In this document: piece by piece, positions 1-64,000 of the stretch
Layout of the letters: every line of letters begins with the position of its first letter
How positions within the stretch are numbered: the stretch's first letter is position 1
Source of the DNA: Candidatus Pacearchaeota archaeon UBA73
GTDB taxonomy: Archaea; Nanobdellota; Nanobdellia; Pacearchaeales; GW2011-AR1
Assembly (NCBI GenBank): GCA_002496015.1
Contig: DAIF01000001.1
Span: 8,752 to 72,751, forward strand
Length of the DNA: 64,000 nucleotides
Direction of reading: 5' to 3'
The notes under the pieces: generated by a model
Database searches by the model: none
What the model was told of the DNA's origin: nothing
The model's input: only the letters and a program-made list of their open reading frames with translations
Program-made: the position numbers and the translations under genes

Positions 1-431
1 TCTTTATCTTCAGGGTTGATTTCATTTCCCACAGTTATATAATCTGAGCTAAACCGATACGCCCCAAAATGCCTGCCGGCAACTGCAACTGGGCAATTAG
101 TCGCTTGGCATATTCCATTAAATCCATTTTTGCCAACATCTATAAAATAGCTCTCATTCTCTCCGATTTCCCGAACATTATCAAGATTTAAAAGAAGCAT
201 CAGCGAATCATTTAAAATCGAAAATCTGTCCCCTGACCAAATCCACAAAGCATCTTTTACTGCGCCGGCAACATCGTTGATACTGACAACAACTTCAAAC
301 GATTTATTCGTAGTCGCAGTTCCATCTTCAGGAGTTGGCGGACTTACAAAATCCACTGAAAGCGCCGCTGCAATAACTGAAAGACAAATCATCAGACAAA
401 CAACCTGCCAAAATAAAAGAAATCCATTCAT
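1..431 (-). CDS. Secreted/membrane protein, partial (start at 431, 3' end runs off the window start)
   Basis: Open frame on minus strand from ATG (rc of 429-431) to position 1 with no stops. N-terminus MNGFLLFWQVVCLMICLSVIAAALS looks like a signal peptide. Not in the ORF track because it is truncated by the window edge. Confidence 0.45.
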   Translation of the reverse strand, partial: MNGFLLFWQVVCLMICLSVIAAALSVDFVSPPTPEDGTATTNKSFEVVVSINDVAGAVKDALWIWSGDRFSILNDSLMLLLNLDNVREIGENESYFIDVGKNGFNGICQATNCPVAVAGRHFGAYRFSSDYITVGNEINPEDK

Positions 432-470
432 AACGAATAAACTGCTAAAGAGAATTTAAACTTTTTCAAG

Positions 471-2156
471 TCAAAATTCAAAACTCTTCTTGTCTCTTCT
501 TCTCTTTCTCACGTATAAGAAAAGTGAAACGGCGGAAATAAGCGCTAGTGCCGCTAATGCATACGTCGTAGTTTCAATACTAACTATGTTTAATTCAAGC
601 TCTTTATTCTTTACTTTAATCAGGGAAGTCTCTCTTTCACCATAACTTACTGCCACTTTGACAAACCTGTTTTTCTCAATATTTTTTTCAGTTAACCTCT
701 GCTCTATCTTGATTTTTCCAGAGCGGCCAGCAGGGATTTTTATAGTCTCCTCAGAACCAACCGTTCTCGACTCTAAATCCAACTGTAAATCTTTTATCAC
801 ACCGCTAACGTAACAGTCTACGTCTGCAACGTTGTTTACCTTAATGCTAAATTCACTATCCGACAAATGGTAATCCGCAGACATTATTTCGATTTCGCAA
901 CTATCTATAACATTAATTCCTCGTATATCCATATTCACACTTAATACCCTATCAAGCGAATCCCGTGTTTCTCCATAAATTGCAAATACGTTTGCAATCT
1001 GGCCCTCAAGAGAGTTGCCTTGCTCAACCGCATAAGCTACTGTCTTATAACTCTCTGGATTTATGAAAATCGATTCCTCGTCTCGCAACCTCAACGCCCC
1101 CTCTCCTTCTCCAATAGTGATTGTTCCTCTTAGCCAAACTGGCAGGCTGGAAGAGCTTTTGTAAGTTACTTCTAGATTTCGACTAACTGAATTGTACTCT
1201 ACAGAATAAACTTCTAATCCAAGAACCGGCGTAGGAACAGGGAATATATCCAATCCCTCTACTGCTGCAACCCCGCCGGTCTGTCCCCTTGCTCCTCTGG
1301 CAAACTTTACCATAACAGAAATCCCGGTAGTCCTCCGAATATTCGTTGCTGCATTTACTAATTCGTTCCCTATCAAAACCCCTATCTCTATATCTGATCC
1401 CTTAAGGTATTCTTGTATGCTTTCCGGAACATTCTCCCGTCCCGTGAATACTACAGGATATTGACTCGTTACAAGTTCCATTTCAATAAATTCCCCATTC
1501 GTAAGCAAAATCTGTTTAACTTCAGCATTTTCCATAAATTTCTCTACGAGATCAATATTGTCCCGAAATCTATTAACATTATAAATTACCTCTGGAGAAT
1601 ACTTTTCAAGACCCTCCCTCACTTCGGGATCAACATATCCGTAAATCAGCAGTTCCTCAACATTTCTCCTCCGTAGGATCTCATCTATTTCTCTGATGTT
1701 CGAATCATCTGCAAAGAACACCCATCCTCCCTTTATATTCGCATAAGGGGAAACAGCCATCGCAGGATAACCGTACAGGTCTGAAACAATCACAAAGTGG
1801 CGAATGTTTGGCAAGTCTTCAACTAATCTTAGATTTAGGTCCGAACCTGTTATCTCTTCAACTGAAGAGAACCCCGCCCCCCTGAACATTTCTCCGTAAT
1901 TGTATACAAACGGGTCTGAAGAGGATATAACTATAATATCATCACTCTTATCAAGGGAGCTCATAAGGGAAGATGCTGCGGCTTCAGTAGTCAGGAAACT
2001 AACTGATGCTCCAATTAGTCTGGAATATCTTATTCCGGAATAGACATCTCGCCAATCCTCGGAATTTATCACCACTTGCACGTCTGCTGCAGAAACGCCT
2101 GCTGCTGATAGAACAATAAAAATGCCTAGAATTGCCACCAAAAAACTCTTCATCAT
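471..2156 (-). CDS. Secreted surface protein: N-terminal signal peptide, C-terminal TM anchor with basic tail; function unknown
   Basis: 561 aa. N-terminus MMKSFLVAILGIFIVLSAAGVSAADV. C-terminal hydrophobic stretch YALAALALISAVSLFLY followed by RKRRRDKK. Confidence 0.6.
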   Translation of the reverse strand: MMKSFLVAILGIFIVLSAAGVSAADVQVVINSEDWRDVYSGIRYSRLIGASVSFLTTEAAASSLMSSLDKSDDIIVISSSDPFVYNYGEMFRGAGFSSVEEITGSDLNLRLVEDLPNIRHFVIVSDLYGYPAMAVSPYANIKGGWVFFADDSNIREIDEILRRRNVEELLIYGYVDPEVREGLEKYSPEVIYNVNRFRDNIDLVEKFMENAEVKQILLTNGEFIEMELVTSQYPVVFTGRENVPESIQEYLKGSDIEIGVLIGNELVNAATNIRRTTGISVMVKFARGARGQTGGVAAVEGLDIFPVPTPVLGLEVYSVEYNSVSRNLEVTYKSSSSLPVWLRGTITIGEGEGALRLRDEESIFINPESYKTVAYAVEQGNSLEGQIANVFAIYGETRDSLDRVLSVNMDIRGINVIDSCEIEIMSADYHLSDSEFSIKVNNVADVDCYVSGVIKDLQLDLESRTVGSEETIKIPAGRSGKIKIEQRLTEKNIEKNRFVKVAVSYGERETSLIKVKNKELELNIVSIETTTYALAALALISAVSLFLYVRKRRRDKKSFEF

Positions 2157-2238
2157 CTACAAAACATGCGTCAGCCCTTATTTAAATTTTTTTATCAAAT
2201 TCGACAACTAACGACATAGGCACTCTGAATAAATCCCT

Positions 2239-2661
2239 TTAAGAAGGTTCGTTCTCTTTCTCCAACCCTTCGAGTTTAACCTTAACTTCATCAACTATCT
2301 TCTTAACTACGTCATAATTTTTCAGACAGAAATCTGCTTTCAGAATTTTTAACTTTGATGAAAATCTCATAAGTTTAAGGTCTTCAGTAGTAACTTCTTT
2401 CCCAGATTTTCTTAGATGAGTTATCTTGTCCTTTAAATCCAAATGCTGATCTCTCAACTCGCTCAACACGCGCTCTTTTAACTCTTCTCGAATTTCTCTT
2501 TTAGAATTGTAAACTCCCTGAAAATGAACTTGTTTTGAAAAATCTTTAACAAATCTATCAAGAACTTCTTTTATCTCGCTGTCATCTATTAAGCTCATTG
2601 CTTCTTCAACATCCTTGATTTCATACCTACTCTTTTCTTCAATCACTCTTCTTGTCCTCAA
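2239..2661 (-). CDS. Hypothetical charged/coiled-coil protein
   Basis: 140 aa, highly charged K/E-rich with heptad-like pattern; no recognisable motif. Confidence 0.4.
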   Translation of the reverse strand: MRTRRVIEEKSRYEIKDVEEAMSLIDDSEIKEVLDRFVKDFSKQVHFQGVYNSKREIREELKERVLSELRDQHLDLKDKITHLRKSGKEVTTEDLKLMRFSSKLKILKADFCLKNYDVVKKIVDEVKVKLEGLEKENEPS

Positions 2662-4657
2662 TTTTCTCGCTTTTCTTTAACTCAACATCTTTGTCAGCAT
2701 TGTTCACTGATTTCTCTTGCTCGTGAGAGTTTTCATCCTCCTTTACGTTGCCTTCTTTCTTCTCCGCAGCAGTCTCCGACTTTTCTTCCGGTTTTGCAGC
2801 GTCTTTTTTATCCGATTCTTTCTTAGCGTTAGTCTCCCCCCCTTCTTGATGTTCATCTGACAGATTCATTCTATTTGCAAGTTCTTTTATCTTCTCCGCA
2901 AGCTCTTCTTTATTCTTCAAAATATCTTCATTGACATTTTCGCCATAAGTTCTCTTTATGTTGATATAGAGGTTCGCTGCTGCCGAATAATTTCCTTGTT
3001 TCATGAATTCTTTCATCTGCTGGAATTGTACGTAAAGATTGAGAGCCTTCTCTTTCTTTTTCTTTTCAGCATATCTTATGTTCATTAATAAAAATATTAA
3101 ACTGAGGATAAAGATTGATATAAAAACTAAGGAGTATCTTACATAATAATCAAATTTATATTTTGTTCCAACTGTAAAACTATCAGCTCCGATTGCATAG
3201 TCTTTGTCACTGGATATTCTGGCATAAAACATATACTCTCCTATCATCAACTCTTTTGGAACATTTATCGATCTTTCTAACACTATCTCTTTTCCCATGA
3301 CCACTACTTCCTCAAATGAATTGTAAGTATTGCCATTAAAATCCCTCAAGGCATAATAAATCCCCGCCTCATGACTCACTGCGTCTTCATAGTTTGTTAT
3401 TTCTATCGAAGCGCTCACATTCTTTCCAGGCTTTACAAAATCTTCTAAAACCTCAACCACAATTTCATAACTCACATTCACAGGATTAACAAAGACTGCG
3501 ATAGGAATACGTACTTCTTGTGCACTGCTTATTATAAGTTCTCCATAATACTCGCCGGGTTCAAGGTTAATATCTGCCTGTACATCCATAACAATTCTTT
3601 TGGCTTCTTTGCTCGCAAGCGTAAAATTAGTATCACTTAAAAACAGGATTCTCTCTAATCCAGAGATTATTAAATTAAAGCTCAAGCTGTTTGTGCCTTG
3701 ATTAGTAATTTGAAAAACTTTGCTCACACTAAATCCTTGTTTAAGTGAGACAGAAAAGCTAGAAATATCTACAGAAAAATTGTTAGCAGATTCAGTCAGC
3801 GAACCCCTAACATCTTCAAATATTCTTTTTCTGACCCCTGCTGTGCCACTCCCCTCTCCCCCACTTTCCCCGCCAGAGCCACTCCCACCCCCCGAACTGC
3901 TTCCGCCAGAAGAACTTCCTCCCGGCGGGCTTCCGCCAGGTACAATTGGAGGTCTCTCATAAACAGAAAACTGTTTTTCTTCAGTGCAGTTTTCAAAGCC
4001 GACGCGGTCATATCCGCACAGTCTCCAAGTTATGAGACTTCCCGGCGGAACAACTATTTGCTCTGTAAATGAGGAATGGTTGCTTCTTCCAGAGATATTT
4101 TGCGTGTAGTTATGCCACTCGCTATAATTTGAACCAGCCCCTTCTTGTAATATCTCAAACACTACCCTATCCAATTCTCTGTCATCATACCAAATTGAGA
4201 AAAAATTTACAAAATCATTTTGGTAAATTATATTTTTATTGATAGATACATTTGAGTAATAAGGATGCAACAGGTCATCCCCCACATACAAATTAATGAC
4301 ATTGCTCTCAGTGGTATACCTTCCATCGCTTGCTTCTATAATCATCTTCCCGGTTGTATTCATTCCCGGCGGCGCAATAAGTGTTAAAATGCCCTCATCA
4401 GAAATAATAATATCAACGTTAATGTTTGATGTTGCATTGTAAGTCAGAGGATCATCTTCAAAATCAATGAAATAATCGTCTAAATCTAATATGTCTGCAT
4501 AAGTTCCTCCGTCAAATGAAATAAGAGAAATCTCCTTCAAAAGAAACGGTGCAGAGTTGCCCACGATTATGCCTGCTGTAGAATCTTCCGCCCCCAACAT
4601 CGGGGACAGAGCTATCAGGCAAAAAACAGCCAGCCAAAGCAATATACCTCTTCGCAT
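2639..4657 (-). CDS. Surface protein with signal peptide, Gly/Ser-rich linker, single C-terminal TM and K/E-rich cytoplasmic tail
   Basis: 672 aa. N-terminus MRRGILLWLAVFCLIALSPMLGA. Linker PGGSPPGGSSSGGSSSGGGSGSGGESGGEGSG. TM YSLVFISIFILSLIFLLMNI, then a lysine/glutamate-rich tail. Confidence 0.6.
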   Translation of the reverse strand: MRRGILLWLAVFCLIALSPMLGAEDSTAGIIVGNSAPFLLKEISLISFDGGTYADILDLDDYFIDFEDDPLTYNATSNINVDIIISDEGILTLIAPPGMNTTGKMIIEASDGRYTTESNVINLYVGDDLLHPYYSNVSINKNIIYQNDFVNFFSIWYDDRELDRVVFEILQEGAGSNYSEWHNYTQNISGRSNHSSFTEQIVVPPGSLITWRLCGYDRVGFENCTEEKQFSVYERPPIVPGGSPPGGSSSGGSSSGGGSGSGGESGGEGSGTAGVRKRIFEDVRGSLTESANNFSVDISSFSVSLKQGFSVSKVFQITNQGTNSLSFNLIISGLERILFLSDTNFTLASKEAKRIVMDVQADINLEPGEYYGELIISSAQEVRIPIAVFVNPVNVSYEIVVEVLEDFVKPGKNVSASIEITNYEDAVSHEAGIYYALRDFNGNTYNSFEEVVVMGKEIVLERSINVPKELMIGEYMFYARISSDKDYAIGADSFTVGTKYKFDYYVRYSLVFISIFILSLIFLLMNIRYAEKKKKEKALNLYVQFQQMKEFMKQGNYSAAANLYINIKRTYGENVNEDILKNKEELAEKIKELANRMNLSDEHQEGGETNAKKESDKKDAAKPEEKSETAAEKKEGNVKEDENSHEQEKSVNNADKDVELKKSEKIEDKKSD

Positions 4658-4687
4658 AAAATTCCTTGGTTCTCTACTTTAAATAAT

Positions 4688-4707
4688 TTGTTCAGTTCAT
4701 TGAACAA
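4688..4707. promoter_or_regulatory. Perfect inverted repeat TTGTTCA-N6-TGAACAA in a divergent promoter region
   Basis: Read directly: ttgttcaGTTCATtgaacaa, lying between the divergently transcribed surface-protein genes 2639..4657(-) and 4773..6818(+) in an AT-rich region with TATA-like tracts. Confidence 0.4.
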
Positions 4708-4772
4708 AATTTACATAATAAATGTTTAGTATAATTTATAAATAATAGAACCTCAAGATTAAACAGGGCAAA

Positions 4773-6818
4773 ATGAGTTCAAAAGAGAGGTATTTCACGA
4801 TTGTATGTCTGCTGTTTATTGGAGCAATCCTTTTACTACAACTTACTCATGCTGAGGAATCTCCCCCACCAGAAGACTCAGATATTCCACAGGATTCTAC
4901 CCCAGACGATTATCAAAATAGTACACAAGATTCTTCTGTCCAAGACCCTCCGGAAGACACTCAAAATGAAACTGAAGTGCCCGAGCTTCCAGAGATTCAG
5001 AGTCCCTCTCTCATCGTCGATCTCGCAGATGCGACAATTGAAGAAGGTGAAGATGCAATTATCACCATAGTAATTGACTCTCCAGACACAACCATTCAGA
5101 CCATTAGATTATCCTATGGAGATGGCAGTGAGAAAATTACCCATCCCGACAGAAGCGGATTCTATTCCGTTCAGGAGAACAAACTATTTTCGCAGCACGG
5201 TAACTATAATATTTTGGTAACAGTTGAATTCTCAGACTGGGAGGACCTTTCTGCTTCGCAAATTCTGAGCGTATCTCCATCAGAAGATTACGAACTTCTT
5301 AGTCAGGACCCTAATGATAAAAAGCCCACACTTTCTTTACTCTATCCGGTTAATGGGGCCATAATAAAATCTAAAAACATTGTCTTAAGGTTCAAGCCTA
5401 ACGATGATCGCTCTCTTAAGGAATGCAACTTTTCCATATACAAAGGAACATCAAGCACGCTAGAGTATCAAGAAGGTTTTCTCTCACCAGAATTAAACAA
5501 AGAATTATCCGTTTCACTTAAGGATTTTGAAAACACTGATTACACTTGGGAGGTAAAATGCACAGACAACAGCTCTCAATCCATAACACAATCTCAAATG
5601 TTCACAGTCAGACTACAGGAAAACGAATATGAGCAGGAAATTCTGGATCTAATGAACAAGGTAGGGGATTTTCTCGATAAAGAAAATTCCTTCAGCCCCG
5701 ATGAGAAAATGGTATTAAACCAGTTAGGAATTCTGGAGAATACTCGGTTCTATAAAAAAAGAATTTCTCAGATTAATCAGGAATTAAGCGAGAGTTATCT
5801 CTCTATCTTAGACGATAAAACACGAAGAGAAAAAGATCAAAAGCTTCTGGACGAACTCAAGGATATACGAAAAGACATCCCCTTAGATGTGGAAATAATC
5901 TACTCTGAAGAGTACATAACCAATTCGCTGCCGGTTTCTTTGGGAGAGATAGCTTCTCAATATGTAATGAATAAAGGTCTTAATTTGAATGAGAGAAAAA
6001 CCAAAATCTTATCAAAGAAGAACGAGGAGATTCAATCAAAAATTAGTTCAACAACAAAGATCCTCCAACTAGAAATAGAATATGAGAATGCAAATAAGCA
6101 GATTACTTTAATTCAAAAATCTCTTAGGGTTTCAGATGGTTTTAACAACGTCTTGGAGATACTCCCTTCTGAAATGGCTTCGCGAGACATAATCTTCATC
6201 ACAACCTCTCAAAAAATCGCGAACGGGCTTTACGAAATAAATCTGGCAGAATCCAAATCAGATAAGATAACTTACTATGTTTTCGAGAAAATAAGCCCTG
6301 AAACAATCAAAGAATCCAAAACCGTTCTGTTCGAAAAGCTTTCTACAGACGGATTTACCCTTGTCGGATTCAGCATACTCGGATTCGATGTTTATGAAAA
6401 CCACAAGCCTCTGTCAATCATTATTTTCTTCCTTGTAGCTCTAGCCGGTTCATTCACTTTTGTAAAGGTTCGTAAGAAGAACGCACCGCAATTAGATGAA
6501 ATCAAAGCGCTTCTTAAAAAAGGGAAAACTCACCTGAAGAAAGATAACTTGGAAGAAGCAAGAGAAGTCTATAAAGGGATCAGGGAAGAATACGAAAAGT
6601 TATCAAAGAAAGACAAAACTAAAATCTACAAAAAAATTAGTTTTTATGGAGAGCAGATAAACAAAAGAGATATGGTTGAACTGATAAAAGAATATAAAAT
6701 AGAAAAAAGAAAAAATACTGAACACGCAAAAGTTCTTTACGAAAGGATAAAACAAAAACATACAAAACTTCCGGAAAAATTCCAAAAAAAGGTTAGGGAA
6801 AAAATATTAATTGATTAA
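4773..6818 (+). CDS. Surface protein: signal peptide, acidic N-terminal region, C-terminal TM and K/E-rich tail
   Basis: 681 aa. N-terminus MSSKERYFTIVCLLFIGAILLLQLTHA. TM PLSIIIFFLVALAGSFTFV followed by KVRKK and a charged tail. Divergent from the 2639..4657 gene. Confidence 0.6.
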   Translation: MSSKERYFTIVCLLFIGAILLLQLTHAEESPPPEDSDIPQDSTPDDYQNSTQDSSVQDPPEDTQNETEVPELPEIQSPSLIVDLADATIEEGEDAIITIVIDSPDTTIQTIRLSYGDGSEKITHPDRSGFYSVQENKLFSQHGNYNILVTVEFSDWEDLSASQILSVSPSEDYELLSQDPNDKKPTLSLLYPVNGAIIKSKNIVLRFKPNDDRSLKECNFSIYKGTSSTLEYQEGFLSPELNKELSVSLKDFENTDYTWEVKCTDNSSQSITQSQMFTVRLQENEYEQEILDLMNKVGDFLDKENSFSPDEKMVLNQLGILENTRFYKKRISQINQELSESYLSILDDKTRREKDQKLLDELKDIRKDIPLDVEIIYSEEYITNSLPVSLGEIASQYVMNKGLNLNERKTKILSKKNEEIQSKISSTTKILQLEIEYENANKQITLIQKSLRVSDGFNNVLEILPSEMASRDIIFITTSQKIANGLYEINLAESKSDKITYYVFEKISPETIKESKTVLFEKLSTDGFTLVGFSILGFDVYENHKPLSIIIFFLVALAGSFTFVKVRKKNAPQLDEIKALLKKGKTHLKKDNLEEAREVYKGIREEYEKLSKKDKTKIYKKISFYGEQINKRDMVELIKEYKIEKRKNTEHAKVLYERIKQKHTKLPEKFQKKVREKILID

Positions 6819-6883
6819 ATTGAACATCAAAGTCGTAATTTCTGCAGCAGATGTGCAAGTGGTGATAAATATTCCTTCTATTT

Positions 6884-7108
6884 TTACAAACTCTCAAACA
6901 ATGCGAGTGCAACAGCTACAAAAAAAGCCACCAAAAATCCTCCTACCCAAACAAACACCCGCAGAAAACTTACATTCAATCCTATTATCAATATAATTAA
7001 AGAAGCCAAAAAAATCCACAACAGCGGACTGACCCTCGTGAAATTTTTCCACGGCATAAATAAATCTAAAATGGGCAACCTTCCAATTAGGTCATAATAA
7101 CTTTCCAT
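6884..7108 (-). CDS. Small two-TM membrane protein (hypothetical)
   Basis: 74 aa with two clear hydrophobic helices (LLWIFLASLIILIIGL and VWVGGFLVAFFVAVALALF). The overlapping + ORF 6811..6996 is less protein-like. Confidence 0.3.
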   Translation of the reverse strand: MESYYDLIGRLPILDLFMPWKNFTRVSPLLWIFLASLIILIIGLNVSFLRVFVWVGGFLVAFFVAVALALFESL

Positions 7109-7250
7109 AAATCTGCCCGTTTCAGATACTTTTTTAATCTTTCTGTTCTGATTAAAATGTAGCTCAGGCCTCAGGAATTTAATAACTTTCTGAGTATCGC
7201 GGATGCTTATCGAATGACATCGCTGCGACGTTCGTTAGCCCGTATAGCAG

Positions 7251-7324
7251 GCCTCTATAGCTCAGCTGGTTAGAGTACGAGTTTCGTAAACTCGGGGTCC
7301 CGGGTTCAAGTCCCGGTAGAGGCT
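7251..7324 (+). tRNA. tRNA-Thr (anticodon CGU)
   Basis: Cloverleaf folded by eye. Acceptor GCCTCTA/TAGAGGC; D-arm GCTC-AGCTGGTTA-GAGT; anticodon stem CGAGT/ACTCG with loop TTCGTAA (anticodon CGT at 7285-7287); variable loop GGGTC; T-arm CCGGG-TTCAAGT-CCCGG; discriminator T. No intron, CCA not encoded. Confidence 0.85.
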
Positions 7325-7331
7325 TTACAAC

Positions 7332-9176
7332 TTAACATACAACACTAACTCGCTTCGTTACAACATTGTTTCCTAAATTAGCATCAACCGCCCCGTCCAA
7401 ATTCGCAGCGACAGTTAAATCGTAATTTCCCGTAGGAAGAGTTACATTTACTGTTCTTGTCCTGTCACTGGTCTTCCCTGGCGCAAGGCCGCTTATCGAC
7501 CCGTGTATCAGCTCCATGCTTCCCAAATACCCTGTGAATACCACATCCTCTGTGTAGTTCCCGAGATTTTTCGCGCGCACTGCAATTTGATATTTTTGAC
7601 CACACTCCAAAGGCGCTCCCGCAGGCACGTCATCGCCCTCGGTTGTTCTGACTCTTATCGTCCCTACGGCATTCGTAACGTTTACTAAGGCAATATCGTG
7701 AATCAAATCCGTTGCAGAAATGCACGCCCCATTTAAGCATCCATTCGGACACGTCTCAAACACGCGATCTTCTTCTCTGAAAGAGCAAACTCCGTTGCAG
7801 GAAAACAGTCTATATTTTTTGCCAACATCATTCCCCAAGCAAAATCCATTCCCAATAAATCCGTCTGTTCCGCAATCTTGGTTTTGAGAACATTCTGCAA
7901 ACGTCTTCCCACAAGAGACATGCACGCTCCTTTTAGCAACGTTATTCAAAAGGTTCGCGTCGGTAAATCCTGAAATAATTGCTTCAAACGTAAGCTCGTG
8001 GTCTCCTTCAGTCAATGTAAAGTTTATAGTTTTTGTCCTGTCGCTGGTCTTTCCACTTTCCAGACTGCTAACTTCTCCATGCTCAATATCTAATCCATCT
8101 GTCCCTCCAACAAAAGTTATGTTCTCTGTAAAATTTCCAAGGTTCCTAACCCGAATTGTAACTCTGTATTTTTCATCGCATTCCAGCGATTCATCCGCAA
8201 AAACTTCCACTCCATCTGTTGTCTGAATGCGGATGGGCCCAACAGTATTTGTAACATTTACAAGCGCGACATCGTGAATCAGTTGTGACGAACCAACACA
8301 AATTCCCTCGGCACATCCCTGCAAGCACGTTTCAACAACCCTGTTTTCGTCAGAATGAGAACATGCACTTTGCACAGTTCCGGCATTGTTGCATGTAAAT
8401 GTTCTAAACTTTCTAATTGCATTCCCATTCAGGCACATTCTATCCTCAACAAAACCGTCGCTGCCGCAGTCAACATCATCGTCGCATGCAGAGGATTCTT
8501 CCAGAGCGTTCAAAACAAACTTAACACATTCTTTAAACAATCCCTCCGCATCATCCGTCCAATATTCAGATTCGGTTATCCCAAAGAAGCAAGCAGCAGC
8601 CTTTGTAGTCTTGCCGTTTTCCAACTTAGAACCCGGTGCAAAATAAGCAATAACATCGTCATCTTTATTCTTTGAGCCAGCTTTTTTTGTAGATGCTGCG
8701 CAGTCCGCAGATTTCGCTTTATTGTCCGCAGAAAGATAATAATATTGAATAGTCCTACCCATTTTTCCTGAGCTAGCAGAATAAACTTTTAGTTCTTTAC
8801 CATGCGCAACGACTGTAAGCGGAGCATTCGCCACTTTTCTGCTCATTCCATCTCTATCAGTAATCCCAAACTTCTTTCCGTTGTATCCGCTCATCATTAC
8901 CATCGGAGCTTCTCCGAATTCTATTTCATCAACGCGCTTTAGTTTTTCATCTCCGATGTAAACTAATTTGTAATCTGAAAAATCTTTTGGCATCCTTCTT
9001 TCATCTATCCTTTCAACAGAAAGAGACATCTTCGAAAAAACATCTAAAACCCTTTCATCGACTTTAGATTCAGACCGATAAATGTAAGCCACATCAGCCG
9101 CATAAACCGAAGAAGCAAAAAGAGCGAAGAGGAACGCTACAAAAGCAAATCTGCAGAAGGCGAGATTCTTTTTCAT
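7332..9176 (-). CDS. Secreted protein with an internal tandem duplication (Cys-rich module plus CARDB-like beta domain, twice)
   Basis: 614 aa. Signal peptide MKKNLAFCRFAFVAFLFALFASSVYA. Two repeats share LIHDVALVNVTNTVGPIRIQTT...LECDEKYRVTIRVRNLGNFTE versus LIHDIALVNVTNAVGTIRVRTT...LECGQKYQIAVRAKNLGNYTE, each preceded by a CxxDxDCG...C module. Confidence 0.6.
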   Translation of the reverse strand: MKKNLAFCRFAFVAFLFALFASSVYAADVAYIYRSESKVDERVLDVFSKMSLSVERIDERRMPKDFSDYKLVYIGDEKLKRVDEIEFGEAPMVMMSGYNGKKFGITDRDGMSRKVANAPLTVVAHGKELKVYSASSGKMGRTIQYYYLSADNKAKSADCAASTKKAGSKNKDDDVIAYFAPGSKLENGKTTKAAACFFGITESEYWTDDAEGLFKECVKFVLNALEESSACDDDVDCGSDGFVEDRMCLNGNAIRKFRTFTCNNAGTVQSACSHSDENRVVETCLQGCAEGICVGSSQLIHDVALVNVTNTVGPIRIQTTDGVEVFADESLECDEKYRVTIRVRNLGNFTENITFVGGTDGLDIEHGEVSSLESGKTSDRTKTINFTLTEGDHELTFEAIISGFTDANLLNNVAKRSVHVSCGKTFAECSQNQDCGTDGFIGNGFCLGNDVGKKYRLFSCNGVCSFREEDRVFETCPNGCLNGACISATDLIHDIALVNVTNAVGTIRVRTTEGDDVPAGAPLECGQKYQIAVRAKNLGNYTEDVVFTGYLGSMELIHGSISGLAPGKTSDRTRTVNVTLPTGNYDLTVAANLDGAVDANLGNNVVTKRVSVVC

Positions 9177-9349
9177 GAATACACAAAAACAGCTGTTTAT
9201 TTAAACTTTAATTGTCACTCGAAGATAAGAAAATATAAACAAACGTTAACAAACTATGCTGAACAGTTTAAAAAATTCAGCAATCAGAGTCTTCAAAAAT
9301 ACAACCCTAAGACGCCAATGTAATATTCATAAAATGCTAATTTAGTTGT

Positions 9350-11122
9350 CTATCTCAACTCGACAGTCAGCGTATAATCCCCTGAAGTGTCTTGCTGATA
9401 AAAATCCTGATCTATGTTCAGAAAATGTGTGCCTTTAACATCTCCCCCATATGGGCCTCCAGCAAGCCAATGTGTGCCAAACCAGGCATAGAGGGGGCTA
9501 GAAGCCTGAGGAGGATAATAAATTATCCTTCCTTCTAAACCGCTGCTTGGTGTCACCGTTACATAGATTTCTGGATTCCCTTCAGAGACAACAAATTTAT
9601 ACCAATCTTGGGTATCTCCCTTTCCTAAAAAGTCATTGATTGTTGCCACCCTGCCAGAAAAACTCAGTGATCTGGCGCAACCCTTAGAGTCATCTGAAGT
9701 ACACCCACTTCCTCCACCAGACCCTCCGCCTCCCCCGCCCGATCCGCCACCACTTCCTCCACCGGAACCGCCTCCCCCACTCCCGCCCCCCGAGCCCCCA
9801 CCTGAACCACCGCCGCCGCCAGATCCCCCGCCAAGTTCATATTCTAACTGTGCAAAATATGCCCGACCATAGAATTCTTCGCTTCCGGGCCATGCCAACG
9901 GCGCATCTCCATAAGTTCTTTCAACGCGAACTTTTCCATTAAACAAATCATCTTTTTCAAATACACTTATCCCTCGCTCAAAAACATGTAACCCTATCTG
10001 CGCAGGAGCCTCAACGACTGCGATCGCGTCCATCCGGTATTGCCTGCCGCCCGCCGAATCAGGAAAACAGTCTGCTCCATACATTTGCCCAGCGACACCA
10101 AAATCCAATCCAACCGACCCGACTTCCACACCGTAAAGGTATAACCTAGCACGCGGACCTACAACTGCAGAAGCGTAAGCCACTCCACCGATACAAAATT
10201 TTGGAGAACTGGTATTAATATTAAACTCTTGTCTGACTATCGGGTCCCACCCCTGTCCCTTCGCGTATCGTGCGCCAAGCTCAGTAAGGGAGGAAGCAGA
10301 GAAGTTTTGCCAGAACCGGCCATCACCAAGCATTTCAGTATAAAAGCGCGCCTCTAAATCAATCGTTGCAGTCACAACAACCGGCAGGTAACCGCCAATT
10401 AATCCATACACCGTTCCTCCCACCTCCTCAATGATAGGAATCTCTTCATAGTTCTGACCTTTGATGAGAAACCGTGAAAAAATATCTGTGTTTAATCCTG
10501 CAAAACCCTCAAAAGACATCTGGAATCTCTCGAGCCCGTGATTCTTGATTTCGAAGTCCAAGTTAAGATCTAACGAGGCATTAAATTCACCTTCAGCTCC
10601 GATGAAGAAAAGATCTTTATCAAGGGCTGCTTTGACACCCACATCCTCCTCCATCCACAAAATAGGAATTCCTGCAGACCTTAAACTTTCTTTATTAGCA
10701 ACAAATTCAAATTTTCCATTATCAACAACCTCCGTCAGAGGGACCGACTCTGTCTCAAGCGTAACTGTTTTCGTAGTGACGTTGGGATATCTGCTGCCCA
10801 CAACCCTACGAAGCGCACCCATCCCACTAGTTACTACGAAAACATCTCCTTCTTTCAAGTCGGTTTTAATATCAAAAAAATATCTAGCTCCATCTTTCCC
10901 ATGATATTCTTCGTCAGCTATTATCTTGACCGGATACCTCGGAGTTTGGACTGGTTCATTATGATTCTCTGCTACGGATGGCTCGCTACCGCCTCGGGAA
11001 TTTTCGGCAGGGGCATTCGGACAACCACTCATGAACATACCACCCAATCCGACAGCCGCAACTGGTAAAAATCTCTTCACGCGAGAAACTGTTCTCTCCA
11101 GAAAACTTGCCCCGTTTCTCAT
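9350..11122 (-). CDS. Secreted (possibly lipoprotein) protein with Gly/Ser linker and C-terminal PPC-like (pre-peptidase C-terminal) domain
   Basis: ORF track gives 9350..11188. Internal Met at 11122 yields a signal-peptide/lipobox-like MRNGASFLERTVSRVKRFLPVAAVGLGGMFMSGC. Linker GGGSGGGGGSGGGSGGG... C-terminus has DTQDWYKFVV..G, typical of PPC domains. Confidence 0.5.
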   Translation of the reverse strand: MRNGASFLERTVSRVKRFLPVAAVGLGGMFMSGCPNAPAENSRGGSEPSVAENHNEPVQTPRYPVKIIADEEYHGKDGARYFFDIKTDLKEGDVFVVTSGMGALRRVVGSRYPNVTTKTVTLETESVPLTEVVDNGKFEFVANKESLRSAGIPILWMEEDVGVKAALDKDLFFIGAEGEFNASLDLNLDFEIKNHGLERFQMSFEGFAGLNTDIFSRFLIKGQNYEEIPIIEEVGGTVYGLIGGYLPVVVTATIDLEARFYTEMLGDGRFWQNFSASSLTELGARYAKGQGWDPIVRQEFNINTSSPKFCIGGVAYASAVVGPRARLYLYGVEVGSVGLDFGVAGQMYGADCFPDSAGGRQYRMDAIAVVEAPAQIGLHVFERGISVFEKDDLFNGKVRVERTYGDAPLAWPGSEEFYGRAYFAQLEYELGGGSGGGGGSGGGSGGGSGGGGSGGGSGGGSGGGGGGSGGGSGCTSDDSKGCARSLSFSGRVATINDFLGKGDTQDWYKFVVSEGNPEIYVTVTPSSGLEGRIIYYPPQASSPLYAWFGTHWLAGGPYGGDVKGTHFLNIDQDFYQQDTSGDYTLTVELR

Positions 11123-11191
11123 AAATAATAAATTAATCCAAAGTATAAATACTTTGTGAACATTTATTAAGAAACTTCCGTTTATCAAAAA

Positions 11192-12865
11192 ATGAAGAAA
11201 AAAATCGCAAACACTCTCTCTAAAGAAACTTCTCTGTCAAATAAAGAAATCGAAGATCTCTTGGAAATTCCTCCCTCTCCCGAACTCGGCGACCTCGCCT
11301 TCCCTTGTTTCTCTCTCGCAAAAACTCTAAAAAAATCCCCTGCGCAAATCGCTGAAGAACTCGCAAAAAAACTTCGCATCAAAGGCACGGAAAAAATCGA
11401 GGCAAAAGGCCCATACGTTAATTTCTTCCTCGACAAATCTCAACTGGCTAAGGAAACAATTAGCGTAATTCTAAGACAAGGGGAAAAGTATGGTTATTCA
11501 AAAGTTTCTAAGGAAAATGTAATGATTGAATTTTCTCAGCCCAACACACATAAAGCATTTCATGTTGGTCACATTCGCGGAACCTCTCTAGGAGAATCTC
11601 TGGCACGAATTATGGAGTCACAAGGCAGTAGGGTTATTCGAGCAAATTACTCAGGCGATACAGGTATGCACATCGCAAAATGGCTTTGGTGCTATCAGAA
11701 ATTCCACTCTAAAGAAAAACTCAGGGACAATGAAGAATGGATAGCTTCTATTTATGTTGATGCTATAAAACGTTTAGCTGAAAAAGAATCTTCGCAAGAA
11801 GAAGTTGATGAAATAAATAGAAAGCTAGAATCGCGAGAAGACAAAAAACTCAACGAGTTATGGAAAAAAACCAGAATCGCTTCAATCAATTCTTGGAAAA
11901 AAATTTACAAGGAACTCAACACAAAGTTCGATGTCCACTATTTCGAGAGCGAAGTCGAGCAACCCGCAAAAAACTTCGCAAAAATGCTCCTGACAAAAAA
12001 AATAGCAGAAATTTCCGAAGGCGCGACAATAGTTGACTTAAAATCTTATAACTTGGGAGTTTTCCTCCTCTTACGAAAAGATGGCACCGTCCTTTATGGC
12101 GGAAAGGATATGTTTCTCGCAGAAAGGAAATTCAAAGAATTCAATCTGGACAAATCACTTTACGTCATAGGCAGAGAGCAAGACCTTTACATTCATCAGG
12201 TTTTCAAAACTCTTGAACTCATCAAATCGCCCGCAGCAGGCAAGAGTTTCTACGTTCCCGTTTCAGAAGTCAGACTTCCGTGGGGAAAAATGTCATCAAG
12301 AACAGGAGATAACGTTCTTTATTCTTCGTTTAAACAGGAACTTGTCAAATTGGCAAAATCAAAACTTGAGGAAAGACAAAAACTTCCGCCCAAAGAATTG
12401 GAAAGTCGCGCGCTCAAAATAGCCGTCGCCACAATGAAATATACTATGCTTAAACAAGATATAAACAAAAACATTATTTTTGATAAAGAAGAAGCAACAA
12501 GTTTCGAAGGCAACACCGGCCCGTACTTACTTTACACTTACGCTCGCGCAAAATCAATCCTAAGGAAAGCAAAATACAAAAAAGCAAACTTCAAAATCCC
12601 TCAGCTTTCAGATGAGGAAAAACAACTAATCCTCTCACTCTCCAAATTCCCAGAGGAAGTAAAAAAAGCACACGATTCCCTCGCACCGAACATCGTAGCA
12701 ACCTATGCTTATCAACTAGCTCAGCAGTTCAACGAATTTTACCACAAAACTAAAATCCTAGGTTCAGAAAACGAGCAGTTCGGTCTTACGTTAGTTGACG
12801 CTTTTTCTCAAACCCTAAGAAACTCCCTAAATCTCCTCGGAATCGAAGTCCTCGAAACGATGTAA
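11192..12865 (+). CDS. argS: Arginine--tRNA ligase
   Basis: 557 aa. Class-I HIGH region (PNTHKAFHVGHIRGTSLGE) and overall ArgRS layout, with a C-terminal DALR-like anticodon-binding region. Confidence 0.8.
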   Translation: MKKKIANTLSKETSLSNKEIEDLLEIPPSPELGDLAFPCFSLAKTLKKSPAQIAEELAKKLRIKGTEKIEAKGPYVNFFLDKSQLAKETISVILRQGEKYGYSKVSKENVMIEFSQPNTHKAFHVGHIRGTSLGESLARIMESQGSRVIRANYSGDTGMHIAKWLWCYQKFHSKEKLRDNEEWIASIYVDAIKRLAEKESSQEEVDEINRKLESREDKKLNELWKKTRIASINSWKKIYKELNTKFDVHYFESEVEQPAKNFAKMLLTKKIAEISEGATIVDLKSYNLGVFLLLRKDGTVLYGGKDMFLAERKFKEFNLDKSLYVIGREQDLYIHQVFKTLELIKSPAAGKSFYVPVSEVRLPWGKMSSRTGDNVLYSSFKQELVKLAKSKLEERQKLPPKELESRALKIAVATMKYTMLKQDINKNIIFDKEEATSFEGNTGPYLLYTYARAKSILRKAKYKKANFKIPQLSDEEKQLILSLSKFPEEVKKAHDSLAPNIVATYAYQLAQQFNEFYHKTKILGSENEQFGLTLVDAFSQTLRNSLNLLGIEVLETM

Positions 12866-12909
12866 TTCCCAACAGTTAATCTTTTAAACAGCTCTTCCTC
12901 TTTGACCAA

Positions 12910-13065
12910 ATGGTGTTAGAGGTGTTGCTGCTTCTGAGTAGCTTTCTCTTGTTAGTAATGCTAGTCTTACTTCTAGTCGCATCGAGAAAAGAACCTTCTT
13001 CAAAAAAACGCCGATTCAAAATCAAAGACGATATCAAAAAGATTAAAGAGCAGATTTTGAATTGA
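12910..13065 (+). CDS. Small single-TM protein (51 aa); its 3' coding end is duplicated downstream
   Basis: MVLEVLLLLSSFLLLVMLVLLLVASRKEPSSKKRRFKIKDDIKKIKEQILN. Below the ORF-track cutoff, found by manual translation. Its last ~50 nt recur at 13647..13697. Confidence 0.35.
   Translation: MVLEVLLLLSSFLLLVMLVLLLVASRKEPSSKKRRFKIKDDIKKIKEQILN
13015..13065 (+). repeat. Direct repeat copy 1 (ttcaaaatcaaagacgatatcaaaaagat...)
   Basis: A 29-nt identical core plus flanking similarity with copy 2 at 13647..13697. Both copies encode ..KIKDDIKKIKEQI(L/V)N-stop in frame. Confidence 0.7.
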
Positions 13066-13105
13066 TTATAGAAAAATCTAAAATAAAACTCGCCCTACCA
13101 AATTA

Positions 13106-13372
13106 ATGAGTTATGTGCTAACAACTCTAAATAGCAAAACGGAAAAAAGACTATCGGAATATATTTCTCTAAGGGAAGACGTAAGGGAAAAATTAGACAA
13201 ACTAAAGGAAAACCCAAGAAGAACCAACGGTGCTCACCCTCTTCACGGCAAGCTTCAGGGAAAATGGTCTTGCTGGCTCGGCTCAAACATTCATCTGATT
13301 TACACAATAGACGACAAAGAAAAAACAATTTTAATCTGCGCGGTCGGCAGCCACAAATTTACTAATACTTAA
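13106..13372 (+). CDS. RelE/ParE-family toxin (type II TA)
   Basis: 88 aa. C-terminal LHGKLQGKWSCWLGSNIHLIYTIDDKEKTILICAVGSHK matches the RelE/ParE pattern (L.G.L.G....R.G.YRIIY.ID....V.I..IGHR). Confidence 0.6.
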   Translation: MSYVLTTLNSKTEKRLSEYISLREDVREKLDKLKENPRRTNGAHPLHGKLQGKWSCWLGSNIHLIYTIDDKEKTILICAVGSHKFTNT

Positions 13373-13607
13373 ATTCTTTAGGTTTCGTGCCTTTCTTTAA
13401 ATTTCTCTCAGTTGTTTTTATCTGCGACATCATGTCTACATCTTCAATAATCTCCTTTTCCTCAAGTTTCCTTATCTTATCTCGTATCGCCTCGCGAATA
13501 AACTCCGTCTTCGTCATGTAATTGTGTTTCTTCATAACTTTGTTTATCGCATTCATGAAGTTTTCTTCAATTTTCAAGCTTACGTTTTCCATATTACTCT
13601 GTAGCAC
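13362..13607 (-). CDS. Ribbon-helix-helix (CopG/antitoxin-like) DNA-binding protein
   Basis: 81 aa. MTKTEFIREAIRDKIRKLEE is an RHH-type beta-strand/helix signature. Convergent with the RelE gene and overlapping its 3' end by 11 nt. Confidence 0.5.
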   Translation of the reverse strand: MLQSNMENVSLKIEENFMNAINKVMKKHNYMTKTEFIREAIRDKIRKLEEKEIIEDVDMMSQIKTTERNLKKGTKPKEFKY

Positions 13608-13646
13608 TATGTGCTATTTAAATTTTGCCCAGATGCCCGGATTCGT

Positions 13647-13697
13647 TCAAAATCAAAGACGATATCAAAAAGATAAAGGAACAAATTGTTAATTAAC
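13647..13697 (+). repeat. Direct repeat copy 2 (duplicated 3' end of the small-protein gene)
   Basis: ttcaaaatcaaagacgatatcaaaaagat identical to 13015..13043; continues with in-frame similarity to the stop codon; no ATG-initiated ORF. Confidence 0.7.
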
Positions 13698-13751
13698 TAT
13701 TTAGTATTACAAAACTACAAAGTTTAAAAACTCCGACTTCCCAAAAAAACT

Positions 13752-14537
13752 ATGGCAAAAACAATCAAGGCCCAAGTAATCGTTGAACAACCAACCGTAG
13801 AATTTCCCGTAATCGAACACGAAGGAAGAGACCACGGTTTCAAATTATTTGGTCCCAAGACATACGAAGCAAATGTGGAAGAAATGCAAAGAACCAAATA
13901 TCGCTCTGCCAAATTCCCCGAAATCGCGCTCGCACCAGCAACAATTTCTCAATCTATTTCACTAGCGGTAGACAATCCAACTAAAACAAAATCGAAAACT
14001 CTCGATCTACTAGTGCTTCTTTTAGGGCCATATGTCCGAGCGTCAGAAGGAGTCTTCCTAAATCCTCCTAGAGACCTAAACGGCGAGATAGTTAAAGATG
14101 AAAGAACTCTCTATTCATTCTTAACAGGAACAGAAAGAGTCAACGGCATTTATGTTGTCAGAAACTCTGGTGTATTAAAGGATTTCGCCTTCGTTCCCGC
14201 AGACACTTATTTGCTTAAATTTCAAGAGCACGAGAAATTCTTAGAAGGCGGTCTTGCTAGGGGATTTGAACACGCGAACGGCCCAGTTAAAAGATTGCCT
14301 CTAATTGCTAACAGCAATTTTTATCCTAGCGGAGTTTACGTTTCTGAAGCATTTAAGTCAACAGGTCAATTTGGAAAAACAGAAATCAAGGTTGCCGGCT
14401 TGGCCTCCGGCTGGGGCAATGTCGGCTACAGGTTGAGCGTCGGCGGCGACAACTTCTACGGCTTCGACGGCTTCGACGGCTACGGCGGCTGTGCTTTTGG
14501 GGTGTTCGATGCTAGCGAAACAAAAAAAGACAATTAA
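13752..14537 (+). CDS. Hypothetical protein with Gly/Phe/Asp/Tyr-rich C-terminus
   Basis: 261 aa, no recognisable catalytic motif. C-terminus GWGNVGYRLSVGGDNFYGFDGFDGYGGCAFGVFD. Confidence 0.4.
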   Translation: MAKTIKAQVIVEQPTVEFPVIEHEGRDHGFKLFGPKTYEANVEEMQRTKYRSAKFPEIALAPATISQSISLAVDNPTKTKSKTLDLLVLLLGPYVRASEGVFLNPPRDLNGEIVKDERTLYSFLTGTERVNGIYVVRNSGVLKDFAFVPADTYLLKFQEHEKFLEGGLARGFEHANGPVKRLPLIANSNFYPSGVYVSEAFKSTGQFGKTEIKVAGLASGWGNVGYRLSVGGDNFYGFDGFDGYGGCAFGVFDASETKKDN

Positions 14538-14569
14538 CAAAACTTAAATACCTCTTACAATTTCTAAAA

Positions 14570-14832
14570 CCGGTGCGGACGAGTCTGCGCGCTAGCCCCG
14601 CGCAATTCACAAACGGGCTTCATGGTGGACTTAAAGGAACGCGTGACGCAAAGAACGCGAAGTCTTGCCTCTAACGTTGAGGTTTTGTCCTGCTCGACCG
14701 TACTCTTGCGAACCGGGTCAGGCCTTGATCGGAGCAGCCCTAAGTGGGAAGTATGGTGCTTGTAGGGTAGCAAAGCTGAGGAAGTCGCAAGGTCGCTTCA
14801 CGCTCAATGCCGGGCCAGTTCCCCGCCGCACC
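14570..14832 (+). ncRNA. Signal recognition particle RNA (7S/SRP RNA), candidate
   Basis: A ~260-nt GC-rich island in an AT-rich genome. 5' end CCGGUGCGG pairs with 3' end CCGCCGCACC. Contains the helix-8-like motif GGGUCAGGCC...GGAGCAGCC (compare bacterial/archaeal GGUCAGGNCC-GGAA-GGNAGCAGCC). A TATA-like cttaaata sits ~25 nt upstream. Overlapping ORFs 14564..14773 and 14665..14910 are taken as spurious. Confidence 0.6.
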
Positions 14833-14906
14833 TTAATCCTCATGTACTTAAAATTCTCAACAGGAAAAAACACAAATCCTAAATACTCCTTCCGTCATTT
14901 ATCCGG

Positions 14907-15464
14907 ATGAACAAAAGAGGGCAGTTCTTTCTTCTTGCAGCAGTAGTTATTATCGCAGTTTTATTCGGATTGACAACAATCTACACTACAGTCGAAACTC
15001 CCTTAGAGGATAGCTCAGTATATGACCTCACAAAAGAAATAAAATATGAAGCGGGAGTCGTTATAGACAGCGGGATATTTAACGCCCTAACTGAAGGACA
15101 GCGCAACAAAAACGTCGAAAACCTCACAGATTATTACGCTTCGGCAAACCTCGGAACAGATTTCATAGTCATCTACGGGAATCAGACCGAGATGATTGCA
15201 TTGCTTTACACTACAGAAGACACGGGAAGCGTGGGGATAGATATAGGTACTACAACTCCTGTAACCTACTACGATGACTTGAGAAAATACAACGCCACTT
15301 TCTTCATACCTCAGGGAGACGATGAAGTGACCGTAGTGTTGGATAGAAATGAAAATGAAGAAATAAAATACACTTTTCGAATAAAACCCGGAGAGATGTT
15401 CTTCCTCATACTCAAGAAAGAGCGCCAAGGCGAACAATTCGTTTCCGCCTCAAGAGAGCAATAG
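14907..15464 (+). CDS. Archaeal type IV pilin-like protein (class III signal peptide)
   Basis: MNKRGQFFLLAAVVIIAVLFGLTTIY: a KRG motif followed by a hydrophobic helix, the PibD/FlaK-type prepilin signal. Confidence 0.6.
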   Translation: MNKRGQFFLLAAVVIIAVLFGLTTIYTTVETPLEDSSVYDLTKEIKYEAGVVIDSGIFNALTEGQRNKNVENLTDYYASANLGTDFIVIYGNQTEMIALLYTTEDTGSVGIDIGTTTPVTYYDDLRKYNATFFIPQGDDEVTVVLDRNENEEIKYTFRIKPGEMFFLILKKERQGEQFVSASREQ

Positions 15465-15498
15465 TATCATTTAAATAAACCCTAAGCCTAAAAAAAAT

Positions 15499-16437
15499 AT
15501 GCGTGCAAACAAAAGGGGTGTTAGCCTAATGGTCGGATATGCATTGCTTATAGTGATTGCAATAGGTCTTGCAGCCATAGTTTATCCTTTTCTCAAAGCC
15601 CGCCTTCCGGAAGAGCGTGTCGAGTGCCCCGCAGACCTTAGTATCTCCATAGAAGAAGCAAGCTGTAACCGTGCGGATTGGAGTGTCACAGTCAGGATGC
15701 TAAATCGGGGATTGTTCAATATCACCGGGGCATATATCCGCTTCGCAGAAGCCGACCGTTCAGTGCGTCCTCAGATTAACGTCGGAAGAGAACTCTATTT
15801 AACAGGCATCAATCCACGACCGCTCGGTCCCGGGCAGGGCACTCCGAACCTCACATATTCAATCGGGGATTTATCTCCCTTGCCGGAGGACGGCAATTTT
15901 GTAGTGGAGGTTCAGCCCGCAATTTTCCGCAAAGGGGTTCTCGTTCCCTGTTCAAATAAGATAGTAACTCAAACCATCCCGTGCATCTCAGAGGTCATCG
16001 GCTGGCTAGGAGACGACGATGAAGACGAATTCGGATGCGATGGTTCCTGGGATCCGATGCAAGATTGTTCTAATGTTCATGACAAACAGTGGGACACTTA
16101 CGGCACTGCATCCATAGAAAGTTTAGCGACATATTATGCAAACTACACTACTCCTTCGAATGCCCTCCCGGGTTCAAACTGGACAATCAAATTTGGAAAT
16201 GACGAATTTATTAGCATCAACATACCGACCACTTGCTGGAACATTGAGAAGCTGCAATTTAGGATAGACATAGATAACACTCCCCTCAACCCCCGAGACG
16301 AGCTAATAAGATTCTCTTGTTCTAAGAACGACGGCTCTGGCTGGGAAAGCCTTTATACGCGGACTCGCGGCTTTCCTCCAGATATATCACTCACAAATCT
16401 CTACGAAGAAAAAGTTTGGTGGAAACTCCGCTCTTAG
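15499..16437 (+). CDS. Archaeal type IV pilin-like protein (class III signal peptide)
   Basis: MRANKRGVSLMVGYALLIVIAIGLAAIVYPF. Confidence 0.6.
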   Translation: MRANKRGVSLMVGYALLIVIAIGLAAIVYPFLKARLPEERVECPADLSISIEEASCNRADWSVTVRMLNRGLFNITGAYIRFAEADRSVRPQINVGRELYLTGINPRPLGPGQGTPNLTYSIGDLSPLPEDGNFVVEVQPAIFRKGVLVPCSNKIVTQTIPCISEVIGWLGDDDEDEFGCDGSWDPMQDCSNVHDKQWDTYGTASIESLATYYANYTTPSNALPGSNWTIKFGNDEFISINIPTTCWNIEKLQFRIDIDNTPLNPRDELIRFSCSKNDGSGWESLYTRTRGFPPDISLTNLYEEKVWWKLRS

Positions 16438-16534
16438 CCCGACACACAAATCCTTATGCAAAATCAAATGTCAGATTTTGTATCTGGATAGCCACCATAA
16501 CAATCCTTAAATAACGCGTGCATATTACAGCTTC

Positions 16535-17698
16535 ATGAAGTTTGCCCACCTTGGCGACTGCCATCTCGGCGGGTGGCAGCAGCCAGAATTAAAAGAGTTG
16601 AATTTTCAAAGCTTTCGGTTTGCACTCCAAAAATCTATACAGGAACAAGTCGATTTCATTCTCATAGCTGGAGATTTGTTTGACACAGCTTATCCCCCGA
16701 TAGAAACTCTAAAGGATGCTTTTGAGGAGTTTCGCAAGATAAAAGAAAGAAACATTCCGGTCTTCCTCATCGCAGGAAGCCACGACTACTCTGTCTCTGG
16801 AAAGACCTTCCTGGATGTTCTGGAAAAAGCCGGCTTCTGTACAAACGTAGCAAAATTTGAAGAACGAGACGGAAGAATAATCCTCCTGCCAACAATCTAC
16901 AAAAACATAGCAATCTATGGCTACTCGGGCAAAAAATCCGGTTTAGAAGTAGATGACATAGAAAGAATAAAGATTCAGGATTCTCCGGGCTTATTCAAAA
17001 TCTTAATGCTCCACACAACAATTCGCGATGCCATAGGAAATCTGCCAATGAAAGCAGTTGATGAGAAGAAACTCCCCCTCACTAACTACACGGCACTTGC
17101 TCATCTTCATCTGGTCTACAACAAAAACGGCAGAGTTTACTCCGGGCCAATCTTTCCAAACAACTTGTCGGAACTGGAAGAATTAAAATACGGTTCTTTT
17201 TACATCTATGATAACGGCCAAATCAAAAGGAATGAGATTAGGCTCGCAGACGTCGTCTCGATAAATCACGAAACGAAAAACGCTTTGGAAACTACAGACA
17301 GACTTATTCACTTGATTCAGGAATCTGACGTGAAACGCAAAATACTCATAGTGAGAGTCTCAGGCGTTCTGGAAAAGGGCAGAATCTTGGATATAGACTT
17401 CCAGAAAATAGAATCCTTCGCAAAAAGTCGCGGAGCGCTAGTTTTTCTGAAAAGCACCTCAAAACTTCACGTTGCCGAAGCTGAAACGGAAGCAGACATT
17501 CTGGATGCAGATAATATAGAGTCCGAACTGTTGAAGCAGTTCGAAGAGAAAAATCCTAACAAATTCAACTTCCTGATTCCTTCACTTCTGAAATCTCTCC
17601 AGATAGAAAAACTAGAGGATGAAACTCAGAGCACTTTTGAGGACAGACTTCTCTCAGAATCAAAAAAGATAATGGAGAATGCGCTTCAAAAAGATTAA
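16535..17698 (+). CDS. mre11: DNA double-strand break repair nuclease Mre11
   Basis: Calcineurin-like phosphoesterase motifs: HLGDCHLG, ILIAGDLFD, IAGSHD. 387 aa. Overlaps rad50 by 20 nt. Confidence 0.8.
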   Translation: MKFAHLGDCHLGGWQQPELKELNFQSFRFALQKSIQEQVDFILIAGDLFDTAYPPIETLKDAFEEFRKIKERNIPVFLIAGSHDYSVSGKTFLDVLEKAGFCTNVAKFEERDGRIILLPTIYKNIAIYGYSGKKSGLEVDDIERIKIQDSPGLFKILMLHTTIRDAIGNLPMKAVDEKKLPLTNYTALAHLHLVYNKNGRVYSGPIFPNNLSELEELKYGSFYIYDNGQIKRNEIRLADVVSINHETKNALETTDRLIHLIQESDVKRKILIVRVSGVLEKGRILDIDFQKIESFAKSRGALVFLKSTSKLHVAEAETEADILDADNIESELLKQFEEKNPNKFNFLIPSLLKSLQIEKLEDETQSTFEDRLLSESKKIMENALQKD

Positions 17699-19763
17699 AC
17701 TCTGCAACATTAGGTCGTACAAAGACCAGGAAATCTTTTTCCCAGAAGGATCTCTCCTGCTTTCCGGAGATGTTGGGAGTGGAAAGTCCTCAATTTTGAT
17801 GGCTCTCGAGTACGCGCTTTTCGGACTTCAGCCAGGACAGAAAGGCAACTCTCTTTTAAGGAATAATGAACTTCTTGGGGAAGTATCTCTCGAATTCGAA
17901 GTTCAGGGGCGTTCAGTTTTGATTGAGAGAAAACTCAAACGAACTCCAAGGGGCGTGAGCAACGAGTATGCGTCTATAACTCTCGACGGCGTTAAGACCG
18001 AATCGTCGGTCACAGAAATAAAATCCAAAGTCGTATCTCTATTAGGTTATCCTCCGGAATTTGTAAAAAAGAATAATCTCCTTTATAGATACACAGTCCA
18101 CACCGCTCAGGAACAGATGAAAGAAATAATCCTTGAGGATCCTGAGACAAGAGTCAATATCTTAAGGCACATATTCGGAGTGGATAAATATCGACTCATA
18201 AAAAACAATCTCTCAATTCTCTTGACCGATCTCAAAAGCGAGTCGAAAATTTTACAGGGAGAAATCTCCGATTTAGACAAAGAAAAAGAGAATCTCGAAT
18301 TTAGGAAAGCAGGCATCGCTGCGTTGGAGCAAAAAATCACACAGAAAAAACTAAACCTTGAAAACAAAATCAAAACCCGCAAGGAGGTAGAGTCAGAATT
18401 GTCCCTGATAGAAAAAAATCTCGAGGAGAAAAGAGGGTTTGAACAGGAAGTGGAAAAGACCAAAATACGTCTCCTCTCAAAAAAAGAATTGCTCTCAACT
18501 CTCATTCGCGAGGAAGACGAACTAAACAAAATGCTCTCGGAGTCAAGAGAATCCTTTGAAGAATCTGCTTACCAGAAACTAGTCTCTGATTTTAGGGCAA
18601 GGAAAGACCTCCTAGATAATTTCAACTCTAAAAAAGTAGATTTATTGGCAAAAATTTCTCTCTTCACACAGGAAAAAGAAGACCTCCTCTCAAAAAAAGA
18701 TAGGGTATTCAGGATAGACATTTGCCCGACCTGTTTACAGGATGTTCCAGATCGTCACAAGCACAATATACTTAACGAGACAGAGTCTCGGATTGTTTCA
18801 ATAAATAAACAGCTAACTTCTCTCGAGGAAGAGCGAATCAGAATTTCGGACATTATCAAGTCGCATGGTGAACAGCTCTCTTCCTTGGAGGATGCTCGGA
18901 TTAGGATGGAGATTGCAAAAGTCAATCAGGAGCAGCTCAACAGAGCAAGGGCTAAACTTTCAGACATCCTCCGGCAGAAGGAGCTCTTGCTCAAAGACCA
19001 GGACCTCTTGATAAAACACATGGATTATCTCAAGGAGCAGATTTTAAGGTATTCCCCGCTTGAAGCACACCATCGAACTAAAGGAGCAGAACTCAAAAAC
19101 GCATTCCTAGAAGAACGAAACTCCGAAATTTCTTTAGCAGAGACTGTCCGAGAGCTAGAGATTTCACACAAAGAAATTACCCTATTTCAGGAAGTGATAA
19201 AACGAAAAGAGCAATCAAAAATAAAGATTAATAAGCTCAATGAACTTTCCGATTGGCTTTCCTCACAATTCCTTAAACTCATAGACTTGACTGAAAGAAA
19301 CGTCCTTCTTCGCCTAAGAAAGGAATTTTCAGCGCTGTTCCGAAAATGGTTCCTTATGTTAATCTCAGATAATTCATTAGATTCTCAAATAGACGAGAAC
19401 TTCACACCAATCATCCTGCAAGGTGAGGTAGAAATGGATTACAGCTATCTCTCTGGAGGCGAACGAACCGCAGTTGCGTTAGCGTATCGTCTTGCCTTGA
19501 ATCAGACCATTAATTCTCTAATGAGCAAAATCCGAACACGGGGCATCATTATCCTAGATGAGCCCACAGATGGATTTTCTGAGACTCAAATAACCAAACT
19601 CAGAGATATTCTCGAGGAACTGAACGCAGAACAGCTTATCATAGTAAGCCATGAACAGAAAGTGGAAGGATTTGTAGATAACGTCATAAAGGTCTCAAGG
19701 GAGAATGATTCCTCTTTAGTTACAGAAATACTTGCCCAGAAATCTGACCGCTCGCCTCTCTAA
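17679..19763 (+). CDS. rad50: DNA double-strand break repair ATPase Rad50
   Basis: Walker A GDVGSGKSS; long coiled coil with CPTC zinc hook; signature LSGGERTAVALAYRLAL; Walker B IIILDEPTDG. Confidence 0.85.
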   Translation: MRFKKIKLCNIRSYKDQEIFFPEGSLLLSGDVGSGKSSILMALEYALFGLQPGQKGNSLLRNNELLGEVSLEFEVQGRSVLIERKLKRTPRGVSNEYASITLDGVKTESSVTEIKSKVVSLLGYPPEFVKKNNLLYRYTVHTAQEQMKEIILEDPETRVNILRHIFGVDKYRLIKNNLSILLTDLKSESKILQGEISDLDKEKENLEFRKAGIAALEQKITQKKLNLENKIKTRKEVESELSLIEKNLEEKRGFEQEVEKTKIRLLSKKELLSTLIREEDELNKMLSESRESFEESAYQKLVSDFRARKDLLDNFNSKKVDLLAKISLFTQEKEDLLSKKDRVFRIDICPTCLQDVPDRHKHNILNETESRIVSINKQLTSLEEERIRISDIIKSHGEQLSSLEDARIRMEIAKVNQEQLNRARAKLSDILRQKELLLKDQDLLIKHMDYLKEQILRYSPLEAHHRTKGAELKNAFLEERNSEISLAETVRELEISHKEITLFQEVIKRKEQSKIKINKLNELSDWLSSQFLKLIDLTERNVLLRLRKEFSALFRKWFLMLISDNSLDSQIDENFTPIILQGEVEMDYSYLSGGERTAVALAYRLALNQTINSLMSKIRTRGIIILDEPTDGFSETQITKLRDILEELNAEQLIIVSHEQKVEGFVDNVIKVSRENDSSLVTEILAQKSDRSPL

Positions 19764-19841
19764 CAAAAATATTGCATATGCCATCAAACCAAAAAACTTA
19801 AATACCTAAAACTTTTTTCATAACGAAAGAGTTCTAAACAC

Positions 19842-20504
19842 ATGGAAACAATTAATCAAGAAATCTCTCAGAATATGTTAAAGTCAAACACAAGCATAGT
19901 GGGCATAGTCTGTAAGGATGGAATAGTTATGGCAGGAGATAGAAGGGCTACTGCTGGTCACTACATCGCTGGTAAACGCGAGAAGAAGATTCACCAAATC
20001 AATGATTATCTTCTTGTGGCTTGGACAGGAGGCGTTTCAGATGCCCAGCTCACGACCAAGATTATCGCTGCAGAACTGCGTCTTAAAGAGTTGAAAACTA
20101 GAAGCCGGCCTACCATCAAAGAAGCAGCCAGTTTAACCGGAATCTCATTTTACCGAAATATCCGAACGCCAAGCATGGTCCCGCACATAGTTGGCACACT
20201 GGTCGCAGGATATAATGAAGATGGAACAACCGAACTCTACACCATCGAGCCTGCCGGCTCTGTCCTCAAGGTCGACGATTACGATGCGAATTTCTCATCT
20301 GGAATGCCTTACATCATGGGCTTACTTGAGAACAAATATAACAGCAATCTAGCAGTGAAAGATGCAATCAGTTTAGCAAGCGATTGTATCAAAGCAGCAA
20401 TTGCTAGAGACGCAGGCTCTGGCAACGGCATCGATGTTTTCACAATCACCAAAGACGGCATAAAGCATGTTGTTTCTGAGGAAATAGTTCCTCAATTTAA
20501 GTAA
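19842..20504 (+). CDS. psmB: Proteasome subunit beta
   Basis: 220 aa, a propeptide followed by TSIVGIVCKDGIVMAGDRRAT (Ntn-hydrolase beta subunit). Confidence 0.75.
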   Translation: METINQEISQNMLKSNTSIVGIVCKDGIVMAGDRRATAGHYIAGKREKKIHQINDYLLVAWTGGVSDAQLTTKIIAAELRLKELKTRSRPTIKEAASLTGISFYRNIRTPSMVPHIVGTLVAGYNEDGTTELYTIEPAGSVLKVDDYDANFSSGMPYIMGLLENKYNSNLAVKDAISLASDCIKAAIARDAGSGNGIDVFTITKDGIKHVVSEEIVPQFK

Positions 20505-20518
20505 AATAACAAATCAAA

Positions 20519-22411
20519 ATGGCAGATATTTTGAAAACGGTTAAAGAAGAATTACCAAATGTAATCAGCGATGCGAATTTCGAAGGCGCAAATATAGTGC
20601 TCTACACAACAGATAAAGACTTTTTCAGAAACAGCGACGACAAAATCAAAGAGGTCGTCTCAAAAATCAAGAAGAGGATCGAGCTCCGGGCGGATAAATC
20701 CGTCCTTGCTAGTGAGGAAGAGACAGAGAAAACCATCCGTGCCCTTGTTCAGGAAGAAGCTGAAATCACAAACATCATTTTTGATTTGCAAAGAAGTGTG
20801 GTGGTTGTCGAAGCAAAGAAGCCCGGACTCGTCATAGGAAAACAAGGTTCTATACTTACAGATATAAAAAGATCAACTTTCTGGTTGCCAATAGTCCAGC
20901 GTTCTCCGGCAATCCCCTCAAAAATCACAGAAAAAATTCGCTCTGTCCTTTATGCAAACAACATCTACCGAAGAAAATTTTTACACGATGTTGGAAAAAA
21001 AATTTACAATGACTGGAGCCCTGAGAAAAAGGAAATGTGGGTCAGACTATCCATTCTTGGAAGTGGCGCACAGGTCGGTCGCTCCTGTTTTCTTTTACAG
21101 ACCCCAAACTCCAAGGTAATTCTCGACTGCGGGATAAATCCCGCGATAAGCGAAGGTCCGGAAAAATATCCTTATCTGGATGTCTCAGAAATTGGTGACA
21201 TAAATTCGATTGATGCAGTCATTCTTTCTCACGCTCATCTGGACCACTCTGGGCTGATACCTTATCTTTATAAGATGGGCTACCGCGGACCAAGTTATAT
21301 GACTGCCCCCACTAGAGACATCGCTGCGCTTCTCCAGCTGGACTTAATCGGCGTGGCGTACAAGAAGGCACAGTTCCCTCTTTATAAAGCAGACGACATT
21401 AAAGAAATGGTGCGCCACTCAATCTGTCTCGAATATGGAGAAGTCACAGACATAACACCAGATGTTAGGATTACCTTCTACAATGCAGGGCACGTTCTCG
21501 GCTCAGCCCAAGTTCATATTAACCTTGGCAATGGTTTGCACAATTTTGTTTACACCGGAGACACAAAATATGCCAAGACTCGTCTGCTTGATCCTGCTGC
21601 GAACCGATTTCCTAGAGTCGAGACAATCCAGCTAGAATCCACTTATGGCAGTAAGAACGACATTCTCCCACCATTACGGGAGGTTGAAGAAAAATTTCTC
21701 GAAATTGTAAATGAAACCATTTCAAAAAATGGAAAAGTACTTTTGCCTGAGCTTGGTCTTGGACATGCGCAGGAAACCATGCTCCGTGTCGAAGAGGCAA
21801 TTCGTTCTGGGAAACTTCCTAAAATACCTGTTTACATTGACGGAATGATATGGGACATCAATGCCATTCACACAGCTTATCCTGATTTTCTCTCAGCCAA
21901 TGTACGCAATCAGGTTTTTCAGGACAATAATCCTTTCCTCTCAGACATTTTCAAGAGGATAGGCTCATCTGCAGAAAGAAAACTAGTCCTCGAAGGCGGC
22001 TCATGCATAATAATCGCAACTTCGGGAATGCTTGTGGGCGGCGCCTCTGTCGAATATTTCCGTCATCTCGCAGAAAATCCAAATAATGTAATCATATTTG
22101 GATGTTATCAGGCAGTAGGTTCACTGGGGCGAGAAGTAAAGGAAGGAGCGAAAGAAATTAATCTCGGACAAGATTATGGCAATGAAGCAATAAAAGTCAA
22201 TTTGCGAGTCGAAACTATGTATGGCTTGTCCGCCCACTCAGGCAGAAATGAGCTCATCCAATTCGTTAATCGTATGATTCCCCGCCCCAAAAAAATAATA
22301 ATCAACCACGGAGAAATCTCAAAATCTCTCGATTTGGCTTCCACATTGTATCGCTCAAATAAGATAGAGACCACTGTTCCAAAAAACCTTGAAACTATCC
22401 GATTAAAGTAA
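20519..22411 (+). CDS. aCPSF1/FttA-type KH-domain beta-CASP ribonuclease (transcription termination factor)
   Basis: 630 aa. N-terminal KH domains; metallo-beta-lactamase motif HAHLDHSG; beta-CASP C-terminal half. Sits next to psmB as in many archaea. Confidence 0.8.
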   Translation: MADILKTVKEELPNVISDANFEGANIVLYTTDKDFFRNSDDKIKEVVSKIKKRIELRADKSVLASEEETEKTIRALVQEEAEITNIIFDLQRSVVVVEAKKPGLVIGKQGSILTDIKRSTFWLPIVQRSPAIPSKITEKIRSVLYANNIYRRKFLHDVGKKIYNDWSPEKKEMWVRLSILGSGAQVGRSCFLLQTPNSKVILDCGINPAISEGPEKYPYLDVSEIGDINSIDAVILSHAHLDHSGLIPYLYKMGYRGPSYMTAPTRDIAALLQLDLIGVAYKKAQFPLYKADDIKEMVRHSICLEYGEVTDITPDVRITFYNAGHVLGSAQVHINLGNGLHNFVYTGDTKYAKTRLLDPAANRFPRVETIQLESTYGSKNDILPPLREVEEKFLEIVNETISKNGKVLLPELGLGHAQETMLRVEEAIRSGKLPKIPVYIDGMIWDINAIHTAYPDFLSANVRNQVFQDNNPFLSDIFKRIGSSAERKLVLEGGSCIIIATSGMLVGGASVEYFRHLAENPNNVIIFGCYQAVGSLGREVKEGAKEINLGQDYGNEAIKVNLRVETMYGLSAHSGRNELIQFVNRMIPRPKKIIINHGEISKSLDLASTLYRSNKIETTVPKNLETIRLK

Positions 22412-22443
22412 AAAGTTAAAAACCACAAGAGATATAGATAACT

Positions 22444-23364
22444 ATGAAACACACTTGGGCAATCACACTGCTCCTTTTGGCGATGTTTTTGGTAACGCAG
22501 CTGCTAGGCTTATTCGTAATCAGTCAATATTCTCCTAGCCCCACTGAACCGGGTCACGAGTTGCCATACGGCATGGAGCCTCCCGAGGAAGTTCGTCCGC
22601 GTTCCGCCATTGACTTAGTCATAAGTTTCGCCATCGCTTTCGCATTTGTCGTCTTCCTAATGTTAATTTTGACCAAGTACAAAGCTGAAACCTTTCTTAG
22701 AATATGGTTTTTTGCAGTGGTAGCTCTTGCCTTGGGGATATCGCTTAACTCGGTCTTGATTTATTTCCCGTATTCCTCATTGTTTGCCTTGATAATTGCA
22801 CTCCCGTTGGCTTTCTTTAAGATATTCAAAAGAAATCTCCTCGTGCATAATCTCACAGAGTTGCTGATATATCCTGGCATCGCTGCGATTTTTGTAGTCC
22901 TGCTTACTTCTTGGACTAGCGCTCCACTAGTTGCAATCATAGTAATTTTAGTATTGATTTCCCTTTACGATATGTATGCGGTTTGGCATGCAGGCTTCAT
23001 GCAAAAAATGGCAGTATATCAAATTCAAACATTAAAAGTTTTCACCGGCTTTTTCGTGCCTTATGTGGGAAAGAAAGAAAAAAAGATTCTCGTTAAAACA
23101 GCTAAAACAAAGAAGTCAAATGATAAGAAGGTTAAGGTTGGCGTGGCTATTCTGGGTGGAGGAGACGTAGTGTTCCCAATAATCCTTGCAGGAATAGTCT
23201 TCTTACAAATAGGTCTGTTGTCTGCTTTGATGGTCTCTCTTGGTGCCACTCTCGCCCTCGCGACTTTGTTCTACCTTTCCGAGAAAGGCAAGTTCTACCC
23301 AGCAATGCCCTTTATCACAACGGGTTGCTTTATTGCTTTGGGAGTCTCTAGGTTCATAATCTAG
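22444..23364 (+). CDS. Presenilin/signal-peptide-peptidase-like intramembrane aspartyl protease (candidate)
   Basis: Polytopic membrane protein with YD (ISLYDMYAV), GxGD (ILGGGDVV) and PAL-like (YPAMPF) motifs in the A22-family order. Lys-rich loop KKEKKILVKTAKTKKSNDKKVK between the catalytic helices. Confidence 0.5.
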   Translation: MKHTWAITLLLLAMFLVTQLLGLFVISQYSPSPTEPGHELPYGMEPPEEVRPRSAIDLVISFAIAFAFVVFLMLILTKYKAETFLRIWFFAVVALALGISLNSVLIYFPYSSLFALIIALPLAFFKIFKRNLLVHNLTELLIYPGIAAIFVVLLTSWTSAPLVAIIVILVLISLYDMYAVWHAGFMQKMAVYQIQTLKVFTGFFVPYVGKKEKKILVKTAKTKKSNDKKVKVGVAILGGGDVVFPIILAGIVFLQIGLLSALMVSLGATLALATLFYLSEKGKFYPAMPFITTGCFIALGVSRFII

Positions 23365-23365
23365 T

Positions 23366-24208
23366 TTGTCATTATTAAGTTATAACAACCAAAAAGTTTA
23401 TAAAGGAATTACTTGTCGTCCCTTAATGATGATAAAGCAAGAATTAGTAAAGAAAATCAAAGAATACTTCAATCTGAATATTTACGAAACTAAGGTCTGG
23501 ATTGCCCTGCTGTCTAAAGGGATAGCCTCTGCCGGAGAGATCGCTACAATCTCTGGAGTTCCAAGGTCTAGAACGTACGACGTCTTAGAATCTCTTGAAA
23601 AAAGGGGATTCGCAATAGTGAAGATAGGTAAACCCGTTAAGTACATAGCGGTAAAACCTATCGAAGTATTGGAAAAGATGAAATCCTTAACCTTACAGGA
23701 AGCCCAAGAGAAAGTAAAGAATCTTTCGACCCTAAAAGAAACTACCGAATACGAAGAGCTGGAAGCACTCCATCGCTCAGGAATCTCTCCGATAAAGACT
23801 CACGAGATAACAGGTTCACTAAGGGGCAGGTCTAATATTGTTTCGCGTCTGCGGGAATTGATACAAAACGCAAAGAATGAACTTTTAATCTCAACCTCTG
23901 TTTTCGATTTCGAAGATAAATCTAGAGTTTTACTTCCTGCAATCGAACAAGCAGTTAAAAATCAGGTGAAGGTTACTCTCGCATTGACAGGACCTATCGA
24001 TAAAATAAAAAAGATAGCAGCAAGAACTAACTTAAAACCACTGTCTTGTGAATCTGAAGCCAGATTATTTGTCGCAGACAAAACCGAGGTTCTTTTTATG
24101 ATTACTTCTGAGAAGTCCGATGAAGAAATAGGGATCTGGTTGAATTCTCCTTTCTTTGCACAATCCCTCTCGGGCCTTGTCGAGACTGGCACAGGCAGGA
24201 AAAGATAA
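23366..24208 (+). CDS. TrmB-family transcriptional regulator
   Basis: N-terminal wHTH YETKVWIALLSKGIASAGEIATISGVPRSRTYDVLESLEKRGF. True start may be the internal MMIKQEL (~23426). Confidence 0.6.
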   Translation: MSLLSYNNQKVYKGITCRPLMMIKQELVKKIKEYFNLNIYETKVWIALLSKGIASAGEIATISGVPRSRTYDVLESLEKRGFAIVKIGKPVKYIAVKPIEVLEKMKSLTLQEAQEKVKNLSTLKETTEYEELEALHRSGISPIKTHEITGSLRGRSNIVSRLRELIQNAKNELLISTSVFDFEDKSRVLLPAIEQAVKNQVKVTLALTGPIDKIKKIAARTNLKPLSCESEARLFVADKTEVLFMITSEKSDEEIGIWLNSPFFAQSLSGLVETGTGRKR

Positions 24209-25501
24209 TTATTCTCCAAACTTTAGTCTGGTAATTCCCATATCTCTCATCTTCAATATTCCTTCTTTAGAACTCACCCAATTTTTCAGAAACTCGCGCG
24301 CATTCGTTTCTTTTATCTTTGCATAGATATAGCCGCCCTTACGCATAGTTTTTTTATTGGATTTCTCAAATGCTTCAACGTCCTTCATCCTGGTTAATGG
24401 CGGACCCATCTTTAGAATTTCTTTATGACTCTTAACAACAAGATAATGGTGTGCAGAGCTTCCTTCGCCAGGATAAACGAATTCCTTCTGAACAATTAAA
24501 AAATATTCGCCTAACAATCTCTCGACTAACCTTGAAAACTTTTTCATCTTAGTTCCCGCAATATCCCCTTCTTGTCTATCAGTGCTCAGGATGATATGTA
24601 AAAACTCGCCGTCTCGGATCCTCTTTCTCACCTTTTGACCATCGACTTTCTCCTCATAAAAATATTTTTCTGACGGACTCCTTAGGAAACTTTTGGCGAC
24701 ATCTTGAAACTTCTCAAAGCTCTCAGCGCTCAAGGATGCGAGCACATTCCTTTCCCTCCAGGTCGGATCAACGAGGACGATTGGGCTTGCAAGTTTACTT
24801 TCATTCATCTCAAAAAATACATCATCCTTCTTTTTGTAATGTTTCTCAATATCAATAACAATGCGCTCGCCTTTCGGTATTTTAACTAATCCTCTCAACA
24901 TCTTTACAAAACTCTTGTAATATACTATCAGGCACTCCAAGCCGTACCCTGAAAAACCGTGTATGTACGATTCAGCTCCATATATAGAATGTGCTTTAAA
25001 GAACTTCTTCGCTAAAGCAAGCTCCCTTCTCATCTTTTCATTCAGTTTCCTCTGAATATAATTGACGTGAAAATAACTCAGGTCCGTGACGTTGCGCGCG
25101 TCTTTCACCCTTTTTATTCTGACAACTGGAATGACCTCAAAAGTCAGATTGCTCTCTCCAAAGACACGAAAATAATCTCTGCTCCCGTGCATCCGCTTAA
25201 CCTGCAACTTAAGTCTTTTCGCGACAGATTTCACCATCTTCTCAAGTCTGTCTGATAAGTTTTCATACTTCCAGTCAAATCTTACAAATATATCTGCATC
25301 GTATTGATTTGATTTTGTCAGAGTTCTCTTCGCAAAGCTCCCTCCTAAAAATATATCTGCATCAGCTTCTTTTTTTACCTCCTCACCAAGAACCACCATA
25401 AATCTATCAACTTCTTTTTTCAGCTCTTTGAACTCCTTCCCCCCAACAGAAAAATCCAGACCGCGCAACACTCTCTTCGAATCCATCACTATTAAAAACA
25501 A
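24209..25501 (-). CDS. cca: Archaeal-type CCA-adding tRNA nucleotidyltransferase
   Basis: 430 aa. LGGSFAKRTLTKSNQYDADIFVRF (pol-beta NTase GS...D.D) and GAESYIHGFSGYGLECL, characteristic of class I CCA enzymes. Confidence 0.6.
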   Translation of the reverse strand: MFLIVMDSKRVLRGLDFSVGGKEFKELKKEVDRFMVVLGEEVKKEADADIFLGGSFAKRTLTKSNQYDADIFVRFDWKYENLSDRLEKMVKSVAKRLKLQVKRMHGSRDYFRVFGESNLTFEVIPVVRIKRVKDARNVTDLSYFHVNYIQRKLNEKMRRELALAKKFFKAHSIYGAESYIHGFSGYGLECLIVYYKSFVKMLRGLVKIPKGERIVIDIEKHYKKKDDVFFEMNESKLASPIVLVDPTWRERNVLASLSAESFEKFQDVAKSFLRSPSEKYFYEEKVDGQKVRKRIRDGEFLHIILSTDRQEGDIAGTKMKKFSRLVERLLGEYFLIVQKEFVYPGEGSSAHHYLVVKSHKEILKMGPPLTRMKDVEAFEKSNKKTMRKGGYIYAKIKETNAREFLKNWVSSKEGILKMRDMGITRLKFGE

Positions 25502-25510
25502 TACTCCCTT

Positions 25511-25897
25511 TTAAGTCTGTGGTTTTTTTAAGTGGACAGCCAAGTCTATTATATACTTCCCATCCTCCAACTTGTAGACCCGCGGTTTATCTACGGCAAA
25601 CAAGTTCGCAAGATCCACAGCATATTTCCCAGGTTTTATTACTTTTACACTCTCAAAATCTAAGAACACCGGCACATCTTCATCGACAATTCCTGCAATC
25701 TCCCGGACATCCTTCTCAACCTGTCTCTTGTCCTCCCCAAAAAACTCCACTTCTGTATCCTCTTGCTGCTTCACTCTCTCAATCTGATCCTTGCGAATAT
25801 AAAAGAAAAACTTCCTGCCGCACGAATCACAACCTTTAAGGACTTGCTCTGATCCGTCATCAAACATTTTTGAACAATGAATACATCTATAGGGCAT
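25511..25897 (-). CDS. Zn-ribbon protein (C4), function unknown
   Basis: MPYRCIHCSKMF...GCDSCGRKF. Last gene of the GTPase / small protein / Zn-ribbon trio. Confidence 0.5.
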   Translation of the reverse strand: MPYRCIHCSKMFDDGSEQVLKGCDSCGRKFFFYIRKDQIERVKQQEDTEVEFFGEDKRQVEKDVREIAGIVDEDVPVFLDFESVKVIKPGKYAVDLANLFAVDKPRVYKLEDGKYIIDLAVHLKKPQT

Positions 25898-25961
25898 AAT
25901 CCGATTAAATAATGGGAATTAATAAACATTTGTTTAAGCCAATAGCTATTCGTTTAACAGA

Positions 25962-26363
25962 CTAACTAAGTAACACTTCTAGTCTCTTCGGGTCTCTTTT
26001 AATTTCTTTGACGATTGTCGCAGGCCCAATAACTGTCAGTGCTGAATTATCCCCCACTAGTTTTTTAGCAAGGTTATATCTAAATTTCACAAGAAAGCTT
26101 TCATTTTTCAGATTAGGCTCTATCACCGCAAGCTCTATTCCCCTGAAACTTTTTATATGGTCAACCATCGCCATCGTGTCTTCAATCAGTCGCGCCTCTT
26201 CTTCAGGTCGGAGTCTTCCATGCAAAATTACTATCTTATTTCCCAATACCAAAGTTAATATTTTCTTAACCCTTTGGGCAATCGTCAGATCCTGTACCTC
26301 CGAAAATGGCAGAACCTGCAGACTTAACCCCCTATATTTTCCTGATACTTTCTTCTCTATCAT
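25962..26363 (-). CDS. Conserved hypothetical protein co-transcribed with a small GTPase
   Basis: 133 aa, no motif recognised. 4-nt overlap with the upstream GTPase gene. Confidence 0.4.
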   Translation of the reverse strand: MIEKKVSGKYRGLSLQVLPFSEVQDLTIAQRVKKILTLVLGNKIVILHGRLRPEEEARLIEDTMAMVDHIKSFRGIELAVIEPNLKNESFLVKFRYNLAKKLVGDNSALTVIGPATIVKEIKRDPKRLEVLLS

Positions 26364-26998
26364 ACTTTCCTCGCTAGTTTAAACAAAGACTCATAAAATT
26401 CATCCATGTTTATGCCTTCTTTCGCCGAAACTCCCACAACTTCATAATCTGGAAAAGCGCTCTCAATTTTTTTAACATCTGCTTTCTTTAAGTCAACTTT
26501 ATTTCCGACAACCAATACGGGGATTTTTCTCGCCACAAGGTTTCCGATGATTGTGATATTAACTTGCGAGTAAGGGTTCTCAGTAGCGTCCAATATGACA
26601 ATAACCGCATCCACATCATCGAGCCATTTTATCGCTTCAATTATTCCTTGGGTGGCTTCCTTCGCTCTCTTCTTTGCGATCTTTTTTTTCAATCCAAACC
26701 TCAGGAAATTCTCGTAATCGACCCGTGTTGCAATTCCAGGAGTATCAACAAGTTTGAAGGTCATCGTTTTTCCCTTATACTTTATCTCAACTTTCTCTTT
26801 TATCTGGACGTTTCTTGTTTCATGCGGCACTGAACTCACCGAGCCGATTTCTTCTCCTGTCCAGTCTTTGCATATCCTATTCGCTAAAGACGTCTTTCCG
26901 GCATTCGGCGGTCCGTAGAATCCTATCTTGATATTCTCTCTCTTTCGAAATAAACTTCCGAAGATCCTTGCAGAGACTCTTTTCAGTATTTTGAACAT
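26360..26998 (-). CDS. Small GTP-binding protein (P-loop GTPase)
   Basis: G1 GPPNAGKTS, G3 VDTPG, G4 VGNKVDL. 212 aa. Confidence 0.7.
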   Translation of the reverse strand: MFKILKRVSARIFGSLFRKRENIKIGFYGPPNAGKTSLANRICKDWTGEEIGSVSSVPHETRNVQIKEKVEIKYKGKTMTFKLVDTPGIATRVDYENFLRFGLKKKIAKKRAKEATQGIIEAIKWLDDVDAVIVILDATENPYSQVNITIIGNLVARKIPVLVVGNKVDLKKADVKKIESAFPDYEVVGVSAKEGINMDEFYESLFKLARKV

Positions 26999-27003
26999 CT
27001 TAA

Positions 27004-29796
27004 CTATAAATTGGGTCGTTTAATAAATCTTGTGTCTATCGGGCGCCCTCCTTGCTGTTTTTCTAATTCTTTTCTCACCTTTCTGTTTTCTGCAAACTTG
27101 AACAATGGTATCTCCCACATGCCGGTTCTTTTTCCTTCCAGTTTCCTGAACGCATAAGTTATCTGTTCCGAAGTCCACTTCCGCCCACGAAGCGTTTCTT
27201 TTATTGCTGTATCTTTTAGTCCATTCCTTCTGGAGTTGTAGATGAAGTTCAATAAGTTATACAAGTCATTCGAGTTCGGGAAAAGGTGTTTCTCATAATT
27301 ATGTTTGTACCACCATTGTAACAAGAGATAAACCGCTAGAAAGAAAACAAGTATGATGGATAGGCTTATCAGAAACCTTCTCCAAAGAAAATTTCCCTCG
27401 GGATCGCAATTCTCTAACCAACATTTTATAATCGGTCTTGTGTCAATTCCTAAGCTGGAAGGCGGCGGCGAGATATACACACCAAGATTCATTATCCCCG
27501 GAGAACTCGCTCCAACAATCGCGAATTCCGCACTCGTTATCGGCTCCATCTTTATTTCAGCATACGTCCCCCCACTGACACTCGTCTCTCTGAACCTATC
27601 TCCACCGGAAATAAATGTTAATGCATTCTTGGGATATCCTATAACTAAGTACGCAGAATCTGTTTCAGGATCTTTTTTCTCGACAAGAGTTATTTTATAA
27701 GTCTTAAGTATCTCTGTTTCTTGAATCTCGTTTTTCGCAGAGATTGCTTCAAAAGTTATCTGCACATCATAATGTTCCATCATCCAGCCGAACACACTCG
27801 CTTTTAATTCGTCTTCATCAGGCGGCACTTCATCAATCCCTGCTATTTCCATAACATGCGCCATATTAGCCTTTTCATATCCTATTTCTGCCGGCAGAGT
27901 CCCGGTGGCGCTTGTATAAACAGAACTTGGCAGATCAATGCTTAATAAGTCATCTATGATTGAGATGTAACTGCTCTCCGGAGCATTTTCACTCAATGCT
28001 TCAAACTCCTGTTTCTTAGATTGAATAAAAGATTTTTTGGTTTCAATTCCTAACGCGCTGGATAAGATAGTTCTCACTGCAGTTGGATACGTGCTTATAT
28101 CTGATTCTAAGTTTGCTATCCTCGCTTCATAATCTCTCAGGATAAGACTCGCAGAGGTCTTGGCTTCTCCGACTATTACTGTGAACCTTTTCGTTGAATT
28201 TAAGCCAGAACCCCTCACAAGGGTCACTTTGACAGCGTATTCTCCGTCTGATTCAAAGGTATGCTTCACACTTGTCCCTTGAACTGTGATAGGAGACGCG
28301 CCATCTCCAAATTCCCAAATCGAGTGGGTGACATTGACTGCCGACCTCGCCGTGAAAATAGTCTCTCTGCCGATGTATGCAAATCTCGGTGTGACTTCGA
28401 AAGAAAATCCTATGTCCACATCAATAATCTTTTCAATAACTTCTTCTCCTCCTAAAAACAATCTGAACGTATGTTTTCCATCCTCATTTGGGACTTTGAA
28501 ATCCATTTCTTCTACAGGTATCATCGTCCAACCAGTGCTTACTCTTGCAGGCCTTTCTCGTAGTTCATATATCATCGCAGGGTTTTGACTCCGCCTAGTC
28601 CCCGATCCAATTCTATATCCCAATTTTCCGCCATACAATAATTGCCCTTCAGCAGGCATGCCCCAGATGCTGAATGGAATTACGCAACCATCTTCGCCAG
28701 AGCAATTCATACCATAGGTATAGTTAAGGTACTCTGCCACGTCATCTCTCAGATTTCGGTCTGTTATGGTTTCATAGGTATTTCTGTCAAACCTGACATA
28801 ACTTACGCTCTCAAAACCCCTCGGCTTGATAAACAAATCAAAATCTAATTCAAAATCGTCCTTCGATACTCTATCTCCAGGTTCAAACACTAATCCGCAA
28901 GTCTCTCTGTCATCCTCATTTGTATTTATCGTGAAATAGTCAGCAAATCTTTCCTCAGTATAAACACAGACAAGAGCGTCAAATTTCTCGAGCGCAGAGT
29001 GATTTATCACTACAGGAAATTCCGTGCCTACTGAAAGAGGCAGCCCATTTAACCACCCCCCGCCGTAAGCGTCTCCCCCGTCCAAGGGGTACATTGCAAA
29101 TGCTAAATTACCTCCGCTCTTAAGAACATTAATCTTCCCTCCAATTTCATACGATGCCGCAGGAGGAATGTCTTTCATATACTCACAATACAACTCTCTG
29201 CCTATCGGTACATCTCCTTCCGAATCTTCTTCGTCAAAGCATCCACGATTTTTCAAGGTTATCGGATAAAAGACACTTCCGCAGGTTAAAGAACCGGCGC
29301 GGGGTTTTGTGTTGTAATAATCTATTTTACCATCGTCAAACAAATCAATATATATCTGATTCCAACAGGTTTGGCTTACATAGACATCAACCCAAAATTC
29401 CAACTCGTCAAAGTTTGATACGATTCTGTCAGACTCTTTTATTCTAAAACCATAAGTTCTCTTCTCTTCGCCCAACGTTATTCTCTTAGCAGTCTCTCCG
29501 TTTAGTGCAGCATAATAACTTAGGCAACTTACAGGATCGCAAGTATAAGCACTTCCTTTTGTCAGATTCATCGCATTAAAAACATCAAGCAGCCTTATTT
29601 TCTGGTCATTTAAGCTATTAGTGAAATAGACATTTTCTTGTCTGTCAAAGCTCATATTCAAAATGCCTGAAACCACATCCCCTTCTAGGTAATTTCCATC
29701 GATATAAGAAGAGTTTTTTCTGATTGAGAAATCAGCAGCGCTGACTAAGCTTACTGCCAAAAAAAATCCGACTAAAAATAAACTTCCTTTCTTCAT
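27004..29796 (-). CDS. Large secreted surface protein with C-terminal TM anchor and cytoplasmic tail
   Basis: 930 aa. Signal peptide MKKGSLFLVGFFLAVSLVSA; TM FLISLSIILVFFLAVYLLLQWW near the C-terminus. Confidence 0.6.
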   Translation of the reverse strand: MKKGSLFLVGFFLAVSLVSAADFSIRKNSSYIDGNYLEGDVVSGILNMSFDRQENVYFTNSLNDQKIRLLDVFNAMNLTKGSAYTCDPVSCLSYYAALNGETAKRITLGEEKRTYGFRIKESDRIVSNFDELEFWVDVYVSQTCWNQIYIDLFDDGKIDYYNTKPRAGSLTCGSVFYPITLKNRGCFDEEDSEGDVPIGRELYCEYMKDIPPAASYEIGGKINVLKSGGNLAFAMYPLDGGDAYGGGWLNGLPLSVGTEFPVVINHSALEKFDALVCVYTEERFADYFTINTNEDDRETCGLVFEPGDRVSKDDFELDFDLFIKPRGFESVSYVRFDRNTYETITDRNLRDDVAEYLNYTYGMNCSGEDGCVIPFSIWGMPAEGQLLYGGKLGYRIGSGTRRSQNPAMIYELRERPARVSTGWTMIPVEEMDFKVPNEDGKHTFRLFLGGEEVIEKIIDVDIGFSFEVTPRFAYIGRETIFTARSAVNVTHSIWEFGDGASPITVQGTSVKHTFESDGEYAVKVTLVRGSGLNSTKRFTVIVGEAKTSASLILRDYEARIANLESDISTYPTAVRTILSSALGIETKKSFIQSKKQEFEALSENAPESSYISIIDDLLSIDLPSSVYTSATGTLPAEIGYEKANMAHVMEIAGIDEVPPDEDELKASVFGWMMEHYDVQITFEAISAKNEIQETEILKTYKITLVEKKDPETDSAYLVIGYPKNALTFISGGDRFRETSVSGGTYAEIKMEPITSAEFAIVGASSPGIMNLGVYISPPPSSLGIDTRPIIKCWLENCDPEGNFLWRRFLISLSIILVFFLAVYLLLQWWYKHNYEKHLFPNSNDLYNLLNFIYNSRRNGLKDTAIKETLRGRKWTSEQITYAFRKLEGKRTGMWEIPLFKFAENRKVRKELEKQQGGRPIDTRFIKRPNL

Positions 29797-31511
29797 TTTT
29801 TTCTCATGATAGCATAAATCAAAGTGATTAAAATCGCTGCCAAAACCAATCCAACTGTGCCAATAGCTGGCAGCTCAATAACTGTTGGACACTTAATTTG
29901 TGTTTCACAGGGCTGCCCGTCTCCGCAACCCACGTCACAGGTCCAAGTTTCTCCGGGAGGAATGGTCTTTGGCTCAACTCTCACTTTTCTAAATGGGCTG
30001 CTAGGCCCACAATCTTCCAAAACTGTGTAATCTGACCTACAGGTGCGAGTAGAATCGGATGCGGAATTAAAGTAAAAATAACACTCTCCATTGTTTTCAA
30101 TACCGTCGCCCTCATTCTCATCAAAAGCGCAACCCCATCCAGATAACGTCTCCCCGCCATATCCATTGTTCACTGGATCAGATGCACCAGGAACGCAGTC
30201 TTTCATGCAAAGCTCTCTCCTCATCGAATGATTTTTTACATCTCCAACCGACGGGTTTAGCGGATATACCTTGTTATAGTCCTGACAGCTACTTGGTGCT
30301 AACCAGTATTCTCCTTCCTGAAATTCAAACGGTTCATTATCATTACAGAAACCCCCGGAGCCGATACATCCGTCAAAATTGTAAGTACAACTTGAAGTGC
30401 AATTCAAAGTCCCACTTATATAGTCTCCTGCAGTTACGCAAGTCTCGCCCCCAAAATCGCACTCTCCTCCACTGCAATCACATTCTTCTCCTGCGAGCCG
30501 CTCCAATCTCCCATTGCCACATGCCGATTCGCTATTATCTTGCGGACTATCACAATCCAGATCCTCTCCATAATCTATATCCCCGTCGCCATCATTATCT
30601 CTCCCATCCTGACACTGCGAAGTACCGTCAGACTCGTTATTATCTCCAGGATTATAAGTAGATGGATTTGTCTGATCAGTCCAGCATCCTGGATCCAGAG
30701 AATCAGTTAATCCATCGCCATCATCGTCCATAGTATTGCTGCATTGTGCAAAGACGCACCCTGCAGAGTTGAACCGACATTCGTTCGGATGTTCTGGCGG
30801 AAAACATCCAAGAGTCCCGCCGGCAAACGGGCTGTCAGGTCTGAAGGTTGTGCAGTCTCTACCAGATAAATTGGTTCCATCGCACTCTTCGCCAATCTCA
30901 ATCACTCCATCTCCACAGACAGTAACACAATCCGGACAATTTGCTGGAGTTTCTCCGCGCTCTTCATATTCACAGATTCCGTTGTAATTGCATCTGCAAA
31001 TGAATTCCGAACGCGGCTTGCAACAAATTGAATAGTCATAATGTTTAGTAATTGCCAGATGAGCATTCGTATTTCCACTCAATGTGGTAATCATGCAATA
31101 ACCACTGCTTCCTGGCGCCTCATCGCAACTCTTCCCCCCCGTCTGTAAAAAACACTCGAGGTTTCCAAAACACACATCAGTATATTCTGACGTACTGCCA
31201 GCTGGTCCCTCAGCGTGCGCATCAGTAATGCCCGATAACCTCAGGACAGTATTGGTTCCATCGCATAAGTGGGGGTTGCCCCAAGACGGATAAACTCCTG
31301 AGAAATAATCATAGAAACAGATTTCATATGGATAACCTCCGCTCGCATTCCACTGTTCACCATGCGCATTTTGTAATGAACTTATCCTAAACAATCGCTG
31401 CTCACTGCTCGAACAATTTATCATCTCTATCGCGTTCACCCCATAGACAACAAAAAATATTCCTATTACGGCTAAAACTGAAAGGCGGATATACCCTCTT
31501 TTCATTACCAA
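29793..31511 (-). CDS. Cys-rich surface protein with CGDGxxxxxEECD repeats and Asp-rich (Ca-binding-like) repeats; C-terminal TM
   Basis: 572 aa. CGDGVIEIGEECDGTNLSGRDC; DDDGDGLTDSLDPGC; DGRDNDGDGDIDYGEDLDC. C-terminal LPAIGTVGLVLAAILITLIYAIMRKK. Confidence 0.6.
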   Translation of the reverse strand: MVMKRGYIRLSVLAVIGIFFVVYGVNAIEMINCSSSEQRLFRISSLQNAHGEQWNASGGYPYEICFYDYFSGVYPSWGNPHLCDGTNTVLRLSGITDAHAEGPAGSTSEYTDVCFGNLECFLQTGGKSCDEAPGSSGYCMITTLSGNTNAHLAITKHYDYSICCKPRSEFICRCNYNGICEYEERGETPANCPDCVTVCGDGVIEIGEECDGTNLSGRDCTTFRPDSPFAGGTLGCFPPEHPNECRFNSAGCVFAQCSNTMDDDGDGLTDSLDPGCWTDQTNPSTYNPGDNNESDGTSQCQDGRDNDGDGDIDYGEDLDCDSPQDNSESACGNGRLERLAGEECDCSGGECDFGGETCVTAGDYISGTLNCTSSCTYNFDGCIGSGGFCNDNEPFEFQEGEYWLAPSSCQDYNKVYPLNPSVGDVKNHSMRRELCMKDCVPGASDPVNNGYGGETLSGWGCAFDENEGDGIENNGECYFYFNSASDSTRTCRSDYTVLEDCGPSSPFRKVRVEPKTIPPGETWTCDVGCGDGQPCETQIKCPTVIELPAIGTVGLVLAAILITLIYAIMRKK

Positions 31512-31545
31512 CTCAATGAATCGAACTTTATAAAGCTTATCGGAA

Positions 31546-31974
31546 TCAAATCTCTTTTCTCCACATAAACACCTTTACTTTTTTTGGTTCGACGCTTTCA
31601 TTTTTTATGCTTCCACTTATTACTCTTTCTGAAGAGTATATGTCTTGTTCCGTGTTAGGATAAGGTTCAAGAAAACATACTTCTGTTAGGTTGCATATTT
31701 TCACCGAAATTTCAAACGCAGGGTTTTTAATTTTTGCCTCCAGCGCCAGTTTAAGCTGGTTCTCTAGCACTTCTTCATCTTCTCTCTCTGCGATTTTTTC
31801 TCTGAACGTCAAGTTTCTTGCTAGCTCGTCCATCAGGGGAGGCACTTCTCTGCCAATGTCTCTTCTTTCAGGAATATCTCTCTGAGCAGAGAGGAATACT
31901 AATGCTACTAATATTATTATGACTGCGACCGTGGCTTCAACAATTTTCAAAAATCCTCTTTTGTCCATTACCAT
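31546..31974 (-). CDS. Archaeal type IV pilin-like protein
   Basis: MVMDKRGFLKIVEATVAVIIILVALVFLSAQ: class III signal. Confidence 0.6.
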   Translation of the reverse strand: MVMDKRGFLKIVEATVAVIIILVALVFLSAQRDIPERRDIGREVPPLMDELARNLTFREKIAEREDEEVLENQLKLALEAKIKNPAFEISVKICNLTEVCFLEPYPNTEQDIYSSERVISGSIKNESVEPKKVKVFMWRKEI

Positions 31975-32684
31975 ACTTTCACGATTAGGTCTGCAAAAGT
32001 AACTGAGCCATCTTCTCGCAGAACCTCAACTCTTTTTTTCTCCGAAAATATTTCAAAATTATCCGGAATGGAATTTTCCGCAACTATCGAGTCTCCATTA
32101 TCAAACTCCAACGAAAATCCAAAATCTGCTCTGTCCGGTAGGTTGAAATTACTTTGGCTTTTCAAACCTCTGTAATCTGCATAATAAGCCTGATTTAGCA
32201 TTTTAAACTTTCTTTCAGAAATAACTTCTCTGGCTTCCGAGGAACCTATGCGATAGTATGTTTCATTGTGCTCCGCAGTTTCAGATAATGTGTCCTCTGA
32301 GAATTCCTCTCCAAAGACTACATAGATAAAGTCTTCCCCCACCCAGTTTTGAGAAGAGATATAAATTAATTCTCCGTTTGTCCCTCCTCTGGACGAATTT
32401 AAAATTCTCCCATCATACGTCAGAATAGTCGTATCCCCCGTCACTCCTGAGAAGTTCAGCGCTATCTCGCCGGACATTATTAGCGCACCATTGACATTCA
32501 CGGAAAAAAATTCTAAGCTGGTGCTCGTATTCTTTTCAATCTCCCTGAATGCATAGGAGATTGTTGTGCTCACAATCCTCGTGCCGTCTCCCGAATTAAA
32601 TAAATAAAGTCCGAAACCAACTGCAGTTATGAAAAGCACAAAAGATAATATTACCTCGATATGACTTATCCCTCTTTTCTTCAT
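31968..32684 (-). CDS. Archaeal type IV pilin-like protein (start refined to internal Met)
   Basis: ORF track gives 31968..33011, but the class III signal MKKRGISHIEVILSFVLFITAVGFGLYLF begins at residue 110. The upstream part overlaps the + strand methyltransferase gene. Confidence 0.55.
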   Translation of the reverse strand: MKKRGISHIEVILSFVLFITAVGFGLYLFNSGDGTRIVSTTISYAFREIEKNTSTSLEFFSVNVNGALIMSGEIALNFSGVTGDTTILTYDGRILNSSRGGTNGELIYISSQNWVGEDFIYVVFGEEFSEDTLSETAEHNETYYRIGSSEAREVISERKFKMLNQAYYADYRGLKSQSNFNLPDRADFGFSLEFDNGDSIVAENSIPDNFEIFSEKKRVEVLREDGSVTFADLIVKVW

Positions 32685-32735
32685 AACAAAAAGGCAGCTA
32701 ACTAGATTTATATACATTTTCTTACATCTTGTAAT

Positions 32736-33509
32736 ATGCTTCATGCCAAGATAAGACGCGAAATTATTCTCAAAATCAAGGAGAAAAGAGAACTCGCTGG
32801 TCTGGCAGACAGTGTAGTCGAAAATAATCTGGACGATTTTCTCAGAAAGAATAGGATTTCTCTCGCAGCTCTTTCCGAGAAAGAGAAAAAAATAATAGTA
32901 AAAGAAGTCAGAAGCACACTTCGGCTTCTCGCAGGAAGGTTTCGTAAGAGTGCGAAAAATAAGAATCATACAATTGACTTTGAGAACATCAACGAGCTTC
33001 TTCGCACCCACTCCTCAACAGCCGAAAGATTAAACTTCTATCCCAAATTCAAGGAAAAACTGCTTGAGATGAAGCCTGCCTCAATTCTAGACCTCGGCTG
33101 TGGTCTCAATCCAATCGCGCTCTCTCTCAAGGGAGTGGTTTACTATGCATCAGATATAAATATCAAAGACCTGTCTATTATCTCAGCTTACTTTAAGAAA
33201 CATCGCATAAAAGGCAAGACATTCGTTTTAGATTTACAAAAAATAGACTCTCCCTTACCAAATGCTGACGTTACTTTGTTATTGAAGTTGTTGGATGTGA
33301 TTGACCCAAAACATACGCTCTCAGAAAACATCCTTAATAAGATTCCATCTAAGAGAGTTATAGTGAGTTTCTCGACAAGAAAACTATCAGGTCGGAAAAT
33401 GAATTTCCCGCGCAGATACTGGTTTGAAAAACTTCTCTCAAAGCTTTATTACCATTACTACACGATCGAGACAGACAACGAGATATTCTACTTCATTACA
33501 AAACCCTAA
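32736..33509 (+). CDS. RmtB/ArmA (FmrO)-family 16S rRNA (guanine-N7) methyltransferase homolog
   Basis: 257 aa. HSSTAERL...ILDLGCGLNPIAL and VIVSFSTRKLSGRKMNFPRRYWFE resemble the aminoglycoside-resistance m7G1405 methyltransferases as recalled (HASTKERL...VLDIACGLNPLAL...AVSFPTRSLGGRGKGM..WFE). Recall-based. Confidence 0.55.
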   Translation: MLHAKIRREIILKIKEKRELAGLADSVVENNLDDFLRKNRISLAALSEKEKKIIVKEVRSTLRLLAGRFRKSAKNKNHTIDFENINELLRTHSSTAERLNFYPKFKEKLLEMKPASILDLGCGLNPIALSLKGVVYYASDINIKDLSIISAYFKKHRIKGKTFVLDLQKIDSPLPNADVTLLLKLLDVIDPKHTLSENILNKIPSKRVIVSFSTRKLSGRKMNFPRRYWFEKLLSKLYYHYYTIETDNEIFYFITKP

Positions 33510-34375
33510 GCTGCACCCAGAAACAACCTTGCACCGCTCGAGATTAAAAACGCTGCAATTACCATTATGAAAGAATGTTTAAGCCCGCTCTTTAAACTTC
33601 CCTCGGTCAATTTACCGACAACAAGTCCTATGAAAAACCCCTGCGTTATCAGTAGGTAAAGGAAAGGTGCGCTAAATTGCGAGGCGTCTATTTCTTGTCC
33701 TCCACCGCCAAAAATTCCTATTCCTAAATCCTGCCCCGTAGTCGAAATTCCTCCCAATCCTCCCGCCCCCGCAGTTAGTGGAATAATCTTGAATTCCATG
33801 ACAAGGATTATCCCAATGAATATGAAGAAGATTATATAACCCTGCACTATCAGCCCATACACTGCAGACTTCCTCTCTTTTTTCAGTTTCTCCACCTCAG
33901 CAATGGACTTCGCTGTCGAGTCAAGGATATAGTCTATGTCTCCTCCGGCTTTCTCAGCCTCTTTTATCAGACCAACTGCTCTTTTTACAACTACGCTGTC
34001 AATTTCCTTAGAGAATGTCTTGAGTGCCTCGCTCAGCGGAATACCTAATTCTATCTGATTAGACAATTTCTCTATATTGGGATTGAGAACTCCAAAATCC
34101 TTTCTCTTCATATTAACGATGGCTTTGCTTACAGGCGTACCGGCAGATACAGACTCAGCAAGATTCCTAGTGAACTCTAAGAACATTTCATTAGTTCTCT
34201 CAGACTTTCCGCTCTCAATCGCGATTCCAATGATGAACGGCAGCACAACAACCCCCAGTGCGATGCCTATAAGGAACAACAACATCTGTTGGTTGCTCCT
34301 GAAGAACGCAACATCCAGTGCTATGATTAATACTCCCGCGATTATTCCAAACCAGTGCATTTTTTTTAGTTTCAT
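33506..34375 (-). CDS. FlaJ/TadC-like pilus platform membrane protein, C-terminal half
   Basis: Polytopic membrane protein with a cytoplasmic T2SS-F-like segment (AESVSAGTPVSKAI...). Follows the N-terminal half, separated by a stop and 1 nt. Confidence 0.55.
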   Translation of the reverse strand: MKLKKMHWFGIIAGVLIIALDVAFFRSNQQMLLFLIGIALGVVVLPFIIGIAIESGKSERTNEMFLEFTRNLAESVSAGTPVSKAIVNMKRKDFGVLNPNIEKLSNQIELGIPLSEALKTFSKEIDSVVVKRAVGLIKEAEKAGGDIDYILDSTAKSIAEVEKLKKERKSAVYGLIVQGYIIFFIFIGIILVMEFKIIPLTAGAGGLGGISTTGQDLGIGIFGGGGQEIDASQFSAPFLYLLITQGFFIGLVVGKLTEGSLKSGLKHSFIMVIAAFLISSGARLFLGAA

Positions 34376-34376
34376 G

Positions 34377-35672
34377 TTAGTATGCCGGCTGCTTTATTTG
34401 CAAAAACACCAGGAATATGACATTTAAAACCGCGATGATTCCTACAGCCATAATGCTAAGCTGAGTGGGACCAAACCCCACATTCAATCCTGAAATTGCC
34501 ATCATAACTATCATCAATAAAAATACCATTGGCGCTGCAATGACAATGCTGATATAAATGTCAAGAAACGTTTCGACAAGTCTGGTGTATTTTTCTCTTT
34601 CTAATCTGTATGACAACAGAAGGCTCTCCGCTCTTTTCTCAAAATATTCCGACAAGTTCGCTCCGGATGTTATCGTTACTGAAAGCCCTGCGAACAGTTC
34701 GGCAAGCTTTTCACTCGGAGCAGTTTTTGCGGCATTGTTTAATGCAGTTGTCAGGTCATATCCGTAGAGATTTATCTGATTAAGCACCTTGCGTATTTCT
34801 TTCCTGAGGAAGGGATAATCTCTGCTCAATCCTATGATGCGGAAAATCTCTGTCGGCTCTATTCCCGCACCGGTAATCGCGCTCATATGAATAACTGCAA
34901 AAGGAAGTTCCTGATCAATCCTTGTTCCAAGAGATTTTTTCTCAGTTGAAGGATAATAATAAATCGCCAAAAACGTTAGGATAGGTATAGCTATTGGTAG
35001 CAAGATAAGTTTTGATGCGGCCGCAAGATACCCTGATGTTCTCAACTCCAAAAATGGCCATACTGGTATCGTGCTAAAAAACGTGAAGAACAGCCCCGCA
35101 AAAAACGCAACAACAAAAGCTATCAAAACAGTGAGATATATCATGGCGACATACGATTCAAATAAAATTTCCATATTTGCCTTTCGCAGGCTTTCACCAA
35201 GGTTCCGAAAGCTCCCCTTTCTTACAATCTTGCTAGCTGCGGAAAGAAAAAGCCGATTCGCTAATTTCAGATACCCCCTAGATGCCTTGAACTCCGTGAA
35301 CTTATCTTGCTCTTCTATGTCCCTCAGTTTTATTTTTCTCATGAAGTTATCGCTGATATTCAACTCCTTCAAGAATTTTGCTTTGTCCTTTGAGTGCAGC
35401 ACGACCTCTAATCCCGAGCCAAGTCCGCGGTATTTTACAAGCTCTAACTTCTTGTCCTTGCCCGAAGGGAGCTTCTTTGCCACTGAGATGTCTTTGAGAA
35501 GTGCCAGAGTGTTGTCATTTATTATCCTCATTCCTTCAACGATAGAATTTATCGCGCCGTCTAAAAGTTTCTTCTCATCGTCTGCAGCAGAGTCATATCG
35601 AGCAGCATAGCTCGCAATCTCTCTGAGCATAGATATTTCTGTTTCAATATTTTTCCTAAGCTCGTCTATCAT
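34377..35672 (-). CDS. FlaJ/TadC-like pilus platform membrane protein, N-terminal half
   Basis: 431 aa. Cytoplasmic T2SS-F-like domain followed by TM helices; typical platform partner of the FlaI/TadA ATPase. Confidence 0.55.
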   Translation of the reverse strand: MIDELRKNIETEISMLREIASYAARYDSAADDEKKLLDGAINSIVEGMRIINDNTLALLKDISVAKKLPSGKDKKLELVKYRGLGSGLEVVLHSKDKAKFLKELNISDNFMRKIKLRDIEEQDKFTEFKASRGYLKLANRLFLSAASKIVRKGSFRNLGESLRKANMEILFESYVAMIYLTVLIAFVVAFFAGLFFTFFSTIPVWPFLELRTSGYLAAASKLILLPIAIPILTFLAIYYYPSTEKKSLGTRIDQELPFAVIHMSAITGAGIEPTEIFRIIGLSRDYPFLRKEIRKVLNQINLYGYDLTTALNNAAKTAPSEKLAELFAGLSVTITSGANLSEYFEKRAESLLLSYRLEREKYTRLVETFLDIYISIVIAAPMVFLLMIVMMAISGLNVGFGPTQLSIMAVGIIAVLNVIFLVFLQIKQPAY

Positions 35673-35830
35673 AGCAAATCTTGAATCTGTTTCTGAAAAA
35701 TCATGATTTCTCGTTTTGCAGAATTCAACCTCTCAGCATCTTTGTTCCGCTCGGCAACAGCGAGCCTCTCTACAGCATCTTTCATGGCCGCCAAAAGCTG
35801 AGCTATGACTACAATATCCTCATTTTTCAT
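35669..35830 (-). CDS. Small ORF (53 aa) translationally coupled to the platform gene
   Basis: MKNEDIVVIAQLLAAMKDAVERLAVAERNKDAERLNSAKREIMIFQKQIQDLL. Its stop overlaps the start of 34377..35672 as ATGA. TATA-like tttatatag about 30 nt upstream. Manual translation. Confidence 0.3.
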   Translation of the reverse strand: MKNEDIVVIAQLLAAMKDAVERLAVAERNKDAERLNSAKREIMIFQKQIQDLL

Positions 35831-35909
35831 AAGCTAAAAAGAAAAATCTTGTTTATATAGTTTTCAATTTCTCTGGCTTCGCTAAAACCTCACTTGCGCT
35901 CAAGTTCAG

Positions 35910-37439
35910 TTATTCTCTTATCCCATATCTCTGCAACACTGCGACCGGATTTTTGTGAAACTCGTTCACCACCCACCCGACCTGGTCAAAATCAAATACT
36001 CCTTTGCGATAAAGCGTGTAAAGAAGTTTAGCGCGAGTTACCAAATCCTTGTATAGTTTATCAATAGGCGTTCCGGTGCGCATCGCAATTTTCTCAAGTA
36101 CCTTGCTCTGCTTCTTTGAATAAAAAATATCTTTTCCGGCATCCCACTTGAAAGGTGTATTCACAATCGCAGTTCCATCCGCATTTACATTCACTATCTC
36201 TACAATTTCTCTCACTTTTCTGGTCTCCTGTTTCCCGACGCGTGCATGCGTGGCAACAACTACACAATCTAATGTATTTACCAATGTGGGCGACAAACTG
36301 ATTGGTGGAGTTTGTAATCTTCTGATAAGCGTGTCAACAGAATCAGAGTGCATCGTGCTTATTGAAGAGTGTCCGGAAGCCATGCCCTGAAACAATACGA
36401 ATGCTTCTTTTCCTCTGACTTCTCCCACTATCAAATAGTCAGGAGTCTGCCTAAAAGAAGCTTTTAAAATTTCAAATAAATCTATCTCTCCAACCTTCCC
36501 AACTCCGATCGAAGTTCTCGCAACAGCCGGCAGCCAGTTTTCTCTGGGGAGATTAATCTCGCGGGTGTCCTCGATACTTACAACTCTCGCCTCCGGCGAA
36601 ATGAAAAATGCAAGTGCATTCAGCAAGGTAGTCTTACCTGATGCGGTTCCACCAGCAACGAGAATATTTGATTTATTCTCTATCAACAGCCAGAAATACG
36701 CGAGCATCTCCGGAGACAATGTATTCATCGCAATCAACTGAATCGGAGTCCAGGGAATCTTCGTGAATTTTCTTATTGTAAACGTGGGTCCGCGCGAAGA
36801 AACATCTTTAGTGTAAGTAGCATTAACTCTCGAACCGTCCGGCAGCGTTCCGTCAAGCAACGGCTGTGCATAAGAAACATACCTCCCGGTGCGCTGAGCT
36901 AATTTCTCTACAAAACTCGCGAGTTTGTCTATATCTCTGTAAACTATATTCGTTCTAAGATTTCTGAAAACCCTATGCACAATAAATATCGGTGTGTTCG
37001 CCCCATTGCATTCTATGTCCTCTATAAAATAATCTCGCAGCAAGGGATCTACTTCATTCAGTCCGATAAAATCTCTAAACAAGTAGTAGAATATCTTTTT
37101 GTAACTCTCAGAAGTTATCTTTATATTCAATTCGTCAATCAATAGTCTCGCAGTCTTGTCAATATAGTTCGTCGTGGCTTCAAGCGTGTTTTCAACAGCG
37201 ACGTTGACGTTTATTAGCTCTAGCATTGCCTCTTCGACCCTCGTAAGCAGAGCTTTCTCTTCTTCGGTGAGGATTGGTTCTTCAAGCTCATAAACTAGTT
37301 CATTGATTTTACTATCCCAAAATATATGTGCCGACGCATAAGGCGAAATTAGCATATACCTGACATCAACTCCCCTTTTATCTTTGTAACGTGGAATCGG
37401 CGGAACAGCCGGATTCAAGTTGATCTTTTCAACCATCAA
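35910..37439 (-). CDS. Type IV pilus/archaellum-type assembly ATPase (FlaI/TadA/GspE-VirB11 family)
   Basis: 509 aa. Walker A LVAGGTASGKTT; Walker B/Asp box IVGEVRG; His box. Confidence 0.8.
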   Translation of the reverse strand: MMVEKINLNPAVPPIPRYKDKRGVDVRYMLISPYASAHIFWDSKINELVYELEEPILTEEEKALLTRVEEAMLELINVNVAVENTLEATTNYIDKTARLLIDELNIKITSESYKKIFYYLFRDFIGLNEVDPLLRDYFIEDIECNGANTPIFIVHRVFRNLRTNIVYRDIDKLASFVEKLAQRTGRYVSYAQPLLDGTLPDGSRVNATYTKDVSSRGPTFTIRKFTKIPWTPIQLIAMNTLSPEMLAYFWLLIENKSNILVAGGTASGKTTLLNALAFFISPEARVVSIEDTREINLPRENWLPAVARTSIGVGKVGEIDLFEILKASFRQTPDYLIVGEVRGKEAFVLFQGMASGHSSISTMHSDSVDTLIRRLQTPPISLSPTLVNTLDCVVVATHARVGKQETRKVREIVEIVNVNADGTAIVNTPFKWDAGKDIFYSKKQSKVLEKIAMRTGTPIDKLYKDLVTRAKLLYTLYRKGVFDFDQVGWVVNEFHKNPVAVLQRYGIRE

Positions 37440-37466
37440 AGAAAAAAACGAACTATTTATTTAAAA

Positions 37467-38003
37467 CTATCTTCTTGAGGTTTCTTCTATGTCTATTTGG
37501 GGATATGGCTGTCCTCCAAGATTTCTTATAGAAAATGAATAAGCCGTTGACGCCGCAGTAAACTTTCTATTCTGATCCGACCCCCCATAAGTTATGTTTG
37601 TGATATTCTTATAATTCAAAATCAATACAGTATAAGCAGATTTCTCAGTTTCATATGAAGTAATGCGGACGTTTCCCTCTCTGATTTCAAATCCTACTTC
37701 TGAATACGGCTTGCTCAACCCATCAACTACAAAGATTATCTCGTCGCTGGTGGAATTGATTAATAATTCTCCTCTTTTCATCGTGAAAGCAGGGATGTTC
37801 CTCACATTGCCCTGGCCCCTATCAATTAATTCTCCAATACGTTCATCCCAAACGCTGAACGATTTAATGGTCTGCTCGACCAGAATCCTATCTCTGGACT
37901 CGTTTATCCTCGGGGTCGTAATAGCTAACACAATTCCTATCAGAGCTATCCCCATCAGCGTATACAAAACCGTTTCTATCCAGACTTGTGCCTTCTTGTT
38001 CAT
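37467..38003 (-). CDS. Archaeal type IV pilin-like protein
   Basis: Start refined to MNKKAQVWIETVLYTLMGIALIGIVLAI (ORF track 37467..38033). Confidence 0.5.
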   Translation of the reverse strand: MNKKAQVWIETVLYTLMGIALIGIVLAITTPRINESRDRILVEQTIKSFSVWDERIGELIDRGQGNVRNIPAFTMKRGELLINSTSDEIIFVVDGLSKPYSEVGFEIREGNVRITSYETEKSAYTVLILNYKNITNITYGGSDQNRKFTAASTAYSFSIRNLGGQPYPQIDIEETSRR

Positions 38004-38590
38004 TAGACCTCCAAAGCCACGCCCGGCTCGCAATAGATTCCTTTAATTCTCATTTTATCAGTCTGCGCGCATGTTCTATCATTCTTCAAAACAGGATAAA
38101 TCTCTATCATATCAAACTCAACGCTCGAATTATATACATAGGTTTTCACCCCACCCCTTTCAGGAAGAGTCAATGTCGAAACAGCTCGGTTTAACATTCT
38201 CATCTCTCCGACATTGTTGCCTGCAGTTGTGCCATTACGAACCTCGAATCCAACATCTTCTCCTCCGCCAAGAAATTGTATCTTTAATGCATTTATGTTC
38301 TCAAGCTTTTCAGCAGGCACAGTGTCTGCTTCTATAGACAAAGCATAGATGTAGTTCCCGCCTTCTATTTGATAACAATTATACTCAAACTCTTCATAAA
38401 ATAAAAAATAGTCCTCATACCCCAAACACTCCGTCCTCTCGTTTAATATATTCTGTACTAGAGGCACGACAAATCCCATTATAAGCACTGCGGCCGCAAC
38501 CGTTATTAAAATCAGAACAACGGTAGCCACAATAGAGGATATTCCCTTTCTATTAAACATATTCCGTACTGATACCATAGTCTGCATCAC
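38003..38590 (-). CDS. Archaeal type IV pilin-like protein
   Basis: NRKGISSIVATVVLILITVAAAVLIMGFV: class III signal. Confidence 0.6.
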   Translation of the reverse strand: MMQTMVSVRNMFNRKGISSIVATVVLILITVAAAVLIMGFVVPLVQNILNERTECLGYEDYFLFYEEFEYNCYQIEGGNYIYALSIEADTVPAEKLENINALKIQFLGGGEDVGFEVRNGTTAGNNVGEMRMLNRAVSTLTLPERGGVKTYVYNSSVEFDMIEIYPVLKNDRTCAQTDKMRIKGIYCEPGVALEV

Positions 38591-39068
38591 AAATATAAGA
38601 CAGTCTTTTCTGCTCTGTCTCTCCCAATAGGATCGGAACCGCGATTATTGTGTCTCCAGGACTTGCTCCCGAAGGAAGAGCGAAAACTCTCGTCTCTCCT
38701 GATTTAATTCCGTCGCCAGTTTGGCCGATTTCTTTTATTTCTCCCTTGCCCCTCACCCTCATTTCAACTGCCCAGATCGGAACGTCTCCGATATTATTTA
38801 CTGTCAGGTTGCCTCTTCTAGCTTCCATTAGAAATTCAACATCGTCGCATGACATCTCAATCGCACGTTCGTTCTTTTCAATAGTCTCAGCAATAAAACT
38901 TCTTGCCCAAAAGAATACTATCACTGCAAGGATTATTGTAATTGAGACTAACAGAGTTGTCGCAACGACCGGAGAAATACCTCTTTTCCCGCCCAACAGG
39001 AAAGGGAAAGCACAGGTGGCTATGCCACCTCTTTTCTTTAGAGCAGTCATGAATTTAAATGACTTCAA
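38553..39068 (-). CDS. Archaeal type IV pilin-like protein
   Basis: GKRGISPVVATTLLVSITIILAVIVFF: textbook class III signal. Confidence 0.6.
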   Translation of the reverse strand: MKSFKFMTALKKRGGIATCAFPFLLGGKRGISPVVATTLLVSITIILAVIVFFWARSFIAETIEKNERAIEMSCDDVEFLMEARRGNLTVNNIGDVPIWAVEMRVRGKGEIKEIGQTGDGIKSGETRVFALPSGASPGDTIIAVPILLGETEQKRLSYICDADYGISTEYV

Positions 39069-39088
39069 ATGTTTAAAAACTTATTGAA

Positions 39089-40075
39089 CTATTTTGTGCG
39101 CTGGATGTATTCATAAGCCGAATGTGCGGCAGTGCATCCTTCCGCAACTCCCGTGATTGCTTGTTTGAACGGCTTGTCTGCAACATCCCCTGCCGTAAAA
39201 ACTCCGGGAACGTTAGTACTAGAATCTTTATGATTCATTATGATTTCACTTCTCTCGTTCAACTCAACTCCTATTTCCCTTGCCAATCCCGAAAGAACTT
39301 CATGCCCTATAGCAACAAAAACCCCATCAAGTTTCAACTCCTTGTTTCCATCGTATTCTCTGTCCAAAACAACCCCTGTCACAAAATCTCCCCCCTTTAC
39401 CTCTACAACATTTGCATTGTTTATGATTTCTATCTTCTCATTCTCTTCAATTCTTTTCAGATTTATCGGCTCAGCTCTTATCTTCTCTTTTCTATATATA
39501 ATATAAACTTTCTTCGCATGTTCTGCCAAGACTAAAGCGTCTTTAGCCGCGCTGTCAGAGCCGCCGATTACCGCCACAGTCTTATTCCTGAATAAAGGCC
39601 CGTCGCACAAAGCACAATACCCTATCCCCCTATTTTCAAATTCTCTGCCCCCTTTTACTTCCTCAGGCAACTTTTTCCATTTTGTCCCTGTGGCAAACAA
39701 AATCGTCTTCCCAAAATATTCTCCTTTAGCAGTTTTCACCTTAAAGCTCTTGCCCTCTTTCAAAACTTTCTCAACTTTCTCTTCCTTTATTTCAACAAGC
39801 TCATAACTTCTTGCGTGCTTTTCAATTTTTTCCGCAAGTTCACTTCCCGATAATCTCTCAAATCCCGGATAGTTTTCAACAATGTTCGTCGTTGTTATCA
39901 CGCCCCCCACCGGCATCTCGCTCCCATGCGAACTTCCCAAGACCAAGGTCTTTAATCCAAGCCGCGCCCCATACATCGCAGCCGCCAAGCCCGCAACTCC
40001 TGCTCCTATCACAATAAAGTCATATCCTTTTTCCATAACCACAAAAAAAGAGATGATTATATAAATATTTGTCAA
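39089..40075 (-). CDS. trxB: Thioredoxin-disulfide reductase
   Basis: FAD motif DFIVIGAGVAGLAAA; redox-active CALCDG; NAD(P)-binding GGSDSA. Confidence 0.8.
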   Translation of the reverse strand: MTNIYIIISFFVVMEKGYDFIVIGAGVAGLAAAMYGARLGLKTLVLGSSHGSEMPVGGVITTTNIVENYPGFERLSGSELAEKIEKHARSYELVEIKEEKVEKVLKEGKSFKVKTAKGEYFGKTILFATGTKWKKLPEEVKGGREFENRGIGYCALCDGPLFRNKTVAVIGGSDSAAKDALVLAEHAKKVYIIYRKEKIRAEPINLKRIEENEKIEIINNANVVEVKGGDFVTGVVLDREYDGNKELKLDGVFVAIGHEVLSGLAREIGVELNERSEIIMNHKDSSTNVPGVFTAGDVADKPFKQAITGVAEGCTAAHSAYEYIQRTK

Positions 40076-40560
40076 CTCCGACGCTCATGGACATGAATCT
40101 TGAAACCCACTTAAAGAAACATAATATCTCCTTCATAGAGTACAATCACCCGGCAGTCTTTACAGTCGAAGAATCCAAAAAACTCAAACAATCTATCCCC
40201 GGAATGCAGTGCAAATGCCTTTTTCTTAAAGACGAAAACGAAAAATTCTATCTTGTAGCACTGCCTGCATTAAAGCGTCTTAACACAAAAAATCTTCGCT
40301 CAATTTTAGGCGTAAAGAAACTAAACTTTGGCTCCCCTGAAGAATTAAAGCAGCGTCTCAACTTGACTCCAGGTTCCGTTTCAATTTTCGGTATGATTTA
40401 CTCGACAAACGTTGTTCTAATTATTGACAAAGAAGTCTGGGACTCTTCCTCGTCAGGTTTCCACCCCAACCTAAACACATCAACACTGGTGATTTCTCAC
40501 GAAGGTCTTAAAAAATTCTACAACTCTCTGAACTCTGAAAAACGAATCCTTGTTTTATGA
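40069..40560 (+). CDS. YbaK/ProX-family aminoacyl-tRNA deacylase (candidate)
   Basis: 163 aa. Pattern K.L.LK......YLV.LP...RL..K.L....G.K.L....PEE matches the YbaK/ebsC fold by recollection. Confidence 0.45.
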   Translation: MSTPTLMDMNLETHLKKHNISFIEYNHPAVFTVEESKKLKQSIPGMQCKCLFLKDENEKFYLVALPALKRLNTKNLRSILGVKKLNFGSPEELKQRLNLTPGSVSIFGMIYSTNVVLIIDKEVWDSSSSGFHPNLNTSTLVISHEGLKKFYNSLNSEKRILVL

Positions 40561-41288
40561 AAAGAAAATTTGCCCTACTGATCTCTCTGCTGCTCACCCT
40601 CTTAGTGGCTTCAAACATCTTCCTTTTTAATTTGGGCTCTCAAAGAAAGACAGTTTACGTTGTCAGAGTCATAGACGGAGACACCTTTGAATCTGACCAA
40701 GGTACATTAAGACTGGCAAACATAAACACTCCGGAGAAGTCCGAGAAGGGGTATGAAGAAGCTAAACTCTTCATATCGAGATTTCAGGACTCAGAAGTTC
40801 AGATAGAGGAACTCTCTACTGACCGGTATGGCAGAATTCTCGCAAGAGTCTATACTCCGGATTACTTGAATCTGGTTCTGGTCAAACAGGGGCTGGCAAG
40901 AAAATTTCTCGTTCATGAGTCCGAACTTTCTCTTTTCGATGTCGCTGAGAAAGATGCTGTCAATTCAGGCAGGGGATTGTGGAAACACTCCTCGCTCTAC
41001 AACTGTTTTGAAGTTAGTATCTTCCCTTCAGAAGAAATTCTGCAAATCGAAAACAAGTGCGGAGAAACTAATATGGGCGGCTTCGTTATCACAGACGAAA
41101 GCAGAAAAAAATATAAGTTCCCAAATATTATCTTAAGGAAGATAACGCTGCACACAGCCTCGGGAATTGACAACAGCTCGGATTTGTTCTGGGGTAGCAA
41201 CGGCGATGTCTGGAACAATGATCGCGACACAGTTTATATCTTGGACGCAGAAGGCAGACTTGTATATCATCGCTCTTACGGCTATTAG
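40557..41288 (+). CDS. Secreted staphylococcal-nuclease-like thermonuclease with C-terminal extension
   Basis: Signal/TM LLISLLLTLLVASNIFL; SNase motif VIDGDTFESDQGTLRLANINTPEK...DRYGRILARVY. Confidence 0.65.
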   Translation: MKRKFALLISLLLTLLVASNIFLFNLGSQRKTVYVVRVIDGDTFESDQGTLRLANINTPEKSEKGYEEAKLFISRFQDSEVQIEELSTDRYGRILARVYTPDYLNLVLVKQGLARKFLVHESELSLFDVAEKDAVNSGRGLWKHSSLYNCFEVSIFPSEEILQIENKCGETNMGGFVITDESRKKYKFPNIILRKITLHTASGIDNSSDLFWGSNGDVWNNDRDTVYILDAEGRLVYHRSYGY

Positions 41289-41934
41289 TTTAATCTGTCT
41301 TCCGCTCGCTTCTTCTCTTGAGCTTTCTTTTGATTATCCAAAAGATGTAAAAATTAACAAGGAATTCACAGTTTCAATAGAAGCAGATTCTTCCGAACAG
41401 CATGACGTGAAAGTTTTTGTTCACAAGTCAGAAGATGACAAGATTGACCGAAACGAATATATCTCTGAGATTTACAACGACGGCTGGAAAGATTCTTATC
41501 TTTACATTAAAGGTTCATTTCCAAAACAATCCAACTATAAAATAAGGGTAACCTCCTCGCCGGGACAGCAGGAGATTTGCGCGAGGCTGCGCAAGACTGG
41601 CTCTACAAGTTTTTCGACTCAATGCGAAAGAATTAATGTCGGAGAAGATGAACCTGAAGAAGAGGAAGATACTTCGAAGGAAGCTAAAAAAGAGTTAGAA
41701 AGGGTGATTGTAAAAGAAGAGACAGACAGCTCTCCAACAGAATCGGCAGTTCAGGAATTCAGGCAACTCTCTCAAAATCAGGAGAGAATAGTCCTTGGCT
41801 CCAAGCCATTAAACGCGCCCACGCAAAATAAAGTTATAATCACCCCGGAGGGAACCAAGAAAAAATTCCTCATCTATGGTTTTACAGGATTTTGCGTTCT
41901 TGTCTTAGTTCTTCTTTCTCTGCGAAAGCTTTAA
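41218..41934 (+). CDS. Membrane-anchored extracellular protein (hypothetical); start uncertain
   Basis: ORF track 41167..41934. N-terminal hydrophobic LYIIALTAISLICLPLASS; C-terminal TM FLIYGFTGFCVLVLVLLSL. Confidence 0.4.
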   Translation: MIATQFISWTQKADLYIIALTAISLICLPLASSLELSFDYPKDVKINKEFTVSIEADSSEQHDVKVFVHKSEDDKIDRNEYISEIYNDGWKDSYLYIKGSFPKQSNYKIRVTSSPGQQEICARLRKTGSTSFSTQCERINVGEDEPEEEEDTSKEAKKELERVIVKEETDSSPTESAVQEFRQLSQNQERIVLGSKPLNAPTQNKVIITPEGTKKKFLIYGFTGFCVLVLVLLSLRKL

Positions 41935-41971
41935 TGGCTAACTTTAAAAACCTATATCCCCCTCTTCTTTA

Positions 41972-42472
41972 ATGGCAAAGATAGAAGCTTCGTTAATCCT
42001 CGAAATTCTCGGAAGACCGAAAGAGAATGTCTCTGCTGCTATGGAAACTTTGATAAATCGTTTGTCGTTGGAAAAGGGAGTTAAGGTGTTAAACAAGACT
42101 CTTCACGAACCTGTGCCGGTTGAGAAATCAGACCTATTCACTTCATTCGCTGAAGTCGATGTCGAGCTGGACTCCTTTATGACTTACGTAGCGGTCATCT
42201 TTGGGCATATGCCTTCCAACATTCAGATTACCTCTCCGGAAAAAATGACCCTTAACAACATGGAACTTAACGAGATTGGAAATGCTCTGGTTCAGAGATT
42301 GCACCATTACGATGCTGTGACTAAAAATGTCCTTGTCGAAAGAAACTTTTATGCAAAAAAGCTTCAGGAAATAGCTCCGCATCTTTTCATAAAACAAGGG
42401 CCTGCTCCTGCACAAGAGAAAACCCCTCCCAAAGATAAACCAAAAAAATCAAAGAAGTCTAAGAAGAATTAA
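41972..42472 (+). CDS. Hypothetical protein with Lys-rich C-terminal tail
   Basis: 166 aa, no motif recognised; ends in PKDKPKKSKKSKKN. Confidence 0.4.
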   Translation: MAKIEASLILEILGRPKENVSAAMETLINRLSLEKGVKVLNKTLHEPVPVEKSDLFTSFAEVDVELDSFMTYVAVIFGHMPSNIQITSPEKMTLNNMELNEIGNALVQRLHHYDAVTKNVLVERNFYAKKLQEIAPHLFIKQGPAPAQEKTPPKDKPKKSKKSKKN

Positions 42473-44340
42473 GGCAGGTTCTTTCTGGCAGAGTTTATCT
42501 TGCTTTGCAGGGGGCTTCCAGATGATTTTCCTGCTTTCTTATATTTCATAAAAACAAATACTACAACTATCAGGACAACTCCAGCTACCAAATATCCGAC
42601 CCACATCCAGGACCCTCCGCCGCCCCCGCCATCGGAACAGGTCCCAACGCAACAACTGCTCCTGTCAATCGTCGCGACCACATTTCCATCGCAGGTCTGT
42701 CCTGCTCCACACTCGATTCCCAGAAGTTCAGAACAATAATACGAGGGTCCGCTGGAACTGCTGTTCCGCGAATATTCAGTGATTGCTCCGGACTCCGTAT
42801 CAGTGAAATTAAATTCCAGCAACAAATATTCAAAGGAGTCTTCGGCATACGCGATAACAACCCCTTTGAATGGGTGCCCCCTCCACACATCATTTACAGT
42901 CACATTAAAACTCGCGCTTTCATTCACACTGATATTTATATCCTGATATGGGACTATCATAAATTTAGACGGATTGAAATCCAGCCTTAATCCTACGATT
43001 TCACTGTCTCCAGTATTTGTGATTCTAAAACGATATGTTGAAAAGCCCCGACTCAGAAAAACCGTGCTCCGAATCTCTGCAGGATCTAACGCAAATGAAG
43101 GCGGGCCCGGTAGCGGAATTAAAAAACACTCTGTGAGGTTGAATCTACACTCGTCGGACATACAACTAAGGTTTCCCCCGTCATATCCAAGGCTCGTGCA
43201 ATTTCCCATGCTTAAATTGTTTCCATCGCACTCTTCACTTCCGGTCACTATTCCATCTCCGCAAACCGCAACGACCTCCGCGCTCGCATAGCAACTATTG
43301 TTATACCAATATCCCTTGGCGTCAAGACAGGTTCCCGCAGTTAAACACAGTTCCGGATAGTTCTCTCCACATGTCGCAGAAGCGTTTTTATTGCACGTAT
43401 TGTTATACCAATATCCTCCGGCATCAATACAGGTTCCTTGGGTTAGACAAAGCTCAACGTGTTGAGAATCACAAACAGCTCCTTGTTCATATCTATTGCA
43501 CGTATTGTTATACCAATGCCCCCCCGCCCCTGTGCAATTCGCTTGAGTCAGACAAAGGCTCAAATGTTCTGAGTCGCATGAGCTTGGAGAGTCTGAGGGA
43601 AGTTCACAGAAGGAGGTGTCAAATGCCAAACAACTGCTCGCACACTGAAGCTGCCCGGAAATGAATCCTCCGGGAACCGAAGTGCAAGTCTTCCCATCAA
43701 GGTTTGCACCGTCACAAACTTCCCTGTCACTTATCAGTCCATCGCCGCAGATATACCTCTGCCCCACAATATACAATGGAATTTGATACCTTCCAAAATT
43801 CATTAAAATCTGCTGCGTCCCCAGAATTCCGCTTATCGAAAAATCAACATAATTTGTCCCCGGATATAATGTTATCGTTCGCGATTCCGGAAAGTCCACC
43901 TGAACATCCATTCCAGAGTAAGCCGTCGCCGCAATCTCAAAATTTTTATTCGCAATTACAAATCCGGGCGCAACAGAAAAATCAATCATCGGCCCCTGCA
44001 CAGTAAAATCTTTTCTATATTCGACAACCTCCGGCACGCCATCCACAAGAGCCACAACATTTCTGATAATCAGACTGTAATTTCCGGAGTTGGCAGGTGC
44101 AATTATCCAAATAAAATATCTATTCCCTAGTTTTCCTATATCAAACTGTGCAGCTACGTCTAAATGTCCGTCCCTCACTACCCTTACCTGCTCGGCTCTG
44201 ATTGGCGCAAGGATTCCGCCAGTGATTTCCCCGATCATTGTTTCACGCGGCGCGTACGAGTCTCTTATTGTCGAGGAGACCGCACTGACTTCAGGGATCA
44301 TCAACCAGATTATCGCCAGCAAAAAAATGAATCTCTTCAT
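42469..44340 (-). CDS. Cys-rich surface protein (CGDGxxxxxEECD repeat family) with C-terminal TM
   Basis: 623 aa. Signal MKRFIFLLAIIWLMIPEVSA. CGDGLISDREVCDGANLDGKTC and CGDGIVTGSEECDGNNLSMGNC. Three tandem C..Q..C.GAGG.WYNN.C modules. TM WMWVGYLVAGVVLIVVVFVF. Confidence 0.6.
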   Translation of the reverse strand: MKRFIFLLAIIWLMIPEVSAVSSTIRDSYAPRETMIGEITGGILAPIRAEQVRVVRDGHLDVAAQFDIGKLGNRYFIWIIAPANSGNYSLIIRNVVALVDGVPEVVEYRKDFTVQGPMIDFSVAPGFVIANKNFEIAATAYSGMDVQVDFPESRTITLYPGTNYVDFSISGILGTQQILMNFGRYQIPLYIVGQRYICGDGLISDREVCDGANLDGKTCTSVPGGFISGQLQCASSCLAFDTSFCELPSDSPSSCDSEHLSLCLTQANCTGAGGHWYNNTCNRYEQGAVCDSQHVELCLTQGTCIDAGGYWYNNTCNKNASATCGENYPELCLTAGTCLDAKGYWYNNSCYASAEVVAVCGDGIVTGSEECDGNNLSMGNCTSLGYDGGNLSCMSDECRFNLTECFLIPLPGPPSFALDPAEIRSTVFLSRGFSTYRFRITNTGDSEIVGLRLDFNPSKFMIVPYQDINISVNESASFNVTVNDVWRGHPFKGVVIAYAEDSFEYLLLEFNFTDTESGAITEYSRNSSSSGPSYYCSELLGIECGAGQTCDGNVVATIDRSSCCVGTCSDGGGGGGSWMWVGYLVAGVVLIVVVFVFMKYKKAGKSSGSPLQSKINSARKNLP

Positions 44341-44341
44341 C

Positions 44342-46717
44342 TTATTTACTCATCTCTCTCAGCTTTTTGAGTGTCTCTTCCGCTTCTTTGTCTTTGGCAC
44401 TCTTCGGTTCAGCTCCTGCGGGCGGCGATGCTGCCGGGCGCACCATTCCGGGTCGCATCATTGGCCCTCCTCCCATAACTGGCCTCATCGCTCCAGGCAT
44501 GCCAAATCTTGGCGGAGGTCTTCTTGACATGCTCGCACCAGGCGGCGGACCACCTTGTCCAACTTTAGAAGATTTTGCCTTACCTCTCATCTGGAACCAC
44601 CAGACTCTGAGTTTGTCGCGATACACAATTCCCAAAACAACAATAACTATTAAGACAAGCAGCACGACTATCCAAATCCAAAGGCTGCTCCCTCCGCCAC
44701 TGGCAGTCACGCACCTGCCTGCTGAGCATTCCCTTCCGCTGCCGCAATCGTCATCATCATTACACTCAGAACTCGATTCTATCACACACATCCCTACACT
44801 GTTGCATATCCTTCCCGCAGGGCAATCATCATTCGAGGCGCAACCAACGTTACTCTCTTCGCACGTTCCGACAACACAACAAGGCCCATCTTTTGACTCG
44901 ACTGTCGCCGTTGTGCACGGAGCATCCCATGGGCAAACTGTCCCAGACAAGCTGGTGCAGGTCACTTCAGTTACTTGAGCGGTACAACAGTATTCAAGGT
45001 GGCTATTGCAAACGTGAGTTGACTGTGGATAATAACTTCCACCCACATCTTGACAAGCCCACATACTAGGAACACAGTACAATCCCGATAATTCACAATC
45101 GGTCAATAGGCCTGGATTGTAAGGTCCACCTCCCGACTGGTTTGTTTGATTTGTCGTTTCATTTTCTGGTCCCGGTGGAAGAGGTCCGCCACTGGAGTAA
45201 CACAAGCTAACGTTGAAAGTTAAACATCCGGGCATGCACCCTAGAGTGCCGCCAGCATAACCAATATCTGAGCTGTCACACTCAGTGTTGTTCAACTCTA
45301 TTGGACTAGTGCAAACCCCGTCTGGTCCACAATCGCAAACTTCACTTCCAGTTACCATTCCATCTCCGCATACTTGATTCACGCTTCCGCTACAGTCTTC
45401 CACATTGAGAGTGCAATTTGCATAGCAGGCTAAGTCTCCACCGCTAAATCCTTTTGAGATGCAAGTCTCATCTTTCAGATCAGTTCCATCGCACGCTTCT
45501 CCACCGTTAGCCACACCATCTCCGCAGATAATACAATCTCCTGGACAGTTCTGCGAGGTCTCTCCGGTACCACAAGCTCCATCCCCGCAGAATCCTTGGC
45601 TTCTCGGCCAATGCGCCGCATAGATGATAAATGCAGTGTCTCTGATGCTCCCTCCATTCCAGCATCCGCTTTCATCCTGATTTATAAACAGGTAATTTAA
45701 TGTTCTCGCGTTATCTATCTCCGGCGAGTCGGCTCCGCCCAATGCGAGCATCGCAAGCGCAGTATCATAAAATTTATTGTATGGAGTAGAGGTCATCTGC
45801 CAATATGCCCCTTCTGGTCGGATTCTCTGACTGCCAATTATTTTTGCGTAATGCTCCTCTCCTCCTTGATAGATTGCGATGAGAAACGCGCTCGGAAAAT
45901 ACCTTTCATTATCTGCCGCCAGCGCTCTCAAATACGGCGCATACTCGCCGATATCCTCATCATTCGCATATAATGCAGCAGCAGCCCACAAGCTCCCTTC
46001 GTAATTACAGCTGCTTCCGTCTTGGAAGCATTTTGCAGTTATTCTTTCGGTTGTCCACGAGCCCGCTCCCGCTCCATGAGTTTGCGGCGAGATGTAAATA
46101 GCTCCTCCAGTCTCTTTCTCGTAAAGAAGATTTGTTTTGAATCCCTTGTCGCACTGAACGCTGAATGTTTTGTCAAGACAGTTGTTCCCGATTCTCATCC
46201 AGTACCCTGAAGGAGTTATGCTCAGGCAGTTTCCCGGGCTTCCGGATAGTTTCATATCTTCGTCGATTATGACGGATTTATCGCTGTCGTCATAATTTAT
46301 CTTGCAACTCGCAGGTTGGTTATCGTCAATGATTATTTGTAAATACCAGGTCATCTGTTGCGTAACTCCGCTTCTAGACTTCAACCATGCAGTTATATTC
46401 CCGATATTCTCCCCCATTCTTATTTTGGCGAGTGCAACTTGTGCAGTGGTTCTCACAGTGCAACCAGAATTCGGCCAGCAAAACTCAGAACCGCTTTTTA
46501 ACTGATTTATCGTGTCGTTTATCTTCGGATTCGGAGTCTTCGCCATCGCGGCAAAAACTGCATCCTCAAGAGACAAACTCGAAGTCTCAACCCTGTTGTC
46601 TAAACAAGTAAATGCCTGGTTGATGTCAGTGACGTGATCTGCTGAACCAGCAATAACAAATCCTACGCACAACAGGGCCAGCGCAAAAACCGCCCATGCA
46701 AACACCTTTTTTCTCAT
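44342..46717 (-). CDS. Surface protein with terpenoid-cyclase/prenyltransferase-like (alpha-alpha toroid) repeats, Cys-rich repeats, TM and Pro/Gly/Met-rich cytoplasmic tail
   Basis: Start refined to MRKKVFAWAVFALALLCVGFVIAG (ORF track to 46777). QDESGCWNGGSIRDTAFIIYAA resembles QxxDGGW cyclase repeats. CGDGVANGGEACDGTDL and CGDGMVTGSEVCD. TM LWIWIVVLLVLIVIVVLGIV. Tail PPPRFGMPGAMRPVMGGGPMMRPGMVRP. Confidence 0.55.
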   Translation of the reverse strand: MRKKVFAWAVFALALLCVGFVIAGSADHVTDINQAFTCLDNRVETSSLSLEDAVFAAMAKTPNPKINDTINQLKSGSEFCWPNSGCTVRTTAQVALAKIRMGENIGNITAWLKSRSGVTQQMTWYLQIIIDDNQPASCKINYDDSDKSVIIDEDMKLSGSPGNCLSITPSGYWMRIGNNCLDKTFSVQCDKGFKTNLLYEKETGGAIYISPQTHGAGAGSWTTERITAKCFQDGSSCNYEGSLWAAAALYANDEDIGEYAPYLRALAADNERYFPSAFLIAIYQGGEEHYAKIIGSQRIRPEGAYWQMTSTPYNKFYDTALAMLALGGADSPEIDNARTLNYLFINQDESGCWNGGSIRDTAFIIYAAHWPRSQGFCGDGACGTGETSQNCPGDCIICGDGVANGGEACDGTDLKDETCISKGFSGGDLACYANCTLNVEDCSGSVNQVCGDGMVTGSEVCDCGPDGVCTSPIELNNTECDSSDIGYAGGTLGCMPGCLTFNVSLCYSSGGPLPPGPENETTNQTNQSGGGPYNPGLLTDCELSGLYCVPSMWACQDVGGSYYPQSTHVCNSHLEYCCTAQVTEVTCTSLSGTVCPWDAPCTTATVESKDGPCCVVGTCEESNVGCASNDDCPAGRICNSVGMCVIESSSECNDDDDCGSGRECSAGRCVTASGGGSSLWIWIVVLLVLIVIVVLGIVYRDKLRVWWFQMRGKAKSSKVGQGGPPPGASMSRRPPPRFGMPGAMRPVMGGGPMMRPGMVRPAASPPAGAEPKSAKDKEAEETLKKLREMSK

Positions 46718-46739
46718 CTCTTTTTTAGGCGTAAGTTGT

Positions 46740-48350
46740 TTAAAAACTTTCACTTCGCATTTTCTTCCTAACCGCACGGCTCACGTCAACCAGCGGATTC
46801 CTTGTCTCCGGCTTTTTGTCTAGCAATCCGAGGTCTTTATAGAATGCGTCATTACTATAATTCGGTGGCAGGATTTTCTTATTTTGTCTCAAATGCCATT
46901 CGATTTGACTCCTTACATACCCTTCTTTCAGTGGCGGCTCGTTCTTTTCGTTCCACTCCCGAACTCTCTTGTTTGTCTCATCCGGCGAGAACCCTGCTGA
47001 TCTGAGGAAAGTCAGCAGAACGAAAAGCCCCCTCTTCCTTCCATCGGACAAACCTTTCAATAACTTCTTTATCGGCGCAGGAAACATATCCTCTGTGACT
47101 CCCTTAAGCTCAACATCCTCAAATGTTTTACCTTTGTACTGTCCAAATCTTTTCTCCTCTGCTTCTTTGTCCCTTGTCTCCTTGACTTTATACCACTCAA
47201 GCGCCTGCGCAAGAAGATATTTTGCTTCTCTGGGTTCAGGGGCAGGCATAAATTCTCTAATTTCTACTTTAAACGGATCCGCATCCTTCGGCGAGAAATT
47301 CTCAATTTCTTCTTTCTTCAAAACTACGCTTGCAAGCGCAGTCTTCTCATGCAGCGAATAGGGCATTCTGAATAGATGTCGGGAAGCGACAAGCACAAGG
47401 TCCATATTCGCGATTTTCTCGCCGGATATTCCCTGCTCAAACTCTCCGACATTTTCCGCTCCTCCTGATCTCACGATACTTCCTCTTTCGCCGAATCCCT
47501 CAAGTTTATCCCAAGAGGTTTTCCCGCAATGTTCGCATACAAAAAAATCCCTTTCATCAGCCACTTCAAGTATTCCCGCACAGCCAGTGTTCAGGCATTT
47601 CAATCTCCTCTTTGTAAGTTTCACATCTTTCCTTTCAATACTCGTCCCGCAGGTATCGCACACAAATCGCGTTATCTTTCCCTTCTTGCCCGCCCCGCCA
47701 CAGTCAGGGCAGATAGCTTCCTCAACATCTTCTCTCTTTAGTTTCGTTCTGGTTTCAAGCGCTTCAAAATTAATTCCCATCGTGCTGACCTCTCTGTTAT
47801 ATTCCGGTTTTATCACGCTGTTCAGATAACCGCAAATCGCTCTCGGCCAAACAGGGAACATTTTTCTTGTTTCTTCTCCGTTGAACTCCTTAGGAAACGC
47901 CCCCCTCGAAACAATAATGTGAAATCCCTTGCTGCCCGAGAATTTCATCCCATAACTTTTAACGCCATGGTTCTCCAGCGCTTTGACAATTAATTTCGCG
48001 GCGATTCGTGAACAGTCTAAAAACGGCGAATCTATATCTATCAAAAGGTCCCAGCCCTTCCTTAAATTTTCCAAATCTCTTAATGTCGAATCCGAACTCA
48101 ACTGCAGAGGATCACTCCACAGTTCTTCCGAGGCATGGAAAGAAGTCGCGCCTTTCCTCACAAGCCCTTCAATGTCCGAAGGATATTGCAGCATATCAGG
48201 CCTCTTCCCAAAACCTTCAAAATATCTCGGAACAACTTCTCTGTCAAGCGCGAATTTCAATATTGCGTCTCTGACTTTCGGGTTGGAGTAATAAATTCTG
48301 GTCAGAGACCTGACCCTCTTCTCCTTCTCACTCATCTCTTTTTGTTCCAT
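46740..48350 (-). CDS. priS: DNA primase small (catalytic) subunit PriS with Zn-binding insert and extra C-terminal helical domain
   Basis: Catalytic LLIDIDSP (DxD) and SGSKGFHI motifs; CPDCGG...CDTCG...CLNTGC...CEHCG zinc knuckles. 536 aa is longer than typical PriS. Confidence 0.7.
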   Translation of the reverse strand: MEQKEMSEKEKRVRSLTRIYYSNPKVRDAILKFALDREVVPRYFEGFGKRPDMLQYPSDIEGLVRKGATSFHASEELWSDPLQLSSDSTLRDLENLRKGWDLLIDIDSPFLDCSRIAAKLIVKALENHGVKSYGMKFSGSKGFHIIVSRGAFPKEFNGEETRKMFPVWPRAICGYLNSVIKPEYNREVSTMGINFEALETRTKLKREDVEEAICPDCGGAGKKGKITRFVCDTCGTSIERKDVKLTKRRLKCLNTGCAGILEVADERDFFVCEHCGKTSWDKLEGFGERGSIVRSGGAENVGEFEQGISGEKIANMDLVLVASRHLFRMPYSLHEKTALASVVLKKEEIENFSPKDADPFKVEIREFMPAPEPREAKYLLAQALEWYKVKETRDKEAEEKRFGQYKGKTFEDVELKGVTEDMFPAPIKKLLKGLSDGRKRGLFVLLTFLRSAGFSPDETNKRVREWNEKNEPPLKEGYVRSQIEWHLRQNKKILPPNYSNDAFYKDLGLLDKKPETRNPLVDVSRAVRKKMRSESF

Positions 48351-48436
48351 ACTTTTCCAAAGACCTCACTTTTAAAATTATTGTTATATTCTCCCACAAC
48401 AACAATCTTTTTAATACTGCCATCTTATAAAAACCT

Positions 48437-49168
48437 ATGAAACTAACCTTATCAAGCCCAAAGATATTTTCAGATATAGTAACGATAATATCTGAACTTG
48501 TGACTGAAGTGAGATTGAAAGTTCACAAGGAAGGAATGTCCCTCACAGCAATTGACCCTGCGAATGTCGCAATGGTTTACTTCAAGATTCCTGCTTCATT
48601 ATTTGAAGAATTCGAACTTGACCGCGAAGAAGAAGAGATAGGCGTGAATCTGAACAATCTCAAGGCGGTTTTGAGAAGATGCAAACCCGGCGCTTCTTTA
48701 TCTATCGAACGTCAGGACAATATTTTAAAACTAGGCATAAAAGACCGTGTGAAAAGAGATTTCTCTCTCGCACTGATTGAGATTGATGCCGACGACAAAC
48801 CTCTTCCGGAATGGGAATTTAATTCAGTTGTAAAAATAAACTCAGACACTTTCACCGAAGTAATCGAGGATTGTGCAGTCGTTAGCGACGCCTGCACATT
48901 TATTGCTGAACCGGAAAAATTTATAGTGGAAGCCCACGGCTTAAACTCCGCGCGAGCAGAATTCTCAAGCGACGAAGCAGAAATCCATTCCGGAAACAGC
49001 ACTGCAAGATTTTCATTAGAATATCTAATCAAATTCATCAAGGGCGCAAAAATTTCAATGAACTCAACTCTTTCATTTAGTGACAATCATCCAATGAGAC
49101 TGGACTTCCATACCGGCGACGTTGTTCTTTCATTCGTTCTCGCTCCGAGGGTAGAACAGGAAGATTAA
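48437..49168 (+). CDS. pcn: DNA polymerase sliding clamp PCNA
   Basis: 243 aa; N-terminal and overall PCNA pattern (FSDIVTIISELVTEVRLKVHKEGMSLTAIDPANVAMV). Confidence 0.75.
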   Translation: MKLTLSSPKIFSDIVTIISELVTEVRLKVHKEGMSLTAIDPANVAMVYFKIPASLFEEFELDREEEEIGVNLNNLKAVLRRCKPGASLSIERQDNILKLGIKDRVKRDFSLALIEIDADDKPLPEWEFNSVVKINSDTFTEVIEDCAVVSDACTFIAEPEKFIVEAHGLNSARAEFSSDEAEIHSGNSTARFSLEYLIKFIKGAKISMNSTLSFSDNHPMRLDFHTGDVVLSFVLAPRVEQED

Positions 49169-49198
49169 TTATTTATACTTCTTTCTCTTCAGATAAAA

Positions 49199-49618
49199 AT
49201 GGAACTCTCACCCCTATACATCTTTCTCGTAGCAATAGTATTTATTTTAGCAGTCTGGCTAACCTACAAACTCGCCTCTCTCCGCGCCGACCTTCGCTGG
49301 CAAAAAAACCTCGTTCGATTAAGGAAAGAAATAGCAGACCAACAACGCGCAGGCATCAAAGGCAAAGTTTCTGAAACCTTCGCCCCGTTTCTTGAAGGTT
49401 TTCCTTTCAAGCCAAGCGAATGTAAATTCCTCGGCGACCCGATAGACTACGTAGTCTTTGAGGGCTTAGACGAGCGCGACATCAAAGGAGTCCATTTCGT
49501 CGAAGTCAAGCAAGGCACTTCCCAATTAAGCAAACATCAAAAACAAATCCGCGATTTAATAGATTCTCTCGATTCAAAAGATGTAACGTTTGAAGAGTTT
49601 AGGTTTAAGAATGAATAA
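49199..49618 (+). CDS. Membrane-anchored PD-(D/E)xK nuclease related to archaeal Holliday-junction resolvase (candidate)
   Basis: N-terminal TM LYIFLVAIVFILAVWLTY. Core GDPIDYVVFEG...VHFVEVKQG fits the D...(E)VK restriction-endonuclease-fold motif. Confidence 0.45.
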   Translation: MELSPLYIFLVAIVFILAVWLTYKLASLRADLRWQKNLVRLRKEIADQQRAGIKGKVSETFAPFLEGFPFKPSECKFLGDPIDYVVFEGLDERDIKGVHFVEVKQGTSQLSKHQKQIRDLIDSLDSKDVTFEEFRFKNE

Positions 49619-49889
49619 CTTTATTTAACAAACTCTACGTTTTCTAAAGACTCAAATTCCTTATCTCCTGTTAGAAATTTCATTGCTTCTTTCAAAATCT
49701 ATAACTTTCGACCGCTCATCCTTTACCTCAACAACCTCTAAGGTAACAATGTATTCGCGCCGCAACATTTTTAAACCATCAACCTCACTCTCCAATAAGA
49801 ATCTAACCTGAAACCCGAGGACTATTCACCCTCAAAGTTTCAAAATAAACGGGAGAGTTGCACCCAAAAAACAATGGTAATAACAACAT

Positions 49890-50831
49890 ATGTCAACAAG
49901 ATCAAGACCTCGAGCAGGAAGTTTACAGTTCTGGCCTAGAAAGAGAGCTGCAAAAGTTTTGCCCTCTGCAAATTGGAGACCAATTAATTCTAAGGAAGAG
50001 GGTTTCTTAGGTTTCTTCGCTTACAAGGCAGGCATGGCTTCCGTAACTGTCAAAGACCTTACAGAAAAATCAATGACGCAAAACAAGCAAATAATCATCC
50101 CCGCGACCGTTCTGGAAGTTCCGGCAATGAAGATACACTCTGTTAGGTTCTACAAAAAAGGCAAAGTCTTTACAGAAATTCAGGTTGCAACTGACAAAGA
50201 ACTCAAGAAAAAAGTCAAGCTCGCCAAAACCCACAACACTCTCGACAAGGCGCCTTCAGATTACGACGACATCCGCATCATCGCCTATTCTATTCCAAAA
50301 CAGACAAACGTCAAAAAAACTCCCGACATTCTCGAACTCGCTATCCAATCCGACAATAAACTCGAATTCGTCAAAAAACACATCGGCAAAGAAATAACTT
50401 TCGCCGACTTCGTCAAATCCAGTCTCGTAGACGTCCGGGGAGTCACAATCGGAAAAGGCTTCCAAGGCCCAGTCAAAAGATTCGGCACCACGTTGAGATT
50501 CCACAAATCTGAAAAAGGCGTAAGAAAAATAGGTTCTATTGGACCCTGGCACCCTGCCCGTGTCACTTTTCAGGTCCCGATGGCTGGACAGATGGGCTAC
50601 CACACTCGGCTCGTTTACAATCTAAAAGTCCTAACATCCGGCACAATCGTCGAAAAAGACATAAACCCCAAGGCAGGTTTCCCAAACTACGGCAAGATAA
50701 AAACATCCTATGTTCTCGTCAGGGGTTCTGTTCCGGGCCCGGTCAAAAGGCAACTTCTTCTCACCCCTTCATTCCGCCCAAGCAAACTACAATCTAAAAA
50801 GAAATATGAATTTCTGGAGATATTACAATGA
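49890..50831 (+). CDS. rpl3: 50S ribosomal protein L3 (uL3)
   Basis: FQGPVKRFGTTLRFHKSEKGVRKIGSIGPWHPARV; first gene of the operon. Confidence 0.9.
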   Translation: MSTRSRPRAGSLQFWPRKRAAKVLPSANWRPINSKEEGFLGFFAYKAGMASVTVKDLTEKSMTQNKQIIIPATVLEVPAMKIHSVRFYKKGKVFTEIQVATDKELKKKVKLAKTHNTLDKAPSDYDDIRIIAYSIPKQTNVKKTPDILELAIQSDNKLEFVKKHIGKEITFADFVKSSLVDVRGVTIGKGFQGPVKRFGTTLRFHKSEKGVRKIGSIGPWHPARVTFQVPMAGQMGYHTRLVYNLKVLTSGTIVEKDINPKAGFPNYGKIKTSYVLVRGSVPGPVKRQLLLTPSFRPSKLQSKKKYEFLEILQ

Positions 50832-51610
50832 AAGCCCAACTCTATTCTCAGACAGGTGAGAAAAAATCCCATGTAGAACTTCCAAAACTATTCTCAGTCA
50901 GAATAAGAGAAGACATAGTCAAAAAATATTTCGAAGTAGACAAATTTATTCAGCCATACTCTCCCAAACCTCGCGCAGGCCTCAGACAATCCGCAACAGG
51001 AACAATCTCTCATCAGCGACACGACTGGAAGGGACATTACGGCAGGGGCATCTCTCGCGCTCCAAGAAAAACAATGTGGCGGCGCGGAACACAATTCTTC
51101 TGGGTCGGCGCAAACGTTCCGGGAACACGAGGCGGTCGCCAAGCTCATCCGCCAAAAGGAATTGGTGTAGAAAAAAAAATAAACAAGAAAGAAATCGAAG
51201 TGGCGATGAATTCGGCTTTCGCAGCGACTGCTCACAAAGACTTAGTCGTTAGAAGATACTCAACCCTTGAAAAAATCGAACACGTGCCATTCGTCATAGA
51301 ATCTATCCCAACCAAAACAAAAGAACTCAAAAACCTGATAAAAAACATATTCGGAGAAAACTCAAAACTCGCTTTCCGTGTAAAAGAAGTTCGCGCAGGT
51401 AAAGGAAAGACGCGAGGAAGAAAATATAAATCAAATGCCGGCGTTTTAATAATTACAGGAAATAACGAAAATGCAAAATTCGCCGGTTTCGACATCAAGC
51501 CCATCAATGAAGTCTCAATCTCAGACCTTTACCCTCTCGGAAGATTGACCGTCTTCACCCAAAAAGCCTTAAATGATTTAAACAAAGAAAAAAAGGAGAA
51601 AGTTAAATGA
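50828..51610 (+). CDS. rpl4: 50S ribosomal protein L4 (uL4)
   Basis: Operon position and L4/L1e pattern. Confidence 0.85.
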   Translation: MKAQLYSQTGEKKSHVELPKLFSVRIREDIVKKYFEVDKFIQPYSPKPRAGLRQSATGTISHQRHDWKGHYGRGISRAPRKTMWRRGTQFFWVGANVPGTRGGRQAHPPKGIGVEKKINKKEIEVAMNSAFAATAHKDLVVRRYSTLEKIEHVPFVIESIPTKTKELKNLIKNIFGENSKLAFRVKEVRAGKGKTRGRKYKSNAGVLIITGNNENAKFAGFDIKPINEVSISDLYPLGRLTVFTQKALNDLNKEKKEKVK

Positions 51611-51849
51611 TACTCAAACCAATTACCTCTGAAAAAGCAGTCAAGTTGATAGACTTAGATAATACTTTGACTTTCCGAGTTGAGATGAAAGAATCAAAAG
51701 AAGATATAAAGAAAGAAGTCGAGAAAACTTTCAAAGTCAAAGTTGATAAAGTCAGAACATTGGCCAGAGACAATAAAAAAATTGCATTTGTAAAACTCAA
51801 AAAGGAGAATCCTGCGATTGACGTCGCAACTAAGTTGGGAATGATATAA
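51607..51849 (+). CDS. rpl23: 50S ribosomal protein L23 (uL23)
   Basis: 80 aa, MILKPITSEKAV... Confidence 0.85.
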   Translation: MILKPITSEKAVKLIDLDNTLTFRVEMKESKEDIKKEVEKTFKVKVDKVRTLARDNKKIAFVKLKKENPAIDVATKLGMI

Positions 51850-52550
51850 TGGGGAAGAGAATAATTCAACAGGCGCGGGGCAAGGGAAGTCTGACTTACA
51901 GAGTAAGAAAGCAGGCTTTCAGCAAGCGGATAGGGTATCCCTCACAGGATAAAAAAGGCGAAGCCGAAATCATCGCCATCGTGCATTCTGCAGCTCACTC
52001 CGCACCTCTTATGAAAGTCATGATTAATAATCAAACTTTCTACAATCCCGCTTTCAATGGCGCCTTCGTTGGACAGAAGATATCAATTGACGGCGAACCA
52101 AAAGAAGGCAACATCTTATCAATGGGAAAAATTTCTCCCGGAACCCAAATCTACAATATAGAAAGAAATCCCGGCGACGGCGGCAAGATGATCCGAACCG
52201 CTGGCTCCTTCGCGGTAGTATCTAAACAAATGGAAAATAAGTTAGTAGTAGTTTCATTCTCAAACAAAAAAATAGTAACTCTAAATCCTGCGTGTCGTGC
52301 AACAATCGGAAGAATCGCTGGCGACGGAAAAATACTCAAACCCTTTGTCAAGGCTGGGAAAAAACATTACAAAATGAAAGCAGTCAACCGGCTCTGGCCC
52401 AGAACTTCTGCGGTTAAAGTCAACGCTGTCGACCACCCATTCGGCTCTGGCAGAGGCAAGAGAATCAAGCAGAAGATAGCTCAACGCAATGCTCCCGCAG
52501 GTCAGAGAGTCGGACACATTAGGCCGCGCAGGACAGGTTACAGGGGATAA
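51849..52550 (+). CDS. rpl2: 50S ribosomal protein L2 (uL2)
   Basis: 233 aa; MGKRIIQQARGKGS and C-terminal basic region. Confidence 0.9.
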   Translation: MGKRIIQQARGKGSLTYRVRKQAFSKRIGYPSQDKKGEAEIIAIVHSAAHSAPLMKVMINNQTFYNPAFNGAFVGQKISIDGEPKEGNILSMGKISPGTQIYNIERNPGDGGKMIRTAGSFAVVSKQMENKLVVVSFSNKKIVTLNPACRATIGRIAGDGKILKPFVKAGKKHYKMKAVNRLWPRTSAVKVNAVDHPFGSGRGKRIKQKIAQRNAPAGQRVGHIRPRRTGYRG

Positions 52551-52551
52551 A

Positions 52552-52962
52552 ATGGCAAATGAACAAGAAGTCGAAGTAAGAAAGAAAGAACAAAGTTATA
52601 GGGGCAAGACTCTTGAAGAGCTCAAAACCCTCGACGTAAGAGAGATAGCAAAATTCCTTCCTTCAAGGTCCCGGCGCTCCGTCCTAAGAAACTTCGACAC
52701 CATCCAGAAATTCATAAAACGCTGTGAAAAGAAAACGGCAAAAAACAAAAAAATCAGGACTCATCAAAGAGACATCATAATAGTTCCGCAGTTAGTTGGT
52801 TATACTATTGGAATTCATAATGGTAAAGCATTTCATGAACTCTCGATTACCTCGGAAATGATAGGCCACAGGCTGGGTGAATTTGCCTTGCCAAGAGGAA
52901 GAGTAAATCACGGAGCGGCTGGCCTCGGAGCGACCAAGTCGTCTCGCGCTCAGAAGAAGTAA
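52552..52962 (+). CDS. rps19: 30S ribosomal protein S19 (uS19)
   Basis: Start refined to MANEQEV. Contains IGHRLGEFALPRG. Confidence 0.85.
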   Translation: MANEQEVEVRKKEQSYRGKTLEELKTLDVREIAKFLPSRSRRSVLRNFDTIQKFIKRCEKKTAKNKKIRTHQRDIIIVPQLVGYTIGIHNGKAFHELSITSEMIGHRLGEFALPRGRVNHGAAGLGATKSSRAQKK

Positions 52963-52963
52963 A

Positions 52964-53587
52964 ATGACAGAACAAAAAACAAAACCCCAAAAGACTGAGA
53001 AGAAAGAAAAAATTATAGCGAAGCCTCTTCCGGTTGACAAAGAAAAAACTAAAGAAATAGAGATGAAGATGGAACAAGAGAAAAAATCTGATGAAGTCCA
53101 AGCAAGTAGTCCAGTTGCAAAACCGGAAACGCAGCCAGAGAAGAAAGAATCAAAGAAAGTTGAAGTCCCAAAGAAAGACGAAGCGATCGCCAGAGGCACT
53201 TCATTGCCTATCTCTAAAAAACATTCAATGTATATCGGTAACTTCATAAAAGGAAAAAAGATCGAAGATGCAATTGCCGACTTAGAAAAAGTTGTTAAAC
53301 TCAAACAAGCTGTTCCTTTCAAAGGCGAAATTCCTCACAGGAAAGGGATGGAACGCGGACGCTATCCTGTGAAAGCTGCATCATATTTCATAAACACGCT
53401 AAAAGCGTTAAAAGGTAATGCTATTACAAATCAAATGGAGCTCGAAGACACCCGGATTTATCTTGTCTCCCCCTCTTGGGCTCCTCGCCAGCTCAGAAGG
53501 GGCGGAAGAAAAGCCAAAAGAACTCATCTCATAATCAAAGCAAGGGAATTTAAGAACAAAAAACAAGACAAGGAGAAAAAGAAATAA
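52964..53587 (+). CDS. rpl22: 50S ribosomal protein L22 (uL22) with long K/E-rich N-terminal extension
   Basis: Core ARGTSLPISKKHSMYIGNFIKGKKIEDAIADLEKV; ~70 aa charged N-terminal extension. Confidence 0.85.
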   Translation: MTEQKTKPQKTEKKEKIIAKPLPVDKEKTKEIEMKMEQEKKSDEVQASSPVAKPETQPEKKESKKVEVPKKDEAIARGTSLPISKKHSMYIGNFIKGKKIEDAIADLEKVVKLKQAVPFKGEIPHRKGMERGRYPVKAASYFINTLKALKGNAITNQMELEDTRIYLVSPSWAPRQLRRGGRKAKRTHLIIKAREFKNKKQDKEKKK

Positions 53588-54288
53588 TGGAAGAAAAAAA
53601 ATTCGTAAGCTTCAAAAAAGATGAACTCAGGGTCAAGGAATACATAAAGAATGTTCTCGGCAAGGGAAGAATTAGCGCAGTTGTGATAGAATACACTCCT
53701 GTCGGGGAGAAAATCAAAGTCTCAACTTCCCGCCCAGGTTTGGTTATCGGACGAAAAGGAGAGAAGATTGACGAACTGACAAAAGTCCTAAAAAGAAGAT
53801 TTAAACTTGACAATCCGCACATCGAAATTGTCGAAATCACTCAGCCCCTTCTTGACGCACAGTTAGTCGCCGATGAAATAGCAGTCGTGCTCGAAAGAAA
53901 AGGGTCTCTCAAATTCAAGGTGATCGCCTACAAGATGCTGCAACAGATTATCAGGTCCGGAGCTCTTGGCGTTGAAATTACTCTGGCAGGAAAACTGCCA
54001 AGCGACCGCGCTCGAACGTGGAGGTTTACTCACGGCTATCTCAAAAAGACCGGAGATCCTGCAAAGATTGTCGATCGCGCTCAATCCCAAGCAACAACTA
54101 TTGCAGGCGTCGTAGGAGTTTCAGTCGCAATCTTAAGACCTGATGCGGTCCTTAGCGATCAGATAAAATTGGATGAGAACACTAAGCAAAAGATTAAGAT
54201 ATCGGTGACTGAGCTTGGAGCACCTGTCGAAGAAACAAAGCCAAAGAAAAAATCTTCAAAGAAAAAATCCGAGGAGGTTAAGGAATAA
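53587..54288 (+). CDS. rps3: 30S ribosomal protein S3 (uS3)
   Basis: KH domain VIGRKGEKIDELT; K-rich C-terminus. Confidence 0.9.
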   Translation: MEEKKFVSFKKDELRVKEYIKNVLGKGRISAVVIEYTPVGEKIKVSTSRPGLVIGRKGEKIDELTKVLKRRFKLDNPHIEIVEITQPLLDAQLVADEIAVVLERKGSLKFKVIAYKMLQQIIRSGALGVEITLAGKLPSDRARTWRFTHGYLKKTGDPAKIVDRAQSQATTIAGVVGVSVAILRPDAVLSDQIKLDENTKQKIKISVTELGAPVEETKPKKKSSKKKSEEVKE

Positions 54289-54515
54289 TGGCTCTCCTAA
54301 AAAACTCTGCAGTCAAGAAGATGAGCGACAAGGAAATGGAAGAAAAACTAAATGATTTGAAGTTAGAGCTAGTCAGGGCTAACGTCACAGCAAATAAGAC
54401 TAATGCGAAAACCAAAGAACTTAAAAGGGCAATTTCAAGGATATTAACAGCAATGAAAGCTAAAAAGTCACAAGTCAAACTCAATTCCTCCCAGAAAAAG
54501 GAGTTGAGCAAATAA
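54288..54515 (+). CDS. rpl29: 50S ribosomal protein L29 (uL29)
   Basis: 75 aa; MALLKNSAVKKMSDKEMEEKLNDLKLELVRA. Confidence 0.85.
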   Translation: MALLKNSAVKKMSDKEMEEKLNDLKLELVRANVTANKTNAKTKELKRAISRILTAMKAKKSQVKLNSSQKKELSK

Positions 54516-54812
54516 ATGGATTCAAACGAATTCGGCTTACCAAGTGAAACCGATGTGTTTGAAGAAATCGCCAAAAGCGAACAGCAAATAAAAGTGACCA
54601 CCCAGACGAGGAGATACGGGAAAAAAATAACACTCATCGAGGGTTTTGACAAGCACGTGGACGTCAAGTCTGTCGCAAAAGCCCTCAAAGAAGGGCTTGC
54701 CTGCGGAGGGACTTCAAAAGATAACGTGATAGAACTGCAGGGAGATCACAAGAAAAAGGTCCGCCCGATTCTTGTGAAACTCGGATTTGCAGATGACTCC
54801 ATAAGCGATTAA
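54516..54812 (+). CDS. Translation initiation factor SUI1 (aIF1)
   Basis: VTTQTRRYGKKITLIEGF....LACGGT....ELQGDHKKKV. Confidence 0.8.
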   Translation: MDSNEFGLPSETDVFEEIAKSEQQIKVTTQTRRYGKKITLIEGFDKHVDVKSVAKALKEGLACGGTSKDNVIELQGDHKKKVRPILVKLGFADDSISD

Positions 54813-54830
54813 TCTCAAACCAAGGAGAAT

Positions 54831-55211
54831 ATGGCAGAAAAGAAAGAAAAGAAACAGTCAGCAAAGGCTGTGATAGAAGAGAATGGAAAGGAAAAGAATT
54901 TCAGAGATATAGTGAAAACTCTGGGTCTCTCCACAAGGGGCAGGGTCTTTCAGGGAAAAGTAATCAGAAAATTTCCTAAAAGGGTTACAATCGAATTCGA
55001 ACGCACAGTTAAACTTCATAAATTCGAAAGATTCATGAAAAAGCGAACGCGAATTCACGCTCGCCTTCCGGATCAATTCGCAGCCCAAATTAATCTCGGC
55101 GATTTAATCAGAGTTCAGGAAACACGCCCTATTTCAAAAACAATTCATTTTGTTGTCGTAGAAAAAATTCGTTCAGCCGAAAATAATCTCAAAAGTCTGG
55201 AGGGCGAATAA
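54831..55211 (+). CDS. rps17: 30S ribosomal protein S17 (uS17)
   Basis: GKVIRKFPKRVTIEFERTVKLHKFERFMKKRTRIHA. Confidence 0.85.
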   Translation: MAEKKEKKQSAKAVIEENGKEKNFRDIVKTLGLSTRGRVFQGKVIRKFPKRVTIEFERTVKLHKFERFMKKRTRIHARLPDQFAAQINLGDLIRVQETRPISKTIHFVVVEKIRSAENNLKSLEGE

Positions 55212-55639
55212 TGGCACAAAAATCATCAATCGTCTCAGGAAAAGCAATAAGCGCAAGGGCAACAAGGGCATTAAACATAGGGAGTATCGTTCTTGCCAGC
55301 GACAACTCTGGTGCTCAGATAGTCAGAATTACAGGAGTAATACGCGGAAAAGTAAGAAAACGAAGACAGCAGTATGCTAAACTCGGCGATTGGGTAAAAG
55401 TCTCTGTGAGGAAAGGCAAGCCGGATATGAAAGGCAAGGTTTTCGACGCAGTGGTAATCCGCCAGAAAAAGCCCTATCGCAGATTAACCGGCGAACGCGT
55501 CTGCTTTGAAGACAATGCTGTCGCGTTGATGAAAGACGACAAGGGAAATCCAAAGGGTACTCAAATTAAAGGCCCTGTTGCAAGGGAGGTTCACGAGCGT
55601 TGGCCGTCAGTCGCCAAAATCGCTCAGTTTGTATTATGA
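55211..55639 (+). CDS. rpl14: 50S ribosomal protein L14 (uL14)
   Basis: GSIVLASDNSGAQIVRITGVIRGKVRKRR. Confidence 0.9.
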   Translation: MAQKSSIVSGKAISARATRALNIGSIVLASDNSGAQIVRITGVIRGKVRKRRQQYAKLGDWVKVSVRKGKPDMKGKVFDAVVIRQKKPYRRLTGERVCFEDNAVALMKDDKGNPKGTQIKGPVAREVHERWPSVAKIAQFVL

Positions 55640-56061
55640 AATCCACATTCTCCACATCATGGCTATCTTCGAAAAAACCGCGCAAACAAAGAAAGTTTAC
55701 AGCAAACGCTCCGTTTCATATTAAGCATAAATTTTTAAGTGCAACTCTTTCCAAAGAACTAAGAAAGAAATATGGCAAGAGAAGTCTGCCTGTAAGAAAA
55801 GGCGACGAAGTGCTTGTCATGCGCGGCTCGTTCAGGAAAAAGAAAGTCAAAATCTCTTTAACAGACTTAAAAAGAACTCGCGTCGCATTAGAAAACATTC
55901 AAAGAACAAAGAAAGATGGCACTAAAGTTAATGTTTGGTTCCATCCAAGTTCATTGCAAATTCAAACCCTGAATTTAGACGACAAAAAACGCATTGCCGT
56001 CCTCGAAAGAAAAATAAAGCAAGGAGAAAAAAATGCATCAGACAAGAGCGCAGGTAAGTAA
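55636..56061 (+). CDS. rpl24: 50S ribosomal protein L24 (uL24)
   Basis: KOW motif VRKGDEVLVMRGSFRKKKVKI. Start refined to MKSTFS (ATGA overlap with rpl14). Confidence 0.85.
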   Translation: MKSTFSTSWLSSKKPRKQRKFTANAPFHIKHKFLSATLSKELRKKYGKRSLPVRKGDEVLVMRGSFRKKKVKISLTDLKRTRVALENIQRTKKDGTKVNVWFHPSSLQIQTLNLDDKKRIAVLERKIKQGEKNASDKSAGK

Positions 56062-56659
56062 GAAAATCCCTCTAGCAAGAAAGGGTTCAAAATATGTAGC
56101 AAGGCCGCTGATGGATTTGGAGAATTCCATCCCGGTCGTAATCGCTGTTAGAGATATGCTGAAACTCGCCCGCACAGCCAAAGAAGTAAGGAAAATGATT
56201 ATCCAAAAGTCCTTGAAAATCAACGGGAAAGAAGTTAAGGATTATCGGGATTCTATCCGGCTTTTCAATTTGTTCGAAGCAGATAAGAGCTACATATTGA
56301 ACTTGAATCTCCAAGGCAGATTCATGCTTGAAGAAACAAAGCAAACGGAAAGGCCTTGCAAAGTGATAGGAAAGAGAATCCTCGCAGGCAAGAAGCTCCA
56401 GCTCAATCTCCACGATGGAACAAACGTCTTGACAACTGACCAGAAAATAAAAACTCAGGACACAGTTTATCTTGATATTGAAAATAAAATCAAGGGACAT
56501 ATCGAATTAGGTCATGGAAAAGAATGTTTGATAATAAAAGGAAAACTTCTCGGGCACAAAGGCAAAATAGATAAGGTAGAAGGCAACAAGGTTCATGTCA
56601 AAATCAAAGAACTTGACCTAGAGACTAGTCTGAATAAGGAAGGAGTTATTGCAATATGA
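56033..56659 (+). CDS. rps4e: 30S ribosomal protein S4e (eS4)
   Basis: KKIPLARKGSKYVARP...; 208 aa. Confidence 0.85.
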   Translation: MHQTRAQVSKKIPLARKGSKYVARPLMDLENSIPVVIAVRDMLKLARTAKEVRKMIIQKSLKINGKEVKDYRDSIRLFNLFEADKSYILNLNLQGRFMLEETKQTERPCKVIGKRILAGKKLQLNLHDGTNVLTTDQKIKTQDTVYLDIENKIKGHIELGHGKECLIIKGKLLGHKGKIDKVEGNKVHVKIKELDLETSLNKEGVIAI

Positions 56660-57174
56660 AACCCCAAAATCTCATGCGAAATATCAGGTTGGAGAAAGTA
56701 ACTCTTAGCTGCGGCGCCACGGGCTCGGATTTAGAAAAGTCACAAAAACTTTTAGAAATGCTGACAGCTCGGAAAGCCCAGATTAATCATTCCGGTCCAA
56801 GGACAAGAATTCCTAATTTTAACGTCAAGCCGGATATGCCTCTCGGCACTTCAGTCACTCTCCGCAGAAAAGATGCTGCAGAAATGCTTAGAAAATTGCT
56901 GGGCGCAATCGACAACAGGCTCCGCAAAAAGCAAATTTCTCGAAACGGATTTTCTTTCGGAATCCACGAGTATATAGAGATTCCCGGAGTGGAATACAAG
57001 CGGGAAATAGGGATTCGCGGATTAAACGTGACTGCGACATTCATCCGTGCAGGCACGCGTGTCAAGAGGAAAAAGATGAAAGCTGGCAGAATTCCTCAAA
57101 GACAATATGTGACTCCGCAGGAGATTATAGACTATCTAAAAGAACATTTCAAGACAGAGGTAAGCGCAAGATGA
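56656..57174 (+). CDS. rpl5: 50S ribosomal protein L5 (uL5)
   Basis: NLMRNIRLEKVTLSCGATG. Confidence 0.9.
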   Translation: MKPQNLMRNIRLEKVTLSCGATGSDLEKSQKLLEMLTARKAQINHSGPRTRIPNFNVKPDMPLGTSVTLRRKDAAEMLRKLLGAIDNRLRKKQISRNGFSFGIHEYIEIPGVEYKREIGIRGLNVTATFIRAGTRVKRKKMKAGRIPQRQYVTPQEIIDYLKEHFKTEVSAR

Positions 57175-57401
57175 CAGCAAGTGATTGGAAAAAAATAACA
57201 AAACAATTAAGAAGCAAACCCGTAGTAATGCAAAAATTCCTAAGACATTGTAAGCCAAAAGACCGAAAGCAGGGGATCGCCTCTCAAAAATGCGAACGCT
57301 GCGGCAGATTTGGCGCTCACCTAAACCAATATAAACTACATCTTTGTAGGCATTGCTTCAGGGAAATTGCCGAAGAGATTGGTTTCAAAAAATACAGCTA
57401 A
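57171..57401 (+). CDS. rps14: 30S ribosomal protein S14 type Z (uS14)
   Basis: Zinc motif CERCGR....CRHCFRE. Confidence 0.85.
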   Translation: MTASDWKKITKQLRSKPVVMQKFLRHCKPKDRKQGIASQKCERCGRFGAHLNQYKLHLCRHCFREIAEEIGFKKYS

Positions 57402-57402
57402 C

Positions 57403-57783
57403 ATGTCACAAGATACAGTTTCAGATACATTGAATCAGCTAATGAATGCACTTAGAGCGGGAAAGTCAGAAGTAGAAGTAAAAAAATACTCAAAGTTTCT
57501 CCTTAGCGTTCTGGCTCTCGCTAAACTGAAGGGTTACGTGGAATCTTATCAGGCAGATCCCGCAGCTAAGACTCTTAAAATCAAGATCGGGAGATTGAAC
57601 GGCTGCAACTCAATTAAACCTCGCCTCGTCTTAAAAGCGAACGAGATTGAGCGTTATGTCAAGAGATATCTCCCGGCAAAGAATATTGGAATTATTATCA
57701 TTTCAACGCCGCAAGGTCTAATGACGCATCAAACTTCACTTGAAAAAAATTTGGGAGGGAGCTTGATAGCTTATTTCTACTAA
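57403..57783 (+). CDS. rps8: 30S ribosomal protein S8 (uS8)
   Basis: Start refined to MSQDTVSDTLNQLMNA; ends GGSLIAYFY. Confidence 0.85.
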   Translation: MSQDTVSDTLNQLMNALRAGKSEVEVKKYSKFLLSVLALAKLKGYVESYQADPAAKTLKIKIGRLNGCNSIKPRLVLKANEIERYVKRYLPAKNIGIIIISTPQGLMTHQTSLEKNLGGSLIAYFY

Positions 57784-58325
57784 TGAAAAGACGCATTTTG
57801 GAAACAGTCGCTATTCCAGCAGGCATCTCATGCGAAATTTCTGACGGAGTTATACGCTGTACAAAGGATTCCAAAACCCTCCAAAGAAAAATCTCGGTTC
57901 CCTCAACCGAAGTCAATATCAAAGATAGCGAAGTGGTTCTTGAATGTAAGAAAGGAAACAAGAATAATTACAAGGGAATAATGTCAACGATTGCGCACCT
58001 AAAAAATCTTTTCAACGGTCTTGAAGAAACTTACGTCTATAAGCTGGAATCTTGCAACGTTCATTTCCCGATGACGATAAAAGTCGAGCCGAATCGAGTT
58101 GTGATAAACAATTTTCTGGGAGAAAAAGTTCCTCGGGAAGCGAAGATTCTTCCCGGCGTCGAAGTCAAAATTGAAGGTCCTAAAATAACAGTCACTTCGC
58201 ATGATCGCGAGGCAGCAGGTCAGACCGCGGCGAATCTTGAGCGGGCGACAAAACTAAGGGGGCGGGATAGAAGAATATTTCAGGATGGGATTTACATCGT
58301 TGAGAAACCCGGGAGGGACATCTAA
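57783..58325 (+). CDS. rpl6: 50S ribosomal protein L6 (uL6)
   Basis: Operon position and length 180 aa. Confidence 0.8.
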   Translation: MKRRILETVAIPAGISCEISDGVIRCTKDSKTLQRKISVPSTEVNIKDSEVVLECKKGNKNNYKGIMSTIAHLKNLFNGLEETYVYKLESCNVHFPMTIKVEPNRVVINNFLGEKVPREAKILPGVEVKIEGPKITVTSHDREAAGQTAANLERATKLRGRDRRIFQDGIYIVEKPGRDI

Positions 58326-58690
58326 TGCCAAAGAAAAAATTTGTTCGTCAAGATGCCAACAGGTATTCCAAAATCGGCAAGAATAGAAAAAAACTTCAGA
58401 AATGGAGAAGGCCAAAAGGAAGGGACAGCAAGATGCGTCTGAAGAGAAAGAGCTATCCTGCTACTGTATCTATTGGATACAGCACCTCAAGAAAGGAATA
58501 CGGAAAGATCAACGGAAAAACGCCCGTCTTAGTTTACAATATAAAAGACCTGGAAAAGCTGGGCAAAGAAAACGTCGCTTTGTTGGCGAAAGTCGGCGCA
58601 AAAAAGAAACTTGAGATGATTAAATTCGCAGAGGAAAAAAAGATTGCGATTATCAACGTGCGCGGAGGAAAAAATGAAGCTGGAAAATAA
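58325..58690 (+). CDS. rpl32e: 50S ribosomal protein L32e (eL32)
   Basis: KKLQKWRRPKGRDSKMRLKRKSYP. Confidence 0.85.
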   Translation: MPKKKFVRQDANRYSKIGKNRKKLQKWRRPKGRDSKMRLKRKSYPATVSIGYSTSRKEYGKINGKTPVLVYNIKDLEKLGKENVALLAKVGAKKKLEMIKFAEEKKIAIINVRGGKNEAGK

Positions 58691-59144
58691 AAAAGCTCTT
58701 GTAGCTAGAACGTTGAACGTGGGGAAGAATCGCATTGTGTTTAACACGCAAAGACTTTCGGAACTAAAGGAGGCAATTACTAAACAGGACATTCGAGACC
58801 TTCAGAAGTCTGGCGCTATTCACATCAAGGCAGAGTCAGGCAGAAAAACAAAGAAGAAACGAAAGACTCGAAGAAGATACGGGAGCATAAAGAAGGTTAT
58901 TAAAGGCGGAAAGACAGACTACATCATTCTTACAAGAAAGCTCAGGTCTTATCTGGCTCACCTGAAAAAAACAAATCAGATTCCTCGGGAAGATTATCTG
59001 ACTCTCCGCAAGGAGATTCGAGCCAGTGCGTTCAGAAGTCTGGCTCACATGAAAGAGAGGATTTCTCAGGCAGAAAAGTTCAAGAGCAAGGGGGTAAAGA
59101 ATGCCAAAAACACAAAGGCGAAGAAGAAAAGAAAGAAAAACTGA
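58673..59144 (+). CDS. rpl19e: 50S ribosomal protein L19e (eL19)
   Basis: Start refined to MKLENKKAL; KKKRKTRRRYGSIKK. Confidence 0.85.
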
Positions 59145-59577
59145 TTACAAGTCAAGGTTTAATCTGCTGAAATCAGAGAAACCTCGATTGGTAATCAGAA
59201 AGACAAATCGTTACATAATCGTGCAGATAGTGGAATCGACAATCGCTCAGGACAGAGTCATTGCAGAAGTTACTTCAAAAGATTTGCTTGCTAAGGGCTG
59301 GCCCAAAGAAAAATCTGGTTCACTAAAATCCCTTCCTGCAGCATATCTCACCGGATACCTTCTCGTAAAAAATCTCAAGGCTAAGGTGGGCGAGGTCGTT
59401 CTTGACATGGGTTTGCAGCGCAATGTGCACGGGTCGAGAATTTATGCAGCGTTCATGGGAGCGATTGATGCTGGGCTCAAATCCCCACACAATCCGGAAT
59501 CTCTTCCGGACATGAAACGAATTCAATCTAACGAAAAGCTTAAAACAATATTCGAAAAAGTAAAAGGAGCTTTATAA
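59101..59577 (+). CDS. rpl18: 50S ribosomal protein L18 (uL18)
   Basis: MPKTQRRRRKERKTDYKSRF... Confidence 0.85.
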   Translation: MPKTQRRRRKERKTDYKSRFNLLKSEKPRLVIRKTNRYIIVQIVESTIAQDRVIAEVTSKDLLAKGWPKEKSGSLKSLPAAYLTGYLLVKNLKAKVGEVVLDMGLQRNVHGSRIYAAFMGAIDAGLKSPHNPESLPDMKRIQSNEKLKTIFEKVKGAL

Positions 59578-59578
59578 G

Positions 59579-60361
59579 ATGGCCGAAAAAGAAACACGCA
59601 ATGAACCAAAGGACATGATTGAAGCCGTTCCGGAAGAACTGGAAAAGCTGGAAATAGAAGTAGTCGAAGAAAAGCTGGAAGAAATAGACAAGAAAGAGAA
59701 GTCGCAGGAAGTTGTCTCTTCTTGGGCTCCAAAGACTCGACTCGGTAAGTTGGTGAAAGAAGGAAAAGAAAAAGATATTGACAAGATTTTGAAATCTGGA
59801 AAGAAGATACTCGAAGCAGAGATTGTCGATTCTCTTCTGCCTTTAGAATCCGATTTGATTCTCATTGGACAGGCGAAGGGAAAGTTTGGCGGAGGAAAAA
59901 GAAGAGCTTGGAGACAAACTCAAAAGAAAACCATGGAAGGAAACGATCTCTCGTTTTCTGCGATGGCAGTTATCGGCGACAAGAGGGGCCATGTCGGCGT
60001 CGGCTTCGGAAAGGCTTCAGAGACTCTGCCCGCGAGAGAAAAGGCTCTCCGAAATGCGAAATTGAACGTGATGAAAGTAACGCTCGGATTTGAATCTCCG
60101 GAAGAAGAAAAAGACAAGACGAATCCACACACCGTGCCATTCAAATCTGAAGGAAAATGTGGTAGCGTGCGCATCACGCTCTGGCCTGCTCCAAGGGGGA
60201 CTGGGTTGGTCGCAGGTGCAGAAGTCAAGAAGATTCTTCGACTGGCTGGCGTTAAAGACGCATACACCCGCGCGTCGGGTCACACAAAAACTACATTCAA
60301 CGTAGCAAGAGCATGCATAGATGCTCTCGAAAAAACCGCAAAAATGAGGTTGGAACAATGA
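59579..60361 (+). CDS. rps5: 30S ribosomal protein S5 (uS5) with acidic N-terminal extension
   Basis: Core dsRBD and S5 C-terminal domain (GHVGVGFGKASE). Confidence 0.85.
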   Translation: MAEKETRNEPKDMIEAVPEELEKLEIEVVEEKLEEIDKKEKSQEVVSSWAPKTRLGKLVKEGKEKDIDKILKSGKKILEAEIVDSLLPLESDLILIGQAKGKFGGGKRRAWRQTQKKTMEGNDLSFSAMAVIGDKRGHVGVGFGKASETLPAREKALRNAKLNVMKVTLGFESPEEEKDKTNPHTVPFKSEGKCGSVRITLWPAPRGTGLVAGAEVKKILRLAGVKDAYTRASGHTKTTFNVARACIDALEKTAKMRLEQ

Positions 60362-60777
60362 TAGTTGTCATTAGAATTGCAGGTCAAGTCCACTTGACAG
60401 AAGAGATGGAGGAGACGTTCAACAGGATTAGACTGAGAAGAAAATATTCTGCGACGCTGCTGCCAGAAACTAAAGAAACCGCAAAGTTGCTTTTGCGTAT
60501 TCGAAACTTTATTTCATACGGTCAGATAGATACCGCCACTCTTGCAAACTTACTAGCTGCTCGAGCTCAGCCGCTAAAGGCCGGCGCGAAGATTGATCCA
60601 AAAAAGATTATGACTGAGATTGAGAAAAAATCTCTTCAGGAACTCGGGCTAAAGCCGTTCTTCAGACTTCACCCCCCAAGGGGAGGGATTGACTCAAAGA
60701 AACACGCTGGAGGAAAAGGCAAGGGCGTGCTCGGAGAGAATAAAAATATAAATGCTCTAATCGAGAGGATGTTATAA
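60359..60777 (+). CDS. rpl30: 50S ribosomal protein L30 (uL30)
   Basis: Start refined to MIVVIRIAGQV. Confidence 0.85.
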
Positions 60778-60962
60778 TGGTTTCAAAAGGATTTGCTTGG
60801 GAATGTGAATGTGGAAACATCGAATACGGATCATATCCTCCGGAAGAATGCTCGCAATGCGCCGCAGTTGACAGCTTCATAAAAGTTCCGGAAGACGAAA
60901 TTGCTGAGAGGGAAGAGGAAAACGTCTTGGCAAAAAGACCTTTGGAGGAAGAAGATGATTAA
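60777..60962 (+). CDS. Small Zn-ribbon protein (61 aa) encoded between rpl30 and rpl15
   Basis: WECECGNIEYG...CSQC followed by an acidic tail. Starts at the rpl30 stop; overlaps rpl15 start by 8 nt. Confidence 0.4.
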   Translation: MVSKGFAWECECGNIEYGSYPPEECSQCAAVDSFIKVPEDEIAEREEENVLAKRPLEEEDD

Positions 60963-61350
60963 GAAAAGAACGAAAAGGTCGCGGTTTAGGGGAACCCACA
61001 CTCACGGTAGAGGATTCAAGAAGAAAGCTCGTGGTTCTGGTCATCGTGGCGGAGTCGGAAGGGCGGGCAGCGGCAAAAAAGCCGATCAGAAAAAAGATCT
61101 GATTAATTTTCCATTTGGAAAAGACAAAGCCCTAAGAAGAAAGCCCAAGATAAAGCTAAATACCATAAATCTCTCGCAGATATCGGAAAAGTTCGCGGGG
61201 CAAAAAGAAGTAAAACTTCAGGGTTATAAAATTCTAAGCAACGGGGACATAAAGGAGAAAATGACAATTTACGCAGACGCTGCATCAGAATCCGCAATAG
61301 GTAAAATTAAAAAAGCCGGCGGAGATATTGTTTTAACTAACAAGAAGTAA
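60955..61350 (+). CDS. rpl15: 50S ribosomal protein L15 (uL15)
   Basis: Start refined to MIKKRTKRSRFRGTHTHGRGFKKKARGSGHRGG. Confidence 0.85.
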   Translation: MIKKRTKRSRFRGTHTHGRGFKKKARGSGHRGGVGRAGSGKKADQKKDLINFPFGKDKALRRKPKIKLNTINLSQISEKFAGQKEVKLQGYKILSNGDIKEKMTIYADAASESAIGKIKKAGGDIVLTNKK

Positions 61351-61392
61351 CGAAACCAAAAAATTTTTATAGTCTTACTTTCTCAAAAAATT

Positions 61393-62169
61393 ATGAAACA
61401 AATCAATCAAAGAATAGCAGAAACTGGAATTTTTGTATTTAGTTATGACCCCCAAACTAGAAAGTTCACATATTCGCGTCCTTTCACGACAAAAGAAGCA
61501 AAAGACTTAGCTGAACAAACCAATGCAACAATTAATTCTCAATATAAAGGTGTTAAGGGTCTAAGAAAAGGTCTTGCAGCTAAAAATGGCAAATTAGTTA
61601 ATATGAGTACGCTTAAAGGAATCGTCGCAAATAGGGTTCTTATGCAATCTACAAATGCCCAACAATGGTTGCCGACAATTCAAGAAGGAATCACCTTACA
61701 AAGAGCGGGAATGTTTCCTTCAGGAATTTTGATTGATATAGGTATTGCTTTATACAATGAACAAGCCCCCAATAAAGAAATTGCCAAATCTTTAGCTAAT
61801 GAAGGGAGATATGTTTTGCCCGTTTTAGCTTCATTCAAATCTCTTGATTTATCCCTCGGAGGAAAAAGATACGGCGTCACTCCTCGATTAGTTTCGGCGG
61901 ATGGCTTAACCTCTGGAAAAGATGCAACAAAATTAATGCAGGCCAATTCTTTTTATCAAGGAGAAGGTACAGGAGTTCGCGGGGTGTGCCACAGCAACGG
62001 CGACTTCTGGTGTGCCGATTGGAACGACGACTTGGGCTACTTCTACGAGGACTGTCGGGTGGGTCGTTTTTCTGCCAAAGGCAGCGCGCAAAAATTGGAG
62101 GAAGAGGCTTTAGGCGCGTTTGCTCCAATCAGAAAAAGCCTAGATTCGGTTCTTGCTCTGGCACAATAA
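61393..62169 (+). CDS. DGR target (variable) protein; VR lies in its C-terminal region
   Basis: 258 aa. The C-terminal segment VCHSNGDFWCADWNDDLGYFYEDCRVGRF is the protein product of the VR (template-like repeat lies downstream). The CRVGRF ending resembles C-type-lectin/FGE-like DGR variable domains. Confidence 0.65.
   Translation: MKQINQRIAETGIFVFSYDPQTRKFTYSRPFTTKEAKDLAEQTNATINSQYKGVKGLRKGLAAKNGKLVNMSTLKGIVANRVLMQSTNAQQWLPTIQEGITLQRAGMFPSGILIDIGIALYNEQAPNKEIAKSLANEGRYVLPVLASFKSLDLSLGGKRYGVTPRLVSADGLTSGKDATKLMQANSFYQGEGTGVRGVCHSNGDFWCADWNDDLGYFYEDCRVGRFSAKGSAQKLEEEALGAFAPIRKSLDSVLALAQ
61981..62064 (+). repeat. DGR variable repeat (VR)
   Basis: ~80-nt match to TR at 62351..62434; 17 of 20 mismatches are at positions where TR has A. 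Confidence 0.7.
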
Positions 62170-62350
62170 AACATTTAAAGAATATTTTCTTAATTTTACT
62201 CCTAGCCAAATGGCTGGGCCACACGCTGGTTAATAGCGCTCGTAATTGAGTCATAAAATACAATCATTGCATCTAGTAAACAGTGAATCGATGGATGAGT
62301 TGAAATTTACAATGATGGTGAAACTTTGATTAATCAGCTACACAGTTCTC

Positions 62351-62434
62351 AGGGTGTACTGCAACAACGACGGCAACTGGAATGCCAATTGGAACGACAA
62401 CTTGGACAACTTCAACGAGAACTGTCGAATGGCC
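62351..62434 (+). repeat. DGR template repeat (TR), AAC-rich, immediately upstream of RT
   Basis: gtg tac tgc aac aac gac ggc aac tgg aat gcc aat tgg aac gac aac ttg gac aac ttc aac gag aac tgt cga. Non-coding (preceded by an in-frame TGA, no ATG) and AAC-codon-rich as in DGR TRs. Confidence 0.7.
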
Positions 62435-62451
62435 TGGCTTGCTAGGAAAAA

Positions 62452-63351
62452 ATGAAAACTTATAGTAACTCGCACAAAAAAATAATCTCTTTTGAAAATC
62501 TTATCCTAGCTTGGAAAAAAGCTAGAAAAGGTAAAACTAAAAAAGATTATGTTATAAAGTTTGAAGATGAATTATTCTGTAATCTAATGGCCCTTCATTA
62601 TGAATTAAAATTCCATGCTTATTCGCCACGTCCGCTCGTAACTTTCATCTTGCGCGACCCAAAAACTCGGGTAATTTCAAAATCCGACTTTAGAGATAGA
62701 ATTGTTCATCACGCTATTTGCAATATCATTGAGCCAATATTTGACAAAACTTTCATCCATGATTCGTGTTCAAACAGAAAGAACAAGGGAAATTTATTTG
62801 CCCTCATGCGTTTACAAAAATTTATCAGAAAGATATCAAAAAACGGATTAATTGCAAAAAATAAATTTCAGGACAATAATTTTGTAGTCGGATACTGTCT
62901 AAAAGCAGACATCAAACACTATTTTCAAGAAGTTGATCACAATATTCGCTACGTAGATGATTTTGTTATCTTACATCGCTCTAAAGAACAGTTGGTCTTG
63001 TGGAAAGAGCAGATTAATAACTTTCTGAAAGAAAATTTAAAGATTGAACTACACTCTCAAAAATCAAGGATCATTCCGCTTTCAAAAGGGATAGACTTTG
63101 TAGGATTTCGAAATTTTTATCACTATAAACTTCCGAGAAAAAGAAATATAAGAAAAATGCAGAGAAGAATTCAAGCATTTCTCGAAGAAGAAATTTCATA
63201 CCAAGAATTAATGGAAAGTTATCAAGGTTGGCAGGCGTATGTAAAATGGTCGAGCTCTCTTAACTTAAGAAGAAATTTGTTAAAAGAAATTCAGAAAGTA
63301 AAACAATCTCTAGTCGAGAAGAGAAAAACATCCTTACAGCATTCTCGCTAA
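62452..63351 (+). CDS. DGR-type reverse transcriptase, apparently lacking the motif 4/B region
   Basis: N-terminus matches DGR RTs (ENLILAWKKARKGK; ISKSDFRDRIVHHAICNIIEPIFDKTFIHDSCSNRKNKG). Motif A LKADIKHYFQEVDH is followed after only 3 residues by motif C YVDDFVIL. Thumb-like GIDFVGFRNF. Confidence 0.75.
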   Translation: MKTYSNSHKKIISFENLILAWKKARKGKTKKDYVIKFEDELFCNLMALHYELKFHAYSPRPLVTFILRDPKTRVISKSDFRDRIVHHAICNIIEPIFDKTFIHDSCSNRKNKGNLFALMRLQKFIRKISKNGLIAKNKFQDNNFVVGYCLKADIKHYFQEVDHNIRYVDDFVILHRSKEQLVLWKEQINNFLKENLKIELHSQKSRIIPLSKGIDFVGFRNFYHYKLPRKRNIRKMQRRIQAFLEEEISYQELMESYQGWQAYVKWSSSLNLRRNLLKEIQKVKQSLVEKRKTSLQHSR

Positions 63352-63396
63352 TTTTCCCAATATCTTTAAAAAGTCTAATTTCAGAATAATATAAAA

Positions 63397-64000
63397 TGGC
63401 ATCAGCCCTAAAAAACATCCTCTATAATCTCCCTGAGGTTAAACGGCCGACAGAAAAGAAAGTTAGTTTCAACGTCAAGTTGAAATGGACTATCATCATC
63501 CTAGTTGCATTTTTTATCCTGGCTAACGTTGACTTATATGGCCTGTCCGCCAACGCCTTAGGCAACTTGGAATTTCTTCAGACAATTCTTGCTTCTCAGT
63601 TTGGTACGATAATCAGCTTGGGTATCGGACCAATAGTCATGTCATCTATCATCCTACAGCTTCTCGTCGGCTCAGGTATACTTAAAATCAATACGAAAAC
63701 CGAAGAAGGCAAGAAATATTTTCAGGGTCTTCAAAAAGTTGGAGTTCTTTTCTTTATAGTGTTTGAAGCGATAGTTTACGTAGCGATGGGCGGATTACAG
63801 GCAGATCCAAACCTTGCATGGGGCTCGCAGATACTCATCTTTCAGCTAATCCTCGGCGGACTCGCCATAATGTTCATGGACGAAGTGGTTCAAAAGTGGG
63901 GCTTTGGTTCTGGCGTTTCTCTATTTATCGTAGCCGGAGTCGCTTGGAGCTTATTCAATGGGCTGTTCCAGTTCATAGACGCTTCAGGTGCGAACTGTCT
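63397..64000 (+). CDS. secY: Preprotein translocase SecY, N-terminal part (runs off the window)
   Basis: Open frame from ATG 63397 to the window end: MASALKNILYNLPEVKRPTEKKVSFNVKLKWTIIILVAFFILANVDLYG...LGIGPIVMSSIILQLL. Absent from the ORF track because there is no in-window stop. Confidence 0.75.

Follow-up and report, generated by a model that had tools for sequence, protein, structure and literature searches.

In the diversity-generating retroelement (DGR) of Bordetella phage BPP-1 (mtd-avd-TR-brt), sequence flows from TR to VR with adenine specificity; the VR occupies the 3' end of a gene for a C-type-lectin-fold protein, and its GC-rich IMH-like end is followed by a hairpin. The AvpA DGRs of Nanoarchaeota (Paul 2015; Handa 2016, PDB 5ioo) act on a single C-type-lectin-like domain with inserts and carry the hairpin inside the coding sequence. 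Cassettes lacking Avd make up 29% of the catalogue of Wu et al. 2018, which includes 'Architecture A1', with target-TR-RT order and no accessory gene; most CPR-bacterial and DPANN-archaeal DGRs in that catalogue had avd (architecture B3) (PMC5758913). Among the RT-associated RNA motifs of Weinberg et al. 2017, RT-16 (RF03019) was given no function; only RT-10 was linked to a DGR, such links for the other RT motifs being speculation (PMC5737381).

The cassette described here lies in a 64-kb window, the whole stretch of 64,000 nucleotides that was analysed. It shares the above features of the BPP-1 element, including an RT homologous to the phage enzyme (bRT), but differs from it in having no avd, in residing on an archaeal chromosome, in the ~20 nt separating TR from RT (a 140-nt spacer in BPP-1), in a 146-nt structured RNA (RT-16) 5' of TR, and in an RT without a counterpart of bRT residues ~150-210. 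With the AvpA DGRs it has in common the host group, a variable protein of ~256-258 aa modelled as a single C-type-lectin-like domain with inserts, a short (~27-30 codons) internal VR followed by ~40 residues as two helices, and the intragenic hairpin. Its target shows no detectable sequence homology to AvpA: 5ioo was not recovered by PDB profile searches with alignment A2 or the broader A5, at E values up to 10. The order target-TR-RT without an accessory gene is that of Architecture A1, although RT-16, present here, is not part of the description of that class (PMC5758913). The locus is a genuine DGR cassette by descent and architecture, as the original prediction had proposed, and belongs to an Avd-less DGR clade of nanoarchaea (Pacearchaeota-like). 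In our judgement this copy at the uL15-secY junction probably underwent hypermutation in the past, arrived recently at its present site, and now has an inactive RT and a frozen VR. Its 5' part is laid out as follows.

61329..63392, forward strand: DGR cassette, 2,064 nt, inserted at the uL15-secY junction.
61333..61351, forward strand: imperfect palindrome TTAACTAACAAGAAGTAAC at the 5' end of the cassette, supplying the last uL15 codons and stop.
61356..61373, forward strand: A/T-rich BRE/TATA-like box, AAAAAATTTTTATAG, ~25 nt 5' of the target ATG.
61393..62169, forward strand: gene for the target (variable protein) of 258 aa, which falls into no family of Pfam, NCBIfam or PADLOC.

From left to right, the elements are the palindrome with the promoter-like box, the target with its VR, the IMH-like end and hairpin, RT-16, TR and RT. 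Every related locus has, ahead of its target and regardless of which gene lies upstream, a TTA(A)CTA-N-TAGTAACA element and then a BRE/TATA-like box. The box at 61356..61373 aligns positionally with a conserved AAAGGTTTAAATA box ahead of all target homologs and may serve as the promoter. No plausible ORF of at least 40 aa lies between target and RT, and the related cassettes have no avd there either; with 29% of the DGRs in the catalogue doing without accessory genes (PMC5758913), Avd is not obligatory. An A-to-N pattern search and tblastn found no second RT, TR, VR or target in the 64-kb window, and nothing 3' of the RT stop is conserved among related cassettes.

The evidence for past hypermutation comes from the comparison of the two repeats.

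61975..62062, forward strand: VR, in the 3' part of the target CDS, encoding residues ~195-224 (VRGVCHSNGDFWCADWNDDLGYFYEDCRVG).
62345..62432, forward strand: TR, a non-coding segment containing 28 adenines; read in the VR frame, 10 of its codons are AAY.

A repeat search reported one direct repeat, at 61974-62062 and 62344-62432, ungapped, with an offset of 370 nt, 78% identity and an 88-nt core. Read in the VR frame, TR contains 8 AAC and 2 AAT codons; it ends in CTGTCGAATGG, 16-20 nt ahead of the RT start codon (62452), and 35 further target codons lie downstream of VR. When every A of TR was replaced by N, the resulting pattern matched only two places in the 64 kb (VR and TR), shuffled versions being expected to match none. 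Within the core, 16 of the 28 TR adenines are mismatched as against 4 of the 60 other positions, and 15 of the 16 adenine mismatches fall at codon positions 1 or 2. The original prediction, which had put the mismatches at about 20 with some 17 at TR adenines, was close: the intervals 61981-62064 and 62351-62434 differ at 21 positions, with TR having A at 16 of them, G at 2, C at 2 and T at 1. This tabulation by TR base bears out an adenine bias (binomial p = 7e-5). VR carries the scars of earlier adenine mutagenesis. That the two segments are no more than fragments of diverged paralogs, never part of a retroelement, is scarcely conceivable. Such an origin would accommodate the four interior mismatches at non-adenine positions; it is refuted by the adenine bias, by the second copy, a non-coding segment with ten AAY codons that is placed between RT-16 and the RT gene, and by the recurrence of the same arrangement, with purely adenine-specific differences, in more than ten loci.

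The four non-adenine mismatches, at 61979 (T>G), 61990 (T>C), 61991 (G>A) and 62003 (G>A), nevertheless set this copy apart. Six orthologous cassettes are mismatched at 121 of 171 adenine sites (71%) and at none of 351 non-adenine sites, a significant difference from the 4/60 found here (Fisher p = 4e-4). TR and VR are now drifting apart at non-adenine sites, and the four differences mean that the latest homing was templated by something other than the present local TR sequence. Non-adenine mismatches alone are no proof of inactivity, as one related cassette (L013) has seven of them and yet an intact RT.

The 3' boundary of VR has the asymmetry of IMH and IMH*: VR terminates in CTGTCGGGTGGGTCG and TR in CTGTCGAATGGCCTG.

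62050..62071, forward strand: IMH-like VR 3' end GACTGTCGGGTGGGTCGTTTTT, differing from its TR counterpart GACTGTCGAATGGCCTGGCTTG.
62072..62084, forward strand: GC-rich hairpin CTGCC-AAA-GGCAG within the target CDS, 10 nt 3' of VR.

The sequence CTGTCGGGTGGG is kept in 23 of 23 related VRs, the divergence between TR and VR beginning after ..TGG, and the IMH-like end encodes the invariant CRVGR strand of the target. A hairpin of the form CTGCC-GWA-GGCAG is kept in nearly all related loci; a T:A pair has been replaced by C:G in L004 and L014, a compensatory change for which L010 has the T:G intermediate. In position and form the hairpin matches the hairpin/cruciform reported from AvpA and from the Bordetella phage DGR (PMC5006420), and by analogy the IMH-like end and the hairpin may both take part in homing.

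Over 36 target homologs, the VR columns are hypervariable apart from W, A, W, L, F and CRVGR, which are fixed. Searches of Pfam, NCBIfam and PADLOC, and sequence and profile searches of PDB, assigned the target to no family; the sole PDB match, a de novo designed protein (E = 0.2-0.9), was dismissed. A structure model, suggested as a check in the original prediction, yielded a C-type-lectin-like fold, in which VR forms the last strands and loop, with the IMH-encoded final strand invariant.

The RT gene also separates this cassette from its relatives.

62452..63351, forward strand: gene for a DGR-clade RT of 299 aa, shortened by an in-frame deletion in its interior.
62941..62947, forward strand: RT deletion junction ..GATCACAATATTC|GCTACGTAGATGAT.., 213 nt missing relative to L025.

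The protein is of the DGR type, as had been predicted. Its best PDB match is bRT of the Bordetella phage DGR (8ub7, E = 9.7e-32), the closest solved relative, whereas group II intron and retron RTs scored far more weakly and no defence-RT model in PADLOC or NCBIfam matched at cutoff. The match to bRT is in two pieces, residues 4-129 aligning with 5-130 and residues 161-272 with 207-315; an intact ortholog (P0003) aligns with bRT 3-315 in one piece (E = 4e-41). Pfam RVT_1 covers residues 164-220 only. In RT alignment A1, the gap falls between HYFQEVDHN and IRYVDDF, that is, between motifs 3 and 5; ~71 codons are missing in frame, and in a DNA alignment with L025, L026 and L001 the relatives have an (A/C)TTC microhomology at both edges of the deleted segment. 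The deletion takes out GMPLGNLTSQFFANVYLNELDYF and its flanks, corresponding to bRT residues ~150-210 and including all of motif 4 ([I/V/L]GxxxSQ). This motif is LGNLTSQ in all ten aligned orthologs (IGNLTSQ in one). Orthologs range in length from 333 to 451 aa. Among the best 120 homologs listed, the window RT is the shortest, and a motif scan found motif 4 in all but this protein and two others. We know of no active RT that lacks the motif B/4 helix. In bRT this helix builds the pocket for the dNTP and template, with I181 and Q187 of [I/V/L]GxxxSQ touching the incoming dNTP and the template (PMC7826257; bioRxiv 10.1101/2023.10.23.563531). Judged by these losses from its sequence, the cassette's own RT is most likely catalytically dead, so that it is most likely incapable of diversifying VR, which would be frozen. 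The activity taken for granted in the original prediction cannot be assumed for an RT short of ~71 codons beside a TR and VR with four non-adenine mismatches, and the claim that the cassette defines a hypervariable ligand-binding protein was overstated for this copy.

That the DGR might instead be fully active, either because the deletion arose in assembly or consensus calling or because the RT works despite its shortening, seems to us quite unlikely. The catalytic aspartates (D153 and YVDD) are kept, the reading frame is open, and RT-16, the IMH-like end, the hairpin and the promoter-like box, like the other cis elements, all appear intact; the proportion of TR adenines mismatched (16/28) is also near the 71% of the relatives. 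An in-frame deletion, though, leaves the frame open without selection, and against an active enzyme stand the nature of the block removed, its conservation in the orthologs and the excess of non-adenine mismatches. The locus was found in one contig only, and with the deletion known from that single contig the assembly may be wrong here, or an intact RT may exist as a minor allele; the listing of an identical 299-aa protein under two database sources, NCBI and Logan, would be mild evidence against a one-off assembler error, provided that the assemblies are independent.

Loss of the local enzyme does not in itself end diversification in this family. L004 and L014, in strains 99.55% identical, differ at 16 VR positions, all 16 on adenines of the consensus TR; in both, the adjacent RT is a 37-aa relic and no TR was found within 5 kb. 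Six other members (L002, L003, L008, L015, L016 and L022) keep the IMH-like end and hairpin without an adjacent RT, TR or RT-16. Orphan targets thus still diversify, which makes an RT acting in trans possible, and one could envisage that the VR studied here is diversified by an intact DGR RT elsewhere in the genome, using the local or a closely similar TR; the intact IMH-like end, hairpin and RT-16 would be in keeping with this. We consider it unlikely, given that the window holds no further RT or TR and that the four non-adenine differences speak against use of the present local TR in the last homing. A frozen VR next to a dead RT is the reading that we prefer.

The insertion is recent, as indicated by an empty site in close relatives and by a GC content below that of the flanking genes (35.9% vs 42.7%). 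In L027, which is 94.3% identical in DNA over 6.4 kb, homology ends at 61328 and restarts at 63393, and the uL15 stop lies 2 nt ahead of the secY ATG; L028 and L029 have the same empty site. The cassette replaces ~18 nt of the ancestral junction. The uL15 C-terminus reads GGDIVLTNKK* here and GGDIILKKA* or GGDIMVKKA* in the insertion-free relatives: it has been rewritten, and the gene has not been destroyed. The 24 related loci all lie outside ribosomal operons. No convincing target-site duplication is present at the junctions, and a 24-nt inverted repeat (I1, 71% complementary) was rejected as a mark of transposition, its left arm being partly ancestral uL15 sequence. We infer that insertion came first, then deletion within RT, then drift of TR from VR.

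A further feature of this cassette and its relatives is the RNA upstream of TR.

62201..62346, forward strand: RT-16 RNA motif (RF03019), a structured 5' leader abutting TR.
62430..62446, forward strand: TR 3' flank UGGCCUGGCU-U-GCUAGG, complementary to each of the two strands in the 5' hairpin of RT-16.

The window sequence fits the full model (positions 1-158 of 158) and scores 75.6 bits, the gathering score being 50. Eleven related loci also have RT-16 between the target stop and TR, with 66-104 bits, and in 12 of 12 cassettes the end of RT-16 is the start of TR. The first hairpin is shortened in the window copy and one inner helix is unpaired; its score lies inside the range of the relatives, however, and so gives no evidence of decay. 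The hairpin strands complementary to the TR 3' flank are CCUAGC (62201-62206) and GGCUGGGCCA (62212-62221). RNAalifold predicted a long-range duplex, with 98.8% of cells paired; L023 has one compensatory change (C:G to U:A), two pairs are broken in L025, and the four window-specific substitutions in the flank all retain pairing through wobble. Pairing kept despite four changes suggests that the RNA was selected for some time after the split from the relatives, a point against the reading of a dead RT. A shuffle control for the duplex was non-significant (87/500), and a local hairpin fits equally well, so that we propose the long-range duplex as a hypothesis compatible with the data. If formed, it would enclose the template, much as in the 'cPRT Stop' duplex of Bordetella.

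In working copies, a mechanism modelled on the Bordetella paradigm would have the RT bind the RT-16-TR transcript and make a cDNA of TR, misincorporating at random opposite adenines; this cDNA would then take the place of VR, with the GC-rich IMH-like end and the hairpin directing it there, and a C-type-lectin-fold protein would have ~12-16 residues of its binding face rewritten. What the RNA elements do in this scheme is likewise inferred. A tentative extension, which we put forward as a possibility rather than an expectation, is that RT-16 acts as the scaffold for RT binding, that the RT is turned on and off by repeat slippage, and that the window carries an allele locked in the 'off' state. 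In the loop immediately 5' of motif 4, a simple-sequence repeat may act as the switch, G9 or (AG)10 being in frame and G11 or (AG)11 out of frame, with such tracts present in the related RTs of L001, L011, L013 and L006; in the window copy, this region and motif 4 would have been lost together after the move into the uL15-secY junction. A literature search surfaced no link between DGR RTs and repeat-mediated phase variation.

DGRs being already known in DPANN archaea, an additional cassette is by itself not news. For automated DGR finders, the locus is a reminder that an adenine-biased TR/VR pair with an open RT gene alongside does not guarantee a working element. It also illustrates that a DGR cassette without an integrase of its own can settle within the cell's most conserved operon. 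RT-16, an orphan Rfam motif, gains a concrete role as the 5' leader of TR across a whole DGR clade. Finally, since the empty site is present in a relative with 94% DNA identity, acquisition and RT loss are both bracketed in time, making this cassette a dated case of DGR decay.

The locus under study is a diversity-generating retroelement (DGR) by descent and architecture. Its parts, in window coordinates, are:

61393-62169, forward strand: target gene, an ORF of 258 aa upstream of the template repeat (TR) and the reverse transcriptase (RT) gene
62072-62084, forward strand: hairpin CTGCC-AAA-GGCAG, ten nt past the end of the variable repeat (VR), conserved in relatives
62201-62346, forward strand: RT-16 RNA motif (RF03019, Rfam), between the target stop codon and the TR
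62452-63351, forward strand: RT gene, an ORF of 299 aa

A repeat search found a single long direct repeat in the region (61974-62062 / 62344-62432), ungapped, offset by 370 nt and 78% identical. With all its A residues replaced by N, the TR pattern matched the 64-kb window twice, at the VR and the TR, and shuffled sequence not at all. The original prediction held that TR-VR mismatches are biased toward TR adenines. Base-by-base alignment with its repeat boundaries bears this out, 16 of 21 mismatches lying at TR adenines (p = 7e-5, binomial test). When the 88-nt core (TR 62345-62432 vs VR 61975-62062) is tabulated by TR base, 16 of 28 adenine sites are mismatched as against 4 of 60 other sites; 15 of the 16 adenine mismatches occupy codon positions 1 or 2. 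The TR is also AAC-rich as described, with eight AAC and two AAT codons in the VR reading frame. The description of the repeats was accurate overall, except that four interior mismatches (61979, 61990, 61991 and 62003) are off adenines.

The target ORF matched no family in Pfam, NCBIfam or PADLOC. It has 47 close homologs, and an exhaustive profile search returned 109 clusters at 50% identity, the family members coming only from Nanoarchaeota MAGs and metagenomes. Across 36 aligned members the scaffold is conserved and the VR stretch hypervariable, save for a fixed W-A-W-L-F-CRVGR frame. The VR 3' end, CTGTCGGGTGGG, is kept in 23/23 related VRs, and the hairpin shows one compensatory pair change among relatives. 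According to Handa et al., the VR of AvpA (PDB 5ioo), a nanoarchaeal DGR variable protein, is short and internal; the last strand is invariant and its code lies in the IMH-like end, two helices follow at the C-terminus, and a hairpin is found within the coding sequence (PMC5006420). The window target is laid out alike in all these respects, but no sequence relationship between the two was found even with a broad profile. The target belongs to a family of its own, separate from AvpA, with a predicted lectin fold. No candidate ORF for the accessory variability determinant (Avd) was found at the cassette, which places it in the class of the accessory-free "Architecture A" DGRs of Wu et al. (PMC5758913); this class and the nanoarchaeal DGRs described by Paul and by Handa are closest to the locus. 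Six orphan targets (L002:3923-4711, L003, L008, L015, L016 and L022), of which that in L002 is the closest homolog of the window target (72% identity), have no adjacent RT-16, TR or RT. They retain the IMH-like end and the hairpin, and may be served in trans.

The RT-16 match scores 75.6 bits against a Rfam gathering score of 50 and covers the full model. Its 3' end coincides exactly with the TR start, and the motif is found in the equivalent position at 11 related loci. Its discoverers assigned it no function and merely speculated that some RT motifs belong to DGRs (PMC5737381). The TR 3' flank, UGGCUCAGCC-A-GCUAGG, is identical in 8 of 10 readable relatives (L023 and L025 are each one base off); the window sequence is instead UGGCCUGGCU-U-GCUAGG. 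In the RNAalifold prediction the flank is paired with each of the two strands of the RT-16 5' hairpin, and the resulting 16-17 bp enclose RT-16 and the TR. All four window-specific substitutions retain pairing by wobble; one genuine compensatory change occurs in L023, and two pairs are broken in L025. A shuffle control of this pairing was not significant (87/500), and a local hairpin accounts for the data equally well. We put forward the long-range duplex as a hypothesis.

At 299 aa, the RT is shorter than its best 119 homologs (333-451 aa). Alignment with ten orthologs shows that everything between HYFQEVDHN and IRYVDDF is missing, a block that includes GMPLGNLTSQFFANVYLNELDYF. In the DNA, 213 nt are absent, in frame, relative to L025, and a short TTC microhomology is present at both deletion edges in relatives. 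The Pfam RVT_1 match is confined to residues 164-220. To our knowledge, no active RT among the right-hand polymerases lacks the motif-4 helix. The best solved-structure match, the Bordetella phage DGR RT (bRT; PDB 8ub7, E = 1e-31), aligns in two pieces (residues 4-129 to 5-130 and 161-272 to 207-315), while for P0003, an intact ortholog, a single alignment covers bRT 3-315. From the combined alignments, the catalytic aspartates are kept (D153 = bRT D138; D169/D170 = bRT D215/D216) and the counterpart of bRT residues ~150-210 is absent. Within the missing segment falls the DGR signature [I/V/L]GxxxSQ (motif 4), in which bRT I181 promotes misincorporation at adenines as well as dNTP binding, and Q187 rests against the template (PMC7826257; bioRxiv 10.1101/2023.10.23.563531). 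Because of this loss the window RT is, on sequence grounds, most likely inactive; that the deletion is artefactual or tolerated appears unlikely. What the locus lacks as a working DGR is a defining feature, the RT signature motif, and it therefore cannot be filed as an active hypermutation system. In L012 the RT (6500-6600) breaks off after ..KADIKHYFYEV, with unrelated sequence following, at about the position of the left edge of the window deletion (..KADIKHYFQEVDHN; window 62930-62947), which may reflect a recombination-prone spot or coincidence.

In six related cassettes (L001, L005, L011, L012, L020 and L023), TR adenines are mismatched at 121/171 positions and other bases at 0/351; the window's 4/60 non-adenine mismatches differ from the latter (Fisher p = 4e-4), which adds a separate sign of inactivity. 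One codon reads TGC in the window TR and CAC in the VR, and CGY in both repeats of relatives, so that each window repeat is one transition from the family state. This fits both repeats having drifted after homing last took place. The case for inactivity from non-adenine mismatches is not watertight, since L013 has seven of them and an intact RT. Loci L004 and L014 share 99.55% identity across 6.3 kb; the 2.3 kb surrounding the target contain 19 differences, of which 16 are in the VR, all 16 at adenines of the family-consensus TR. The target family thus diversifies in nature. All that remains of the adjacent RT in L004/L014 is a relic of 37 aa, and no TR was found nearby, so that diversification in trans must occur in the family. 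This keeps alive the alternative that the window cassette, too, is served by trans-complementation, which we nevertheless judge rather unlikely. In both loci, target gene and relic are flanked by near-identical tRNA-Gln(CTG) genes (4740-4812 / 6129-6203), the pattern of site-specific tRNA-gene integration, which hints that integrative elements carry these cassettes, or that the cassettes are themselves such elements.

In the window, the cassette is flanked by uL15 (Pfam Ribosomal_L27A) and secY, a context shared by 0/24 related target loci. L027, from a biogas-fermenter metagenome, is 94.3% identical to the window over 6.4 kb of DNA and has no cassette, with 2 nt from the uL15 stop to the secY ATG; L028 and L029, more distant (uL15 82% identical) and one of them a Pacearchaeota assembly, have the same empty site. 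Homology to L027 ends at 61328 and restarts at 63393; the insertion thus measures 2,064 nt and stands in place of about 18 nt. With it, the end of uL15 went from GGDIILKKA* to GGDIVLTNKK*, an imperfect palindrome supplying the altered codons and the stop. Since this palindrome, followed by a BRE/TATA-like box, precedes the target gene in all related loci, it represents the cassette's conserved 5' end. GC content is 35.9% in the insertion (31.8% in the RT) vs 42.7% in flanking genes. Searches at the cassette found neither an integrase nor terminal repeats nor a target-site duplication. The best-supported reading, and a probable one, is that the cassette was acquired recently, its own RT being dead and its VR frozen.

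The 44 nt from the RT stop to the secY ATG (63352-63395, forward strand) fall within the insertion and include a TATA-like box, CTTTAAAAAG; secY expression may now depend on cassette read-through or on imported promoter-like sequence. In L030 (516-4266), a convergently oriented RT of the DGR clade is found three genes downstream of uL15-secY, past EMC3-like and prefoldin genes, a second, independent association with this neighbourhood. Between uL30 and uL15, a 61-aa ORF (60777-60962, forward strand) with CxC..CxxC cysteines and an acidic tail has no precomputed Pfam match and recurs in place in L027 (5823-6008) and L028/L029 (3818-4000); its product may be a zinc-ribbon protein of the ribosome, or one associated with it, that has escaped annotation. 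The mechanical uL15 ORF (60901-61350, forward strand) overlaps it, beginning at TTG 60901; the true start is likely ATG 60955 (MIKKRTK...), as in database homologs (P0168, 131 aa) and relatives. Elsewhere, an SRP RNA (14575-14826, forward strand) matches Rfam's Bacteria_large_SRP (63.8 bits vs a gathering score of 60), the bacterial and not the archaeal model despite an otherwise archaeal contig; one further match from that clan, with a lower score, was suppressed.

RT genes of this DGR clade are often damaged. Intact RTs occur only in L001, L013, L023, L025, L026, L030 and L031; those of L005, L006, L011, L012, L004/L014 and the window are not intact. L005/L018 (1625-1692) carries a frameshift near residue 100, despite which its TR and VR differ at 19 adenines and nowhere else. 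In RT genes of the clade, long simple-sequence repeats encode the loop immediately 5' of motif 4: in-frame G9 tracts at three loci (L001:7815-7823, L025:1182-1190, L030 near 1331) and in-frame (AG)10 tracts at two (L013 near 6663-6682, L031 near 3213-3232). Motif 4 is out of frame with G11 in L011 (near 2763-2773) and (AG)11 in L006 (near 6701-6722), and GGG or RERE is present in this loop in 25 of 116 RT homologs. The tracts resemble an on/off switch for the RT that is prone to slippage, but pseudogenes or assembly errors at repeats could also account for them. It is exactly this region that the window deletion takes out. These repeat tracts, the uL15-secY insertion and the placing of RT-16 with a DGR clade are the parts that deserve follow-up.

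Follow-up and report, generated by a model that had tools for sequence, protein, structure and literature searches.

A DPANN DGR between rpL15 and secY with a reverse transcriptase probably disabled by one recent in-frame deletion

Within the window, by which we mean the whole 64-kb stretch of DNA analysed here, a gene for a DGR-type reverse transcriptase (RT) passes almost directly from motif A to motif C. An earlier note on this DNA had read only the residues NIR between motif A and YVDDFVIL in a protein of 299 aa, and from this the motif 4/B region appeared to have been lost. It had offered two explanations, namely an in-frame deletion in a decaying DGR or an unusually minimal RT. This arrangement raises the questions of whether a part of the polymerase core has really been removed from the gene and, if so, what kind of element has been left behind.

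A DGR cassette beside ribosomal protein genes

The RT is the last member of a cassette that begins with a target gene carrying the VR and continues through an RT-16 RNA and the TR, with every part on the + strand. The cassette and its two flanking genes are arranged as follows:

60901..61350, + strand: ribosomal protein L15 gene, the upstream flank, separated from the cassette by a 43-bp gap (tblastn; located next to S5, L30 and SecY in the related loci L007 and L010)
61393..62169, + strand: DGR target (variable protein) gene, 258 aa, an intact ORF with the VR near the C-terminus (ORF list, VR content)
61974..62062, + strand: VR, ending in an IMH-like GTCGGGTGG (89 bp, gapless alignment to the TR)
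62072..62084, + strand: post-VR hairpin CTGCC-AAA-GGCAG, with a 5-bp stem and a 3-nt loop, inside the target gene
62201..62346, + strand: RT-16 RNA (Rfam RF03019), adjoining the TR at its 5′ end (75.6 bits, gathering score 50, full model 1-158 of 158)
62344..62432, + strand: TR with many AAC/AAT codons; 19 nt separate its end from the RT start codon (repeat alignment)
62452..63351, + strand: DGR-type reverse transcriptase ORF with an internal in-frame deletion (299 aa; motif A D153 and YVDD 167-170 present)
63396..64000, + strand: 5′ part of secY, the downstream flank, separated by a 44-bp gap and running off the window (63-65% identity to the SecY of L007 and L010)

The RT belongs to the DGR RT clade, where it has thousands of homologs. 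Its best match in the PDB is the bRT protein of a Bordetella phage, and its closest homologs are Nanoarchaeota RTs with adjoining TR/VR pairs. The cassette is a DGR of the Nanoarchaeota or DPANN type, which is an already known kind of element, and it represents no new kind of system. It shares with the published Nanoarchaeota/DPANN DGRs (Paul et al., 2015; PMC4372165) the order of target, TR and RT, an AAC-rich TR, repeat ends with an IMH-like GG versus an IMH* AA, and a putative hairpin with a trinucleotide loop in the target gene. In contrast to these DGRs, its RT lacks about 67 residues including the signature [I/V/L]GxxxSQ, its hairpin loop is AAA rather than GAA or GTA, and the cassette resides inside the L15-secY junction. 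As in the CPR set (Wu et al., 2018; PMC5758913), several non-A substitutions are present and ribosomal protein genes lie nearby, and such genes have been noted inside the DGRs of that set.

Over their 89 bp, the VR and TR differ at 19-20 positions, of which 16 are TR adenines. The remaining 3-4 mismatches are 61990 T>C, 61991 G>A, 62003 G>A and, at the 5′ edge, 61979 T>G. The repeat ends (GTCGGGTGG in the VR and GTCGAATGG in the TR) resemble the published Nanoarchaeota IMH/IMH* pair TGGGGT/TGGAAT (PMC4372165). A G-versus-A pair of repeat ends is also present in most of the 11 related cassettes examined, several of which carry the identical motif. Furthermore, all 11 of these relatives have a hairpin with a trinucleotide loop located 8-33 nt past the VR. 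Their loops are GAA (seven), GTA (three) and AGC (one), the loop of published Nanoarchaeota DGRs being GRA, and an AAA loop is found in the window only. The fold energy of the window hairpin is no better than that of shuffled sequences. The AAA loop could be a second small defect of the cassette or could be harmless variation.

The accessory gene avd is absent, as no ORF lies between the target gene and the RT, and the flanking genes are L15 and secY. This absence seems to be typical of the clade, since the closest cassette, that of L001, is also without avd between target and RT. Compared with the products of the target genes that precede the RT in L001 and L008, the target protein shows 51% and 47% identity, respectively, and searches with it against Pfam, NCBIfam and PDB sequences gave no match.

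The RT-16 RNA immediately precedes the TR in each of the 13 related cassettes that were scanned, with scores of 55.9-103.8 bits. These are L001 (5809-5965), L008 (5727-5891), L029 (46-175), L030 (2387-2571), L005, L007, L010, L015, L016, L017, L020, L024 and L025. Because RT-16 holds this position in the window and in these 13 cassettes, it would seem that in Nanoarchaeota-type DGRs this RNA forms the structured upstream portion of the DGR RNA. The paper describing the RT motifs linked only RT-10 to DGRs (PMC5737381). The window RNA has imperfections, in that an inner helix is missing and the first hairpin is short, and these are common to L001, whose RT is intact. We considered the lower RT-16 score as a mark of decay and rejected it, given these common features and the range of 56-104 bits in relatives with intact RTs.

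The cassette has been inserted, on the same strand, between two genes that are adjacent in both L007 and L010 (regions compared: window 60901-63998, L007 ~6954-8922 and L010 ~1631-3681). The RT gene has a GC content of 31.8%, compared with 41.7% over the whole window and 44.8% in the ribosomal protein genes nearby, and this low value is consistent with a horizontally acquired cassette. Separately, L007 and L010 each carry a DGR from another lineage (RT 50% and 63% identical, respectively) directly downstream of secY in convergent orientation. DGRs abut secY in 3 of 26 loci, which seems to be above chance.

Two further observations concern annotation. An SRP RNA at 14575-14826 (+) of the window has Bacteria_large_SRP as its best model (63.8 bits, gathering score 60). 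The ribosomal proteins around it and all relatives are archaeal, and the bacterial-type match probably reflects a divergent DPANN SRP RNA. In addition, many gene calls for homologous RTs begin inside the TR, as in L001 6001-6072 (P0004) and also in P0002, P0003, P0006 and P0008. The spurious N-terminal extensions that result, such as MPIGTTTWTTSTRTVEWLSQ, are translated template repeat, and the true start is the conserved MKTYN.

The missing core segment of the RT

The place at which the RT is shortened can be located to a few codons:

62938..62949, + strand: deletion junction, codons H163-N164-I165-R166 (alignments, spacing statistics, bRT mapping)

Around this junction the 299-aa RT reads ...LKADIKHYFQEVDH-N-IRYVDDFVIL (also written ...GYCLKADIKHYFQEVDHNIRYVDDFVILH or ...GYCLKADIKHYFQEVDH-N-IRYVDDFVILH). 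The junction consists only of H163-N164-I165-R166, ahead of Y167-D170, and the motif A aspartate is separated from YVDD by 14 residues, in agreement with the reading of the ORF given in the earlier note. In homologs we measured the same distance, taking D[IVL]x.[YF]F as the pattern for motif A and Y.DD as the end point. Of the 119 best homologs listed, 117 allowed both patterns to be placed, and in every one of these 117 the spacing is 76-109 residues, which places the window RT far outside the variation of the family. The gap corresponds to 62-95 codons of the homologs and to 67 codons relative to the homolog P0005.

In a 14-sequence alignment, the window RT exhibits a single clean gap between EVDH(N) and IRYVDD, and a second alignment likewise contains one clean gap. 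This gap is filled in every homolog by 62-95 residues that include the near-invariant GMPLGNLTSQFFANVYLNELDYFVKH. Of 110 columns that are at least 95% conserved in the RT family, 25 are absent from the window RT, and these absent columns spell L..D..L..GMPLGNLTSQFFAN.YLN..D.F.K..L..Y. Thus palm motifs A and C are present at an abnormal spacing and motif B is absent, together with the signature [I/V/L]GxxxSQ that homologs carry as LGNLTSQ.

Profile searches are interrupted at the same place. The match to Pfam RVT_1 passes its cut-off (34.4 versus 29.6) while covering only RT residues 164-220, which correspond to profile positions 149-204 of 205. Two separate pieces of the protein match the NCBIfam group II RT model, the closest BLAST matches cover 55-62% of the query, and residue ~165 is where BLAST as well as HMMER alignments are interrupted. 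Motif B is not placed between residues ~160 and ~175 by any profile or pairwise alignment. A split or relocated RT inside the 64-kb window was also considered and rejected, as tblastn searches of the window for a motif B remnant or a second RT found neither and returned noise only.

The best solved relative of the window RT is bRT (PDB 8ub7, E 9.7e-32). With phmmer the alignment splits into RT residues 4-129 with bRT 5-130 and RT residues 161-272 with bRT 207-315. The full-length homolog P0005 aligns contiguously with bRT 10-315, and through this alignment H163 of the window RT is equivalent to R148 of bRT, and I165-R166-Y167 to A211-R212-Y213. Because P0005 is contiguous with bRT over this range, the lost segment is equivalent to bRT residues ~149-210. 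This segment contains I181-G-S-L-T-S-Q187, which is the DGR signature [I/V/L]GxxxSQ. The alignments to homologs and to bRT, in which the LGNLTSQ segment is missing, therefore bear out the earlier claim that motif 4/B has been lost. In bRT, I181 is the equivalent of HIV-1 RT Q151 in the dNTP pocket, the mutation I181N reduces the catalytic efficiency of correct incorporation to 3% of wild type, and motif B residues are in contact with both the template and the incoming dNTP (PMC7826257).

The N-terminal extension, motifs 1-3/A, YxDD and the thumb of the window RT all align with the bRT of Bordetella phage BPP-1. In contrast, the window RT is without the equivalent of bRT ~149-210, which comprises the helices after motif A and I181-Q187. 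The cassettes also differ in that no avd gene adjoins the one in the window, and in that the structured RNA is RT-16 located 5′ of the TR in the window and Sp/RT-10 located between TR and brt in BPP-1.

We used AlphaFold2, which is not a stability predictor, to model the window RT and P0005 with an identical shallow 14-sequence alignment. The window RT was modelled with a pLDDT of 55.5 and a pTM of 0.31; palm strands are missing, and residues 87-170 stay below a pLDDT of 50. In contrast, the intact P0005 reached a pLDDT of 71.2 and a pTM of 0.60, with palm strands present. In the P0005 model, the stretch that the window RT lacks folds into helices 163-173, 177-188 and 205-225. This contrast agrees with a broken RT core, for which it provides weak support.

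Close homologs of the RT, from MAGs of Nanoarchaeota, Woesearchaeota and Pacearchaeota, are 74-79% identical in the N-terminal half. The nearest relatives at this level are all full length, and the short form is a singleton when clustered at 90% identity. No relative closer than ~79% identity was found in the databases, and hence we can only infer how old the deletion is and what the ancestral junction sequence was.

We searched 1.84 billion representative proteins exhaustively with HMMER, and among the best 150 matches found two other collinear RTs of ~300 aa, P0125 (L029 286-1215) and P0146 (L030 2659-3555). Like the window RT, these are members of the DGR clade that have lost part of the core in frame, and RT-16 lies upstream in both cassettes. 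However, their deletion boundaries differ from those in the window, and identity stands at 46-52%. P0125, with the join HY|FANV, has lost only the LGNLTSQ part and has C at the position preceding YVDD, where R is otherwise invariant, whereas P0146, joined at INIL|SRKI, has lost motif A with the catalytic Asp and has kept LGNYTSQ. The TR of L030 (2568-2654) is accompanied by two VRs (1656-1742 and 2232-2311) with 12 and 15 mismatches, all at TR adenines. The different boundaries and the low identity indicate that P0125 and P0146 are independent events and not orthologs, and thus the three proteins define no ‘minimal RT’ architecture. Either in-frame core deletions arise repeatedly in this clade, as these cases suggest, or such deletions are simply the RT lesions that gene callers still report whole. 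A more far-reaching idea is that in-frame core excision is not random decay but a recurrent, selected off-switch for Nanoarchaeota-type DGRs, which would lock a useful VR and keep an RNA-binding RT scaffold. This idea is based on three cases (the window RT, P0125 and P0146) whose boundaries differ and whose cassettes or RNA elements are otherwise intact, and we regard it as a long shot.

Divergence of the remnant and competing explanations

Apart from the deletion, the RT has diverged normally. Its 85 retained conserved columns contain one substitution (A107S), against a mean of 1.8 in the compared sequences. The ratio of C-half to N-half identity is 0.852, and it is 0.854 for pairs of intact homologs. 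Likewise, its identity to 76 more distant members of the family is 0.636, compared with 0.639 ± 0.015 for the 14 closest sisters. Conserved columns, C/N ratio and relative rate therefore give no signal of relaxed selection on the remainder of the RT. The ORF of the target gene is open and collinear with its homologs. Besides the deletion, nothing but the AAA loop of the hairpin stands out as unusual.

The three non-adenine mismatches that the earlier note had brought into its argument (61990, 61991 and 62003) are real, but they are weak evidence of decay. Relatives with full-length RTs carry 0-5 such mismatches, and this range makes them non-diagnostic of decay. Multiple non-A substitutions are also frequent among DGRs of the CPR/DPANN set (Wu et al., PMC5758913). 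The in-frame deletion proposed in that note is upheld by the alignments, but to call the DGR decaying is an overstatement, as the rest of the element is without detectable degeneration. If nothing has degenerated besides the deletion, then the deletion is either evolutionarily recent or not real. From the divergence data it looks recent.

A deletion that is not real would be an artefact of assembly or consensus, whereby the true RT is full length and was shortened through a collapsed path, or a minority deletion allele was chosen by the assembler. The contig is derived from a metagenome, the protein forms a singleton cluster, and an exact search for the junction DNA in genome and metagenome contig collections gave no match. 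The pristine condition of the rest of the cassette would be equally expected from an artefact. However, the same 299-aa protein is recorded from both NCBI and Logan sources, which suggests that two assemblies agree. Moreover, the gap is exactly in frame with no obvious long repeat to collapse, and comparable in-frame core deletions are present in two unrelated samples (P0125 and P0146, each a single assembly). We consider an artefact unlikely on these grounds. Somewhat harder to accept is a genuine but dead RT allele in a DGR for which a second DGR RT, with its gene elsewhere in the genome, works in trans, such that the VR is still diversifying. DGRs are able to act on remote targets (PMC5758913), and the cis elements of the cassette (TR, IMH-like end, hairpin stem and RT-16 RNA) are intact. 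In L030, the RT without motif A stands beside two VRs whose mismatches are purely of the adenine type. The window, which covers only 64 kb of the genome, contains no second RT, DGR RTs usually pair with their own cognate RNA, and the VR, with its 3-4 non-adenine mismatches, exhibits no sign of recent homing.

It is very unlikely that the short RT is under selection for a non-catalytic role, for example in binding the RT-16/TR RNA or as a regulator, and hence is no pseudogene. Such a role could explain why 135 codons past the junction are open and free of excess substitutions, and three independent in-frame core deletions are known in the clade. Yet recency is a simpler explanation for the same facts, and the three deletions remove different parts and so leave no common architecture. 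The core of the window RT is also unfolded in the AlphaFold2 model, and no cluster of orthologs keeps the short form, which is a singleton at 90% identity among relatives that are full length at 74-79%. We know of no RVT_1-type polymerase without motif B, and a naturally minimal and catalytically active RT that dispenses with this motif, along the lines of the unusually minimal RT of the earlier note, is hardly credible. The motif A Asp and YVDD are indeed kept, but the missing segment is retained in all 117 measurable homologs and is contiguous with bRT in an intact homolog. The two other short proteins differ in their boundaries, and residues of motif B contact both dNTP and template (PMC7826257).

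The explanation that we consider probable, and hold with good confidence, is that a DGR between rpL15 and secY had its RT disabled by one recent in-frame deletion of ~200 bp and that its VR is frozen. The element is most likely a freshly switched-off DGR at an ordinary stage of turnover. Against this explanation it should be said that continued selection on the remnant could likewise account for an ORF that has been retained without extra divergence.

Proposed course of events and its implications

According to the explanation by recent deletion, a single in-frame event of ~200 bp (~67 codons) would have removed three fingers/palm helices, including the whole of motif 4/B (LGNLTSQ), and would have left motif A (D153), YVDD, the thumb and the N-terminal extension. 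Homologs read H-x-I/V-L, with x varying, on the left of the deletion, from which H-N-I would derive, and ...KYY-I-RYVDD on the right, which would be the source of RYVDD. The deletion may have arisen by slippage between short ATATT-like repeats. These repeats are conjectural, and the DNA of the nearest relatives has diverged too far to reveal microhomology at the junction.

Motif B supplies a residue of the dNTP pocket (bRT I181, HIV-1 RT Q151) as well as a helix that packs on the catalytic hairpin, and no cDNA synthesis is therefore expected from the shortened RT. If catalysis has been lost, as homology predicts, mutagenic homing from the window TR would stop. The VR would then stay frozen as it is now, unless an RT other than this one acts in trans.

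Annotation pipelines would label genes of this type ‘reverse transcriptase’ and would count the cassette as functional, whereas a check of the motif A-C spacing flags them. For the biology of these archaea, the locus would provide a clean and datable case of DGR switch-off, in which a single in-frame deletion takes the dNTP-binding motif and leaves the other parts intact. It supports the idea that DGRs turn over quickly in the small genomes of DPANN, and that a VR can become frozen through loss of its RT.
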